Positions 1 through 64,000 of a stretch of DNA of 64,000 bases are shown in pieces. The notes beneath the pieces were generated by a model. The model was not told the origin of the DNA. It did not search any database and saw nothing but the letters and a program-made list of their open reading frames with translations. Each line of letters starts with the position of its first letter. The stretch's first letter is position 1. Source of the DNA: an uncultured Planctomycetota bacterium (lineage in GTDB: Bacteria > Planctomycetota > Planctomycetia > Isosphaerales > Isosphaeraceae); NCBI GenBank assembly GCA_963823665.1, contig CAWGMQ010000008.1:1568001-1632000 (forward strand), in the 5' to 3' direction. Both the position numbers and the translations under genes were made by a program.

Positions 1-396
1 CTTGCGTTTGACGGGCTCGGTTTGCTGGGCGACCCAGACTTCGCCCATTCCGCCTTCACCGATTCGCCGTTCGAGAGTGTAGCGCCCCGAGATGACGACG
101 CCGGCCGAGGCACCCTTCTCTCGGAGGGCGGCGGCTGCGAGAATCGACGCCGGATCGGGCCCCGGGGTGAGCACTTCGGTGAGATCGCTGCCAAAATGCG
201 GTGCGTTCGAATCGATGGTCGCCCCGACATCGCCTCCTGGCAGGTCGAGGAACCCTCCCGTAGCTTCATGCGTGGCCAGAAGCCCCTCGACGGTGGCACG
301 GAGGTCGGGTTTGCCGGCGCAGGCTGCGTCAAGGAACGCGGTGCGCTCAGCGGGCGGTTTGTCCAGGGCATCGCGCAACAGCGTTTCTTCGTTCAT
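1..396 (-). CDS. Ser/Thr protein kinase, N-terminal part (runs off window start)
   Basis: Not in the ORF track. Manual translation from ATG at 396 (AGGAG RBS) gives MNEETLLRDALDKPPAERTAFLDAACAG...GRYTLERRIGEGGMGEVWVAQQTEPVKRK: glycine-rich loop plus the planctomycete STK N-terminus. Confidence 0.9.
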   Translation of the reverse strand, partial: MNEETLLRDALDKPPAERTAFLDAACAGKPDLRATVEGLLATHEATGGFLDLPGGDVGATIDSNAPHFGSDLTEVLTPGPDPASILAAAALREKGASAGVVISGRYTLERRIGEGGMGEVWVAQQTEPVKRK

Positions 397-439
397 CGTG
401 ATCTCCTGGTGGCGAAGCCGTGGTTCGGGCGTTCACTGG

Positions 440-688
440 CTAAGGATTTGGGCCAGGGTCGAATTGCGTGACCCGTTCGAGAAGTCCATGTCGACCAGCC
501 AAGCTCCTATAGACTGGCTGACCGGGCACAACAACTTTCGCCATATCCAACGCTAGATTCTGTTCGCGGTGGAGAAATGCGACGATCTGATCGACCGCCC
601 ATATGACCGGATCGCCATATGACGAATATGGTACTCGCACCGAGGGTACGAGGTGATTTGCCAGAACATCCGGTCCCTCAGTCACCAA
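440..688 (-). CDS. hypothetical protein
   Basis: 82-aa ORF whose start overlaps the stop of the upstream gene; no recognisable motif. Confidence 0.4.
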   Translation of the reverse strand: MVTEGPDVLANHLVPSVRVPYSSYGDPVIWAVDQIVAFLHREQNLALDMAKVVVPGQPVYRSLAGRHGLLERVTQFDPGPNP

Positions 689-1020
689 GTGCGTGCGGGG
701 AGCTGAGGGACGCCGGAATTCGATGCGCGAGGCTTAGCCGTCACAGCGGAGATTAATTGCTCGCCGAGATCGGTTGGGTGAGCGAAGATCCCGTTCTTAA
801 TCTTGATGAACCCGTTGTCGGCCAACTGCTCGCAAGCGTCCTGCACTTCTCCGAAGCCGTATCCCTCACCGCTATTGGCAAAGTGCATGGCTAGTGTCTG
901 AAATGCGATGCCATACCCTGCTCTGCGGCCAGGTTCGATCGCGGGAAAAGCAGCCAGAATGTCGCGGTAGATGGGAGGAAGTCCTTTCGCATACGCGGAG
1001 ATTTCAGCATCAGTCGGCAT
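682..1020 (-). CDS. hypothetical protein, possibly winged-helix
   Basis: ATG at 1020 preceded by AAAGGAG; MPTDAEISAYAKGLPPIYRDILAAFP...EVQDACEQLADNGFI...HPTDLGEQL has a wHTH-like pattern. Confidence 0.65.
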   Translation of the reverse strand: MPTDAEISAYAKGLPPIYRDILAAFPAIEPGRRAGYGIAFQTLAMHFANSGEGYGFGEVQDACEQLADNGFIKIKNGIFAHPTDLGEQLISAVTAKPRASNSGVPQLPARTW

Positions 1021-1156
1021 GACTGCTCCTTTGTTGAAAGCGCGCCACCAACCTTCGCAGAACTGAGCTATTCTTTTGCTTCGATTGTAGGCCCAGCACG
1101 CTAACGATGGCAACCGCGAGTCTCTCCTGGGGACAGCCCGTCCTGTGTTGGGTGGC

Positions 1157-1296
1157 TCACGCCGGCGTCGGCTCGATGAGTTCCTTGAGCATGGCGGGAA
1201 AAACCGCCCAGGCTTCTTGATAGGTAGCTTCCAGCGGGGCGGGGATGTAGCGAGTCTCGGAGAGGAAGATCGGCAGCGAAGGGAGCGGATCGCCGA
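1157..1296 (-). pseudogene. C-terminal remnant of a DUF4058-like protein
   Basis: GDPLPSLPIFLSETRYIPAPLEATYQEAWAVFP resembles the DUF4058 C-terminus; the VOC gene occupies the place of the 5' part. Confidence 0.6.
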
Positions 1297-1305
1297 TGAA
1301 GAGCG

Positions 1306-1746
1306 CTAGCCCGGGTAGATGGTCCCTTCTTCCACGAAGCACATCGGGTTGTGCCACCTGTCCTCGGCGTAGAATGACCGCTCGCCCCAGGGTCTCACGC
1401 TGATCTGGCCGCCAGGCTCGCCGTGGACCTGCTCCTGCGACAGGCAACCCAAGGACTTGGCCCGCTCGAAGATCGCATCGAGGTCGCCTACGACAAAATA
1501 CAGGGCCTTTGCGGCCGGGTGCGGCACGCGCTCGGATGAGACATCGACGACCTGCAATGTGACCGGGCCGCACGTGAAGTAGCAGCGCGAGCCGGCTTGC
1601 AGCCGCCCGGTGAGGCCGAAGAGCGTTCCATAAAACTTGGCCGCTTCGTCGAGGTTTCCGACTTCGACGTTGATGCGGAATAGGCTCGGGATGTCGAGTT
1701 CGTCCTGGCCGCCACTTCTCTTGCTCGTCTTCTTGTCACCAGCCAT
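1306..1746 (-). CDS. VOC/glyoxalase family protein
   Basis: INVEVGNLDEAAKFYGTLFG...LYFVVGDLD...RPWGERSFYAEDRWHN; GGAGG RBS. Confidence 0.9.
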   Translation of the reverse strand: MAGDKKTSKRSGGQDELDIPSLFRINVEVGNLDEAAKFYGTLFGLTGRLQAGSRCYFTCGPVTLQVVDVSSERVPHPAAKALYFVVGDLDAIFERAKSLGCLSQEQVHGEPGGQISVRPWGERSFYAEDRWHNPMCFVEEGTIYPG

Positions 1747-1763
1747 GTTGTCCTCCAGTGGTT

Positions 1764-2069
1764 TCAGCTTGGGGGTTTTGAGAACCAGGCGAGCCAGTCT
1801 CGCACCAGGTTCAAGCGACGACAGTCGATGCGGTAGCGGCGCGTCCGGCCGTCGCGCTCATGCCGGAGCAGCCCCGCCGACTCAAGGACCTGAAGATGCC
1901 GTGTCGTCGTCGGCCAAGCGTGCTCGAACGTGCTGGCGATCTCGCCGGCCGTCATCGACCCGCCCTTGAAGTACACCGTGAGTAAGATCCGGCGCCGCAC
2001 CGGGTGGGCGAGTGCCGTGAATACGGCCTCGTACGCATCCGGCCGGCCCTTTGGTTCGCGTTGGGACAC
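1764..2069 (-). CDS. ArsR/SmtB family transcriptional regulator
   Basis: VFTALAHPVRRRIL...AGEIA...TTRHLQVLESAGLL...GRTRRY. Confidence 0.92.
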   Translation of the reverse strand: MSQREPKGRPDAYEAVFTALAHPVRRRILLTVYFKGGSMTAGEIASTFEHAWPTTTRHLQVLESAGLLRHERDGRTRRYRIDCRRLNLVRDWLAWFSKPPS

Positions 2070-2076
2070 CGATAAT

Positions 2077-2096
2077 ATTTAGCATAAATGCTAAAT
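2077..2096. promoter_or_regulatory. Perfect 9-2-9 palindrome ATTTAGCAT-AA-ATGCTAAAT, probable ArsR operator
   Basis: Lies between a TTGACC -35-like box (2099-2104, minus strand) and the ArsR GTG start at 2069. Confidence 0.75.
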
Positions 2097-2137
2097 GCGG
2101 TCAAGGGCGGGCTCGCTTTCCGAGCGTTCGAACGTGC

Positions 2138-2728
2138 CTACGACGAATCCTGACTCGAAATCGCCTTGGAGGGAAGCTTCTTCAAATCATGCCGCATGAT
2201 CAGCCGAGGCGGCACGTGGCGAGCAACGGTTTTGAATCCGGCGTGCGTGAAGGTCGAGGCGTAGCCTGTCCCTGAGGAACTCGGCGTCAGGCTCGCATCA
2301 AGCGGATAAGCTTCGAGCGCGGGTGCGCCGGCTTGCTTTGCCATTTTGAGCGCAGCCGCGATCAAGACGGATGTGACGCCTTTCCTGCGGTAACCCTTCC
2401 GAATATAGAAACAGGAGATTGACCAGACCGGGACGTCATCCACTCGCCTCAGCCGCCAGGTGCGATCGAGCCACGGCGCGGCATCGCGCGGGGTAACCTG
2501 GCACCAGCCCACTGCGCGGTCGCCGTCGAAGGCGAGTAACCCTGGCGGCGGTCCGGAGTTGACGATCTCTCGAATCGCCGCCTTGTTGTCCTCGCCTGGC
2601 CTGGAGCGATAGGCGCTGCCAATCCGCCAGTACATACACCAGCAGCCGTTGCAGGCGCCGTTGGTGCCGAACAGGTCCGCGAACGCAGGCCACAGGTCCG
2701 GTGTGAGCGGGCGAACCGACAGCTTCAT
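2138..2728 (-). CDS. GNAT family N-acetyltransferase
   Basis: GCWCMYWR, VWSISCFYIRKGYRRKGVTSVL (acetyl-CoA motif A), LEAYP. Confidence 0.9.
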   Translation of the reverse strand: MKLSVRPLTPDLWPAFADLFGTNGACNGCWCMYWRIGSAYRSRPGEDNKAAIREIVNSGPPPGLLAFDGDRAVGWCQVTPRDAAPWLDRTWRLRRVDDVPVWSISCFYIRKGYRRKGVTSVLIAAALKMAKQAGAPALEAYPLDASLTPSSSGTGYASTFTHAGFKTVARHVPPRLIMRHDLKKLPSKAISSQDSS

Positions 2729-2746
2729 GCGACCTCCGCTGGAGTT

Positions 2747-3133
2747 TCAGCCGGGCTCCTGATTGAGGTAGATCTTGTTGCCGTAAAGATCCTGCAACAT
2801 GACGCCGGTGCCATACGGCATGGTGACCGGTTCTCCTTCGAATTGCACGCCATGTCGCTTCATTTGTTGATAATCTCGATTGGCGTCATCCGTGCAAATG
2901 CTGAACAGCGGCTGGGCCGCGGCCTGGTGGCCGACGAGCGCCTTCTCTTCGTCGGTCTTTGCAATTTCGAGGTTGATTGAGAAGTCCGCGTTATCGGGGG
3001 CCTTGACGAGAAGCCAGCGATAATCGCCGAGGCGTTTGTCTTCGGCGACTTCGAATCCCAGCTTGTCGACGTAGAAAGACCGCGCCGCGTTTTGGTCGGT
3101 CACGTACAGCTTGAACAAGGTCACCTTCTTCAT
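2747..3133 (-). CDS. VOC/glyoxalase family protein
   Basis: MKKVTLFKLYVTDQNAARSFYVDKLGFEV...PYGTGVMLQDLYGN. Confidence 0.9.
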   Translation of the reverse strand: MKKVTLFKLYVTDQNAARSFYVDKLGFEVAEDKRLGDYRWLLVKAPDNADFSINLEIAKTDEEKALVGHQAAAQPLFSICTDDANRDYQQMKRHGVQFEGEPVTMPYGTGVMLQDLYGNKIYLNQEPG

Positions 3134-3185
3134 GATCGACTCCGGGGTTTGTGGAATGCGATGAATGACGCTGCGACGTGGATCA

Positions 3186-4064
3186 TCATCGCTTTGGCCG
3201 GCGGCGCGAGTCTTGAACAGATCGGACACCTTGCGCCGGTCCGGACTCACGCGCGATCTCGGTCGCGCCATACCACTCCGGAGTGAAGAGATGAGTCGGC
3301 GGCTCGGCGCCGAAGGTGCGAAACTCGCGCACAAGGTGTGCCTGATCGGCAAAGCCGTGCTCCGCGGCCAGACTGGCCCAGGTGAGGTGCGGGCTCATCG
3401 AGGCGCTTTGCCAAACACGCGCGAATCGCATGACTCGCATGAACCGCTTGGGAGTCATGCCCACGGCGGTGAGAAAACGTCGTTGCAACTGCCGCGATGA
3501 GAGATGGAGCTCACGCGCGATCTCTGTGACGACCGGCATGACATCCGAGCGATTAAGCCGATCGACCGCGGCAATTACCTCGGTATCGGAGGAAAGGGCA
3601 CGAGGCAGTTGCTCGAGGAGCACTTGATCGAGCGCTTGCCGGAAGGCGTTTGTTTCCGTGTTTGGGTGTTCGGCGAGTCGCTCTGCAAGAGCATCGTCGA
3701 GCTTCCTACACACCTCGGAGAGCGGAAGCAGCCGTTCGGCGAGGTCGGCGGCGGATCGTCCGAAAAAGCCAGCGCCTCGCGCGGGATGAAATCGGATGCC
3801 AAAGGTATGAACCAGCCCCTGGTAATCCAGGCGAAGGGCTTTTGACAAAGGACCAACAACGGCGCGGTCGGGCTGGAGACCCTGGAACGCTGGTCCAACA
3901 AGCCCGACAGGATCGCCCAGGTTGAAGACCAGCTCGACGTGACCGTCGGGCAAGACAGCAGAAGATGGCATCTGGCGGCCGTCACCGAAGACTCGCCAGT
4001 ACGCGGTGATGATGCCCGCGAGGCCGGGGGAATCAGGAAGCCATTCGTCGTAGCGAATGTCCAT
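3186..4064 (-). CDS. AraC family transcriptional regulator
   Basis: VLPDGHVELVF N-domain; LSSRQLQRRF...GMTPKRF...GFADQAHLVREFR double HTH. Confidence 0.9.
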   Translation of the reverse strand: MDIRYDEWLPDSPGLAGIITAYWRVFGDGRQMPSSAVLPDGHVELVFNLGDPVGLVGPAFQGLQPDRAVVGPLSKALRLDYQGLVHTFGIRFHPARGAGFFGRSAADLAERLLPLSEVCRKLDDALAERLAEHPNTETNAFRQALDQVLLEQLPRALSSDTEVIAAVDRLNRSDVMPVVTEIARELHLSSRQLQRRFLTAVGMTPKRFMRVMRFARVWQSASMSPHLTWASLAAEHGFADQAHLVREFRTFGAEPPTHLFTPEWYGATEIARESGPAQGVRSVQDSRRRPKR

Positions 4065-4138
4065 GCGATTGACGCCAAGCACGCCGCGCAGCGGCACGGG
4101 CGTTCCCACGTGGAGCGTAGGAACGAGGATTCTGTCGT

Positions 4139-5566
4139 TCAGGTAGCATCTGTCTCGGCCGAGCCGAAGCCGAGGAGGCTTTGAGTGAGTGAGCCGCCTT
4201 CGACGACCAGCTCGTGAATGGCTGCGTCCAGGTGCCGGCCTTCGACGCGGTCGCTGGATTCATCCGCGGCAAAGAGGGCAGCCTTGCGCATCATTTCGCG
4301 GATGAAGGCGGCGCTGGCGCCGCCTGTTCGACGGACGAACGTGTCCCAGTTCACCTGGCCCAGCGGCAAGTTGTCTGAGTACAGCTCGAACAGGCGCCGG
4401 CGGCAGGATGCATCCGGGAGCGGGATTTCGATGGCCTGATCGACGCGGCCCGGGCGGGCGGCGAGTGCGGGCTCAAGGATGTCCGGCCGGTTGGTCGTGA
4501 GAAGGAAGAGCACGTCGGCATCGTCGGCGAGGCCGTCCATCTGGTTGAGCAGCTCGAAGAGCAGGGGGCCTGCGCACGCGGCACCGGGGCGGGTGCGCTC
4601 TTCGGCGACGAGGTCGACGTCTTCGAGAATCACGATCGCCGGCTGCAAGGCGCGTGCCAGGGCGCATGACTGCTCGATCATTGCCTGACCGCGGCCGGTG
4701 AGGAGCAACACGGTGCGATTTCGAATGGCACGGGCGACGTACATGGCGGTCAATGTCTTGCCCGTGCCGGGCGGCCCGTGCAGCAGGATGCCGCGCTTCA
4801 GATGGCGGCCTTCGGCAACCAGTATGTCCGAGAGCTCGGAGAACCGAACGGTCTGGCGCTCGATCCGTTCGAGCAGTCCCTTCGGCAAGATGATGTTCTC
4901 GCGCAAAACGTCGGGCAGTCGATGAAACTTGATTTCGGTGCTTCCTATTTGCGATTGTGTCAGCGAGATGACGTGACCGCGGTAGACATTGCGCTTTCGC
5001 ATCGCGGTGCGCAGACCAGCCAGAAACTTCTCAGCGCTATCGCGAGTCGGCGCCATCACCTGAATAGTGACCTGGGCCATCGGATGAAACTCCCTTGCCG
5101 GGCCGGACATCAGGATGGCGAGTGGCTCGCCACCGCGCTTTACGAGGAACAGACCGCTCTGCACACACGCCACGATGCGGTCGTCGTCGAGTGTGATATT
5201 GGCGTATTCGACCGGGCCTTCGGCTGTCCCCCCGCCGCCCATCAGGCCGGCTTTTGCCGGGGCAGCCAGCTCGGTCAGTGTGGCGCTCATGAACGGGTGG
5301 GGATTGATCACACCATAGGTCGCGACCGAGCCGTCGGCGGTTTCGAACTCGGCGTCGATTGCCTTTTGCAGGTTGGCGTGGTCATACGCTGGAAACTTCT
5401 CACTCAATATGGCGAGCTCGGTGGGCTCGCAATCGAAGTGGTCGCGCAGGCGCCGGCGAAAGACCGGCTCTTCCGCCGGGGCAGCGGCCGACATCTGGTC
5501 GAGGAAGCCCTTGAAGGATGCGCCGAAGGCTTGGGGGGAAATGTCCATTGGGGTGGTTTCCGTCAA
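4139..5566 (-). CDS. AAA+ ATPase (single classical AAA module, uncharacterised N-domain)
   Basis: Walker A GPPGTGKT, Walker B VILEDVD, SRH TTNRPDILEPALAARPGRVD. Confidence 0.9.
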   Translation of the reverse strand: MTETTPMDISPQAFGASFKGFLDQMSAAAPAEEPVFRRRLRDHFDCEPTELAILSEKFPAYDHANLQKAIDAEFETADGSVATYGVINPHPFMSATLTELAAPAKAGLMGGGGTAEGPVEYANITLDDDRIVACVQSGLFLVKRGGEPLAILMSGPAREFHPMAQVTIQVMAPTRDSAEKFLAGLRTAMRKRNVYRGHVISLTQSQIGSTEIKFHRLPDVLRENIILPKGLLERIERQTVRFSELSDILVAEGRHLKRGILLHGPPGTGKTLTAMYVARAIRNRTVLLLTGRGQAMIEQSCALARALQPAIVILEDVDLVAEERTRPGAACAGPLLFELLNQMDGLADDADVLFLLTTNRPDILEPALAARPGRVDQAIEIPLPDASCRRRLFELYSDNLPLGQVNWDTFVRRTGGASAAFIREMMRKAALFAADESSDRVEGRHLDAAIHELVVEGGSLTQSLLGFGSAETDAT

Positions 5567-5747
5567 CAGGCGGTACTTCGGGCGTTTGTTTGCTCGCGCA
5601 TGCTGTGCGCACGGCGCGCAGCCGATGCTGTTGTTTTACCATACCGCCCGGTGGGCGTGCTGTGATGAGCGTGAAACTTGGCTCAGAAAGGAAGATGCAT
5701 GAAATTGAAGAAATGGAGCATCGACCCATCTGCGCGATCGTCTGGCC

Positions 5748-10504
<4,757 letters not shown>

Positions 10505-10508
<4 letters not shown>

Positions 10509-11119
10509 GGCGGCAATTCCTCCAGCGTTCGCTTGAGTGCCAGCATGGTCCGCGTCCAGAGCTTGCGGACCGCACCCGATGTTCGACCCATCCGCTCGGC
10601 GATCTGGTCGAAGGGCATGTGCTCCAGATTACGCATGATGAAAACCTCGCGGTAGTCGGCAGAAAGTTTCTCGAGGGCGTTGGCCAGCAGCACGACTTGC
10701 TCGCGACGGCTGGTGTGGGCGCTGGGCGACGACAGCGGCGCGGCCAGGCGTGATTGAATCGCCAGGCTGGATCGATCGAGGATGACTTCCATGGGCTCTT
10801 CGCGACGGTAATCCCGACCCTTGGCCCGGTGCCGCTTCAACTGGTCGGCCAGGCTGCGGACCTGGATCTGCCTCAGCCAGGCGATCAGCTCGGGCTCGGT
10901 CGAGCCCAGGAACTGCGCGAATTCGCGATGGGCCTTAAGAAAGGTTTCCTGCACCAGGTCGGAGGCGTCGAGCCGGACGCGCAAGGGCTGGCTGATCAGG
11001 GCGCGGGCCATAAGACGAAGGTAGTTGCGATAGAGCTCGAGCAAGTGGCCGCGCGCCGACTCGTCGCCGGCGCGGGCACGTTCCAGCAGCACCACGGGGA
11101 TCGCATCGGGCGCGGGCAT
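10505..11119 (-). CDS. ECF sigma-70 factor, planctomycete type
   Basis: LLELYRNYL...DASDLVQETFL...AWLRQI (region 2); DYREVFIMRNLE...IAERMGRTSGAVRKLW (region 4); stop overlaps the kinase ATG. Confidence 0.93.
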
Positions 11120-11192
11120 CGGTGGCGTTCCTTGATCACGCCTCAGTGGCTCACGGCGCGCAGAGGCTTGATCTACCCCACAAGCGTTACCG

Positions 11193-12986
11193 TCATAAGC
11201 TCGGGCGCTTCTTGAGCCCCAGGCTATCCAAAAAACCGGGGCTGTCGAGCACCAGCGGCGCCATCAGCAGATCGGGTGCACTGGCCGCGGACGCCGCGAC
11301 GATCGCACCGCTCGCGCCGTTCTTGGTCACGTTAATGGCGCTGGTCACGGCTGTGCTGAGACCGCTGCTGGAGACCCGAAGAGTGTACCCGGATCCCACC
11401 TTGTTGATCTTCAGTCCCGAGAAGGCAACTACACCCTGGCTGGCTAAAATAGAAAATGTGCCACTGAGAGTGGCTCCGGTCGGGTTGCTCGCAAGGGCCA
11501 TGCTGACGGTATTCCCCGCAGTCGTCACCACATTGCCGTACTGGTCCTCGATCGAGGCTTGCAGACCGAAGCCGCTATTCACCTTAACCGTGGCTGGCGG
11601 CTGCTGCGTGATGACCAACTGCGCGGCCGCTGCGGGGGTGACGGTGATCGAGTTGGTGACGCCCCAGCCCAAGCCGCCGCCGGAGGCCTCGAGCGTGTAC
11701 CCCGAGGCCGTCTTGGTGAGCGTCAGACCGGAGAAGGTGGCGATGCCGTTCGATGCGGTCGCGGTCAGCATGCCGCCGAGGGTGGCGCCACCGGGGTTGT
11801 TTGCCAGGGCCACTGTCACCGTGCCATCGAACGAGGTAATCGGGTTGCCCGAGCTGTCCTCGGCGTCGACCGTAAGGCCGAAGAGGCTACCTGCGGTGAC
11901 GCTGGGCGGTGGTTGCTGGGTCACCACCAGTTGCGAGGTGGTCAGGGTGGCGACGCCGATCGCATTATTGGCGTAATCCGTGAACCAGAGGTTGCCGTCG
12001 GGCCCGGCGGCGATTTGATTGAGGCCGTCGTCAATGGGATACTCGGAAATCGCGTCGGTCGCTGGGTTGATCGAGCCGATCTGGCCAGCGGCCGCCTCGG
12101 TGAACCAAAGGTTCCCATCGGGGCCCAACGTGATCCCGTAGACATTAGACTTGGCCGTCGGGACGGGGTACTCGGTGATGGCATCTGTGGTCAGGTTGAT
12201 CTCTCCGATGGCGTTGCCATTGTAATCCGTGAACCAGACGTTGCCGTCAGGGCCGGGCATTATATGATAAGCGTCGGCATAACCTGATGAGGTCCCGGGG
12301 GCGTCGAAGACGGTCATGACATGGGTCGTGGGGTTAATCCGTCCGATCGTGCGGCTAGACGCGCCGGTGAACCACAGATTGCCGTCGGGACCGGCGGTGA
12401 TCCACATGGGCTCGTTCAGAAAACCGCTGGGCTTGGGGAACTCGGTAACCGCATGGGTCGTCAGGTTGAGCACCCCAATCCCGCTCCCGCCGGCGAACCA
12501 GATGTTGCCATCCGGGCCCGCCGTGATGCCGATGGGAGCGCTCTCAGGGGACGAGGAGTATTCGCTGACAGCGTGCGTGATCGTATTGATCACACCAACC
12601 TTGCCGCTGCCCCTCTCGGTGAACCAGATGTTCCCATCGGGACCGACGGCGATGCCCCAGGGGTTGGAGTTGGCTGTGGGGATCGGAAACTCGCTCGTGG
12701 CGTGCGTCGTTGGGTTGACCATCCCGATTTTGTTAGCTGAATTCTCGATAAACCAAATGTTGCCGTCGGGCCCCGCCACGATGCCAGTGGGCGCGGCTGA
12801 GGGGCTTGTGAGAGGGTACTCGTTGTAGCCGGAGATACTTGACAGCAAGCACCGCTCCTCCAGCCCTTCGAGCCGGAACCGCGCCCGCGTGTCGCCAGAG
12901 CGGCGGTGAGCCCTGCGTCGATCTCTCCCAATCCCAGCGATACCCAGACGGTCCAGGCGATTCTCAATGGTCGAGGGAACAAACAT
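11193..12986 (-). CDS. Extracellular Vgb (virginiamycin B lyase)-like beta-propeller with two Ig-like domains and planctomycete leader
   Basis: RLEGLEERCLLS leader; seven GPDGN(I/L/V)WF repeats; two QLV(V/I)TQQPP domains; GAGGAG RBS. Confidence 0.88.
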   Translation of the reverse strand: MFVPSTIENRLDRLGIAGIGRDRRRAHRRSGDTRARFRLEGLEERCLLSSISGYNEYPLTSPSAAPTGIVAGPDGNIWFIENSANKIGMVNPTTHATSEFPIPTANSNPWGIAVGPDGNIWFTERGSGKVGVINTITHAVSEYSSSPESAPIGITAGPDGNIWFAGGSGIGVLNLTTHAVTEFPKPSGFLNEPMWITAGPDGNLWFTGASSRTIGRINPTTHVMTVFDAPGTSSGYADAYHIMPGPDGNVWFTDYNGNAIGEINLTTDAITEYPVPTAKSNVYGITLGPDGNLWFTEAAAGQIGSINPATDAISEYPIDDGLNQIAAGPDGNLWFTDYANNAIGVATLTTSQLVVTQQPPPSVTAGSLFGLTVDAEDSSGNPITSFDGTVTVALANNPGGATLGGMLTATASNGIATFSGLTLTKTASGYTLEASGGGLGWGVTNSITVTPAAAAQLVITQQPPATVKVNSGFGLQASIEDQYGNVVTTAGNTVSMALASNPTGATLSGTFSILASQGVVAFSGLKINKVGSGYTLRVSSSGLSTAVTSAINVTKNGASGAIVAASAASAPDLLMAPLVLDSPGFLDSLGLKKRPSL

Positions 12987-13339
12987 CGTCGGTTCTCCTC
13001 TGCGGAAGTAGGGTGCTCGGCGAGCAAGTGGACACTTCGGGAGGCGGCGGCCGTTCCCGGACATCGGGCATCGTTCGTTCCGTTGGCCCCGTCTTCCTCC
13101 CTAGACAGGGACGACATCGCCGCGCGAATGTCCCGCGGTCGGAGATTTCCTCGCGCCCCCGAGCCACCGGACTACGCACCGGCGCGGCTCTCGGGTCGTG
13201 GGACAGTGCGACGGACCGGATCACGGATCTGCCGGCAATGTTCGTCGCGTCAAGAGCACGAACGGTCGCCCACCTCACCGTCGCGACAGAAATCTCCGCG
13301 TTCCAGCGCCAATCTTTTCCGTGTTTTTGGCGAGAATGC

Positions 13340-13504
13340 GTTCCGAATACTCCAGCGTCACGCTGTAAGCATTTATTCCAAAACCAGTTAGATCCGAAAA
13401 GCGTGGAGTTCCGAATAATCCAGTGTCACGCCGTAACCTTGGACGCTTTTCGATGTTGGGGCGAAAAACGCTCAGGTCCGATTATTCCAGCGTCACACCT
13501 AAAT
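13340..13504. repeat. Three degenerate 30-bp direct repeats with 67-68 bp period
   Basis: GTTCCGAATACTCCAGCGTCACGCTGTAAG (13340), GTTCCGAATAATCCAGTGTCACGCCGTAAC (13408), GGTCCGATTATTCCAGCGTCACACCTAAAT (13475); weaker fourth copy at 13587-13616. Confidence 0.75.
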
Positions 13505-13728
13505 GCTTTGCTGGCAAGGAGGTGACGCAAAACCGTGTTTTTCGAGGGGCGGCAGGTCTACGGCGCCCCGACTCATGGCGCTCAGTGGCCCGAATACGGA
13601 ATCGTCAGGCGGAAGGCCTGACCGACGCGGATGCCTCGCCTCGAATCGGACGGATTGAACTCCTAACCCGGTCGAACCGGTTGGCTCGTTGAGTTGTCGG
13701 AATCGGCGGACGGACGTAGAGTAGAGGT

Positions 13729-14285
13729 AGAGGTGCGTGGCGGGCGCGATGATCGCCGAGGCGCTTCGATGTGTGCTCCAAGGGCGGGTAACCGCCCCGA
13801 AAGCTCACCTCGAAGGACATGCCGCGGAGGAAAGTCCGGACTCCAAAGGGCGCGATGGTGGGTAACGCCCACCGTCCGAGGCTGTTTGTTCACATGAGCA
13901 AGCAGCACCGGATAGGGATAGTGCCACAGAAAATAAACCGCCTCGGCTGGGGTGCTTGCACCTCGGCCGGGGTAAGGGTGAAACGGCGAGGTAAGAGCTC
14001 ACCAGCAGGCCGGGTGACCGGCTTGGCTCGGTAAACCCCATCGGGAGCAAGACCAAATAAGGGGGCAGGGCACTCGAGCTGGCTTTGCCAAGCGGTTCGC
14101 CGCGATGCGATGCCGGCACGATGCACACGGATCGGCCCGGTCCGTCATGACTCCCGGGTAGGTCGCTCGAGGCGCTGGGCAACCGGCGTCCCAGAAAAAT
14201 GATCATCCGGGTTTTCCGAAGGCCGCGAGAGCGGGCGATGGAAAGCTCGACAGAATCCGGCTTAGGATGCCCGTCACGAACCTCT
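13729..14285 (+). ncRNA. rnpB: RNase P RNA, type A
   Basis: Conserved GAGGAAAGTCC, AGTGCCACAGAAA, GGTGAAACGGCGAGGTAAGAGC, GGTAAACCCC, ACAGAATCCGGCTTA; P1 helix GAGGTGCGTGGCGGGC pairs with GCCCGTCACGAACCTC. Confidence 0.97.
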
Positions 14286-14329
14286 TTTCACACATACGAT
14301 GCAGGGGCTGGGTAGTCCAGGCGCTGGAA

Positions 14330-14381
14330 GTTCCAGGGGCTGGAAGCCCCTGGCTATTGCCCTGCGCCCCGTTGGGGCGGA
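14330..14381. repeat. REP-like double hairpin (CCAGGGGC...GCCCCTGG family)
   Basis: GTTCCAGGGGCTGGAAGCCCCTGGCTA...CGCCCCGTTGGGGCG; related copy at 44299-44353. Confidence 0.7.
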
Positions 14382-14450
14382 GGAACCAACTCGAACACGG
14401 CTGGAGCCCTTGCTGGCGCGGCGGGTTGGTGGGGAGGCTGAGCCGTTGGC

Positions 14451-14844
14451 TCAGAAGGCGCTGCCGGCCACGATTCTCACGCTGGCGTAGGGGCTGAATT
14501 CGGCGGAGCGGATGATGCCCTTGACTTCGAGCGCCTGTTCCTTGAATTCATGGAACGGGACTTCGTCGACGTCGGTCTCGCCCACGATTTTGAGGATCTC
14601 TTGATAGATTCTGGGGCTGAAGTCTTTGATCTCGAGCGGGACGGCAATCGAATCGACGACAAGCTCTTCCGTGACTGCGCAAGACGTCGAGCAGGCGCGG
14701 AATTCCCGGGGTGAGCGTGAGGTCGATGACATGGCCGTCGGTCGGAAGCGGGTAGGCGGCATCGACGATCAAGAGCTCGTCGGATTGCCCAAGCTCGGCC
14801 AGGAGAGAACAGATTGCAGGATTGAGAATGCCGCCCTTCTTCAT
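14451..14844 (-). CDS. rbsD: D-ribose pyranase (RbsD/FucU family), frameshifted near 14675
   Basis: MKKGGILNPAICSLLAELGQSDELLIVDAAYPLP...IDLTLTPGIP in one frame; FKEQ...IIRSAEFSPYAS in another. Confidence 0.8.
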
Positions 14845-15141
14845 CGGACTTAATCCTTTGCAGCCAAGCAGCTCGCCAATCCACACCCGCAGAAAGCCCG
14901 AATAAGATACGAATGGCCGGACATCAATTGTGGGCTTCGCTGCCTCGCGCGAAGATCGACAGAGTGCGTGTCCCTAGATTCTTTTCGAGTATAACCATTA
15001 TCCTGGCCTCTCTCTACCCAATCATCGCCGCGGGTAGGGTACAAACCAACAGATGACGCCTCGGATGGAACCGCGCGTGGCGAGCAGGTCCGGCCCCGCA
15101 AGGTTAGATGAAATTCTCCCGGGCCACCTTGAGGACATGCA

Positions 15142-17632
15142 ATGACCAGGAGCGGGTCGCGGATGGGCTGGTCGCTCGTCATTCCAGCCATTCTGCTGGG
15201 AGGCTGGGCGATTGGAAGCGCCATGCTTGCCCGGCGCAGCGATGTGCGAATGAGCCGTTTGATCGGCGGCCAGCGTGGAGCGACATCCGAAGCGGAACAC
15301 GGAAAACCCGCCGGAAAGGAGCTCACGCCCGCAATAGTTGAACACATCGACGACCCTCGGCTGGTCGCGCTGCGCCAGGCGGCCGAGCGCCTGGCGCAGG
15401 CCGGCTGAGCCGCGCCGCGTTGTTGTGGACCAGGTTTGCCTGGTACCTGATCTCCCTACGTTTCTCGATGCGATCGCCGCCTGGGACGAACGGCATTACT
15501 TTCCGATCTTGATCGATGAGCCCGCCTGGACGCTTCCGTTCCTGCGGGCGTTTCGTCCGGCGCGCGTGGTGAGACACGCGGGGAAGAAGCAGCAGTCCGG
15601 CTCGTCACCCGAGCTGAAGGGCGGCATTGGGGGTTCCAGTCGAGCCGAGACGGCGTGGCTGAAGGCAATCGACGCGGTGCGCCGGGCGTGCTCCACGCCG
15701 CCTGAGGCACGCGGCGAGGCCAAGGGGGCTCCAAGCGGCGATGGCCCCGCGCCGCAAACTCCCGGGCTGGTACTGGCAGATCCGGACGCCGCCACCATCG
15801 GGGCCGCGGTCGCGCTGGCCGCTGGGCACTTCCAACCGCTCATTCCTCTTGGAACGTTCCACCTGCCGCGCGGTGTTCCGGGTGCCTCGGAGAGCACGCG
15901 GCGGTTCGGCGACGGGCTCACGCTGGTGGAGGCCTGGGGGTTTGCACGCGGAGTCGAGGCGCGCGTTTCTGCGGTGGTCGCCAAGTACGACCAACTGGGC
16001 GATGACTGCGATTTCCTGACGCTGGCGGGGGACTGGCCTTTTCGCTATGAGGTCGAAGAAGGGGAGTACCCTGCCCGCGGTACGTACGCGATCGATGACT
16101 TGATCGGGCGCACGCTGGCCGGAGGCCCAAGCTTGCGCGGAATCGAGCGATCGCGGCGGCGCTGGGCGTACACCGGGCGGATCGTCGGTGATCCAGCGGC
16201 GAGCGTGGCGCGGGCAATGGGGGCGCTTTTTCTTCATCCGCGCTCGGCCCTGTTATGGAACACATACGGCGGCGGACCGCCATGGTCGACGTACACCATG
16301 AAAGCGGCGAGCGCGCGACTGAGTGGAGTGTTGCCGGGGCCAGTGGAGCACGTCGAAGGACCGCAGTCTGACCTGAAGCACTGGCATGAGATGTTCGCGC
16401 CGCTGAACCCATTCGGGCTGCTGCTCGTCAACACCACCGGGGGACCGGAGATGTTCTCGATTGCCGGAGGGCCGGGCCGGCCGGGGGACGTACCCCGAGG
16501 CGTGTTCAGCGCCGTGTCAATGATTCACAGCTTCTCGGCCGCCAACCCGGCCGATCCCCAAACGATTGCGGGCCGGTGGCTGGCGAACGGCGCCTACGTC
16601 TTTTTTGGGTCAGTGCACGAGCCTTTTCTGCCTTCGTTTCGGCCACCCGGACTGGTGGCGGAGCTGATCGCGGCCGACGTGCCCCTGGTCGCCGCGCTGC
16701 GGCAGGGTGAGGGCGAGCCGGGCGGATTCCCCTGGCGACTGGTCTACCTGGGCGACCCACTCTACCGCGCCGGCCCCGCGCCGCGCGAAAACGCCGCTGC
16801 CGCCATGACCGGGAGAAAGGACGCATCCAAAGGCCCCAAAGCGACAGCCTCGCAGTGGAGCTGGTGGTCCGGCACGAGCCCCCAAGCGACCCTGCCCCCA
16901 AACCACGAAGGAGACCGCATCGACGTCGGCCAGTGGGCCAAAGCCGCCGCGCCTCACGACGTGTTACCGGTTGTGGCAATTCTGGCGATGGACGCAAAGG
17001 CCAGCCCGGCAGTCAGTGTGCATGAAGATGGACACGACGCCGAAAAGCTGCATTTGTGCACCGATGCGGCGATCGCCGAGGCGGCAGCGGAGAGCACCAT
17101 CAGCCACAAGACCAGCGGCCCAACAACCTCGGGCCGCCCGAGCAACGAATGGCGATCGCTCTTGCGGCAAGTCCGGCGGGAGAGACTCGACGAGGGGCTG
17201 CGCAGCACCTATGATGAATTGTTGATCGATGCGCTCGAGCAGGTCGGGGCGATCGAGGAATTGCAATCGCGTCTGGCGAAGATTCCGCCGGAGGAAGCCG
17301 GTGCCCGCGTGTGGCAAGCACAGGAGTGCTGTGCCTTCCTCCGACTGGCGCGGCTTCCGCAAGACCGAACGAGCGAGCCGTTCGACTCAGCACTACGGCT
17401 CTGGGACGAAATGATGGGCCTATCTTGGCCCAAGGGATCGCGATTTCCCGGGCAGCTCACGGAGCGAGTGGCCGCCATGACCGGAATCGACCCGGGTCGT
17501 CGCCTACCGGCCTGGCAGGAACAGCTCCAGAAGACGGCCGGGCGGCTCGGGGCGCAGGGCGATCGATTCCCGCACGTCCGGGCGATCACAGCCGAACAGG
17601 CGCGTGTGGAGGCGCAGCGGACGCGGAGGTAG
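15142..17632 (+). CDS. Large planctomycete membrane/secreted protein with TIGR03790-like C-terminal motifs (frameshift near 15385)
   Basis: N-terminal hydrophobic segment in ORF 15142-15408 joins the 764-aa ORF, which has FFGSVHEPFL and WRLVYLGDPLY motifs. Confidence 0.65.
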
Positions 17633-17837
17633 GGCGCGCGGAAGTATATACCGACCAATAGTGTGTGCCGGTTCTAGAATCGACCGCCCGCGGAATGAGG
17701 TGGTTCAATTCGACGTTCAGAGATTGCTGGCGTAGAATCAGTACGCTGACTGTTCTCACCGAGTCGAGGGGCGCATTCCGTAAAACGGCGCCGACCAACT
17801 GCGAGCGCCGCGAGTTCAGACCTTCGGAGCCGAGGAA

Positions 17838-18380
17838 ATGGCGAGTGCTAAAACGTCGTTGAGAACTTCGCGAGGCGTCACTGGTAGCGAACGGCCTCTA
17901 ACTGCGGGCGACGACGTCGCTGCGGTCTCACTTATACTGAAAAACGCAAGCGATCCAGCGCGGCTTATGGTTCTGCTCGCGCTCGCGGATGGCGAGCGGG
18001 AATCTGTCGGTCTCGCTGACTCGCTCGAAGAAGGCCTCCCGAGCTTGAACACGAATCTCGCGTTTCTTACGCATGCAGGCATGGTCGCCAGACACAGACG
18101 TGGAAACCGGCAGGTTTATTCGCTTACGACTCGCAGTCGAGGGATAACGGCACTTGTCCAAACTCTGCTTCGCGAAGAGCACGCGAAGACTTCGCTACCG
18201 ATTCCAATTGACCCAAAACTTCTGGATGATGTGCGAGGATTCGTCGACGATCCCGACGAGTGGTTCCGCACACCAAATGTCGCCTTCGAAGGACGACAAC
18301 CCATCGAATTACTTGGGACGGCTGACGAGTCGAGGCTCAGGAATCGCATCGAGGCGGCAAAGCACGGCATGTTCTCATGA
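17838..18380 (+). CDS. Antitoxin: ArsR-type HTH fused to Xre/MbcA/ParS C-terminal (DUF2384) domain
   Basis: SDPARLMVL...NLAFLTHAGMV...RGNRQVYSLT; C-terminal EWFRTPNVAFEGRQPIELLGT...IEAAKHGMFS. Confidence 0.85.
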   Translation: MASAKTSLRTSRGVTGSERPLTAGDDVAAVSLILKNASDPARLMVLLALADGERESVGLADSLEEGLPSLNTNLAFLTHAGMVARHRRGNRQVYSLTTRSRGITALVQTLLREEHAKTSLPIPIDPKLLDDVRGFVDDPDEWFRTPNVAFEGRQPIELLGTADESRLRNRIEAAKHGMFS

Positions 18381-18952
18381 AGCTCGCGGCCTGTAAGCGG
18401 CTCGGGCTGTAGTCAATTAACGGAATCTGGTATCGGGCCATCGCCGCGCGGCATTGGAAGACGGCACTCAGAACCGACCAGACCGCTGAAATCCCCGGGC
18501 GATTCAATCCGGGAAAAGCTGCGACGACGCCATTCGAGATTCTCTACCTTGCCGAGAACCAACTGGTCGCTTTATACGAGGTCCAGGCGATTTTCGGTCC
18601 ACCGCATCAGGCGATAGCCAATCCACACGAAAGCAAGCGAATCACAGTCGACACGAGCGTTCGATTGAGCTCGGTGGCGGATCTCACCGCGATCGATCAA
18701 CAGGCTCTGCTCGAAACTTCGATGCAGGAGTTGACTGGCAACTGGGACACGTACGCACCGGGCGAGGCGCCGACTCAGCGCCTTGGCAGCGCTTCATTCA
18801 GGACCAAGAACGTCGAGGGGTTTTTGGCGAATTCGGCCCGAATTCCGAAGTGCAAGACGCTGATCGTATTCCCGTAAAAACTGCGCAAAGGAAGCGAAAT
18901 CGTGTTTGAGGATCACATCACCGGGAAGGTTCACCGGATTGGTCCTCCGTGA
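18377..18952 (+). pseudogene. RES-domain toxin with two in-frame stops
   Basis: ATGA overlap with the antitoxin; one frame reads WYRAI...GRFNP...LYLAEN...LYEV...VADLT...PTQRLG...GFLANSAR...LIVFP, with TAG at 18410-18412 and TAA at 18875-18877. Confidence 0.85.
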
Positions 18953-19169
18953 TCGGTAGCTGGTCTAGCAGACTCTGGGATGGGAACTCAATTACTCGGT
19001 TAGAACCCTTGCCATATCGTGTCAGCGTTGTTGCTTTGAGCGGTTCGTTCGTGTTACCTTCGTCTGTATCCCGCGATGCCCCGACGACGAACGAGGCTCG
19101 GGCTAATTTGTCCAAGAAATCCGGCATTTTCGTGCCGTAGAAAGATTTCCTCTTCGTCGAGGATCACCT

Positions 19170-19913
19170 GTGAGCGCCGCGATCCTTCCGAAACGCGCGC
19201 TGCCGACCCAACGGCCGCGCCGCATGCGTCGTAGTGCCAAGCCGGTTGCGGAGGCCCTGGAATCCCGGACCGTGCTCGCCATCTCGATCACGGCGAGCAT
19301 CGCTGGGCTTGCGCCTGCGGTGATCAGCATCAGTCTCCCGCAGCCAAATGCCGCAGAAATGCAGGACGTTTCGCTGATTCTGAAGGCATCGACCGCGGAC
19401 GAGCAACTGGCGCGCGATGCCGCGTTCGGAAGGAGTCTGCACGACGTCAAGATCACGCTGAGCGACAGCGCGGATGGTTCGGACACGATTGAGCTGACGG
19501 ACGCTTTCATCACCTCGTTTCGGCTGATTCCGGGCGAGAGTTTGGATGAACCGGAGATCGCGCTCGACCTGGAGGGGGAAACGGGGCACACGGGCTCGAT
19601 CTCCGCAGATCTCGACGGAGTCATGCCGCGCGTGGTGAGCGTGACCATTCCGCAAGCGACGAACAGCGAGGCGGCACAGCCCATCACGCTGGTCGTGAAG
19701 CTCTCCGCGGGCCTGCCGAAGCTGTTCCAGGACGCGGCGAGCGGCAGGGTCATTCGCCAGGCCGAGATCACCCTGGACCAGATCGGCAACGGCTCGACTT
19801 ACACGATTGACCTGAGCCAGGTTTTCATCTCTTCGATCCAGTTCGTCGGCGGCTCGGGCGGGGAGATTCCCGAAGCCGAGATTACGTTGGTGACCGGCCA
19901 GGGGCGGTCGTGA
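19170..19913 (+). CDS. Planctomycete-leader protein with two tandem Hcp (T6SS tube)-like domains
   Basis: Arg-rich N-terminus plus EALESRTVLA; two ~100-aa repeats; the second contains LPKLFQDAASGRVI...YTIDLSQVFISSI...GGEIPEAEITL. Confidence 0.7.
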   Translation: MSAAILPKRALPTQRPRRMRRSAKPVAEALESRTVLAISITASIAGLAPAVISISLPQPNAAEMQDVSLILKASTADEQLARDAAFGRSLHDVKITLSDSADGSDTIELTDAFITSFRLIPGESLDEPEIALDLEGETGHTGSISADLDGVMPRVVSVTIPQATNSEAAQPITLVVKLSAGLPKLFQDAASGRVIRQAEITLDQIGNGSTYTIDLSQVFISSIQFVGGSGGEIPEAEITLVTGQGRS

Positions 19914-19980
19914 GTGAAGCCCCAACGTAAAGTCTCGCATTGGTCGCGATCGCCCACCCTTGGCGTGATGGGTAAGAGCG

Positions 19981-20438
19981 ATGTCAGACACCGATCGGCT
20001 GCTGGAATTGATCGAAGACGGCGTCGTTGCGCACGGCGGGGACCTGGGGGGCTGGACGCGGCGCGGTGAAGAGGGGCTGCAGCTTTTTGACGGGCGCGTC
20101 ACTTTGCGGGCCGAGTTGCGCGACTACCAACCTCCGCGCGACGGCGTGGTGCACATCCACGTCATCACGAGGCTGCACGACCACGACGACGAAGTGCTCG
20201 ATGCGTGCCTCGTGGGCCTGGGCGGCGACCGCGGGAAGGCGCTCGCCGAAGCCGCCATGATCTGGATCACCTGCGTGGCCGGGCCGATCAAATCGTTCGT
20301 CGACGGCCGGCCGGTGTGCATGACGTGCCAGGCCGGTGTGCAGGGGGGCGACGCGTCGGCCGGTTATGTCGAAGGGGACTATGGAAGCCAAAGCCGAAGT
20401 CAACGGCGCAGAAGAAGCCGTGGTGGAAGTTCTGGTAA
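19981..20438 (+). pseudogene. Hypothetical (DUF6348-like) gene, internally deleted or frameshifted
   Basis: 135 protein-like codons end at EGDYG, then a different frame gives KPKPKSTAQKKPWWKFW-stop. Confidence 0.5.
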
Positions 20439-20573
20439 TGTAGTTTTTTCGCTCCGCCGGGATGAGGTCTGTGGTCTCCCGGCAGGATTTCGACCCCAAG
20501 ACGTCCGCGCCGGTCAAGCAGGTTTCCTCGGCGCGAGGCTCTCGCCCTCTGGCTCTTGGCCTCGACGTGTGGG

Positions 20574-22052
20574 CTATTGGAGTATGTCCTTGATCACATG
20601 CCCATGCACATCCGTCAAACGGCGGTCGATGCCGTTGTGGCGGAAGGTGAGCCTGGTGTGATCGATGCCCAGGAGGTGCAGCACTGTGGCGTGGAGATCG
20701 TAGCAGTAGGTGACGTTGTCAACGGCCTTGTATGACCACTCATCGGTTGCGCCGTGGGTCGTGCCTCCCTTGATGCCGCCGCCGCAGAGCCAGGACGTGA
20801 AGGCGAACGGGTTGTGGTCGCGGCCTTTGGAGCCCTGGCTGCACGGCATCCGGCCGAATTCGGTCGTCCAGATGACGATGGTGTCGTCGAGCAGGCCGGT
20901 TTTCTTCAGGTCGGTGATGAGAGCGGCTGCGGGCCTGTCCATGCTCCTGCCCATGTCGCCGTGGTCGCGGGCGATGTCTTCGTGCGAATCCCAGTTGCGG
21001 CGTGGAAATCCATTGTCGGCGCCGCTCCAGACCTGGACGAAACGGACGCCGCGCTCGAGGAGCCGCCTGGCGATCAGGCAGTTGCGGCCGAAATCCTCGG
21101 TGACGGGGTTATCGAGGCCATAGAGCGATCGGGTTGCGGGCGACTCGCGCGAGAGGTCGAGGACCTCGGGAGCGCTGAGCTGCAACCGTGCGGCCATCTC
21201 GTAACTGGCGATCCGGGCCTCGAGCCGTGAGTCGCCGGATCGAACGGATTCATGGGCCCGGTTCAAGCGATGAAGGAGCGCGAGTCCATCGCTCTGCGCT
21301 TCGGCGGACGGCGCGCGATCGTCGGGCGGGAACAGGTCGAAGATGGGGCTCTTCGCACCAGGGCGGACCATCGTGCCCTGATTCGCGGCGGGCAAGAAGC
21401 CGGCGGACCAGTTGGCCGGGCCGTTGGGGGCAAACCCGCGCGAGTCGGGCAACACAACAAAGCTGGGTAGGTTCTGGCTCAGATCGCCCAGACCGTAAGA
21501 GACCCACGCGCCCATGCTCGGGAACCCTGGAAGAACGAAGCCGCTGTTCTGCATGAACGTCGCCGGGCCGTGCACATTCGACTTCGCCACCATCGCCGGC
21601 AAGAACGCGAGGTCGTCGACACAGCGGGCCAGACAAGGCACCAGGTCGCTGACCCACTTGCCGCACTGGCCGAACTGGCGCCACTTCCATGGGCTGGCCA
21701 TGATCGCGCCCGGCTCGCTCTGGAACAGCTCGACCTTGCCGCCGGGATCAAATTTCCGGCCGTTCTGCTGCACGAGGATCGGTTTAAAATCGAAAGTGTC
21801 ACACTGACTGGCCGCGCCGGACATGAAAAGCTGTACGACTCGCGTCGCCCGGGCGCGGTGATGAAGGCCGCCATTCCACTGGGGGTGCGCTCGCTGCGCC
21901 CCACTGGACGAACCATCGTCGCCCCGAGATCCGTCCGTCCCCAGAAGGTGCGCCAGTGCGAGTGCTCCGAAGCCACCGCCGGTCTGTGCCAGGAATGCGC
22001 GGCGATCGAGCGCAGACGCATCACGTTGTGGCGAGTGATTTACCGGGCTCAC
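20574..22052 (-). CDS. DUF1501 family protein with Tat signal
   Basis: DRRAFL; LFMSGAASQCDTFDFKP; WDSH; TEFGRMP...GRDHNP; RRLTDVHG. Confidence 0.93.
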   Translation of the reverse strand: MSPVNHSPQRDASALDRRAFLAQTGGGFGALALAHLLGTDGSRGDDGSSSGAQRAHPQWNGGLHHRARATRVVQLFMSGAASQCDTFDFKPILVQQNGRKFDPGGKVELFQSEPGAIMASPWKWRQFGQCGKWVSDLVPCLARCVDDLAFLPAMVAKSNVHGPATFMQNSGFVLPGFPSMGAWVSYGLGDLSQNLPSFVVLPDSRGFAPNGPANWSAGFLPAANQGTMVRPGAKSPIFDLFPPDDRAPSAEAQSDGLALLHRLNRAHESVRSGDSRLEARIASYEMAARLQLSAPEVLDLSRESPATRSLYGLDNPVTEDFGRNCLIARRLLERGVRFVQVWSGADNGFPRRNWDSHEDIARDHGDMGRSMDRPAAALITDLKKTGLLDDTIVIWTTEFGRMPCSQGSKGRDHNPFAFTSWLCGGGIKGGTTHGATDEWSYKAVDNVTYCYDLHATVLHLLGIDHTRLTFRHNGIDRRLTDVHGHVIKDILQ

Positions 22053-22468
22053 GGCCTGGCTCCGGCTGGAGCAGCTTCGCCTTTAAGCGGCATCTGGACA
22101 GAAGGTGAGGCCGGGCCCGGGTTGGCCTGTTCCGGCGCGTGGGCGGCGGCTGGCGATGGAATCTTCATTGCCTTCAAATGCCGGTTGTTTTGCAGAAGCG
22201 TCAGGTGAGTGACGTCGCCGCTCGACCGCCTCGCGAACTCGACCGTCACGTCGGCTTCCTTCAGGTAGAATTGCGTCGTCTGGCCGTTCCGAGCGAGCAG
22301 AACCGAGCCACTCAACCGAGAATGCTCGGCGCGGGCGGTCAGATACTCCTCGATCCTGGATGCGAGCTTCTCCGATGACGGCCGATCGGGGCGAGCGTGG
22401 GCCGGCAGAAGAGGGAAACAGAGCCAGGCAACGAAGCACGCGGCCGAAGCCGTCAGGGCCGACCTCAT
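22049..22468 (-). pseudogene. Serine hydrolase (beta-lactamase family) reduced to signal peptide, first strands and C-terminal DUF3471-like tail
   Basis: IEEYLTARAEHSRLSGSVLLARNGQ is joined directly to TQFYLKEADVTVEFARRSSGDVTHLTLLQN; no SxxK catalytic core. Confidence 0.65.
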
Positions 22469-22527
22469 GGTTTCGACTCTCCGAAGGACTTCAGATGTTG
22501 CCGCACGTTGAATTCGCAGTGACGCTC

Positions 22528-25500
22528 TCAGGAACCGTTCCGCCGGCGATTAAACCGCCGATTCACGAGATCATCGCGCTCGCGGATCTGGCATTGCCAA
22601 CGGGTCAGGGCGGCGGGTGCGGAGATCGGGCGCGATCGTCTCGTCAGGATCTCTCGCGCGCTGGCGGCTGTCACGTAAATTGCGCCGGCGACGGCAAGTC
22701 CTGACGGCCGGATCTCGTCGCTTTGCAATCGTTCGTCGTCGTCCAGTCGCCGGACGGCCGTGATGCGATCGGCGTGTGCGACGACTTCCTGCGGTGGAGT
22801 GCTCGGCGTTTCGACTCTTGGACCTTTATCGGTCGAGAGCAGCGAGCGCACGGCCCTCAGGCTTCCTCGGCTCCAGGTGCCGATGGCGAAATCGATGGCT
22901 TCGATCAACGTACGTTTGGCCTTGATGATGCGGCCCGCTTCGATTGCGGCCTCCTTGACAAACGCGGCTGGGGTCTTCCGGCCGGCGCCGTCATCCTCTT
23001 CGAGGAAGGATGTGCCAGGCGTTTGGGCTTTGGGCTGCTGTTGCTCCTCCTGGAGGCGTGCATCGGCCTCGCTGCGAACCCGTTCGATCGCCTGATCGAC
23101 GCCGGTAACGAATCGAGACCACGAGGCTTGAACGGGCACTCCGGGGCTGGTGAGCGGAGGCATTTCACTCATTTCCGCGAATTCGTCCTGGCTAGACAGC
23201 CGGGGGTACAGGCTCTGGCCGGCACCGCCGGACCCGCTGGGGGCCGAACTGGCGCCGGCCTCGACGCCACCTTCTTCGCTGGTTGTCGTCTCGAGCGTGA
23301 TCGTCAGCATCGTGCCCAGCAGGGCGAGTGACGATTCGTTCAAGGAGACGAGCGAAGCGGAGGCCCCGGAGGCGCTCGCGGTCGAAACAGCGCTTGACTC
23401 TTCGAGCTGGAAACCGACGACAGACGCCGATGCGTCGCCGTCATTGGTCGCGTAGAACTCCAGCCCGTTGTTACTGAAGCTGGCCAGGGCCAGGGCCGAC
23501 GGATTGGGCAGCCCGGACGACGAGATGACCGACGTCAGGTTGAGCCCGTCGTCACCGACCTGGAAGAGCGAGAAGTTGCCGTCGGCATTGTTGCCGACCA
23601 CAAGGTCATCCAGGCCAGTGGCCGGCGAGAGTACGGCGAGGGCAGACGTAGGGTCGGTGCCTCCGCTCGAGAGTGTGGACATGGTTGCGGAGCCCGTTCC
23701 GACACCGGAGATCATCGTCAGGTCGTTGGATACCGAATTGACGGTCACCAGGTCGAGGCCCCCGCCCGGGGAGAAGTTGCCGAGCAGAAGCTGAGTCGGG
23801 TCGGCGCCCACCGAGTAGACGATCGGCGACTGATCATCGAAAAAGCCGTTGCCGAGGCCGGGGAGCAGCAGGACCTGGTTGCTGCCGCTGTCGGCGACCA
23901 GGAGACTGGGCACGGTTTGGCCGGGGAGGGTCATGACCGCGGTCGCGACCGGCCCTATGCCCGCTGCGAAGGTGGGACCTTCGACGAAAGTGGGCTGGCC
24001 GTCCGGCCCGGGCTCGTTGATCAAGGTGGAAACGTTGTTGGAGCCTTCGTTGGCGATGATCAGGTCGGGCCGGCCGTTGCCCGTCAGGTCGGCAACGGTG
24101 ATTCCTACTGGGTTCGTGCCTGTAAAGTAGCCGTTACCGTCGTTCAAGGGAGTGGTGTTGAAAGTCCCGTTTCCCAGTCCCATGTAAATGAACACGTTGT
24201 TGCTGCCACTGTTGGCGACGATCAAGTCGAGGATTCCGTTGCCGGTGAGGTCGGCCAGCGTGACGGCGCCGGGGGTCACCAAGCCGGTGGCCGCACTGCC
24301 CAGGACGGTCGTTCCACCGCCGACAGTTTGAACGATGATCTGATCTGTGGCCTGATCGGAGTAAATGAACGCGGCCGGCGTGCTGCCGTGCTGTGCATAC
24401 ACCGCCAGCGACACTTGCTGGTCGGCGTTCTGAGGGGGCTGGAACGTGCCGTTGCCGTTGCCGATCAGCACCTGCACATCGCCGCGGGGGTTGCTCACGA
24501 GCAGGTCGGCGTCGCCGTTGCCGGTCAGGTCGGCGACGGTGAGGCCGTTGGGCTCGAACCCGACGTTGATCTCGGTGGGGGGGAGGAAGCCTCCGTCGCC
24601 GTTGCTTTGTTCGATGTAGAGTCCATCCGAGGTGAGGATGGCGAGTCCGGCCGGGCCGCCGTCGCCGAAATTGACGGAGCTCACGACCAGCGGGTTGCCC
24701 GGCGTCGGGAAGATTGTGGGATCGGCGAAGCGGCCGTCGCCGGTTCCCGCGAGCACGCCGAACGTATTCGAGCCAGGGTTGAGCGCCACGATCGAGGGGG
24801 CGCCGCCCGACGTGAATATCCCGGCGGTAACGCTCACCGTCTGCTCCAGGCTCGCGACCGGCGACGGCAAGGGCGTTCCGGTCTCGCCATAGGGCCCGGC
24901 CCCGGCAGAAAAGAGGATCGGGGAGCTGAACGCGCCCCCTCCCAGATTTTCGAGGACGCCGACCTCGCCGGAGAGCCTGTCGGTATAAAGGATGTCGAGC
25001 CGGCCATCCTGCTCCAGGTCGGCCACTTCCACGTCGGAAGCACCCTGGCTGACTGGCAGATCGATGCGGGGCGCGAACCAGCCGTGTCCGTCGCCGGGGA
25101 AGATCGAGATCGTGCCGTTGCCGGCATTGCGGACGATCAGGCTGGTGTAGCCGTTGCCGTCCAGGTCGGCGGCCAGAATCTGGGCGGGCTCGGGTCCGGT
25201 GGGAAGCGTGGCAACCTCGACGAAACCGGTCGATTCCAGGCGGAAGAACGAAAGGTTGTTGTCGTCGGCGTCGACGCTGATCAAGACCGGGCCCTGGTTG
25301 GTGACGGCAAAAGCGACGTCGCGTGAGGGATCGCCGGGGTTGACGGTGACCGGTGGTGCAAAGATGCCGGGCTCGCCAGACGCGCCCGCGCGGTAGAGGA
25401 TGTCGCCGGCGGCGTCGACGACAACCACATCGTCTGTGCCGTCGCCGGTCAGGTCGGCGACGAGCGGCGTTTCACGCCGCGCGAGGTCGTCAACCGAGGG

Positions 25501-28180
25501 AGACGAGAAAGTGCCGTCACCGTCGCTGAGCACGACTTCAACGTTATCAGGATTGATGCGGGCGATCGCCAGGCCGGGGAGGCCGCCGCCGGTGAAATCG
25601 CCCGCCACGATCGCATTCGAACTTCCACCCGGTGTACCGAGCGTGCCTTGAATCGGAAGCTGGAATGTGCCGTCGCCGTTGCCCATAAGAATCGAGTAAT
25701 CATCGCTTCCACTTCCGTTGCCATCGGCGGTCGCCAGGTCGAGGATGCCATTGGCGGTGAAATCGGCGGCGGTGATGGAAACGGGATACACGCCGGAGCC
25801 GAGGGGAATCACATCGGGGGCGTGGAACGTGCCGTTGCCGTTGCCCAGAAGCACGGCGACCGTATCTCCGTAGAAGAAATTGGAGCTCGAGACGACCAGG
25901 TCGGTGAGCCCGTCATTGCGCAGGTCCCCGGCCCAGAGCGTGAGGCTTGTCGGCGCGAAGACGGTTTCACCGAAGGAGATGGTGGAACCCTGGGTGAACG
26001 TGCCGTCGCCGTTGCCCAGGAGCATGGTGACGGAATCGAGGGTGGGCTCGGCGACGACCAGGTCCAGGTCTCCGTTCTTGGTGAAGTTGCCCGCCACGAT
26101 GGCAGTCGGGTAGATGTACGGGTCGCCCGGATTCGCAGTATTCGTGATCTGAATCGTCTGGCCGAGCGTGAATGTCCCGTCGCCGTTGCTCACGAGGATC
26201 GTGACCGAGCTCGAATCGGAATCGACGACGGCCAGGTCGACCCGCCCGTTGTTGGCGAAATCGCCCGCGACGATTCCAGTGGGACTGCTGCCCGGCGGCA
26301 AGGCGATGGTGGAGCTCTGGAACGTGCCGTCGCCGTTGCCCAGGAGGATGGAAACCTCGTCGAGATTGTTGTCGGTGACGGCCAGATCGGTGCGGCCGTC
26401 GTCGTTGAAGTCGGCGGCCACCATGGACGTGGGAAAGCTGCCTGGCGGCAAGGCGACAGTCAAGGGTTGTTGAAACGTGCCGTCCCCATTACCGGGCAGG
26501 ATGGTCACGGTGCTATCGCCCTGGTTCAGGACGGCCAGACCGACGTTGCGATTGCCCGTGAAGTCGCCGGTGACTTCGGCAACCGGGTCATTGCCGACAG
26601 GGGTGCCGGCAGGCTCCTGGAATGTGCCGTCGCCCTTGCCGAGGAGTACCGAGATGTCGGACGAGCCGTAGTTTCCGGTGGCGAGGTCAAGGCGGCCGTT
26701 GGCGGTGAAGTCGCCCGCCACGATCTCGTACGGCCCTGTCCCTGCTGGCACGCCGGCGGCGCTCGTCAAGCCGCTGCCGGTCGTCGCACTGTGGATGGCG
26801 GGCTGGAATGTGCCGTCGCCGTTGCCGAGGAGAACCGAGACGTCCTCGTTGCCGTACTCGGCGACAGCCAGGTCGAGATGGCCGTTGCCGAAGTCGCCCG
26901 CCACGATTGAGTATGGGGTCGCCCCGACGGGCAGAATCGCCACGGGCGTATTCTGGAAGGTGCCATCACCGTTGCCCTCGAGAATGTCGACCGCGTTTAC
27001 GCTCGCGTTGGTCAGAGCCAGATCGGTTTCACCGTTGCCGAAATCGCCAGCGACGATCGACGTCGGAGAGCTGGACGGCAACTCGATGGTTTGCGCGACA
27101 GAGAAACTCCCGCCGCCCTGATTGGTGAGGACCGTGACATCCCCGCTAACGTCGTCGGCAACGGCGAGGAAATGGCCGTCCTGGCCGAAGGCGCCGGCTG
27201 CGATTGACGTCGGGCCCAGCCCGACCTGAATCGGACTCGACTGAGTGAACGTGCCGTCGCCATTGTTCATGAGCACGATCACGTCATCGCCGGCACCGCC
27301 CGTGCCGGAGACGCCCACGGCGAGGTCCGTCTGGCCGTTGCCGAAGTCACCGGCCACGATCGCGTCGGGCGTTCCGGGCACCGACGACAAGCTGATGGTC
27401 GTAGCCGGAAGGAAGGTGCCGTCGCCGTTGCCGAGGGAGATCGAAACGCTGTCCGTATAGGCCAGCGTGATGGCCACATCGAGCTTTTGATCGTTGTTGA
27501 AGTCGCCGACCGCGATCGCGGACGGTCCAGAGGCAGGATTGACGAGCATGGCGTTCGGGTCCGGCGACTCGAACGTCCCATCGCCGGTTCCGATGTGGAC
27601 GCCGTCCGAGGTCACAATGTCCAGCACGCCGTTGCCCGTGAAGTCGCCGACGCCGAGCGGCACGTAGCCGATGCCCTGGTAGTTCGGGGAGAGCGTCACG
27701 GTCTGATTGGGGTCGGATGACGGCGTGAAGGTCGTTGTCAGGCTGTAAGCACCCGAACCCGAAAGGCTCTGCACCTCGAGGAATTCGTCGCCCGCCACGA
27801 CGTGGAAATCGATCGGGTTCACGCCACCGCCTGACTGCCCGTCGCTTTCGACGAGCAAGTCGCCCTGGGAATCGTACAACGAAAGCTGGAGCTCGAGATT
27901 CAGGGGCGCCCGCAGATGTCAGCGCGATGAGACGGCCGTCCGAGGTGGGCTGGATCTCGTAGAAATCGGCCCCACCACTGGACAGATTTCCCGGCGTGGT
28001 CGAATCGATGTTTGTGATCAGGGTTGCACCGGAGAGGACCGATGGCGGCAGAGTGGAGAGCAAGACCCGGTCTTCAAGCCGCGTAGCGGCCGCCGACCAC
28101 CAGAAACGGACGTCGCGGAGCAACCCGCGGCGGTTCGTCACGGTCTTCGGGGCAAGTCGGGGGGACTTGTTGCGAAACAT
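22528..28180 (-). CDS. Large extracellular FG-GAP/VCBS repeat protein with planctomycete leader (frameshift near 27905)
   Basis: RLEDRVLLS leader in ORF 27347-28180; many GDFxGxGxxDLAV...LLGNGDGTF repeats in the 1783-aa ORF. Confidence 0.9.
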
Positions 28181-28225
28181 GTTGGCAGCACCTCGTAGTG
28201 GGCTCGGCGCGATCGACTGGGCCGC

Positions 28226-31809
<3,584 letters not shown>

Positions 31810-32333
31810 GATCTTGCAGCAATTCAGACACGAGGAAAGGTGCCAAGTGATTTCAAGGCCGTCGATGCCGCTGTGCTTCCCAGCACCGTTGCTCGCAAGC
31901 CGTTCTAAACCCGCACACCATCAGGCGGCAGTTTTCCCCGAGGCCTCGTTTGCCTCGCCGCCTCAAACGCAGCCTTTGTTCGCTAGTCTCTAGATTACCA
32001 TGCCGCGCGCTTCAAAATCCATTTGTAATATCAATCTAAAACGGCCTTTGTCCTGCCAGGGGCGTCGATTGTTTCAAGGTGTGAACGCGGGCCTTCGCAA
32101 AAAGTAGCCTAACGCCACGCAGCAATTTGCTTAACAAAGGAAACAACGCCCTCCTCGCGGTCAATTGATTCTTTCGATCAACATACAACTTTTTTTTCCC
32201 GAGGCCGTATGAAAGGGGGGTGTGAACCGCTATGCTCTTATCTTATCACGACGCATGCGTTGCAGCCGAAGTCGAGAAGCAGACAAAAAACAGAATCCAT
32301 GTCATTTCCTCTCCTCAGCGTCCGAGGCGTATC

Positions 32334-33068
32334 ATGAAAAACTTTGCACGAGCATCGATCCCGTCGGCATTGCTTGCGGCCCTGATGGCCGGGATTCTGG
32401 TTCCGAGCGTGGAGGCCGCCGGCGTCCTCGTCATCGGCTCGAACTATGCGGGTTATGTCAGCGGTACCGCGACAGGCACGTACCCAGCAGATGTCGCAAC
32501 CAATGACCTAATTTCAAACTCCAGCACTTTCGACTATGCGCCCTCGCAAGCGGGGCTGCCCACAGGTGGGAAGTACATCTTCACGACTACGACTCAGCAA
32601 CAAACCGCGTCGGTGGCTGTAAATTACCCGACTCCCAACGACTTTAACTCGAGCGGTTGGTCCGCTAATTATGTGGAGGGGGTCAGCGGCGCGTCATTCT
32701 ACGTCCAGATGTCCAAGTCGGGCTCGACAGTTACCATGGAGATTTTTGCCTCTACCAACGGAGGCACAGGAACCACGAAAAGCGGTGCTTACATCGAGTT
32801 GTTTCTCACGAGCACTACATACACAACGGCAACCCTCCCGACGACTCAAGCCGAGCTCAACGAATTCCTGACTACCACTGCCAAGCTGGTGTGGGACCCG
32901 CCGCCGATCAGCGGTCAAGGAAACCCGCCGGGATTGGACGGTGTTGTGAACTATTTTAGTCAGACCGGCAGCGTGCCCGAGCCGTCGAGTTTCGTCTTGG
33001 CGGCGATTGCGAGCTGTGGCCTGGGGTTGGTGATCTCCCGGCGAAAGCTCCGCGCCAGGGTTTCGTAG
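32334..33068 (+). CDS. PEP-CTERM sorting domain protein
   Basis: Signal peptide; Ser/Thr-rich body; C-terminal VPEPSSFVLAAIASCGLGLVISRRKLR. Confidence 0.9.
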   Translation: MKNFARASIPSALLAALMAGILVPSVEAAGVLVIGSNYAGYVSGTATGTYPADVATNDLISNSSTFDYAPSQAGLPTGGKYIFTTTTQQQTASVAVNYPTPNDFNSSGWSANYVEGVSGASFYVQMSKSGSTVTMEIFASTNGGTGTTKSGAYIELFLTSTTYTTATLPTTQAELNEFLTTTAKLVWDPPPISGQGNPPGLDGVVNYFSQTGSVPEPSSFVLAAIASCGLGLVISRRKLRARVS

Positions 33069-33076
33069 AGTCACTC

Positions 33077-35271
33077 TCAGTCGACGAAAATGAACTCACT
33101 GGTGTTGAAAAGCACCCGGCACGTATTGGCCAGGCCATGCTTCGCTGCATAGTCAAGCAGGGAATCGAGCTCGGATTGAGCTGGCTCGCGAGCGACTACG
33201 ACGCGAAAAGTAAACGCGAGCTGGACACGAATGCTGGGTGACATCTGCTCCGCCCGGAGCGCGAGCTCTTGTGACTGCCGCAGAATGAAGACGTCGTTCC
33301 AGAGCGCGAGAGCTTGGAGTGCGGTCAGGGTCTGGCTGCGCACCGGCGTGTTCAGGTTCGGGTCGGCACAGTCGAGTGCTTCCATGAACGGGTTGGGGAC
33401 GCTGCGGACGATGAAGCGATAGATCGCGCGGCGGCGCACCTCCGGTGCATCGATCCTGGCGGGGTCGGAATGATCGTAGATCGGTGAGTGGTCGTCCTTG
33501 AACGAAAACGCTTCGAATCCGGGCCCGCCCATCCTGCGGTCGAGGGTGCCGGAGACGGCCAGCACGCTGTCGCGCACGGATTCGGCGTCAAGCCGGCGGC
33601 GATTTTGGCGCCAGAGGAAGCGGTTATCTGCGTCGATCGCCGCGCAGGCGGGGTTGTCGTTCGACACCTGTCGATAAGCGGCGCTCGAGACAATGAGGCG
33701 ATGGAGGGCCTTCAGCGATTGGCCGTTATCGCGGACCGCGGTCGCCAGCCAGTCAAGCAGCTCGGGATGACTGGGCTGCGCGCCGTTGCGGCCGAAGTCG
33801 TTGGGCGTCTCGACGATGCCGCGGCCGAAGTGATAGTGCCAGAGACGGTTGGCAATCGAACGCCAGGTGAGGACGTTCTTCGGACTCGCGAGCCATTCGG
33901 CGAGCGCGGAGCGCCGACTTCCTTCGTCGGAAGGATTGGGCAGGTCAAACGAAGCCGGAAGGAATGGCATGCAGGCGAGCGCCCCCGGAAGGGCAGGTGT
34001 TCCCGGCTGATCGACTTCCCCGCGGCGCAGGACGGCGATCGGACGAGGAGCGTGTTGCTGGATGGAATAGACCAGGTCTCCCTGAGGAAGGGCCTTTCGC
34101 TCATCTTCGAGAGCGTTACGGCGGGTGCTCAGCGTCGCGATTCGGTACGGCCGGTCGCCGCGATCGACGCCGGAGAAAACGGCCTGAAGTCGGTAGTAGT
34201 CGGATTGAGGGATCGGGTCGAACTTGTGATCGTGGCAGCGGGCGCAGTGGACAGTCAAGCTTACGAACGTTGAGATCGTGCTCGAGACCATGTCGTCGCG
34301 GTCGAGGAGCCGCGTTTTGAGCTTGTCGATGGTCCCTTCCCGCAGCTCCACATGGCCGACGAAATCCCACGGGCCGGCGGCGATGAACCCGGTTGCGATC
34401 ACACCGGTCGGGTCGCCCGGGAACAGCACATCGCCGGCGACTTGCTCGCGGATGAACCGGCCGTAGGGAAGGTCGCGATTGAAGGCCGCGATCACGTAGT
34501 CGCGATACGGCCAGGCATGGTCCCGGCGCTTGTCCTTGTCGTAGCCGTGCGTGTCACCGTAATGGGCCACGTCAAGCCAGTGCCGCCCCCATCGTTCGCC
34601 ATAATGAGGGCTGGCCAGCAGCCGATCAACCAGGGTTTCATAAGCGTTCGGGGAGTCATCCTTCAGAAACTGCTCGACCTCCTCGGGCGCGGGGGCAGGC
34701 CGATCAGGTCGAATGACAGCCGGCGGATGAGCGTGCGCCGATCCGCCTCGGGGCTTGGCTTCAGACCATGTTTTTCGAGGTTCGCCAGAATGAACGCATC
34801 GATCGGCGTGCGGATCCAGGTCGAAGGTGAACCGGGAGGCGTGGGGGTTTCGAGCGGCTCAAACGCCCACCAGCTCTGGCCTTCGAGCCGCCGATCGACG
34901 AGCTTCAGCCCCGCGGGCCAAGCCGCGCCGGCTTCGATCCAGTTGCGGATGCCGGCCACTTCTTCCCTGGAGAGCGGCTTACCCTTCTGGGGCATCGCGG
35001 GCTTGGCGCCGGAGATCATTTCCAGGAGGAGGCTCTCGCCGGGTTTTCCCGGCACGATCGCCGGCCCGCCGTCGCCGCCTTTGAATGCTGCGGAGGCCGT
35101 CGCCAGGGACAGGTTGGCCTTCTGTGTCGAATCGCCGTGACAATGGAGGCGGCGCTGTTCGAGGATCGGAGCGATCCGGCTGCGGAAAGCATCGTCGTCG
35201 GCTCCGGAGGCAAACGGCGCATTCGAAAGCGCGATCACGGTCACGAGACCGAAGCCGAGGATCGCCTTCAT
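33077..35271 (-). CDS. Planctomycete cytochrome c + DUF1549/DUF1553 (PSCyt2/PSD1) protein (frameshift near 34690)
   Basis: IDAFILA, LIRRLSFDLIGLPP, YGERWGRHWLD, CARCHDHKFDP, PSHPELLDWLA, QALALWN. Confidence 0.92.
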
Positions 35272-35613
35272 TACGCTGAGCATCAAGCTTCGAGACACGG
35301 AGTCACGCCGGAAGCAGCGATAGTACCGCGTGCGGGTTTGCATCATTCGACCGTAAGTCGATGGGGCGGGAGAGTCGATAGACCCCGGAAAGCTGGACAC
35401 AAACCAACATCTTACTGTAACTCGGGCTCAAAATATCAGAGTCAGGCGTGGTGCAGCTACCTTCTTTGTCATCGTTCCGGCCTCAACACACGACAGGCGA
35501 AGCAACCAAACTATTATTTCGTGGCCGCGCCAGATTTCGCAACCTGATCGGGCAGCTCTTCGCTCAAGCGCCAACGCCCAGGGCCGGTGTATCGCAGACG
35601 GACGTCCGAAGCC

Positions 35614-37679
35614 TCAGTCATTCGGCTGCGTGAGCGGCCCGATGCGGTGGATGTTGTTATTGATGATCACGCCGTTGCGCCCGGCGACGTCTCGCTTGGG
35701 CGACATGGCCAACACATGTGAGCGAATCCCGATCTCGAGGTGGCCGATGGGCTGACCGACGATCGACGAGTAACTCATCGACTTGAACTTGACCAGGTTC
35801 AAGTTGCCCGTGTCATTCAGGACCATGCCTGTCGCCGTGCCGCCGCGGACGGACTGTACGCTGCCCTGGATATCGATCACGGCCGTTCCCGCCAAATCGG
35901 GACGGAAGGTCTCGGAGAGGCCCGCCAGCGCGTTCGGGTAGTCGAACGTGAAGTAGCCGTTTTCCGTATCGACGGTGTTGGTGCCGCCAGAAGCGCTCAG
36001 AACCAGAGCAAGGCTTTGATCGATGCTGCCCAGGGCAGGGCCTGGAGGGCTGGTGGCCGGTTGGTCGGGGGGCACGTTGATGTAAGCGTTGAACTGTTTG
36101 ACTGCGGTGTTCGCGAGTGCAGTCAGCGAATTACTCAGGACCGAGCCCTGGCCCTTGACGGTCGCGACTGACGCCGTGCTCACGGCCTGAATGCCGAGCT
36201 GGGTCTGGTCCGGCTGTGTGCTGTCCAGGTGAGCTGCAACCGTCGCAAAGACACTGTTTGTGCCGGGCGAGCTGGTAAGTCCTCCCAGCAGCGTGAATTG
36301 CGCTTGGGGAGTGAACGGCTGCGGATTGCCGGTGGCCTGGTGGGCGATCCCGGATGAAAGGCTCGCGGGAAGGTTGATTGCGTAGAGTTGGTTGGTCTGG
36401 TAACTGCCGAGCACGGTCAAAGTGTCAGTTCCAGCGACCGAGTTGATGGGCAGAGATCCGATGAACGAACCCACATCCGTGAACGACCCTACGAACGCCT
36501 CCGAGGTTGCGTTGTATGCGTACACGGTCGTACCCGAGCTGACGAGGAGGACGCGCTGGGAGCCGTTCCAGGCCAGGTCGAGCCCGGCGGCCGCGGGATC
36601 GCCGGGGACGCTGATCGGTGGGGCCGACGTATCCACAACAGCCGTCTTCGTGTTCAGGTTGAGATCGAAGCGGATGATCTCGCCCGTCGTGGGATCGTAG
36701 CCGTAAATCTTGGGGTCGGTCTGGAGGTTAACGGCGCGCTGAGCTTGGCACCCTGGACTCGATTGACCTTGAGGATGATACCGGGCGGGGCAGGGGGCAC
36801 CGTGTAAATTGAAGACCCGGTCGGCAGCGGCTCGACGATGTTGCCGGCGGAAGCGAATTCGCCCGCGACACCGGTGAGCGTCTGCGAGCCGTTACCGTTG
36901 CTGACGTAGGTGGTGGTGACACCGCCTGGATTAGTGATCGAGGTGGATTGGAGGGCCTCGAGCGTCGTGATTGACGAAGACGAGGTGCTCGTGGTGGTCG
37001 CGAATGCACGGAATATGGTGATGGTGGCGCTGCCGCCGCTGGTGGTGCCGCTACTGCCGGTGGTGGTGCCGGAAGTCGAGCTGCCCGCAGCCGATGTGCC
37101 CACCAGCAGCGAGCTGGTCGGAAGGGTCGTGGTGGTCGACGGAGGCGGCGGTAGCGTGCGGAGGTTGATCTGGGTGTCCGCGCCGATCGAGTCGAGGTTC
37201 AACGAGTTCACACCGGGCGTCAGATTGATTCTGCCGCCATCGATCAGGTCGAACGGGCTGAGCAGGAACGACTCCGCCACGTCGCCGCCCTGGCCGCTCA
37301 AGCTGTTCGAGGCCCCGGCGGCGATGAGCCGGCCGTTCTGGATGCTCTCGAGCGGCGCATGGCCGCCCCCGCCGGTTACCGTGCCGACGATCTTCGAGTA
37401 GGCATTGGTGTCATCGTACACCAGCTCGAGTGCGCCCGAGGGAGTCAGACCGGTTCCCAGCAGGTTGCCCAACCCGACCACATGGATCACCGCGTGGCCG
37501 CGGGTGGGAGTCGTGTATGAGAAGATGCGATTGTCGCCCGAGAACACCCCGCTCGAAGCGCTAGCCGCAACAGCGGCCGCGGACGCCCGGCTGAGGAGCT
37601 TGCGTTCTTCCAACCCTTCGAGAGTGGGCCGGGTTCGTTTCGCCTGTGTTTTCCGACTGCTCGACGACCTGAGCGTCAT
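35614..37679 (-). CDS. Extracellular protein with planctomycete leader (frameshift near 36730)
   Basis: RPTLEGLEERKLLS leader; Ser/Thr-rich linker; a single missing base joins ORFs 36654-37679 and 35614-36636. Confidence 0.8.
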
Positions 37680-38192
37680 CGCGATCCTCCCGATGACCGA
37701 CTCGCCAACTGGTCACGCACCGCCACACCCGGCGGGACATCCTGGTTCGACCTCACTAATCAATTCGGCAAACGGAACCCCCGGCATAACCCAACTTCCA
37801 GGATTTCCCCACACGACGCACACTGCGGTCCAGTCATCCCGGCGACACTTAAACTCGAGCGATGAGAAAGCCGACAGCTCGAGTTTTGCGTGCTCGCCGT
37901 ATTACCCAAGCGCAGACCTCTCAAGGGCATAAGCACGGCGGGACAGCTTCATCGCGGGCTGCGAGGTGGATGTCGCGACCCCCGATTGCGTGGCGCACGA
38001 GAGCCGCACAATCAGCGTCGCCGGGCGCGATGTCCCTAGCACACGGGCCGTCGCAGGGGTAAACTCGGCGAAAACCCCTTGTTCCCAAGCGCGGGAATGG
38101 AGAGGCGCCAATCTGCATCGAGGGGATCGCGCGAAGACCATGCCGTGGGTATGGCATCGATACGAGATGACAAAGTTAAAGGAGAATCGATA

Positions 38193-38984
38193 GTGCTGCG
38201 CCGTTGTCTCACACTCGCCGTTTCGTGTTGCTTCGTACTGGCCCTGACCCTCTTACCCGTCGAATTGCTGTCTGCGCAGGACGCGGTCAAGAAAGTGGAT
38301 CAGGCGCCAGCCGTCAAAGCCGAGGTAGTTCAGAAAGAAACCACAAAGCCCGACGCACCCAAGAGTGCCGAACCGGCGAAGGATGACGCCGCCAAGAAGG
38401 ATGCAGGAAAGACGGAGCCCCCCAAGGCGGCCGAACCGCCGTTGCCGCCGATTCCGCCCGAGGTCCAGGCGAAGATTGACGCAGCCCGCAAGGCTGTTGC
38501 GGAGATGATCGTCGCTTGCCAGGACGCCGGTCTGGTCGAAACCTCAATCGACCCGCCACCAATCCTCGACATTCTGATCACTGGCCGGGCGGTCGACGCT
38601 CGCATTCTGAAGGGCCCGAAGCCGCCGGGCCTACCGTACGGCTTGACCCCCGAGGTTTTCGGCGCCTGGTTCACCAGCTACGGGAAAATGGACGAGATCA
38701 ACTACAAGGACGACGTCCGAGTGATGCAGCCGAGCGCTGGGCTCAAGCAGTGGTACGACCAGCGCGCACGGATTCTCGAGCAATACATTCAGGAAATCCG
38801 CAAGACCAAACCCGCTCCTACCCCCAAGAAGGACGAAACCAAGCCGGCCTCGACCAAGCCCGCCGACGCAGCCAAGCCCGCCGCGACCGCGCCGGCTGAG
38901 CCAGCCAAGCCCGCCGCGCCACCGCCGGCTGCGCCAGCTACGAAAGCCGCGGCGCCCAAGGCGGCCGAGGTGAAGAAGAACTGA
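38193..38984 (+). CDS. Secreted hypothetical protein with Pro/Ala/Lys-rich flanks
   Basis: GGAG RBS before GTG; signal peptide ending LSAQ; globular core ETSIDPPPILDILITG. Confidence 0.75.
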   Translation: MLRRCLTLAVSCCFVLALTLLPVELLSAQDAVKKVDQAPAVKAEVVQKETTKPDAPKSAEPAKDDAAKKDAGKTEPPKAAEPPLPPIPPEVQAKIDAARKAVAEMIVACQDAGLVETSIDPPPILDILITGRAVDARILKGPKPPGLPYGLTPEVFGAWFTSYGKMDEINYKDDVRVMQPSAGLKQWYDQRARILEQYIQEIRKTKPAPTPKKDETKPASTKPADAAKPAATAPAEPAKPAAPPPAAPATKAAAPKAAEVKKN

Positions 38985-39362
38985 GCCCGGACGCTAATCA
39001 ATCTCAAGGAGTTGCGACCACATCCGGACGCGGGGCGGCCGAGAAACAAAGTGCCGACCCCGCGTGCCGGCGGTTTTTGCACCTTTGGTCCCTGTGAACG
39101 GCGCTCTGAGCCAGGCGCACGCGACGCTGCGCGGGTGGATCGAGCCCGGCTCAGCCTGCACTTTGGTGAATTCGTGCTTGAAAGACGGGCGCCTGTCCAC
39201 GAGAATGGACCGTGCATCTTTCCGTTCGTGAGCCATCCCGAAGGAATGAGCGAAGATCAAAGGGCGGCGCCCCGCCGCGCTCTTGATCGTCGGACGCTCA
39301 ACCCTCGTTTTGCTCCCATCGGTGTTTGATCGCGCCGACATTCCCAGATCGAGTGTGCCGCC

Positions 39363-40304
39363 GTGATGCCGAGTGTCGTGTCCAGAACGACTGCGCCTTT
39401 CCCGTTCTTATCGCTGGCGTGCGAAGCAGGCCGGCGATTGGGGGCGGTGGGCGTGCTCATCATCGCCGAAGGACCGGTGGATTGGGACATCGTGCGGGTG
39501 ATGAGCAGCAGTGACATGCCCATCCTTGTTGCCAGCGATTCTCCGCGACAGATCGAGGCAATTCGAAAAGGCGGATTGGTTGCAATCGAAGTCGAACCGA
39601 GTGAGGTGGCGATCTCCGAGAGAATCAGCCTGGCTCTGATCGAGGCCGTTGCGAACGATCTGCTTCAGGCGGGCGCGCGAGTGGTCGTGGTGTACTCTGG
39701 ATTCGAGGCCGAGGAACTCGACTCACTGACCGTGATCCGGCTGGGAGAGCACCTCGAGCAGCTCACGGCGCGCGATCTGAGGGCGCTCGAGACGTCGGTT
39801 CCATTCGAAACGCTCAAGGCGGTGGTTGACACTGCGATCGAGATCGGACGCGAAGGGCGCGAGGGCAAGCCGGTCGGAACCCTGATCGTGGTGGGTGATG
39901 CACGCAATGTGATGCTGAGGACGCGACAGCTCGGGTTCGATCCGTTCAAGGGATACAAGCGCAAAGAGCGTAATGTACGCGACTTTCGGGTGCGCGAGGC
40001 GATCAAGGAAATTGCCCAGCTCGACGGCGCGTTCGTGGTGACGCGAGACGGAACGGTTGAAGCGGCGTGCCGGCTCATTGACGCTCCGATGAGCGGGCTC
40101 ACGCTGCCGAAAGGGCTCGGGAGCCGGCACTGGGCCGCGGCGGCGATCACCGAGGTGACGAAGTCGGTCGGCGTGGTGGTCAGCCAGTCGAATGGCACCG
40201 TCAGGCTGTTCCAGAGCGGAGACATCATCCTCCGGATCGCCCCCATGCGACACGCCCGGGCGATGAAGTGGCAGGACGCTGAGATCGAGCCGGCGCCGGC
40301 CTGA
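39363..40304 (+). CDS. Diadenylate cyclase (DisA_N/DAC domain, DacZ-like architecture)
   Basis: EGREGKPVGTL, LDGAFVV, GLGSRHWAAA, VVSQSNG. Confidence 0.9.
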   Translation: MMPSVVSRTTAPFPFLSLACEAGRRLGAVGVLIIAEGPVDWDIVRVMSSSDMPILVASDSPRQIEAIRKGGLVAIEVEPSEVAISERISLALIEAVANDLLQAGARVVVVYSGFEAEELDSLTVIRLGEHLEQLTARDLRALETSVPFETLKAVVDTAIEIGREGREGKPVGTLIVVGDARNVMLRTRQLGFDPFKGYKRKERNVRDFRVREAIKEIAQLDGAFVVTRDGTVEAACRLIDAPMSGLTLPKGLGSRHWAAAAITEVTKSVGVVVSQSNGTVRLFQSGDIILRIAPMRHARAMKWQDAEIEPAPA

Positions 40305-40401
40305 ACGAAGACTTTCGGCGAGCGAGCGCCAGAGGCATGGTCCCGCGCGTCGCTGGTGTGAGGGAACCGGGCCCCGGCAACTCAAGGTAAGAACTGCCAA
40401 A

Positions 40402-41202
40402 ATGATTTCGCCCACTTCGCGACTGGTCGAACCGTTTCTGCGGCTGGTCTACGGCCCGCCACTACCTGGGAGGACCGCGCAGGCGGCGGCCGACGGCCAA
40501 GGTGCGCTGAGAGCGGCGGGGGGTTTGGTGCTCGTGGCCGACGGTGTGGGCGGATTCGACGTGTGCGGGACCGCGATGCGTTATGTTCTGGCGGCGGAGA
40601 AGCTGCCGTATGCCGTCGAGATTGTTTCGTGGGGCCATGGCTTCGGGCGCTGGCTCGCCGACCTGACGAGCGCTCGCAATCGCGACGAGAAAGCCGGGCT
40701 CCTGGCCAGGAGCGTGCAGCGATACAAGGCGGAACGGCCGATGGATCTGGTTTACCTCGTGGCCAAGTCGGGAGGAGCGGGCGTAGTAGTCAAGGCGCTC
40801 GAGCTGATCGGGGAGAAGCAAGTGGAACGGGCGGTTCTGCTTGCGCCTGCGCTTTCGCCTGACTACGACCTCTCATGCGCGCTCCGCGCGGTCCGCCATG
40901 AGATGGTTGTTTTCTGGTCCCCGCTTGATGTGTTCATGCTGGGAATGGGAACGAAGGTATTCGGGACGGTTGATCGCGTGCGGACCGCTGCGGCGGGGTT
41001 AGTCGGGTTTCGAGTGCCGGCCGCTGAAGAAAAAACGCGTGAAAACAATGGCGGAGAATACGACAAACTGCGCCAGATACGCTGGCGTCCGCAGATGGCA
41101 ACCGCGCTCTATCTCGGAGGCCATTTCGGAACGGATAGTCCTTTATTTCTGCGGAAATACGTGGCGCCGCTGCTTCGGCCTCCAGAGGCTTCGAGAAGTT
41201 GA
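40402..41202 (+). CDS. Alpha/beta hydrolase fold protein
   Basis: YLVAKSGGAGV nucleophile elbow; VLLAPALS; SPLD; GGH. Confidence 0.75.
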   Translation: MISPTSRLVEPFLRLVYGPPLPGRTAQAAADGQGALRAAGGLVLVADGVGGFDVCGTAMRYVLAAEKLPYAVEIVSWGHGFGRWLADLTSARNRDEKAGLLARSVQRYKAERPMDLVYLVAKSGGAGVVVKALELIGEKQVERAVLLAPALSPDYDLSCALRAVRHEMVVFWSPLDVFMLGMGTKVFGTVDRVRTAAAGLVGFRVPAAEEKTRENNGGEYDKLRQIRWRPQMATALYLGGHFGTDSPLFLRKYVAPLLRPPEASRS

Positions 41203-41749
41203 ATCGGTGGCGAGTGTCAAGCTCTGCGCGCGGTGGGTCGATATCCCTATTGCCCGGGCAGCGCGAGTCCTCGTGGCTTATCGCTGACCGGTATGTCGCT
41301 CAGGTTCGATCTGACCCGTGCGCGTCGCAGCCAGCGGGGAGACGCCTCAAAAACGTTTCCGCCGGGTTGTGTGCGGCCGGGTCCGGTCGGACTTATCCTC
41401 CAGGAGCGACAGATCGACCCGCCCGGGTCGACGAGAGCGCCCAGGCCGCCGCCAGCGACGCGATCGCGCGTGTACAAAGCCGGCTGCGGCCCGGGCGCTC
41501 GTGACCTCGAGGGCCGAGAGAGCGTGCATTTCGCGATCGACGACAATTCGGCGCCCTCCAGAACTGGCACCGTGAAGCCGCAACGCGCGGCGGCCTCCGC
41601 CTTTTCAGCGGGACATCGTCCTTGACCCTCGCGCCATGAAGGTGCGGAGCCGCCCCGCATTGATTCCCCACTCGCGCTGGAAGATCACCGGCGTCTCCAC
41701 TAGCCGCGAGAGCGGGAACACAGCGGATTCCACACGATCTAAAGTATGA

Positions 41750-43222
<1,473 letters not shown>

Positions 43223-43240
43223 GCTCCGCATCGCGCCGAT

Positions 43241-43627
43241 TCAAACCCCAGCGGAAACGACCGAAGGTGCTCGCGTCGGCTGGCTGGGATCGGTGCGCGC
43301 AAGGAGCCGGCGACGGAATTTGAGGTGTCGGCGCCGGGTGGTCTCGACCAGGGGCCGCCAGACCCGAGCGGTCAGCTTGCGACGGATCAGGAAGTGCCAG
43401 AGGAAGTCCCAGTACGACACCTCCCATTCAGGCTGAGTCGCGCCCGCAATGCTCGTCAGCGCCAACGTCGGAGTCAGAACGTGTTTACCGAAACTCGCAT
43501 AACCATCCTTGGGATAAAACGGATTGATCAAGAGAGCTCGTCGTGGCCGTACTGGGCCAACCGCAGCCCCGAGATCCAATCGGGGCGGAACGCGCATCTC
43601 CCGGGGAATCCAAGGTGCTTTCACCAT
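43241..43627 (-). pseudogene. B12-binding radical SAM gene reduced to N- and C-termini
   Basis: RALLINPFYPK...TPTLALTSIAGAT...VSYWD fused in frame at 43405/43406 to FLWHFLIRR...VVSAGV; no CxxxCxxC. Confidence 0.65.
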
Positions 43628-43705
43628 GAGCGCCAAACCCTCTTGCATCGAAATCGCCGGAAGCTCGGATAAACGAGCCGAGTCGCACGGTCTGCAATAC
43701 AATGT

Positions 43706-43734
43706 ACTTTGTAATTCAAAGTCATTTGTGTCAA
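43706..43734 (-). promoter_or_regulatory. TTGACA box with adjacent ACTTTG-N5-CAAAGT palindrome
   Basis: AT-rich patch upstream of the radical SAM remnant. Confidence 0.55.
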
Positions 43735-43884
43735 GGGGCGACTTGCCGTGATCTGGGACAGCACGCTGGTGCGTGACCTTGCCGTTCGAGGATAGAATTC
43801 AGGGTTGCGTGGTTTGGGGAATGTGAAGGAATTCGTTTGGGTCGATGCAGGGCGGGGTTCAAGGGCGAATTGTCAGGAGCGGCG

Positions 43885-44298
43885 ATGGAGATCGTTTACA
43901 AGCTCGAAGCCTACCCGGAGCTGCATCCGGACGAATTCATCGACCTGCTGGAGCGGTCAACGCTTGCCGAGCGGCGGCCGGTCGAGGAGGCGGAGACGGT
44001 CCGCGGCATGCTTGTGCACGCCGACGTGATCGTGACGGCGCGAGCGGGGGGATTGCTGGTCGGGGTTTCGAGGGCGATCACGGATTTTCACTACTGCACG
44101 TATCTTTCAGACCTTGCGGTAGACGAAAAATGGCAGCGCCGGGGGATCGGCCTCGAATTGATCAAACGGACGCATGAAGCGGCGGGCACCCAGACGACGT
44201 TGATCGTGCTCGCCGCGCCCCAGGCGCACACGTATTATCCGCACGTGGGGTTTTTCGGTCACGACTCGTGCTGGTACATTCCGCGCCAGCCGGCGCCA
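43885..44298 (+). CDS. GNAT acetyltransferase (true 3' end obscured by a repeat; frame stays open to 44808)
   Basis: [10 protein letters not shown]...[28 protein letters not shown]...YYPHVGF; AGGAG RBS. Confidence 0.85.
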
Positions 44299-44353
44299 GT
44301 TCCAGGGGCTGACGCTCCCTGGCTACGTGCTCTCGCCCCCTCCGGGGGCTCAA
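44299..44353. repeat. REP-like double hairpin, same family as 14330-14381
   Basis: GTTCCAGGGGCTGACGCTCCCTGGCTA...GCCCCCTCCGGGGGC. Confidence 0.7.
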
Positions 44354-44500
44354 AGCATACGGTCGCGGGTTGGCTCTGGTCATTCCGGCGACAAAGTGGC
44401 ATACTCAACCTGATTGCATCGGTTGGCGAGCGCGTGCAAAACGCGATCGCGCAGCCATTCGGATTCATGACCGGGAAAGCCGAGGCCGATGATGACAGCG

Positions 44501-45196
44501 ATGAAAAGAATAATGAGCTGTGCTCTGGGTCTTTTCGCGCTCGCGGGGGGTTTGCAGAGCCCGGCGAAGGCACAGATCGCATACGTGCCGGACATTGGTG
44601 CGATTCCGATCGGCTCAACGATGACGGTGACACCGGCCGTTTCGGCCGATCGTCGATACGTGCGGCTCACCGTCAATGCGTTCTTCAACGACCTCAACAA
44701 TATCCAGACGATCTCGTTCCCCGGCGGTGCCGTCGGCGGAAACTTCGGAGGAGGGTTCGGGGGCTTCGGTGGAGGAATCGCCGCAGGGATGAACGGAGTC
44801 ATTGGTGACGAGGGCTACGAGAGCGGTGTGCAAGTCGGGAACGGAATGAACGCACCGATGCAGGCCCAGGTTCGGCAGCCCGGCTTGATGCGGGCTGGGG
44901 CATTGCCTGGAGATGAAGGTGGTCTCGGGGTTGATCCGCTACCGAACGGCGCCGGCGTGGGGCAAGGTCAGGGAGGTGAGCTCGGGTTCATGCCCGGCTT
45001 CGAGGATGAGGCCGCCCTGATGATGGCCATGGAAAACGGCCCGGGACGACGAAGCGTTCGAGCAACGGGCGCGAGCCCAGGACGTCGTCCTCGCCGATCA
45101 TCGACCCGGAAGGCAACCAGATCGAGCCGCCGTTCGAGCTCGACCTCCGTGCAGAAGGCGGGTTCCAGCTCCGGTGCGGTCAAAACGGACCGCTGA
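44501..45196 (+). CDS. Secreted protein with a short secretin-like motif and Gly-rich/basic tail
   Basis: Signal peptide ending [26 protein letters not shown]. Confidence 0.7.
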
Positions 45197-45249
45197 GCGA
45201 CAGCAAGTGCCCGCCTCCCGAAATTCAATGGGCCGGCTCGACGGGCGTC

Positions 45250-46104
45250 TCATTCTGGGGCTTTGCGCATCGGATCGAAGTGCTTGACGAGCGTCACTTC
45301 GTTGCCAAGCTTGTTGTAGCGAAATTCGTCGACGAGGCCGCGAGCGAGCATGATTCCGAAGCCTCCTTCGCGGAGGCCGAGCTCGTTGCGGATCTCGATA
45401 TGGCCGATCGGGTCTTCGTCGGAGGCGGCGTGCGGTAGATTGCGCGGGTTAAAGCCCGGGCCCTGGTCGGTGATGATCAGGGTGATCGACGATGGGTTGA
45501 TGCGATAGGTGATTCGTAGCACGAGATCGGTGTTCTTGCGGTGGCCCCACTCGATGGCGTTTCCGCCCATCTCCATGATGGCTTGTTTCAGGTCCTTGAT
45601 GTGGCGGTCGGTCAAGGGCGTGTGGGCGAACAGGTCGGCCAGCATGTCGCTGGCCTCGGAAAGGTACCTCAGCTCGCTGCGCACGTCGAAATTGATCTCG
45701 CCGGTCGTGCCGCGTTTGTTATGTTCTTCGTTCCAGGCAAGCGCGGCATCCATGGTCTCGTAGAGCTGGGCGGGGGTGAACGGCTTGGTCAAATAGCCGT
45801 TGGCGCCGACCCGCACTCCGGCCGCGCGGTGATGGGCGTCGTGCGTGGCGGTGACCATCACGATGGGAATGAGGTTGGTCTCGCGAGCACGTTTGAGCCG
45901 GTCGCAGAGCTCGAACCCGCTCAAGTCCTCGAGCATCAAGTCCATGAGAATCAGATCGGGTTTCTGCTCGGCGACGGCCTTGAGAGCTTCCGCACCCGTG
46001 AAAACCTGGATCGGTTGGAAATTACGCGCCTGCACCAGACCGGCCAGAATGTCGTTGGTGTCGCGCTCATCTTCGACGACCAGAACGGTGCGCGGCATGG
46101 GCAA
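45250..46104 (-). CDS. Response regulator receiver fused to RsbW-like anti-sigma kinase (HATPase_c_2)
   Basis: VLVVEDE, DLILMDL, TKPF; EMGGNAIEWG, DQGPGF, GGFGI, GNEVTL. Confidence 0.9.
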   Translation of the reverse strand: MPMPRTVLVVEDERDTNDILAGLVQARNFQPIQVFTGAEALKAVAEQKPDLILMDLMLEDLSGFELCDRLKRARETNLIPIVMVTATHDAHHRAAGVRVGANGYLTKPFTPAQLYETMDAALAWNEEHNKRGTTGEINFDVRSELRYLSEASDMLADLFAHTPLTDRHIKDLKQAIMEMGGNAIEWGHRKNTDLVLRITYRINPSSITLIITDQGPGFNPRNLPHAASDEDPIGHIEIRNELGLREGGFGIMLARGLVDEFRYNKLGNEVTLVKHFDPMRKAPE

Positions 46105-46445
46105 AAACTCTAAGAGCCTACGGGAATCCGACGATGCTGCGGTGCGTGAGGCGATCGCCAGAACAGTTCAATGCATTCTCGCGCCGAGCGAAGCGTGGCA
46201 AGGCTTTACACGAGCGGAGTGCCGCATCACCCTCGCGGCGGCAACTCGTCAGAAACGTTTGATGGATAACGCGAGGGCGCCTGCAGAGCAGCACAGCCCT
46301 TGCCCTGGCGAGCACACCCCGGCACAATAAACTAGAACATCAGCGAGCTTTGGAGCCCCGCGCGGCCGAATGGGCGTGTTGTCCTTCCGCGGCTTGTCTC
46401 TGAGCTCCTCCCTCCTTCGCCGACAGCTTTGGGGAACTTCCTGCC

Positions 46446-47075
46446 ATGATGGTCACAAGGATAATTGACGCATTCGGTTACGTCATTTACGCTGCGCTTG
46501 CAGGCCTGGCCGTGTGGGGTGTGTATAACGGCATCCTCCTGTACCGGACGTTGATGAAAAAAACGATTCACGAGCCGGAGCAATTCATCGACCAGCTTCG
46601 CGATCTGTGCGGGGCGAAGCGTTATGACCAGGCGCTGAACCTGTGCCAGAGCCCGCCGCAGTGGCACACGGCGCTCGCGCAGCTCGTTGCGGTTGCGTTG
46701 CGAAATCGGGGCAGGGGGCTGGCCAAGATCAAGCAGTTGGTGGTGACGGAATTTCACGCCGAAGTCATTGCGGGGATGGAAAATCGCCTTGGCTCCATCT
46801 CGACGATCGTGCGGATGGGCCCGCTTCTGGGGCTGGTCGGCACGGTGGCCAGCATGATCGCGGCCTTCGGCCGCATCGGTGGTTCCGAGAAGGCAGATCC
46901 GCATGCCCTGGCTACTGACATCAGTCTGGCGCTCTGGGCCACGGGCGCGGGGCTCCTGATCGCCAATCCGATGATGCTTATTGGGAACGATGTGCACGCA
47001 AAGCTGCGTCGGCTGCGCGACCGGACCGAGCGGCAGCTTTCGGACGTGTTTGAATTCGTGGAACCCAAGAAATAG
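46446..47075 (+). CDS. MotA/TolQ/ExbB proton channel protein
   Basis: GPLLGLVGTVASMIAAF...ISLALWATGAGL. Confidence 0.92.
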   Translation: MMVTRIIDAFGYVIYAALAGLAVWGVYNGILLYRTLMKKTIHEPEQFIDQLRDLCGAKRYDQALNLCQSPPQWHTALAQLVAVALRNRGRGLAKIKQLVVTEFHAEVIAGMENRLGSISTIVRMGPLLGLVGTVASMIAAFGRIGGSEKADPHALATDISLALWATGAGLLIANPMMLIGNDVHAKLRRLRDRTERQLSDVFEFVEPKK

Positions 47076-47090
47076 GGGCTTGCGACTGAG

Positions 47091-47525
47091 ATGCTATTTC
47101 GCCGCGAGGACAACGAGGACCGGAACGAACACATCGACATGACTCCGATGGTGGACGTCGTATTTCAATTGATGACGTTCATGTTGTTTTCGGTGCAGAT
47201 GACCGGTGGAGAGAAGGTGGATGTGCCGCCGGCACGGCATGGTATCGGTGTCGAGGAGACGGCCGCGACGTTTCTGAGCATGACCAAGCCGTCCGGCCCG
47301 GGGAATGAGACGAAGCTCTTGCTGGGTATCGGCGAAGGGCCGACTGTCACGCTCGAGCAGGCGAGGAAGGCGGTAGCCGACGGAGTGAAGGACGGTCGCG
47401 CGAAAGTGGTAATCCAGGCCGACGGCGACGTTCCGCACGGTGAGATTGTCAAGGTTGTCGGTGCTGTGGGGCAAGTTGAAGGGGTCACGGTTCACCTGGG
47501 CGTTCAAGAGCCGCGCGGCCGATAA
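47091..47525 (+). CDS. ExbD/TolR family protein
   Basis: IDMTPMVDVVFQL; IQADGDVPHG. Confidence 0.92.
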   Translation: MLFRREDNEDRNEHIDMTPMVDVVFQLMTFMLFSVQMTGGEKVDVPPARHGIGVEETAATFLSMTKPSGPGNETKLLLGIGEGPTVTLEQARKAVADGVKDGRAKVVIQADGDVPHGEIVKVVGAVGQVEGVTVHLGVQEPRGR

Positions 47526-47574
47526 GAAAGAGCGCGCGGCCCGGTTTTGATCGACACAATTCTCGGAGGGCCCA

Positions 47575-48789
47575 TTGGCGAACTGGGATGTCTTCCACGC
47601 AGACCGCCTCGAGCTTGAGCGCGGTCTCGAGCCGGCGGCCATACGCCGGGCTTTTGAGAGCGGCAAGCTACGCGATGACGATCTGGTGCGCCCTGCGGGC
47701 ACGACCGTGGCCTGGTCACGTCTGGCAGACATGCCGGAGCTGACCCGGGCCGCACCGGCTTCAGTCGAGGTTGCGCAGAGCACGCCTGTCTCGAATCAGG
47801 CCCCCGTTCCACAAGCCGCGGCTGCCTCGCCGCCGCTCTCCGATTACGAGGTCGAATCGGATGATTTCGGACCGGAGCTCGCCGATTCTCCGGCCACCTT
47901 GCGCGCACCGGACTTCGTTCAACTTGGGGCGGAATCGGATGTGGCTTTCCCCGTGATCAACGATCAGCCGCGCGCAGCAGAACCTTCGGCCCGCGCCTCC
48001 AAAGACGCCGGGCCGGACGCTCCGGGCGGATGGCTCTGGGCGGAAGAGGTCGAAGAAGATGATTACGACTTCAAGGAAGAGAACAAGCCGGCGGCCGTAC
48101 CAGCAGCGGCTGCCGGCGGGCTTGAGATACTCGAGGACGAATCCCTGGACGCCGTGCCGGTTGATGATGCGGACGAGGACGAGGGCGTCAACCTCGGCGA
48201 ACAACCCAGCCGAGTGGCTCTGCCGGTCATCGATTCACGAGGTTGGGACGACATTCCGGACGGACCCGAAGAAGAGGAGGAGGGCGACCTCTCGCTTTCG
48301 CGAAGCGGGCCGGCGACCGTCGAAGAGCTGGACCTAGCTCCGATGGTCGACGTGGCGTTTCAGCTCGTGTTGTTCTTCATGGTCACGGCGACAACCGTCC
48401 TTTACAAAACACTCGAGATCCCCAAGCCGTCGCAGGAGCAGGCGCCCACGTCCGTGGCCCAGGGAAGGTCGCTTGAAGACCTTCAGGACGACAATGTGCT
48501 GGTCGAGGTCGACTCAACAGGCGGCGTGAAGATCGATCGCGAGCCGGTGCGCAACACCATGGAAGCGATTGTCGAGCAGTTGCGCACAGCGCGTGAGAAG
48601 ACCGGCCGTAAGACGATGCTGCTCTCGGCCGACTACGCCACGAAACACCGGCACTGCGTGCTGGTGATCGATGCGGCCCACGAGATCGGGATGAACATCG
48701 TGATCGCCAAGCCAGCGGCTCCGCAGGCAGCGGCGCCGAGTATGTTGTCGGCACCGGCCGCACCGGCCGCACCTACGGCTCCGCCGTGA
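47575..48789 (+). CDS. ExbD/TolR protein with N-terminal GYF_2-like domain and long acidic linker
   Basis: N-terminal AFESGKLRDDDLVRPAG...WSRLADMPEL; C-terminal LDLAPMVDVAFQLVLFFMV. Confidence 0.85.
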   Translation: MANWDVFHADRLELERGLEPAAIRRAFESGKLRDDDLVRPAGTTVAWSRLADMPELTRAAPASVEVAQSTPVSNQAPVPQAAAASPPLSDYEVESDDFGPELADSPATLRAPDFVQLGAESDVAFPVINDQPRAAEPSARASKDAGPDAPGGWLWAEEVEEDDYDFKEENKPAAVPAAAAGGLEILEDESLDAVPVDDADEDEGVNLGEQPSRVALPVIDSRGWDDIPDGPEEEEEGDLSLSRSGPATVEELDLAPMVDVAFQLVLFFMVTATTVLYKTLEIPKPSQEQAPTSVAQGRSLEDLQDDNVLVEVDSTGGVKIDREPVRNTMEAIVEQLRTAREKTGRKTMLLSADYATKHRHCVLVIDAAHEIGMNIVIAKPAAPQAAAPSMLSAPAAPAAPTAPP

Positions 48790-48809
48790 GACGAAAGTCG
48801 AGGTAGGGA

Positions 48810-49943
48810 TTGCGGCGCGTCCTGGGGGGGGTGCTGACGGCGGCTGGAATTGCGGCGATCCTGGGAATCTCGGCGCTGGCGATCTTCTTCCTTCAGCCAT
48901 ACGGCGAGCGGCAATGGATCTCGCTCGCGCTAGCCGCAATGATGGTGGGCTTGATCGTGGCCCTCAGGCGCAAGCGCACCGAGTCGATTTCGACTGTTCC
49001 CCGAGCGGTCCCGAGCGCTGCTCGATTTTTGCGGCTGGCGGAAATGGTGCTGTTCGGCGTGCTCGGCGGCTGGCTGGCGCTCATCGGCTGGTCTGCCTTG
49101 AGCCCAGGCGGAACAGTGCCTCAGGCGAAGTCGCAACCAGAGATCATCCGCGTCGTCACCTGGAATATCCTCCACGGAACGGAGAATGGTACGCCCTGGA
49201 GCCGTTTCGGCTGGCCGGTGCGGAAGCGTGCGCTCGAGCAGGCGCTGCTGGCGACGGCGCCGGAGATCCTCTGCGTGCAGGAGGCACTTGACGACCAGGT
49301 GAGCGGACTGGCGAATCTTCTTCCGGGATATGGCCGCGTGGGGGTTGGGCGCGATGATGGACGCTCTGCCGGCGAGTTCTGCGCGGTGTTTTTCGATCGC
49401 GGGCGATTTGAAGAGCTTGACGGTGGGACATTCTGGCTTGAAGAGCCGACGGCCGCGCCACCCCGGCATACGTATCTGGGGCCGAAGCGCATCTGCACGT
49501 GGGTACGGTTGCGAGACCGGCGGAGCGGGGGCACATTCCGCGTTTACAACTTGCATTCGTACCTGACGGAGGGGGCGCGTCTGGCGGCGGCGCGGATCAT
49601 TCTGGGGCGGATCGCGCAGGGAGGTCCTGCTGATGGCGTGCTGGTCACGGGTGATTTCAATGCGGTTCCAGGATCACCCGACCGTCTGATCTTTGAGGAC
49701 GCGGGACTGGAATCGAGTGATGCGCTCGTGGGTGGTGTGACGGGCGCTGCGACGTATCAGTTTTACGGCATACGTCTGAAGAGTCTGGACGACGTGCTCG
49801 TGAATCGAGGCTGGCGCGTTCTTGCGCGTCGGGTGCTGGATATGAAGCCGGGGAATGCGTTTCCCTCGGATCATTTTGGGGTGATGGTGGATCTCGTTTT
49901 GCAGAAGGATCGATCGCAGGTGCGCCGCGAATCGACGGAATAG
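48810..49943 (+). CDS. Endonuclease/exonuclease/phosphatase family protein with N-terminal TM helices
   Basis: TWNI, LCVQE, GDFN, PSDH. Confidence 0.9.
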   Translation: MRRVLGGVLTAAGIAAILGISALAIFFLQPYGERQWISLALAAMMVGLIVALRRKRTESISTVPRAVPSAARFLRLAEMVLFGVLGGWLALIGWSALSPGGTVPQAKSQPEIIRVVTWNILHGTENGTPWSRFGWPVRKRALEQALLATAPEILCVQEALDDQVSGLANLLPGYGRVGVGRDDGRSAGEFCAVFFDRGRFEELDGGTFWLEEPTAAPPRHTYLGPKRICTWVRLRDRRSGGTFRVYNLHSYLTEGARLAAARIILGRIAQGGPADGVLVTGDFNAVPGSPDRLIFEDAGLESSDALVGGVTGAATYQFYGIRLKSLDDVLVNRGWRVLARRVLDMKPGNAFPSDHFGVMVDLVLQKDRSQVRRESTE

Positions 49944-50044
49944 AGAATGTGGCGGACGGGCTTGCTTCGGCGGTAGGCTATTTGTAATGCCGCAGGTTTC
50001 ATTTCACTGGCCGATGTCGTTCCATTATCTCCCGGAGGATTCGG

Positions 50045-50839
50045 ATGACTCAGCCTGCATCACAACCCGATGGTTCGCCTCCTGTAAGCCGCCGCGACCT
50101 TTTGCGCCTCGGGGCGGCTTCGTTGGGAGCCCCGTTGCTGGCTACTCCGACGGCGTCTCCAGCGTCGGCCGATCGGCCCGCTGCCGAGGCGACTGGCCTG
50201 CCCGACTTCCCCGCGTGGGAGGCCTTTCCCCTATGGGAAGGCGAGGACTATCCCGAGCATCCCGACCTCCGTGCCAGGACGGTCAACAACCTCAAGTTCA
50301 TGGGCGTGGCCATGCACAATTTCGCGGCGATGTACGGCGGGCGGTTCCCGGCGGCCGCGATTCGCAAGGGTGGCCAGGCGATCCTGAGCTGGCGCGTGGC
50401 GATTCTGCCGTATCTCGAACAGTTCGCGCTTTACGAGAGGTTTCATCTCGACGAGGCCTGGGACAGCTCGCACAACGCGTCGCTGCTGAATGAGATGCCG
50501 CGTGTCTATGCGCCGGTCGGCCGAGAGGAAACGCCGGGCTACCACACGCACTACCAGTGGATCGTGGGTCCGGGATCGCTTCTGAACGGGGACGAAGGCA
50601 CGAGGGTAGACGTGAACATCTTTGGAAGGCCTACCCTGATGATCGTCGAGGCGGCCGATGCCGTCCCATGGACGAAGCCCGCGGACTTGCCCTACGACGC
50701 TGGGAAGCCGTTGCCAAGACTCGGAGGGCCGTTTGAGAACGGCTCGTATGCGACCTTCGGCGATGGGTCGGTACGGTTCCTCGGCAGGGAGCTTTCTGCC
50801 GAAATGGTGCGAGGCCTGATCACGGGGCGTCGGGCGTAA
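50045..50839 (+). CDS. DUF1559-domain protein with Tat signal
   Basis: SRRDLL; NNLKFMGVAMHNF, LSWRVAILPYLE, WTKP, FGDGSVRF. Confidence 0.88.
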   Translation: MTQPASQPDGSPPVSRRDLLRLGAASLGAPLLATPTASPASADRPAAEATGLPDFPAWEAFPLWEGEDYPEHPDLRARTVNNLKFMGVAMHNFAAMYGGRFPAAAIRKGGQAILSWRVAILPYLEQFALYERFHLDEAWDSSHNASLLNEMPRVYAPVGREETPGYHTHYQWIVGPGSLLNGDEGTRVDVNIFGRPTLMIVEAADAVPWTKPADLPYDAGKPLPRLGGPFENGSYATFGDGSVRFLGRELSAEMVRGLITGRRA

Positions 50840-51027
50840 GGTCGTAAAGGTCGAACAGGATGAAGTGATCCGTTACTTTTTCCCTGGCATCGGGCCGCTT
50901 GCATCTTGGCCGGTGGGATGCCGGCCGCTACAATCGTCTGCAGGGCTGAATACGTCGACACGAGTGCGACGAACCGGTAAACAGGCAAACAAATCGCTCG
51001 ACGTACTTTCTTACTGCAGCGAAACTT

Positions 51028-51099
<72 letters not shown>

Positions 51100-51489
51100 T
51101 TGAAACGCGAAACCGTTTTCCGAGGGCTCTTGCGCTGGGAGGTCGATCGTTGCGGTTCAGGTCTCTGTGCGCTTAGAAACCGCTAGCTTCCGGGGCGATT
51201 ACTGGGATGGCGTTCGTGGCGTCATTCGCGGTGAGCGGGAGCTTGTGCCGTTTTCGGGCAACTCGGTCCCGATGGCCTTAACCCCCTTCGTAGTCTGCGA
51301 TTGTCCACGGCGAGATGGACATTTCGGCGGGGGCGATCTCGTACAGATGGTGGTGGCGAAATCACGCTGTCAGAACGCATGGCTCCGCGCGTCGTCGGAT
51401 CGGGCGAGCTTGCGACTCGCGTCGCGAATACCGAAGGTTATACTGGAGTGAGTGCGAAGTCCGTTGCGTAATACTGAGCGGAAGCTCTC

Positions 51490-52254
51490 ATGGCTCGACA
51501 TCAGTACAAAAGACCTCCCGTGGCGGAGGCCATATGCCAGATTCAACTGCCTCCCATTGCGGGGTCGAGCGCCGCTGAGCTGGCGCGCCTAATTGAGAGC
51601 ATTTCCGCGATGTATCCCGGACAATCGACTGAGCGGATTGAAGTGAAGGCGGATTGGGCGGGCGGAGTCTCCGCGGACGGAAGTCCCGAAGTACAATCGA
51701 CATATAAGATTGTTCGGAAAACTCTGTTCCCGTCTGAGCATGGCACAAGGTTCGTGGCCGTCAGCGCGAATGAGGTTAGTATCCACACGTTGAGTCCTTA
51801 TGACGGCTGGGGGCCGTTCCGCGAGAGGATTGCGCAAGTTCTTACCGCCTGCGGGAGAGCGCAGACTCTTCGGCCTGCTCTCCGCGTCGCGGTGCGTTAC
51901 ATCAATCGGGTGGCCTTTCCAGGGTATAATATTCCTTTGAGCGCTTACTTCACGAAGGCGCCGGAATACCCGGATGAGGTCCCGGTGCAGGGAATGCAGA
52001 GGTTCTTGAGTAGGGTTGAGTGTCTGTACGCAGATCCGTCGATTAGCCTGACGATAGTCATGGCGGACATCGAGCCGAAGGGGATTCAGTTCCCTTCCTT
52101 CATTCTTGATCTTGAGGTCGCGTGGGCGAACTCGACCGGAACCCTGGCCATCTCTGCAGCCCTTCCGTTGATCGAGGACTTGAAGGAAAGGCTTTCGGTT
52201 GCATTTGAGAACTGCGTCACCGAGGAAGCGCGGAGGGAGTTCGATGTCGAGTAA
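51490..52254 (+). CDS. TIGR04255 family protein
   Basis: YKRPPVAEAICQIQ, RVAVRYINRV, FILDLEV, FENCVTEEAR. Confidence 0.85.
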   Translation: MARHQYKRPPVAEAICQIQLPPIAGSSAAELARLIESISAMYPGQSTERIEVKADWAGGVSADGSPEVQSTYKIVRKTLFPSEHGTRFVAVSANEVSIHTLSPYDGWGPFRERIAQVLTACGRAQTLRPALRVAVRYINRVAFPGYNIPLSAYFTKAPEYPDEVPVQGMQRFLSRVECLYADPSISLTIVMADIEPKGIQFPSFILDLEVAWANSTGTLAISAALPLIEDLKERLSVAFENCVTEEARREFDVE

Positions 52255-52639
52255 GTTGGTGATCGGGTGCCCACAGGATGGGGGATTGTCGCCCGGTGAG
52301 AGTCTTGCGATCGCGGGTCGGACTTCCAAGGATGGTCCTGGCGGATCGCCAACGCTTTCAGAGTCCATCGATGCGCGCCTACGATTGCTCAGCGCCAGAG
52401 TGATGGATGATATTAACCGCGCCACCGAAGGGGCGTGGGACCGGTTAAACCGGCGTCGGCTGAAGTTGATCGATAAGGACATGGAGCATGGATTGTCAGC
52501 GGTGGAAAAGGCGGAACTCGACGAGCTCGAAAAGGAGGCCGAAGACTACGTAAATAGAGTAGCTCCGCTGCCTTTCGGGATGCTCGAGAAGCTTAAAGAA
52601 TGTGCGGCCAAGGACGGGTTTATCATCAGCTTGGATTAA
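52244..52639 (+). CDS. Small helical hypothetical protein (antitoxin candidate)
   Basis: Overlaps the upstream stop, GGAGGGAG RBS; WDRLNRRRLKLIDK...ELDELEKE...PLP. Confidence 0.75.
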   Translation: MSSKLVIGCPQDGGLSPGESLAIAGRTSKDGPGGSPTLSESIDARLRLLSARVMDDINRATEGAWDRLNRRRLKLIDKDMEHGLSAVEKAELDELEKEAEDYVNRVAPLPFGMLEKLKECAAKDGFIISLD

Positions 52640-52659
52640 AGGGGTTCAGTGGGATCGTG

Positions 52660-53268
52660 ATGTGTTACGACTATCCGTCGGTGCCGCACGAGCGAATCCA
52701 TGGACCCGCGGGCTATACGGACTATAAAAGCTACAAGGAATGGCTAAGGGACGAGTTTGAATTTCGCTGTGTCTACTGTCTGACCCGGGAGACCTGGAAC
52801 CCAGCCGGCGCTGAAGTGTTCGGTGTGGACCATATACTCCACAAGGCAGTGCATAAGGAGATCGCATGTGATTATACGAACCTTGTGTATTGTTGCAATC
52901 GTTGCAACACGCGCAAGTCGACGGGCGTGCTTCTTGATCCCTGCCGCGAAGCGTATGGCGTGCACTTGTTTGTTGAGCGAAGTGGAGAGGTCAGACCTCG
53001 AACGGCTGATGGGGAGTTGATCGTCAAAAAGCTTGGCTTGAATAAGCCGGAGCCGATGAGGTTCCGCCGAGGTTTGATTCGACTAATCGCGATTGCACTA
53101 GAACAGCCAAACGGAGAAACCGCGAAGGCAATTCGAGAATGGATGGGCTATCCTGCAATCCTGCCGGATCTAAGCAAGTTGTCCGTTCCGCAAAACCTCA
53201 AGCCCGAGGGGATCACGAGAAGCCATTTCGAGCGGAGAGCGAGAGGCGATCTGCCCGAGATCTATTAG
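52660..53268 (+). CDS. HNH endonuclease
   Basis: RCVYC...GVDH...YTNLVYCCNRCNTRK. Confidence 0.9.
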   Translation: MCYDYPSVPHERIHGPAGYTDYKSYKEWLRDEFEFRCVYCLTRETWNPAGAEVFGVDHILHKAVHKEIACDYTNLVYCCNRCNTRKSTGVLLDPCREAYGVHLFVERSGEVRPRTADGELIVKKLGLNKPEPMRFRRGLIRLIAIALEQPNGETAKAIREWMGYPAILPDLSKLSVPQNLKPEGITRSHFERRARGDLPEIY

Positions 53269-53351
53269 GCGGGTGCTGGTTCTCAGCGCTACGGACCTGC
53301 GAGATTGGTTTGCCACGGATCGGGCTCGATCGCAATCGCACGGGCATCGGA

Positions 53352-53375
53352 GCACTGGCAAAGCCAGTGCCACCC
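53352..53375. repeat. REP-like hairpin GCACTGGC-AAA-GCCAGTGC-CACCC
   Basis: Perfect 8-bp stem in the intergenic region after the HNH gene. Confidence 0.55.
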
Positions 53376-53635
53376 GATGGAGGTGGCTGCGACCATCGGC
53401 AACCTTGGCACGCAGGCTCCGTACTTTCGCGGACCGAAAGACGCCGATCAAAAAGGGAGTCCCATGCGACGTGGGCGCGAGACATCTAAAAGCCCGCAAT
53501 TCTTGCGGTGCGCTCCAGCTCACCTTATCGCTGGCGATTGCAGACAGGTAACGCATTTTTGCGAGATGGCGAGACGACGGTAGGATGCGCTCCTATGTGA
53601 TCTCACGATGAGGCCGACTTCATGATGATCGACTC

Positions 53636-54492
53636 ATGACAATTGCCGCCCTGGGACTCATTCTCATCGCGGCCGTGCTTCACGCTCTCTGGAACCTGAT
53701 CGCCAAACAGGCGGGAGGGGGGCCGGCGTTCGTGTGGCTGTATGGCACGACCTCGGCTCTTTTGCTTTCGCCGCTGGCGGGGGCCCTGATTTTCAGTCAG
53801 CATCCCCAGCTCTCGTTCGTGGGATTGTCATTCACTTTCACCAGCGCATTACTCCACGCCGGTTATTTCGTCGTGCTGCAGGAAGCTTACCGGGAAGGTG
53901 AGCTATCCGTGGTTTACCCGGTTGCACGCGGTACCGGACCGGTCTTGAGCACGGCGGCGGCGATTGCCGTGCTGGGGGAGCGCCCTTCCGCGCTGGCACT
54001 CTGCGGGGCGGTGCTTGTCGCGCTCTCGGTTTTTACGCTGGCCAGGCCGGCTCGCGCTTCGGCTGCCGACGTCAAACGCGCCATCGCGCTGGGACTCATC
54101 ACCGGTGTATTGATCGCCGGCTACACGCTCTGCGACAAACAGGCGGTCGGACCTTTTGGCGTGCCGCCGCTGCTCCAGCAGTGGGGGGCCAGCGTGGGGA
54201 TGTCGGTTGTGCTCGCGCCGGCCGCTCTGCGCCGTGCGCCGAGATTCGGCATCACTTGCGGCAGGACGGCAAGGCGATCCTGGCGATCGGGGTGCTGGTG
54301 CCGGCGGCGTATATTCTCGTGCTCACCGCGATGAGCTTCACCCTGGTCAGCTACATTGCTCCGGCCCGCGAAGTCAGCATCTTGATCGGTACGGTCATGG
54401 GGACGCACCTGCTCTCGGAAGGGCAGGCCGGCAAACGCATCGCGGCGGCTGTTGTGATGATGGTTGGGCTGGCGGCGCTGGCGTTGGGGTGA
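53636..54492 (+). CDS. EamA/DMT transporter (frameshift near 54235)
   Basis: LHALWNL, YREGELSVVYPVARG, YTLCDK, APAREVS. Confidence 0.88.
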
Positions 54493-54497
54493 GCTGA

Positions 54498-57104
54498 TCA
54501 CAATCGCGGGTCGACCGGCTCGCTTTCAAGAGCCAGGACGCCGAAGACGCATTCGTGCACTTTGCGAAGAGGCTCACGGCGGACGAAGCGCTCGAGAGCC
54601 TCGACGCCGAGGGCGAACTCCGAGAGAGCGAGGGATCGTTTCCTGCCGAGACCACGGTTCCGCAGACGGACCAGATTTTGCTCATCCGTGTATTCTGGTC
54701 CGTAGATGATGCGAAGGTATTCGCGCCCCCTGCATTTGAGGGCTGGCTGGGCGAGCCCGCGGCCGCTCTGGTGAATGAAGCCGAGCGGCTTGACGACCAT
54801 GCCCTCGCCGCCTCGGCCGGTGAGCTCTTCCCACCAGGCGACAGCCGTGGACTCGGCGGCGGGATCGGCGAGATCGACGACGAGGAACGGAGTGGGAACG
54901 AAGAGCTCCGGGTCGGCCTCGGCTAGCCGGGCAAGTGTCGTGATGTGCCAGAGGTGATCGTTGCCGACATGTACCCAGCTCTCGGTGGCCAGGAGATGAA
55001 AAGGGGCCAGCTTCAGATCCGTCAGCGATTCGACACGCCAGCAATAGCGGCGATAGGCGTCAACGAACCGGCGGACATCTTGCTCGCGACCACGAGCGGA
55101 TTGTTCGATCGAGGATGCTTTCTCCTTCTCGAGGCCATGCAAACGCGCGGCTGCACTGCCGAGCGCCGCGATGGCCTTTGGAAGGGCTGCCAGGCCGGAG
55201 GCGCCTACCGGAGCATATTGAACACGCAGCAGCTCCTGCGCCTTGGCGGACCAGGGCATGAGCTCGCAGTCGAGGCAGGCCCAGTGCGTGTCAAGCTCGG
55301 ACCAGAGTCCGGAGCGATCCATCGCCGCGGCGACGCGATCCAGAAATGCTCGCTCGAGCGTCTGGTCGCTGAAGAACCGCCTGCCGGTGCGAGTGGCGAC
55401 CATGCCGATCTCGCCTGCATCGACACCGAAGCGCTCGCGCGCGGATTTTTCGTCGCGGCAGATGATCACGACAGCACGCGATCCCATATGTTTTTCCTGG
55501 CAAATCACCGACGTGACATTCTGGCTCCGAAAGTAGGCAAAGACTTCTGCCGGATGTTCGAGGAGGCCGGGGGCTTCGCTGGTTTCGCACGGAGACATCG
55601 TGGGCGGCAGATAGATTAGACAGCGCGGGTCGACGGCGAACCGGCTCATCACCTCGAGCGCGGCCGCCGCGTTTTCTTCGCGGATCGTGACGTTGCCGCG
55701 CAGGCGAGTCGCAATGAATCGCTTGCCGAGCACATCATCGGCATCGAGCAGATCGTCGCAGGCCTGCTGGGCGGTCAGCGGGGCATCCGGCGATTCGCCC
55801 GGAAGGAAGGGGCGGACCGGTTCGCAGTAAATCCTCGCGGCGGGAACCGAGACGAATTCACGTTCGGGGTAGCGCAAGGCCGTGAGCTTGCCGCCGAAGA
55901 CGCAACCGGTGTCGATGTTGACGGTCTGGTTGAGCCACTGGGGCGCAGGGACAGGCGTGTGGCCATAGACGACGGCAGCGCGGCCACGATAATCCTTGGC
56001 CCAATCGCAGCGAACGGGCAGGCCCAGGTCGTCGGTTTCGCCTGTTGTTTCGCCATAGAGCGCGAAGTCGCGCACGCGAGCCGAAGCCCGGCCTTGCATC
56101 TCTGCTTTCATTCCGGCGTGAGCGACCACGAGCTTGGTGTCGTCGAGGACGTAGTGGCTGACCAGGGAGTCGAGGAAGGCAGCCAGCTCGGTGCGGAGCG
56201 AGCCACGGTCCTCCTCGGGAACGGTTTCAATTTCGGTGAGCGTGAGGGCAAGCCCGTGAGCGATTTTCACGTCGCGGCCTCGAAGCTTCCTGAGCAGTTT
56301 CTCGTCGTGATTGCCTGGGACGCAGAGGGCGGAGCCGTGTTGCACCATATTCCGAACCAGGCGCACGGTGTCGAGAATGCGCGGGCCGCGATCGACGAGA
56401 TCGCCCACGAAGACAGCTTTCCTTCCCTGCGGATGGGCGTAGACGAGGCCGGAGTCGAGGGTGGGGCCTCCGGGCACCCTCGCAATGGCCTGATAACCCA
56501 GCCGCGCCAGCAGCGTTTCCAGCTCATCGCAACAGCCGTGGACGTCGCCGATCAGATCGAATGGGCCGTGGTCATCACGTCGATCATTCCACAGAGGCGT
56601 TCGCTCGATCGTTGCGAGCTCGGCGTCTTCGAGTCGCTCGAACGTGAAGACGTAGCGGAAGCCCTCCTTGGCAAGTCGTGCAAGGGAGCGCCTCATTTGT
56701 GACTGCTGATGGCGGATCACGTGCGGACCGAACGTGCGGTCGGGACGGGCGAGGTTTCGGTCATGACAGATCTTTTCGGGAAGGTCGAAGACGATTGCTA
56801 CGGGAAGGCAGTGAAAGCGCCGGGCGAGCTCGACCAAGGGCTTGCGGGATTCGGGTTGGACGTTGGTGGCATCGATCACGGTCAACTTGCCGACTTCGAG
56901 TCGTGCGCTGGCGATGTGGTGGAGGACCTGGAAGGCATGGACCGTGACCGACTGGTCGTTTTCGTTGTCGGAGACCATCGCGCGGCATGCGTCGGAAGAG
57001 AGGACTTCGGTGGGGAGAAAATGCCTGCGCGCGAAGGTTGTCTTGCCGGAGCCGCTGGGGCCGATCAGGACGACGAGGCTGAGGTTGGGGATTTTGATGT
57101 GCAT
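54498..57104 (-). CDS. pnkp: Polynucleotide kinase-phosphatase-ligase (bacterial Pnkp)
   Basis: GPSGSGKT; GDVHG/GDLVDRG/GNHD; EKHMGSR, EGMVVK; C-terminal ESEPVDPRL. Confidence 0.96.
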   Translation of the reverse strand: MHIKIPNLSLVVLIGPSGSGKTTFARRHFLPTEVLSSDACRAMVSDNENDQSVTVHAFQVLHHIASARLEVGKLTVIDATNVQPESRKPLVELARRFHCLPVAIVFDLPEKICHDRNLARPDRTFGPHVIRHQQSQMRRSLARLAKEGFRYVFTFERLEDAELATIERTPLWNDRRDDHGPFDLIGDVHGCCDELETLLARLGYQAIARVPGGPTLDSGLVYAHPQGRKAVFVGDLVDRGPRILDTVRLVRNMVQHGSALCVPGNHDEKLLRKLRGRDVKIAHGLALTLTEIETVPEEDRGSLRTELAAFLDSLVSHYVLDDTKLVVAHAGMKAEMQGRASARVRDFALYGETTGETDDLGLPVRCDWAKDYRGRAAVVYGHTPVPAPQWLNQTVNIDTGCVFGGKLTALRYPEREFVSVPAARIYCEPVRPFLPGESPDAPLTAQQACDDLLDADDVLGKRFIATRLRGNVTIREENAAAALEVMSRFAVDPRCLIYLPPTMSPCETSEAPGLLEHPAEVFAYFRSQNVTSVICQEKHMGSRAVVIICRDEKSARERFGVDAGEIGMVATRTGRRFFSDQTLERAFLDRVAAAMDRSGLWSELDTHWACLDCELMPWSAKAQELLRVQYAPVGASGLAALPKAIAALGSAAARLHGLEKEKASSIEQSARGREQDVRRFVDAYRRYCWRVESLTDLKLAPFHLLATESWVHVGNDHLWHITTLARLAEADPELFVPTPFLVVDLADPAAESTAVAWWEELTGRGGEGMVVKPLGFIHQSGRGLAQPALKCRGREYLRIIYGPEYTDEQNLVRLRNRGLGRKRSLALSEFALGVEALERFVRREPLRKVHECVFGVLALESEPVDPRL

Positions 57105-57123
57105 TCGCGGCGGTCTGGATCCT

Positions 57124-58524
57124 TCAAGCCGTGCGGTTAAAGATCGCCATCTGTGTGGGCGAGCCGAGGGACGCGTCCTCTGGACCAACGGGAACGAACT
57201 GGACTGCGTAGCCGTGCAAGGCAGCGACATGCCCGGCCCAGGAGCGAAACTCGGCGCGCGTCCATTCGAATCGATGGTCCGGGTGCCGCAATTTTTCGCT
57301 TCCAACGTTTTGCCAGGTGACATTGTATTCGCGGTTGGGGGTGGTGAGCACGACTGTCGCCGGGCGGGCGAACTCGAATACGGTTCGTTCGAGCGCGCGA
57401 AGCCTGGGCGGGTCGAGGTGCTCGATCACTTCGACCAGCGCGGCTGCGTCGAAGCCTTCGAGGCGGCGATCGCGGTATGTCAGCGACCCATGAATCAGCC
57501 GGATCCGGCGGGACTGAGTCTCGGTGAGGCGGTCAAGACGAAGCCGTTCGCTTGCTCGCTCGAGGGATCGAATGGACACATCGAGCCCTACGAGCTCGTC
57601 GAACTGATTTTCGCCGAACAGCCGCTTGAGCAGATTTCCTTCGGCGCACCCGAGGTCAAGGATCTTTCGAGCGCCACAGTTCTTGAGCGCTGCGAGGACA
57701 GCTTCGATGCGCTGCTCGTTCAGGCTGAGCGGCTGCTCGAGGGAGAGCTCGGCGAGATCACTCTGGTTCTCGCCGACTTCGGGCACGGAGTCATCCGCGC
57801 CCTCGGTCAGCCGTGCGAGGGCCTGCCGGTAGAGGCTGGGCTGGAATTTCAGGTAGCGGCGTGCGATTTCCTCCTTGTGAGGATGGCCGGATAGCCACGT
57901 GCCACCGTGTGCCAGGAGCTTTTCGAGCTCGTCGTCGCCGACGTAGTAGTGCTTGTGGTTGTCGAAGACAGGGATCAGCACGTAGAGGTGAGCGAGCAAG
58001 TCGGAGAGTCGCGCAGTGATCGAGAGCGTCACCGAAAAGTACGGTCCATCGCCCCACTCGGGGAACTGTTCATCGAGCGGATGACGGACGGCGTGGACCG
58101 TGTAGCCGAGCGGCTCGAAGAAGGCTGCGAGCAAGCGCTCGCCGCCGCGGACGGGGAGAACGTCGATGCTCGCGGAGAGGGGAATCGGCGTCTGGGTAAG
58201 CTCGGGGCGGTCTTTGCATCGTCCTTGCAAGGCGGAGCCGTAGACCTGGGCGATGGCCACGCTCAGGAACGACGTTGCGGCGTATGAGCGATCGTTGACG
58301 TACTGGGAGAGCAGGCCGTTGCCTGTTCCCTTGCCACGGACCAAGCCGACGGGGTCGACATCGAGCAGCAGGCAGGCCGTGCAGCAATCGTCTGCGACCT
58401 GCGGGTAGAAGACATGGGCTCGGCCGAAGCTCAGGTCGTAGGTCTGGAAGCGGTCGGGGTGTTTGTGGAGCAGATAGCCGAGATCCGTCGCGCTTGAGTG
58501 CCGGGTTGTGATTGAGAGAAGCAT
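57124..58524 (-). CDS. hen1: 3' terminal RNA ribose 2'-O-methyltransferase Hen1
   Basis: MLLSITT...ATDLGYLLHKHP; DLGCAEG; EVIEH; TTPN; RHPDHRFEWTRAEF. Confidence 0.96.
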   Translation of the reverse strand: MLLSITTRHSSATDLGYLLHKHPDRFQTYDLSFGRAHVFYPQVADDCCTACLLLDVDPVGLVRGKGTGNGLLSQYVNDRSYAATSFLSVAIAQVYGSALQGRCKDRPELTQTPIPLSASIDVLPVRGGERLLAAFFEPLGYTVHAVRHPLDEQFPEWGDGPYFSVTLSITARLSDLLAHLYVLIPVFDNHKHYYVGDDELEKLLAHGGTWLSGHPHKEEIARRYLKFQPSLYRQALARLTEGADDSVPEVGENQSDLAELSLEQPLSLNEQRIEAVLAALKNCGARKILDLGCAEGNLLKRLFGENQFDELVGLDVSIRSLERASERLRLDRLTETQSRRIRLIHGSLTYRDRRLEGFDAAALVEVIEHLDPPRLRALERTVFEFARPATVVLTTPNREYNVTWQNVGSEKLRHPDHRFEWTRAEFRSWAGHVAALHGYAVQFVPVGPEDASLGSPTQMAIFNRTA

Positions 58525-58669
58525 CGGCGTTTTCCTCAATCGGGCGTTGCGGAGCGTGGAGGGTCTGGAGGGTTGGGATCGATCTTGAAATTGACACGGA
58601 CTCGGCGTTGGGGGTTCGACCGAACCTGAGACTCGTCGCTCCGGGCCAAATGGGGCTTTGTGACGCAGG

Positions 58670-58851
58670 GAAATCCTTTCGCGGAGCGAAGGGCGACAAT
58701 CGACGCTCGAATCGGGCCACTCCCGGCGCAGTGCCGTACAGAAATCCCTTCGCGGAGCGAAGGGCGACAATCGACGCTCGAATCGGGCCACTCCCAGCGC
58801 AGTGCCGTACAGAAATCCCTTCGCGGAGCGAAGGGCGACAATGGACGCTCG
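58670..58851. repeat. 71-bp tandem repeat x2.5 with CCCTTCGC-GGA-GCGAAGGG hairpin
   Basis: Units at 58670-58740 and 58741-58811, partial at 58812-58851; near identical. Confidence 0.9.
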
Positions 58852-58856
58852 CGCCG

Positions 58857-59342
58857 CTACGCGGCCGGTTTTTTGTGGGCGGCGTGGTGTTTTCGGAGTT
58901 GGATAACCAGGTAGGCGACGATTGCGAGGTTTACAAGCAGCACGGCGATACGGAACCAACTGTGTTTTTGCACGATCTCGTAGATCTCGAACGGGATGAG
59001 CGAGCTGGTGGCGAGCACGACGAGGTATCCGGCCCAGTCGCGTTCGAGAATGAGGCCGATGCCCTCGATGAGATGGAGAGCGGCGTAAAAGAACGTGCCG
59101 GCCTGGATGGCGCGCAGGCGCGATCGATCGATTCCGGTCAGCGTCGAGATGATGAGATTGATGAAATGGTTATGCGGATCAAGGCCCAGGTGGGCGCTCC
59201 AGCGCTCGATGGACTGGCCGGGATCACGGCTCACCCAGCGGACGAAAACCAAGCCGAACACGACGGCGATCAGCCCGCTGGCGAGCTTGAGGAAGCCGAT
59301 TACCCGGAAACCCATGTAACCACTGCGCGAGGGGAGATGCAT
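58857..59342 (-). CDS. DUF2127 family membrane protein
   Basis: IEGIGL...WAGYL...LIPFEIYEI...NLAIVAYL. Confidence 0.85.
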   Translation of the reverse strand: MHLPSRSGYMGFRVIGFLKLASGLIAVVFGLVFVRWVSRDPGQSIERWSAHLGLDPHNHFINLIISTLTGIDRSRLRAIQAGTFFYAALHLIEGIGLILERDWAGYLVVLATSSLIPFEIYEIVQKHSWFRIAVLLVNLAIVAYLVIQLRKHHAAHKKPAA

Positions 59343-59365
59343 GCGAGTGTATGCTCCGTCGGGAC

Positions 59366-60166
59366 TCACCAGCGCGAGTCCCTGTCGTCGTCGCCCGACT
59401 CGAACCGCATGTGCTTGACCGAAGCGCCCGAATCACGCAGCTCGATGAGCGAGTCGATCCCGATTTCCAGGTGCTTGCGGACGAACCGCTCGGTGACCGC
59501 CTTGTCGCTTCGACTGGATTTCACTCCTTCGGGCGTCATCGGGCTGTCCGATACGAGGAGAAGTGCGCCCTTGGGGATGTGGTTGACGAAGCCGACGATG
59601 AAGATGGTGGCCGTTTCCATATCGATGGCCGAGGCGCGGATCTTTTTCAGATACTCTTTGAATTCCTGGTCATGTTCCCAGACCCGGCGATTGGTGGTGT
59701 AGACAGTTCCGGTCCAGTAGTCGAAGCCGTGCTTGACGATCATCGTCGAGACCGCGCGCTGGAGGCGGAATGAGGGAAGTGCGGGAATCTCCTCGGGCAT
59801 GTAGTCGTTGCTGGCGCCTTCGCCTCGTATGGCGGCGATGGGGAGAATAAAGTCGCCGACCTTGGTCTTCTTGAGTCCGCCGCACTTGCCCAGGAAGAGC
59901 ACCGCTTTGGGTTCGATGGCCGCGAGCAGGTCCATCACGGTGGCGGCCATCGCGCTTCCCATGCCGAAATTGAGGATGGTCAGGTTCTCGGCCGTGGCGG
60001 ATTGCATGGGGTGGTCGCGGCCGGTGACCTCGACGCCGAACCGCTCGGCGAACATCTCGACGTACTTGATGAAGTTGCTGAGCAGGATGAACTGACCGAA
60101 TTCCTCGAGCGAGCGCCCGGTGTATCGGGGAAGCCAATCGCGCACGATTTCGGCCTTGGTTTTCAC
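59366..60166 (-). CDS. amn: AMP nucleosidase (short type)
   Basis: WLPRYTG, NFGMGS, FLGKCGGL, TTNRRVWEHD, IDMETAT. Confidence 0.92.
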   Translation of the reverse strand: MKTKAEIVRDWLPRYTGRSLEEFGQFILLSNFIKYVEMFAERFGVEVTGRDHPMQSATAENLTILNFGMGSAMAATVMDLLAAIEPKAVLFLGKCGGLKKTKVGDFILPIAAIRGEGASNDYMPEEIPALPSFRLQRAVSTMIVKHGFDYWTGTVYTTNRRVWEHDQEFKEYLKKIRASAIDMETATIFIVGFVNHIPKGALLLVSDSPMTPEGVKSSRSDKAVTERFVRKHLEIGIDSLIELRDSGASVKHMRFESGDDDRDSRW

Positions 60167-60322
60167 GATGTCGGCACTCGCGGAATTCCGGCGCGGCTCG
60201 AGCTCGAGACAGATCGAGCCGGCACGTCGCTTGCTCAGTCGTGTTGCAAGCCGCAACGTGGATATAGTAAGGGATCATCGCACGTCAAGCCTAGACCCGG
60301 CAAACGAGATCGAGGCCTTCTC

Positions 60323-61916
60323 ATGGAGCTTGAGGAATTGATCGAGGGCCTGTCTGAATCGAAGGCCTATTCTGAGCCTGTTGATTCGGTGGAGCTGCGC
60401 CAGACGCACATCTCGCTGGTGTTCCTGGCGGGCCGGCATGCCTACAAGATCAAGAAGCCGGTGGACCTCGGTTTCTTGGACTACACCACGCTCGAGCAGC
60501 GCCGGCATTTCTGCGAAGAAGAAGTGCGATTGAATCGACGGCTGGCACCTTCCGTCTATCTGGGGGTTGTGCCGGTTACATTCGATGGCACTCAGATCAA
60601 GATGGAGGGCGCGGGCGACGCTATCGAATGGGCGGTCAAGATGGAGCGACTGGCGGATTCGGCCACGCTTGGCGCGCACCTCAGATGCGGCGAGGTTGAT
60701 GCCGGTTCGATTCAAGAGCTGGCCCGGCGGCTTGCGAGGTTTCACGCTCAGGCTGAAGGTGGGGCGAAGGTCGCGCTGGGCGGCTCGTTCGAGGTGGTGG
60801 CGCAGAATGCGAGAGAGAATTTCGAACAGTCGGCCACGCATGTGGGCGTGACCGTGAGCAAGTCGACCTTCGAGCGATTGAGGGCCCTCACGGAAACTGC
60901 GCTCGCGGAATTGCGCCAGCTCATCACCGGTCGTGCATCCCGAGGAGTTCCACGCGACACGCATGGAGACCTGCGCCTCGATCACGTCTACTGGTTCCCG
61001 GAGAGACGCGCCGCCGGACGATTGGGTTGTGGTCGATTGCATCGAATTCAGCGAACGGTTTCGCCATGCCGACCCGATCGCGGAGGTTGCATTTCTGGCC
61101 ATGGAGCTGGCGGTCGAGGGCCGCAGCGACCTGGCGGACCCATTTGTCGAGGCCTACCTGCACGCCACCGGTGATGAGGAAGGGCGTTCATTGCTGCCGT
61201 TCTATCGGGCATATCGGGCGGCGGTCCGGGGAAAGGTTGAGGGGATGAAGCTGGCCGAGGCCGAGGTGCCGGAAACGGAGAAAGCTCTGGCGCGAGCGAA
61301 GGCCCAGGCTCGCTGGCTTTGTGCACTGAGCGAGCTGGAAGTGCCGGGCCGCAGGCCTTGCCTGGTCCTCGTGGGTGGCCTGCCTGGAAGCGGCAAGTCG
61401 ACCTTGGCCCGCAAGCTGAGGGAGGGAGCCGGATTCTCGGTTCTACGATCGGATGTGGTGCGCAAGGAGCTGGCTGGCCGGCGCGGGCCCGTAGGTGGTC
61501 AAAGGGAACTTGGCGAAGATTTTTATACGGAAGAATGGAACGATCGGACGTATCGAGAGTGTCTGCGCCGAGCCGAGAAGATCTTGTTCGAAGGAGGCCG
61601 TGTGCTGGTCGATGCGAGCTTTTCCAGTGAGGCACGGCGGCGGTTGTTTCTGGACGCGGGCCGGCGGTGGGGAGTTTCTGCGTGCTTGATTCTTTGTCGT
61701 GCGGATGCGGAATTGGTCCGTGAGCGGCTTGAGAGACGGAAGGGCGACGTCTCTGACGCGGACTGGGAGATTCACGGCACTCTGGCGCGGCGGTGGGAGG
61801 AACTCGGGACGGAGACGGCGGCGGTGGGGGAGTGGATTGATACCGGTGGGACGGTGGACGGCGCTGTGGAGCGAGCGCTTGATGTGCTGCGGGGGTTTGG
61901 GGTCGTTGAAAAGTGA
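60323..61916 (+). CDS. Aminoglycoside phosphotransferase-like domain + P-loop kinase (AAA_33) fusion (frameshift near 61010)
   Basis: QTHIS...YKIKKPV, HGDLRL, DCIEF; GLPGSGKST, RSDVVRK. Confidence 0.9.
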
Positions 61917-61920
61917 AATC

Positions 61921-62017
61921 GTCAGGCTAAAGCCTGACCTACTTGCGGTCGAGAGTCAGCCGCTAGTACGCCGCAGAGCGGCTCGAGGGACGTTCCCACG
62001 GGGACCGTGGGAACGAG
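61921..62017. repeat. Two REP-like hairpins between convergent genes
   Basis: GTCAGGC-TAAA-GCCTGAC-CTAC (GTAG-type on the minus strand) and CGTTCCCACGG-GGA-CCGTGGGAACG-AG. Confidence 0.7.
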
Positions 62018-62024
62018 GAGGCAC

Positions 62025-63290
62025 TCACGCCAGCACGGGTAAGGGGTCGAAGGGGGCGCCCAGGATCTGCCGGGGGGGGACGGAGAGCCAGCGGTCGAGA
62101 AGGGTGGCGTAGATGCGGCGGAAGTCGATGGCGTGGCGAGGGTCGCCGTCGTCCAGTTGAGTCAAGTCGGGGTAGGGGCCGTGCAGGCCGGGTTTTACCG
62201 GACGGCCTAGCAGGAAGACGGGTGCCGCGGTGCCGTGGTCGGTGCCGGCGCTGCCATTCTCATTCAGCCGGCGGCCGAACTCGGAGAAGACGAGCACGAG
62301 CACGCGGTCCGCTTCGCCTGATTTCTCGAGGTCGTCGAGGAAAGCCGTGAGCGATTGGCCAAGGTGGCGCATGAGCTGGGCGTGCTGCTGAAGTTGAGCG
62401 CTGTGGGTATCAAAGCCGTCCAGGTGCGTGTAATAGATCGAAGTGGACAAGCCGCCCTTGATCAACTGGGCAATCAGACGCAGACGGCGGGCCAGGCTGT
62501 AGAAGTCCGGATAGTTTGGAGGTGCTGATGCCTGGTTCTGTTGCAGGCGTTCCAGTCGTGCGCTGCTGGCATACGTGATGACGGAACAGCGCTCGACGAA
62601 CTGGAGAAGCGATCCGCTCGTGCCCGAGTTTTGCCGGGCGAGCTGATCGAGGGCCGCGGCCTGCGCGGCGGGGCCGGCGGCCGAGGGCACGCCCAGGCGG
62701 CGGCGGAACTGCTCGAGGCGGTCGAGCGATGGGATCACGTGTTGGCCGCCGGAGAGCGACTGCGGTAGGAGCATGGCGTCGTGGATATGCAGGCCGGGTG
62801 CGTCGCCCTGGGGGGCGGGGCGCTCGTCGATCGCGCGGGCAAGCCAGCCTGGAGCTGCCTTGTCGTGGTCGAGGCGGGCCGTTTGCCAGATCGCCATACT
62901 TTCGAAGTGCGACCGGTTCGGGTTGGGATAACCCACACTCTGTACGATCGCCAGCCGATGCTGATCGAGCAGTTTGGAAAAGGGTTCGAGCTGCGGATGC
63001 AAGCCGACGTGGTCGTCGATTTTCTTGATCTCGGCCGCGGGAATCCCAATGGTGGGCCGTTGCTTGCGATACTCGTCGTCGCGATAGGGGACGACGGTGT
63101 TCAGGCCGTCGTTGCCGCCGTCGAGCTGGACCACGACGAGGATGCGGCCGCCTGCGGCGGTTTGTTTTTCGTCGGAAAGCGCCGCAGCCGATCGGGCCAG
63201 AAACAGTGGGACAGTCTGTCCGCAGGCCAGCAAGGTCGAGGTGCCGAGACCGAGGCGGATCATTTCGCGGCGAGTGGGGTGCATTGTCAT
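62025..63290 (-). CDS. DUF1501 family protein with Tat signal
   Basis: TRREMI; QLDGGNDGLNT; GFDTH; SEFGRR...GTDHG. Confidence 0.93.
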   Translation of the reverse strand: MTMHPTRREMIRLGLGTSTLLACGQTVPLFLARSAAALSDEKQTAAGGRILVVVQLDGGNDGLNTVVPYRDDEYRKQRPTIGIPAAEIKKIDDHVGLHPQLEPFSKLLDQHRLAIVQSVGYPNPNRSHFESMAIWQTARLDHDKAAPGWLARAIDERPAPQGDAPGLHIHDAMLLPQSLSGGQHVIPSLDRLEQFRRRLGVPSAAGPAAQAAALDQLARQNSGTSGSLLQFVERCSVITYASSARLERLQQNQASAPPNYPDFYSLARRLRLIAQLIKGGLSTSIYYTHLDGFDTHSAQLQQHAQLMRHLGQSLTAFLDDLEKSGEADRVLVLVFSEFGRRLNENGSAGTDHGTAAPVFLLGRPVKPGLHGPYPDLTQLDDGDPRHAIDFRRIYATLLDRWLSVPPRQILGAPFDPLPVLA

Positions 63291-63297
63291 CTCCCGA

Positions 63298-64000
63298 TCA
63301 AGCGAGTTGAAATTCCGGGCAATTCGCGACGAGCTGAAGAGCCTTGCGCAAGGCAACCGGGCTGTTGCCACTCGCGGCTTCGAGCGTGAGGCGGCGGGCG
63401 TCCTTGCCGAGATCGTCTTGCAGCAGAAGATCGCTGATCGACTGCGCACACTGGTCGACCTTGATCTTAAATCGCGCTGTCCATTCGACCGGATCAAACG
63501 GCGAGAGACCGTTTTCGGCGCGGCCCCAGATGACGTCTGAAGCCCAGTTGGTTCGCTCGAGGAGTGTGGCGCTGTTGATCCAGTTTTGGCCGCCAACCCA
63601 ACCCGCGACGTTCGGGGGCGCGAATAGCTCCTGGCCTTGTGCATCGCATGCCGCGGAGAGAGCCAGTGGGTTTAATGCAGGCCGGGGGATTTCGAGCATG
63701 CGTACCAGCCCCGCGCTGTGCTCCACGGGCGACTTGATCCGAGTGCGATAGGCCGCGGGCGAGTAAAAGTGCCGTGAGCGGAGGATGATCTCGACCACCG
63801 GGCCGATGGCGAAGTGATGCGACCTGATCTCGGCGGCCAGGGGCTCGATCAGCTCGGCGGACGCGGGACCGGCTTCGCTGACGAAGAACCGATAGAGCTT
63901 CTGAGCCAGGAATATCGCGGCCTGGGGGCGATCGAGCACGATGCGGACGATGTCGGCCGCTTGCCAGGGGCCGGTCTGGCCCAGGAAGGTTTTGGTTCCG
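63298..64000 (-). CDS. DUF1800 family protein (partial, runs off window end)
   Basis: KLYRFFVS, IKSPVE, GQELFAPPNVAGW, PEFQLA; lies upstream of DUF1501. Confidence 0.9.
   Translation of the reverse strand, partial: GTKTFLGQTGPWQAADIVRIVLDRPQAAIFLAQKLYRFFVSEAGPASAELIEPLAAEIRSHHFAIGPVVEIILRSRHFYSPAAYRTRIKSPVEHSAGLVRMLEIPRPALNPLALSAACDAQGQELFAPPNVAGWVGGQNWINSATLLERTNWASDVIWGRAENGLSPFDPVEWTARFKIKVDQCAQSISDLLLQDDLGKDARRLTLEAASGNSPVALRKALQLVANCPEFQLA

Follow-up and report, generated by a model that had tools for sequence, protein, structure and literature searches.

What can a bacterium do with two Hcp-like domains on one chain, in a genome where no type VI secretion system (T6SS) is found? The question is raised by a gene of an uncultured soil planctomycete, located in a 64-kb window (the whole stretch of DNA analysed here). 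The sequence-only reading had described its product as a leader followed by two ~100-aa repeats, and had quoted a series of motifs. All of these motifs are found in the open reading frame (ORF), and the two-repeat Hcp-like architecture behind a leader is confirmed as real. The features of the locus, with the domain folds as predicted, are as follows.

19159..19163, + strand: likely ribosome-binding site GAGGA, 6 nt upstream of the GTG start
19170..19913, + strand: ORF of 247 aa with a GTG start, encoding the leader and two trimmed Hcp-fold domains
19170..19280, + strand: Arg-rich leader, residues 1-37 (nine K/R in residues 1-36, low pLDDT), with EALESRTVLA at its end (19251-19280)
19281..19580, + strand: trimmed Hcp domain 1, residues 38-137, with beta1, beta2, beta3, helix, beta4, beta5 and beta6
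19581..19595, + strand: linker of about five residues (138-142)
19596..19895, + strand: trimmed Hcp domain 2, residues 143-242, with the best PF05638 stretch at 161-238

The two repeats (38-137 and 143-242, ~104 aa each) are identical at 35 of 98 positions (36%), and their local alignment score is 152, compared with 28±5 for 1000 shuffles, the highest of which reached 55. The GC content at the third codon positions of the ORF is 0.81. Contigs of two soil runs, either of which is a possible source sample, are identical to the window over 19063-19237, 19322-19477 and 19724-19940. A sigma-70-like promoter was looked for at the gene and was not found. The ORF, the duplication and the Hcp sequence signature are regarded here as established, and so are the loop and hairpin losses described below and the negative outcome of the T6SS gene searches.

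The Hcp signature is seen at several levels. In Pfam, the 247-aa protein scores 41 bits against PF05638 (cut-off 23.5) in two stretches, and a profile made from its trimmed relatives picks up Hcp1 of Pseudomonas aeruginosa with an E-value of 2e-5; the NCBIfam model of TssD, TIGR03344, gives no match at E<=0.5. An AlphaFold2 model of the monomer, based on 20 sequences, has a pLDDT of 80.6 and a pTM of 0.75, with 36 residues of low confidence. Foldseek matches this model to phage tail-tip and tube proteins, VgrG, MrkH, and Hcp, and the best ten of 48,161 chains compared by VIA-align are all Hcp (Z 10.0-11.7, rmsd 2.4-4.5 Å, 87-112 residues). A viral structure library gave tail-protein-like matches only at TM <=0.34 and with a single domain, and in the protein atlas all leads were below 0.9, the Hcp clusters at 0.85 and one unnamed cluster at 0.82. 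The Hcp/tail-tube fold that had been proposed for both repeats is thus supported as a prediction by the PF05638 score and by the ten best VIA-align matches. An Ig-like fold, the other candidate for the repeats, is ruled out by the Foldseek and VIA-align matches. With P. aeruginosa Hcp1 (PDB 1Y12), the model shares the beta-sandwich plus helix, the helix motif, and the ISS strand (Z 11.4, 108 residues at 2.6 Å). However, Hcp/TssD is one domain of ~160 aa, whereas the soil protein has two of ~104 aa and an N-terminal leader, has lost the beta1-beta2 loop, the beta2-beta3 loop, and the C-terminal hairpin, and is accompanied by no T6SS genes.

What was lost and what was kept was read by eye from an alignment to eight single Hcp proteins from T6SS-type loci, together with secondary structure; strand names are those of a review (PMC8718954). 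Each domain is short of ~13 residues in the beta1-beta2 loop and ~9 in the beta2-beta3 loop (the latter going from ~15 to ~5 residues), as well as of the C-terminal hairpin, and four relatives end straight after beta6.1. Both domains keep beta2, beta3, beta5.2, beta6.1, and the hydrophobic helix motif. According to the available part of the same review, these four strands build the 24-stranded ring of tube proteins, the beta2-beta3 loop serves in the stacking of rings, and the beta1-beta2 loop with a sheet extension makes the contact with the sheath. When the beta2-beta3 loop is deleted, tubes disappear in T5 and SPP1, and the YSD1 tube protein forms hexameric rings (PMC8718954, available part). 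Because this stacking loop is cut down and the sheath-contact elements are lost, a filament is unlikely to be formed by the trimmed protein, and the surface filament suggested by the sequence-only reading loses most of its appeal. A surface tube or filament built by polymerisation could still draw on the tail-tube fold and on the precedent of pb6 and the P74-26 tube protein, which are tandem-domain trimers that stack; given a loop of ~5 residues, whose deletion abolishes the T5 and SPP1 tubes, we consider it very improbable.

A ring is a different matter: one assembled from the trimmed domains is possible, but not assured. In its favor, the fold evidence from PF05638 and VIA-align is joined by the fact that the helix motif and all four strands of the inner barrel are still present, and, like the loop-deleted YSD1 protein, loop mutants of Burkholderia pseudomallei Hcp1 remain hexamers that no longer stack (PMC4650826, available text). 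On the contrary, in Acinetobacter baumannii Hcp the C-terminal strand touches the helix of the neighboring subunit (PMC4469607, in the part available), and this strand is missing from the trimmed domains. A second objection comes from Salmonella HilE: this homologue of Hcp has a short loop too, and it is a monomer used outside the T6SS, as the accessible text of PMC10696396 describes it. HilE resembles the soil protein in its ancestry, its shortened loop, and its role outside the T6SS, although it has one domain and acts by regulating a transcription factor, whereas the soil protein is a tandem with a leader.

The host genome (G000) has 16.46 Mb, which is very large for a bacterium, and is 91.9% complete with 3.5% contamination. 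Its sole Hcp match is the double-Hcp gene. Profile searches of this genome gave no match to TssB, TssC, TssF, VgrG/GPD, phage sheath, or gp5, with positive controls in Escherichia coli; we take the gene names TssB, TssC, and TssF to correspond to the Pfam models VipA, VipB, and TssF. Among 121 genomes of the host's family, the trimmed clade occurs in five (G000, G442, G423, G519, and G487), and TssB/TssC are found in none of these five carriers, two of which are just 61% and 78% complete. TssC is present in 72 of the 121 genomes, including 30 of the 47 high-quality ones. A calculation by hand puts the chance of TssC-free carriers at ~1%; this overstates the case, as related genomes do not count as independent and two carriers are incomplete. 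In G487, one of the carriers, contigs other than that of the gene encode a phage-type sheath and a gp5, and this, like the incompleteness, counts against a T6SS-free role. In a sample of 401 genomes of the phylum, a strong match was seen only in the host genome; four others gave weak single-Hcp matches.

Could the protein nevertheless be a component or cargo of a T6SS or another contractile injection machine, whose partner genes were missed? Its relatives are automatically named “type VI secretion component Hcp”, T6SSs are common in the family, and the genomes are incomplete. However, all six marker searches of the host genome came back blank, as did those for TssB/TssC in the carriers, TIGR03344 does not match, the sheath-contact elements are lost, and the Hcp genes in T6SS loci of the family have no leader. 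We give this explanation hardly any weight, and the T6SS independence claimed from the window alone now extends to the whole host genome. The description of the gene as stand-alone also holds, since a comparison of its neighbors with those of the four other carrier loci found nothing in common except generic weak repeat-type matches, and this context points to no ligand or partner. Two other features of the window should be mentioned. The region 17838-18952 (+) resembles a toxin-antitoxin locus, in which a gene of the ArsR-HTH/Xre-MbcA type precedes one with a RES domain that two in-frame stops interrupt, and at 13737-14281 (+) lies a class A RNase P RNA gene of 545 nt, which has long insertions relative to the 367-position model.

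The leader had been claimed to be of the planctomycete type, and this claim was borne out. The Arg-rich stretch and the ExLExRxL motif near the N-terminus are there, as in the planctomycete surface proteins with RRLxxExLExRxLLA leaders (PF07595; LEPR-XLL, NF012209), whereas the cut-off of PF07595 was missed: the leader has no match to PF07595 at E<=1 and none to NF012209. It should be noted that PF07595 fits the host genome poorly, with only one of 48 matches at E<=1 above the cut-off (150 of 512 candidates scored). On a genome-specific profile, made from 29 other leaders of the host genome (29 of 30 loci sampled), the leader scores 24.5 bits, within the leave-one-out range of 15.6-40.1 for 28 of the 29, and ranks second among the 84,537 six-frame 23-mers of the window. 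Each of the 14 relatives that were scored has the ExLExR motif, with 3.5-33.6 bits, and 12 exceed 10 bits. The soil protein differs from the PF07595/NF012209 proteins not only in falling below both cut-offs, but also in its cargo, an Hcp fold where theirs are Ig-like, propeller, and integrin domains. Two further ORFs in the window carry an ExLExR leader, at 36654-37712 (-) and 11193-13064 (-); one belongs to no Pfam family and the other is a Vgb-type propeller.

In the available part of PMC8567305, the leader motif is “thought to represent” an export signal, and in Tuwongella eight of 20 detected motif carriers were seen solely in the SDS-soluble fraction. The accessible portions of PMC10952558 and of bioRxiv 2026.03.19.712371 mention leader families and nothing beyond. 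The export route of the ExLExR-type leader itself is unproven, which counts against any exported-ring reading, and we infer export of the double-Hcp protein from its leader. Might the leader instead be incidental, on a cytoplasmic or decaying Hcp derivative? The missed PF07595 and NF012209 matches would fit such a view, as would dN/dS values that are not very low (0.43, 0.42, and 0.32 for three gene pairs) and the restriction of the gene to five of 121 family genomes. Yet the motif is kept in every relative scored and the reading frames of the trimmed clade are intact across five genera, so that we judge this alternative to be improbable. That the protein would be exported by its leader, work without a T6SS, and be unable to form a tube, all three together, seems to us quite probable.

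How, then, are the two domains arranged? T5 pb6 (5NGJ/9INY), the T5 tail-tip protein 7QG9_G, the P74-26 tube protein, and the gp27/VgrG hubs all have a duplicated tube domain per chain (PMC5717097, in its available part) and are among the top Foldseek matches. Unlike them, the soil protein has no long loops, a very short linker, no phage tail genes adjacent to it, and an export leader. The monomer model superposes on pb6 over 171 residues at 14.8 Å, on gp27 over 131 at 6.3 Å, and on the HFTV1 hub over 109 at 5.6 Å, and in the PDB and viral libraries TM stays at <=0.34. As a control, the model of P0030, a chain of six Hcp domains (pTM 0.84), places consecutive domains on T5 pb6 (245 residues, 3.7 Å) and on the P74-26 tube protein (257 residues, 4.3 Å), and its domains 1 and 6 jointly on hub proteins (174-189 residues, 4.0 Å). 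A closed ring requires just such a placement of domains 1 and 6, and the P0030 model closes in this way. A trimer built like gp27/VgrG, as had been envisaged, or like pb6 gains no support, without being refuted: the monomer model misses the two-domain superposition that the six-Hcp control achieves, and the linker has only ~5 residues. A ring made as a trimer of two-domain chains has, in our estimate, rather low odds, and a double ring made of six chains lower odds still. It should be added that the monomer model comes from a shallow alignment (20 sequences) and has no partner chains, and that pb6 and the hubs join their domains in different ways, according to the available part of PMC5717097. 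Because these two differ, a third way of linking two tube domains is possible.

The main alternative to a ring is that the two domains pack as a closed pair, giving an exported monomeric or dimeric beta-sandwich module for binding or adhesion, comparable to HilE. The arrangement of domains is predicted fairly confidently (pTM 0.75) and matches no tandem tube geometry, and the beta4-beta5 hairpin of domain 2 (207-211) sits where the last strand of Hcp1 ends (1y12_C, 37..211 to 2..138). The short linker, the lost C-terminal hairpin, the four relatives that stop after beta6.1, and the precedent of HilE point the same way. On the other hand, neither domain has lost its barrel-edge strands or the hydrophobic helix motif, the copy numbers of the clade each divide six (see below), and the model, based on a shallow alignment, represents a monomer. 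We regard this ringless module as a real possibility, at rather less than even odds.

The copy numbers were counted without 14 fragments or frame-shifted pieces and without P0026, a doubtful FG-GAP fusion. Among apparently whole trimmed relatives, one has a single domain (P0008), 13 have two (the window protein, P0003-P0007, P0009, P0011, P0015, P0019, P0024, P0034, and L008), and three have three (P0013, L009, and L010). P0008 is the protein of G487, and its NCBI label is Isosphaerales, which makes this order the likely origin of the window too. A quick tree of 86 rows and 138 columns unites the 34 trimmed domains with support 100 and keeps the six-copy chains separate from them; P0008 nests there with second domains and is therefore probably derived. 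Longer trimmed forms (619-2000 aa) were sought with the family alignment and none was found, which is weak evidence.

Outside the trimmed clade, all 11 matches longer than 950 aa in one search have six Hcp domains. A six-domain query over 587-1869 aa gave six domains in 29 of 35 matches, a count that the query itself biases; the other six are four proteins of four or five domains that seem truncated at one end, a degenerate repeat, and a single-domain match. Among 36 six-domain proteins in all, 23 have an ExLExR-type leader and five have RTX-like repeats. The six-copy domains of one lineage group together in the quick tree, hinting at several origins of the six-domain chains.

Six-domain proteins: P0020, P0022, P0023, P0029-P0033, P0035, P0038, P0040, P0047-P0074
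L071:3413-7012: six-domain protein
L037:1276-1848: leader-bearing Hcp outside the trimmed clade
L038:1171-1881: the same
L075:2986-4146: the same
L076:2108-3181: the same
L072:1997-5554: the same

The leader-bearing Hcp proteins outside the clade, all from the same family, include single-domain forms (in G442, G429, G453, and G456) and one with four domains followed by a repetitive stalk-like region (in G466). A six-domain leader protein is encoded in G402, and both G402 and G466 have TssC. A strict rule that the copy number always divides six is ruled out by the four-domain protein of G466, although repeat collapse in the assembly is possible. P0076, a leader protein of 1355 aa, consists of numerous short strand motifs that derive from Hcp (AGKVSxQDxHFSS, YKIxLEDVLVSS) and that seem to have been re-patterned into a repeat. 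The six-Hcp chains resemble the soil protein in having several Hcp domains per chain, often behind an ExLExR-type leader. However, they have full-size domains (median period 173 residues, compared with 104-105 in the trimmed protein), long linkers, a clade of their own, and a model that closes a ring, so that they are an analogy and not close kin.

The reading that we prefer, with a probability of about 0.45, is that the trimmed double-Hcp protein, whose fold is predicted, is an exported non-stacking ring used as a binding or scaffolding module. Its planctomycete-type leader would bring it to the envelope or the surface of the cell without the help of type VI secretion; there, the retained barrel-edge strands would allow assembly into a single ring that does not stack, and this ring would serve as the binding or scaffolding module. 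Copy numbers of one, two, and three in the trimmed clade, six domains in most of the long matches elsewhere, and the P0030 ring model are consistent with such a ring, as is the contrast between TssB/TssC-free carriers and a family in which TssC is common. Against it stand the fit of the monomer model to no known tandem geometry, the separation of the trimmed clade from the six-copy chains in tree and period, and the four-domain protein of G466.

We also speculate that exported ring modules arose from the T6SS tube subunit on several occasions within the planctomycetes. In the trimmed clade, the minimal version without any of the stacking and sheath contacts, chains with one, two, or three copies would combine by six, three, or two into a six-domain surface ring, and in other lineages one six-domain chain would do the same. 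We hold this wider scenario to be unlikely as it stands.

No published description of a leader-bearing or tandem Hcp was found, nor of single chains with six Hcp domains, among the openly accessible papers searched. Our verdict is that the double trimmed Hcp behind a leader is a real and undescribed variant of the Hcp fold. The presence of Hcp is used to recognise type VI secretion, and the relatives of this protein are annotated accordingly; here, the fold occurs where no such machine is found. As a small (247 aa) and likely soluble cargo, the protein may be useful for probing the unproven ExLExRxLL export route of the planctomycetes. It also amounts to a naturally occurring deletion mutant of those loops that are believed to govern ring formation versus stacking, with behavior of the YSD1 type (rings) or of the HilE type (monomer) as the two outcomes. 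If the minimal six-domain surface ring is true, it would be the smallest natural ring of the tube fold and a surface device free of the T6SS.
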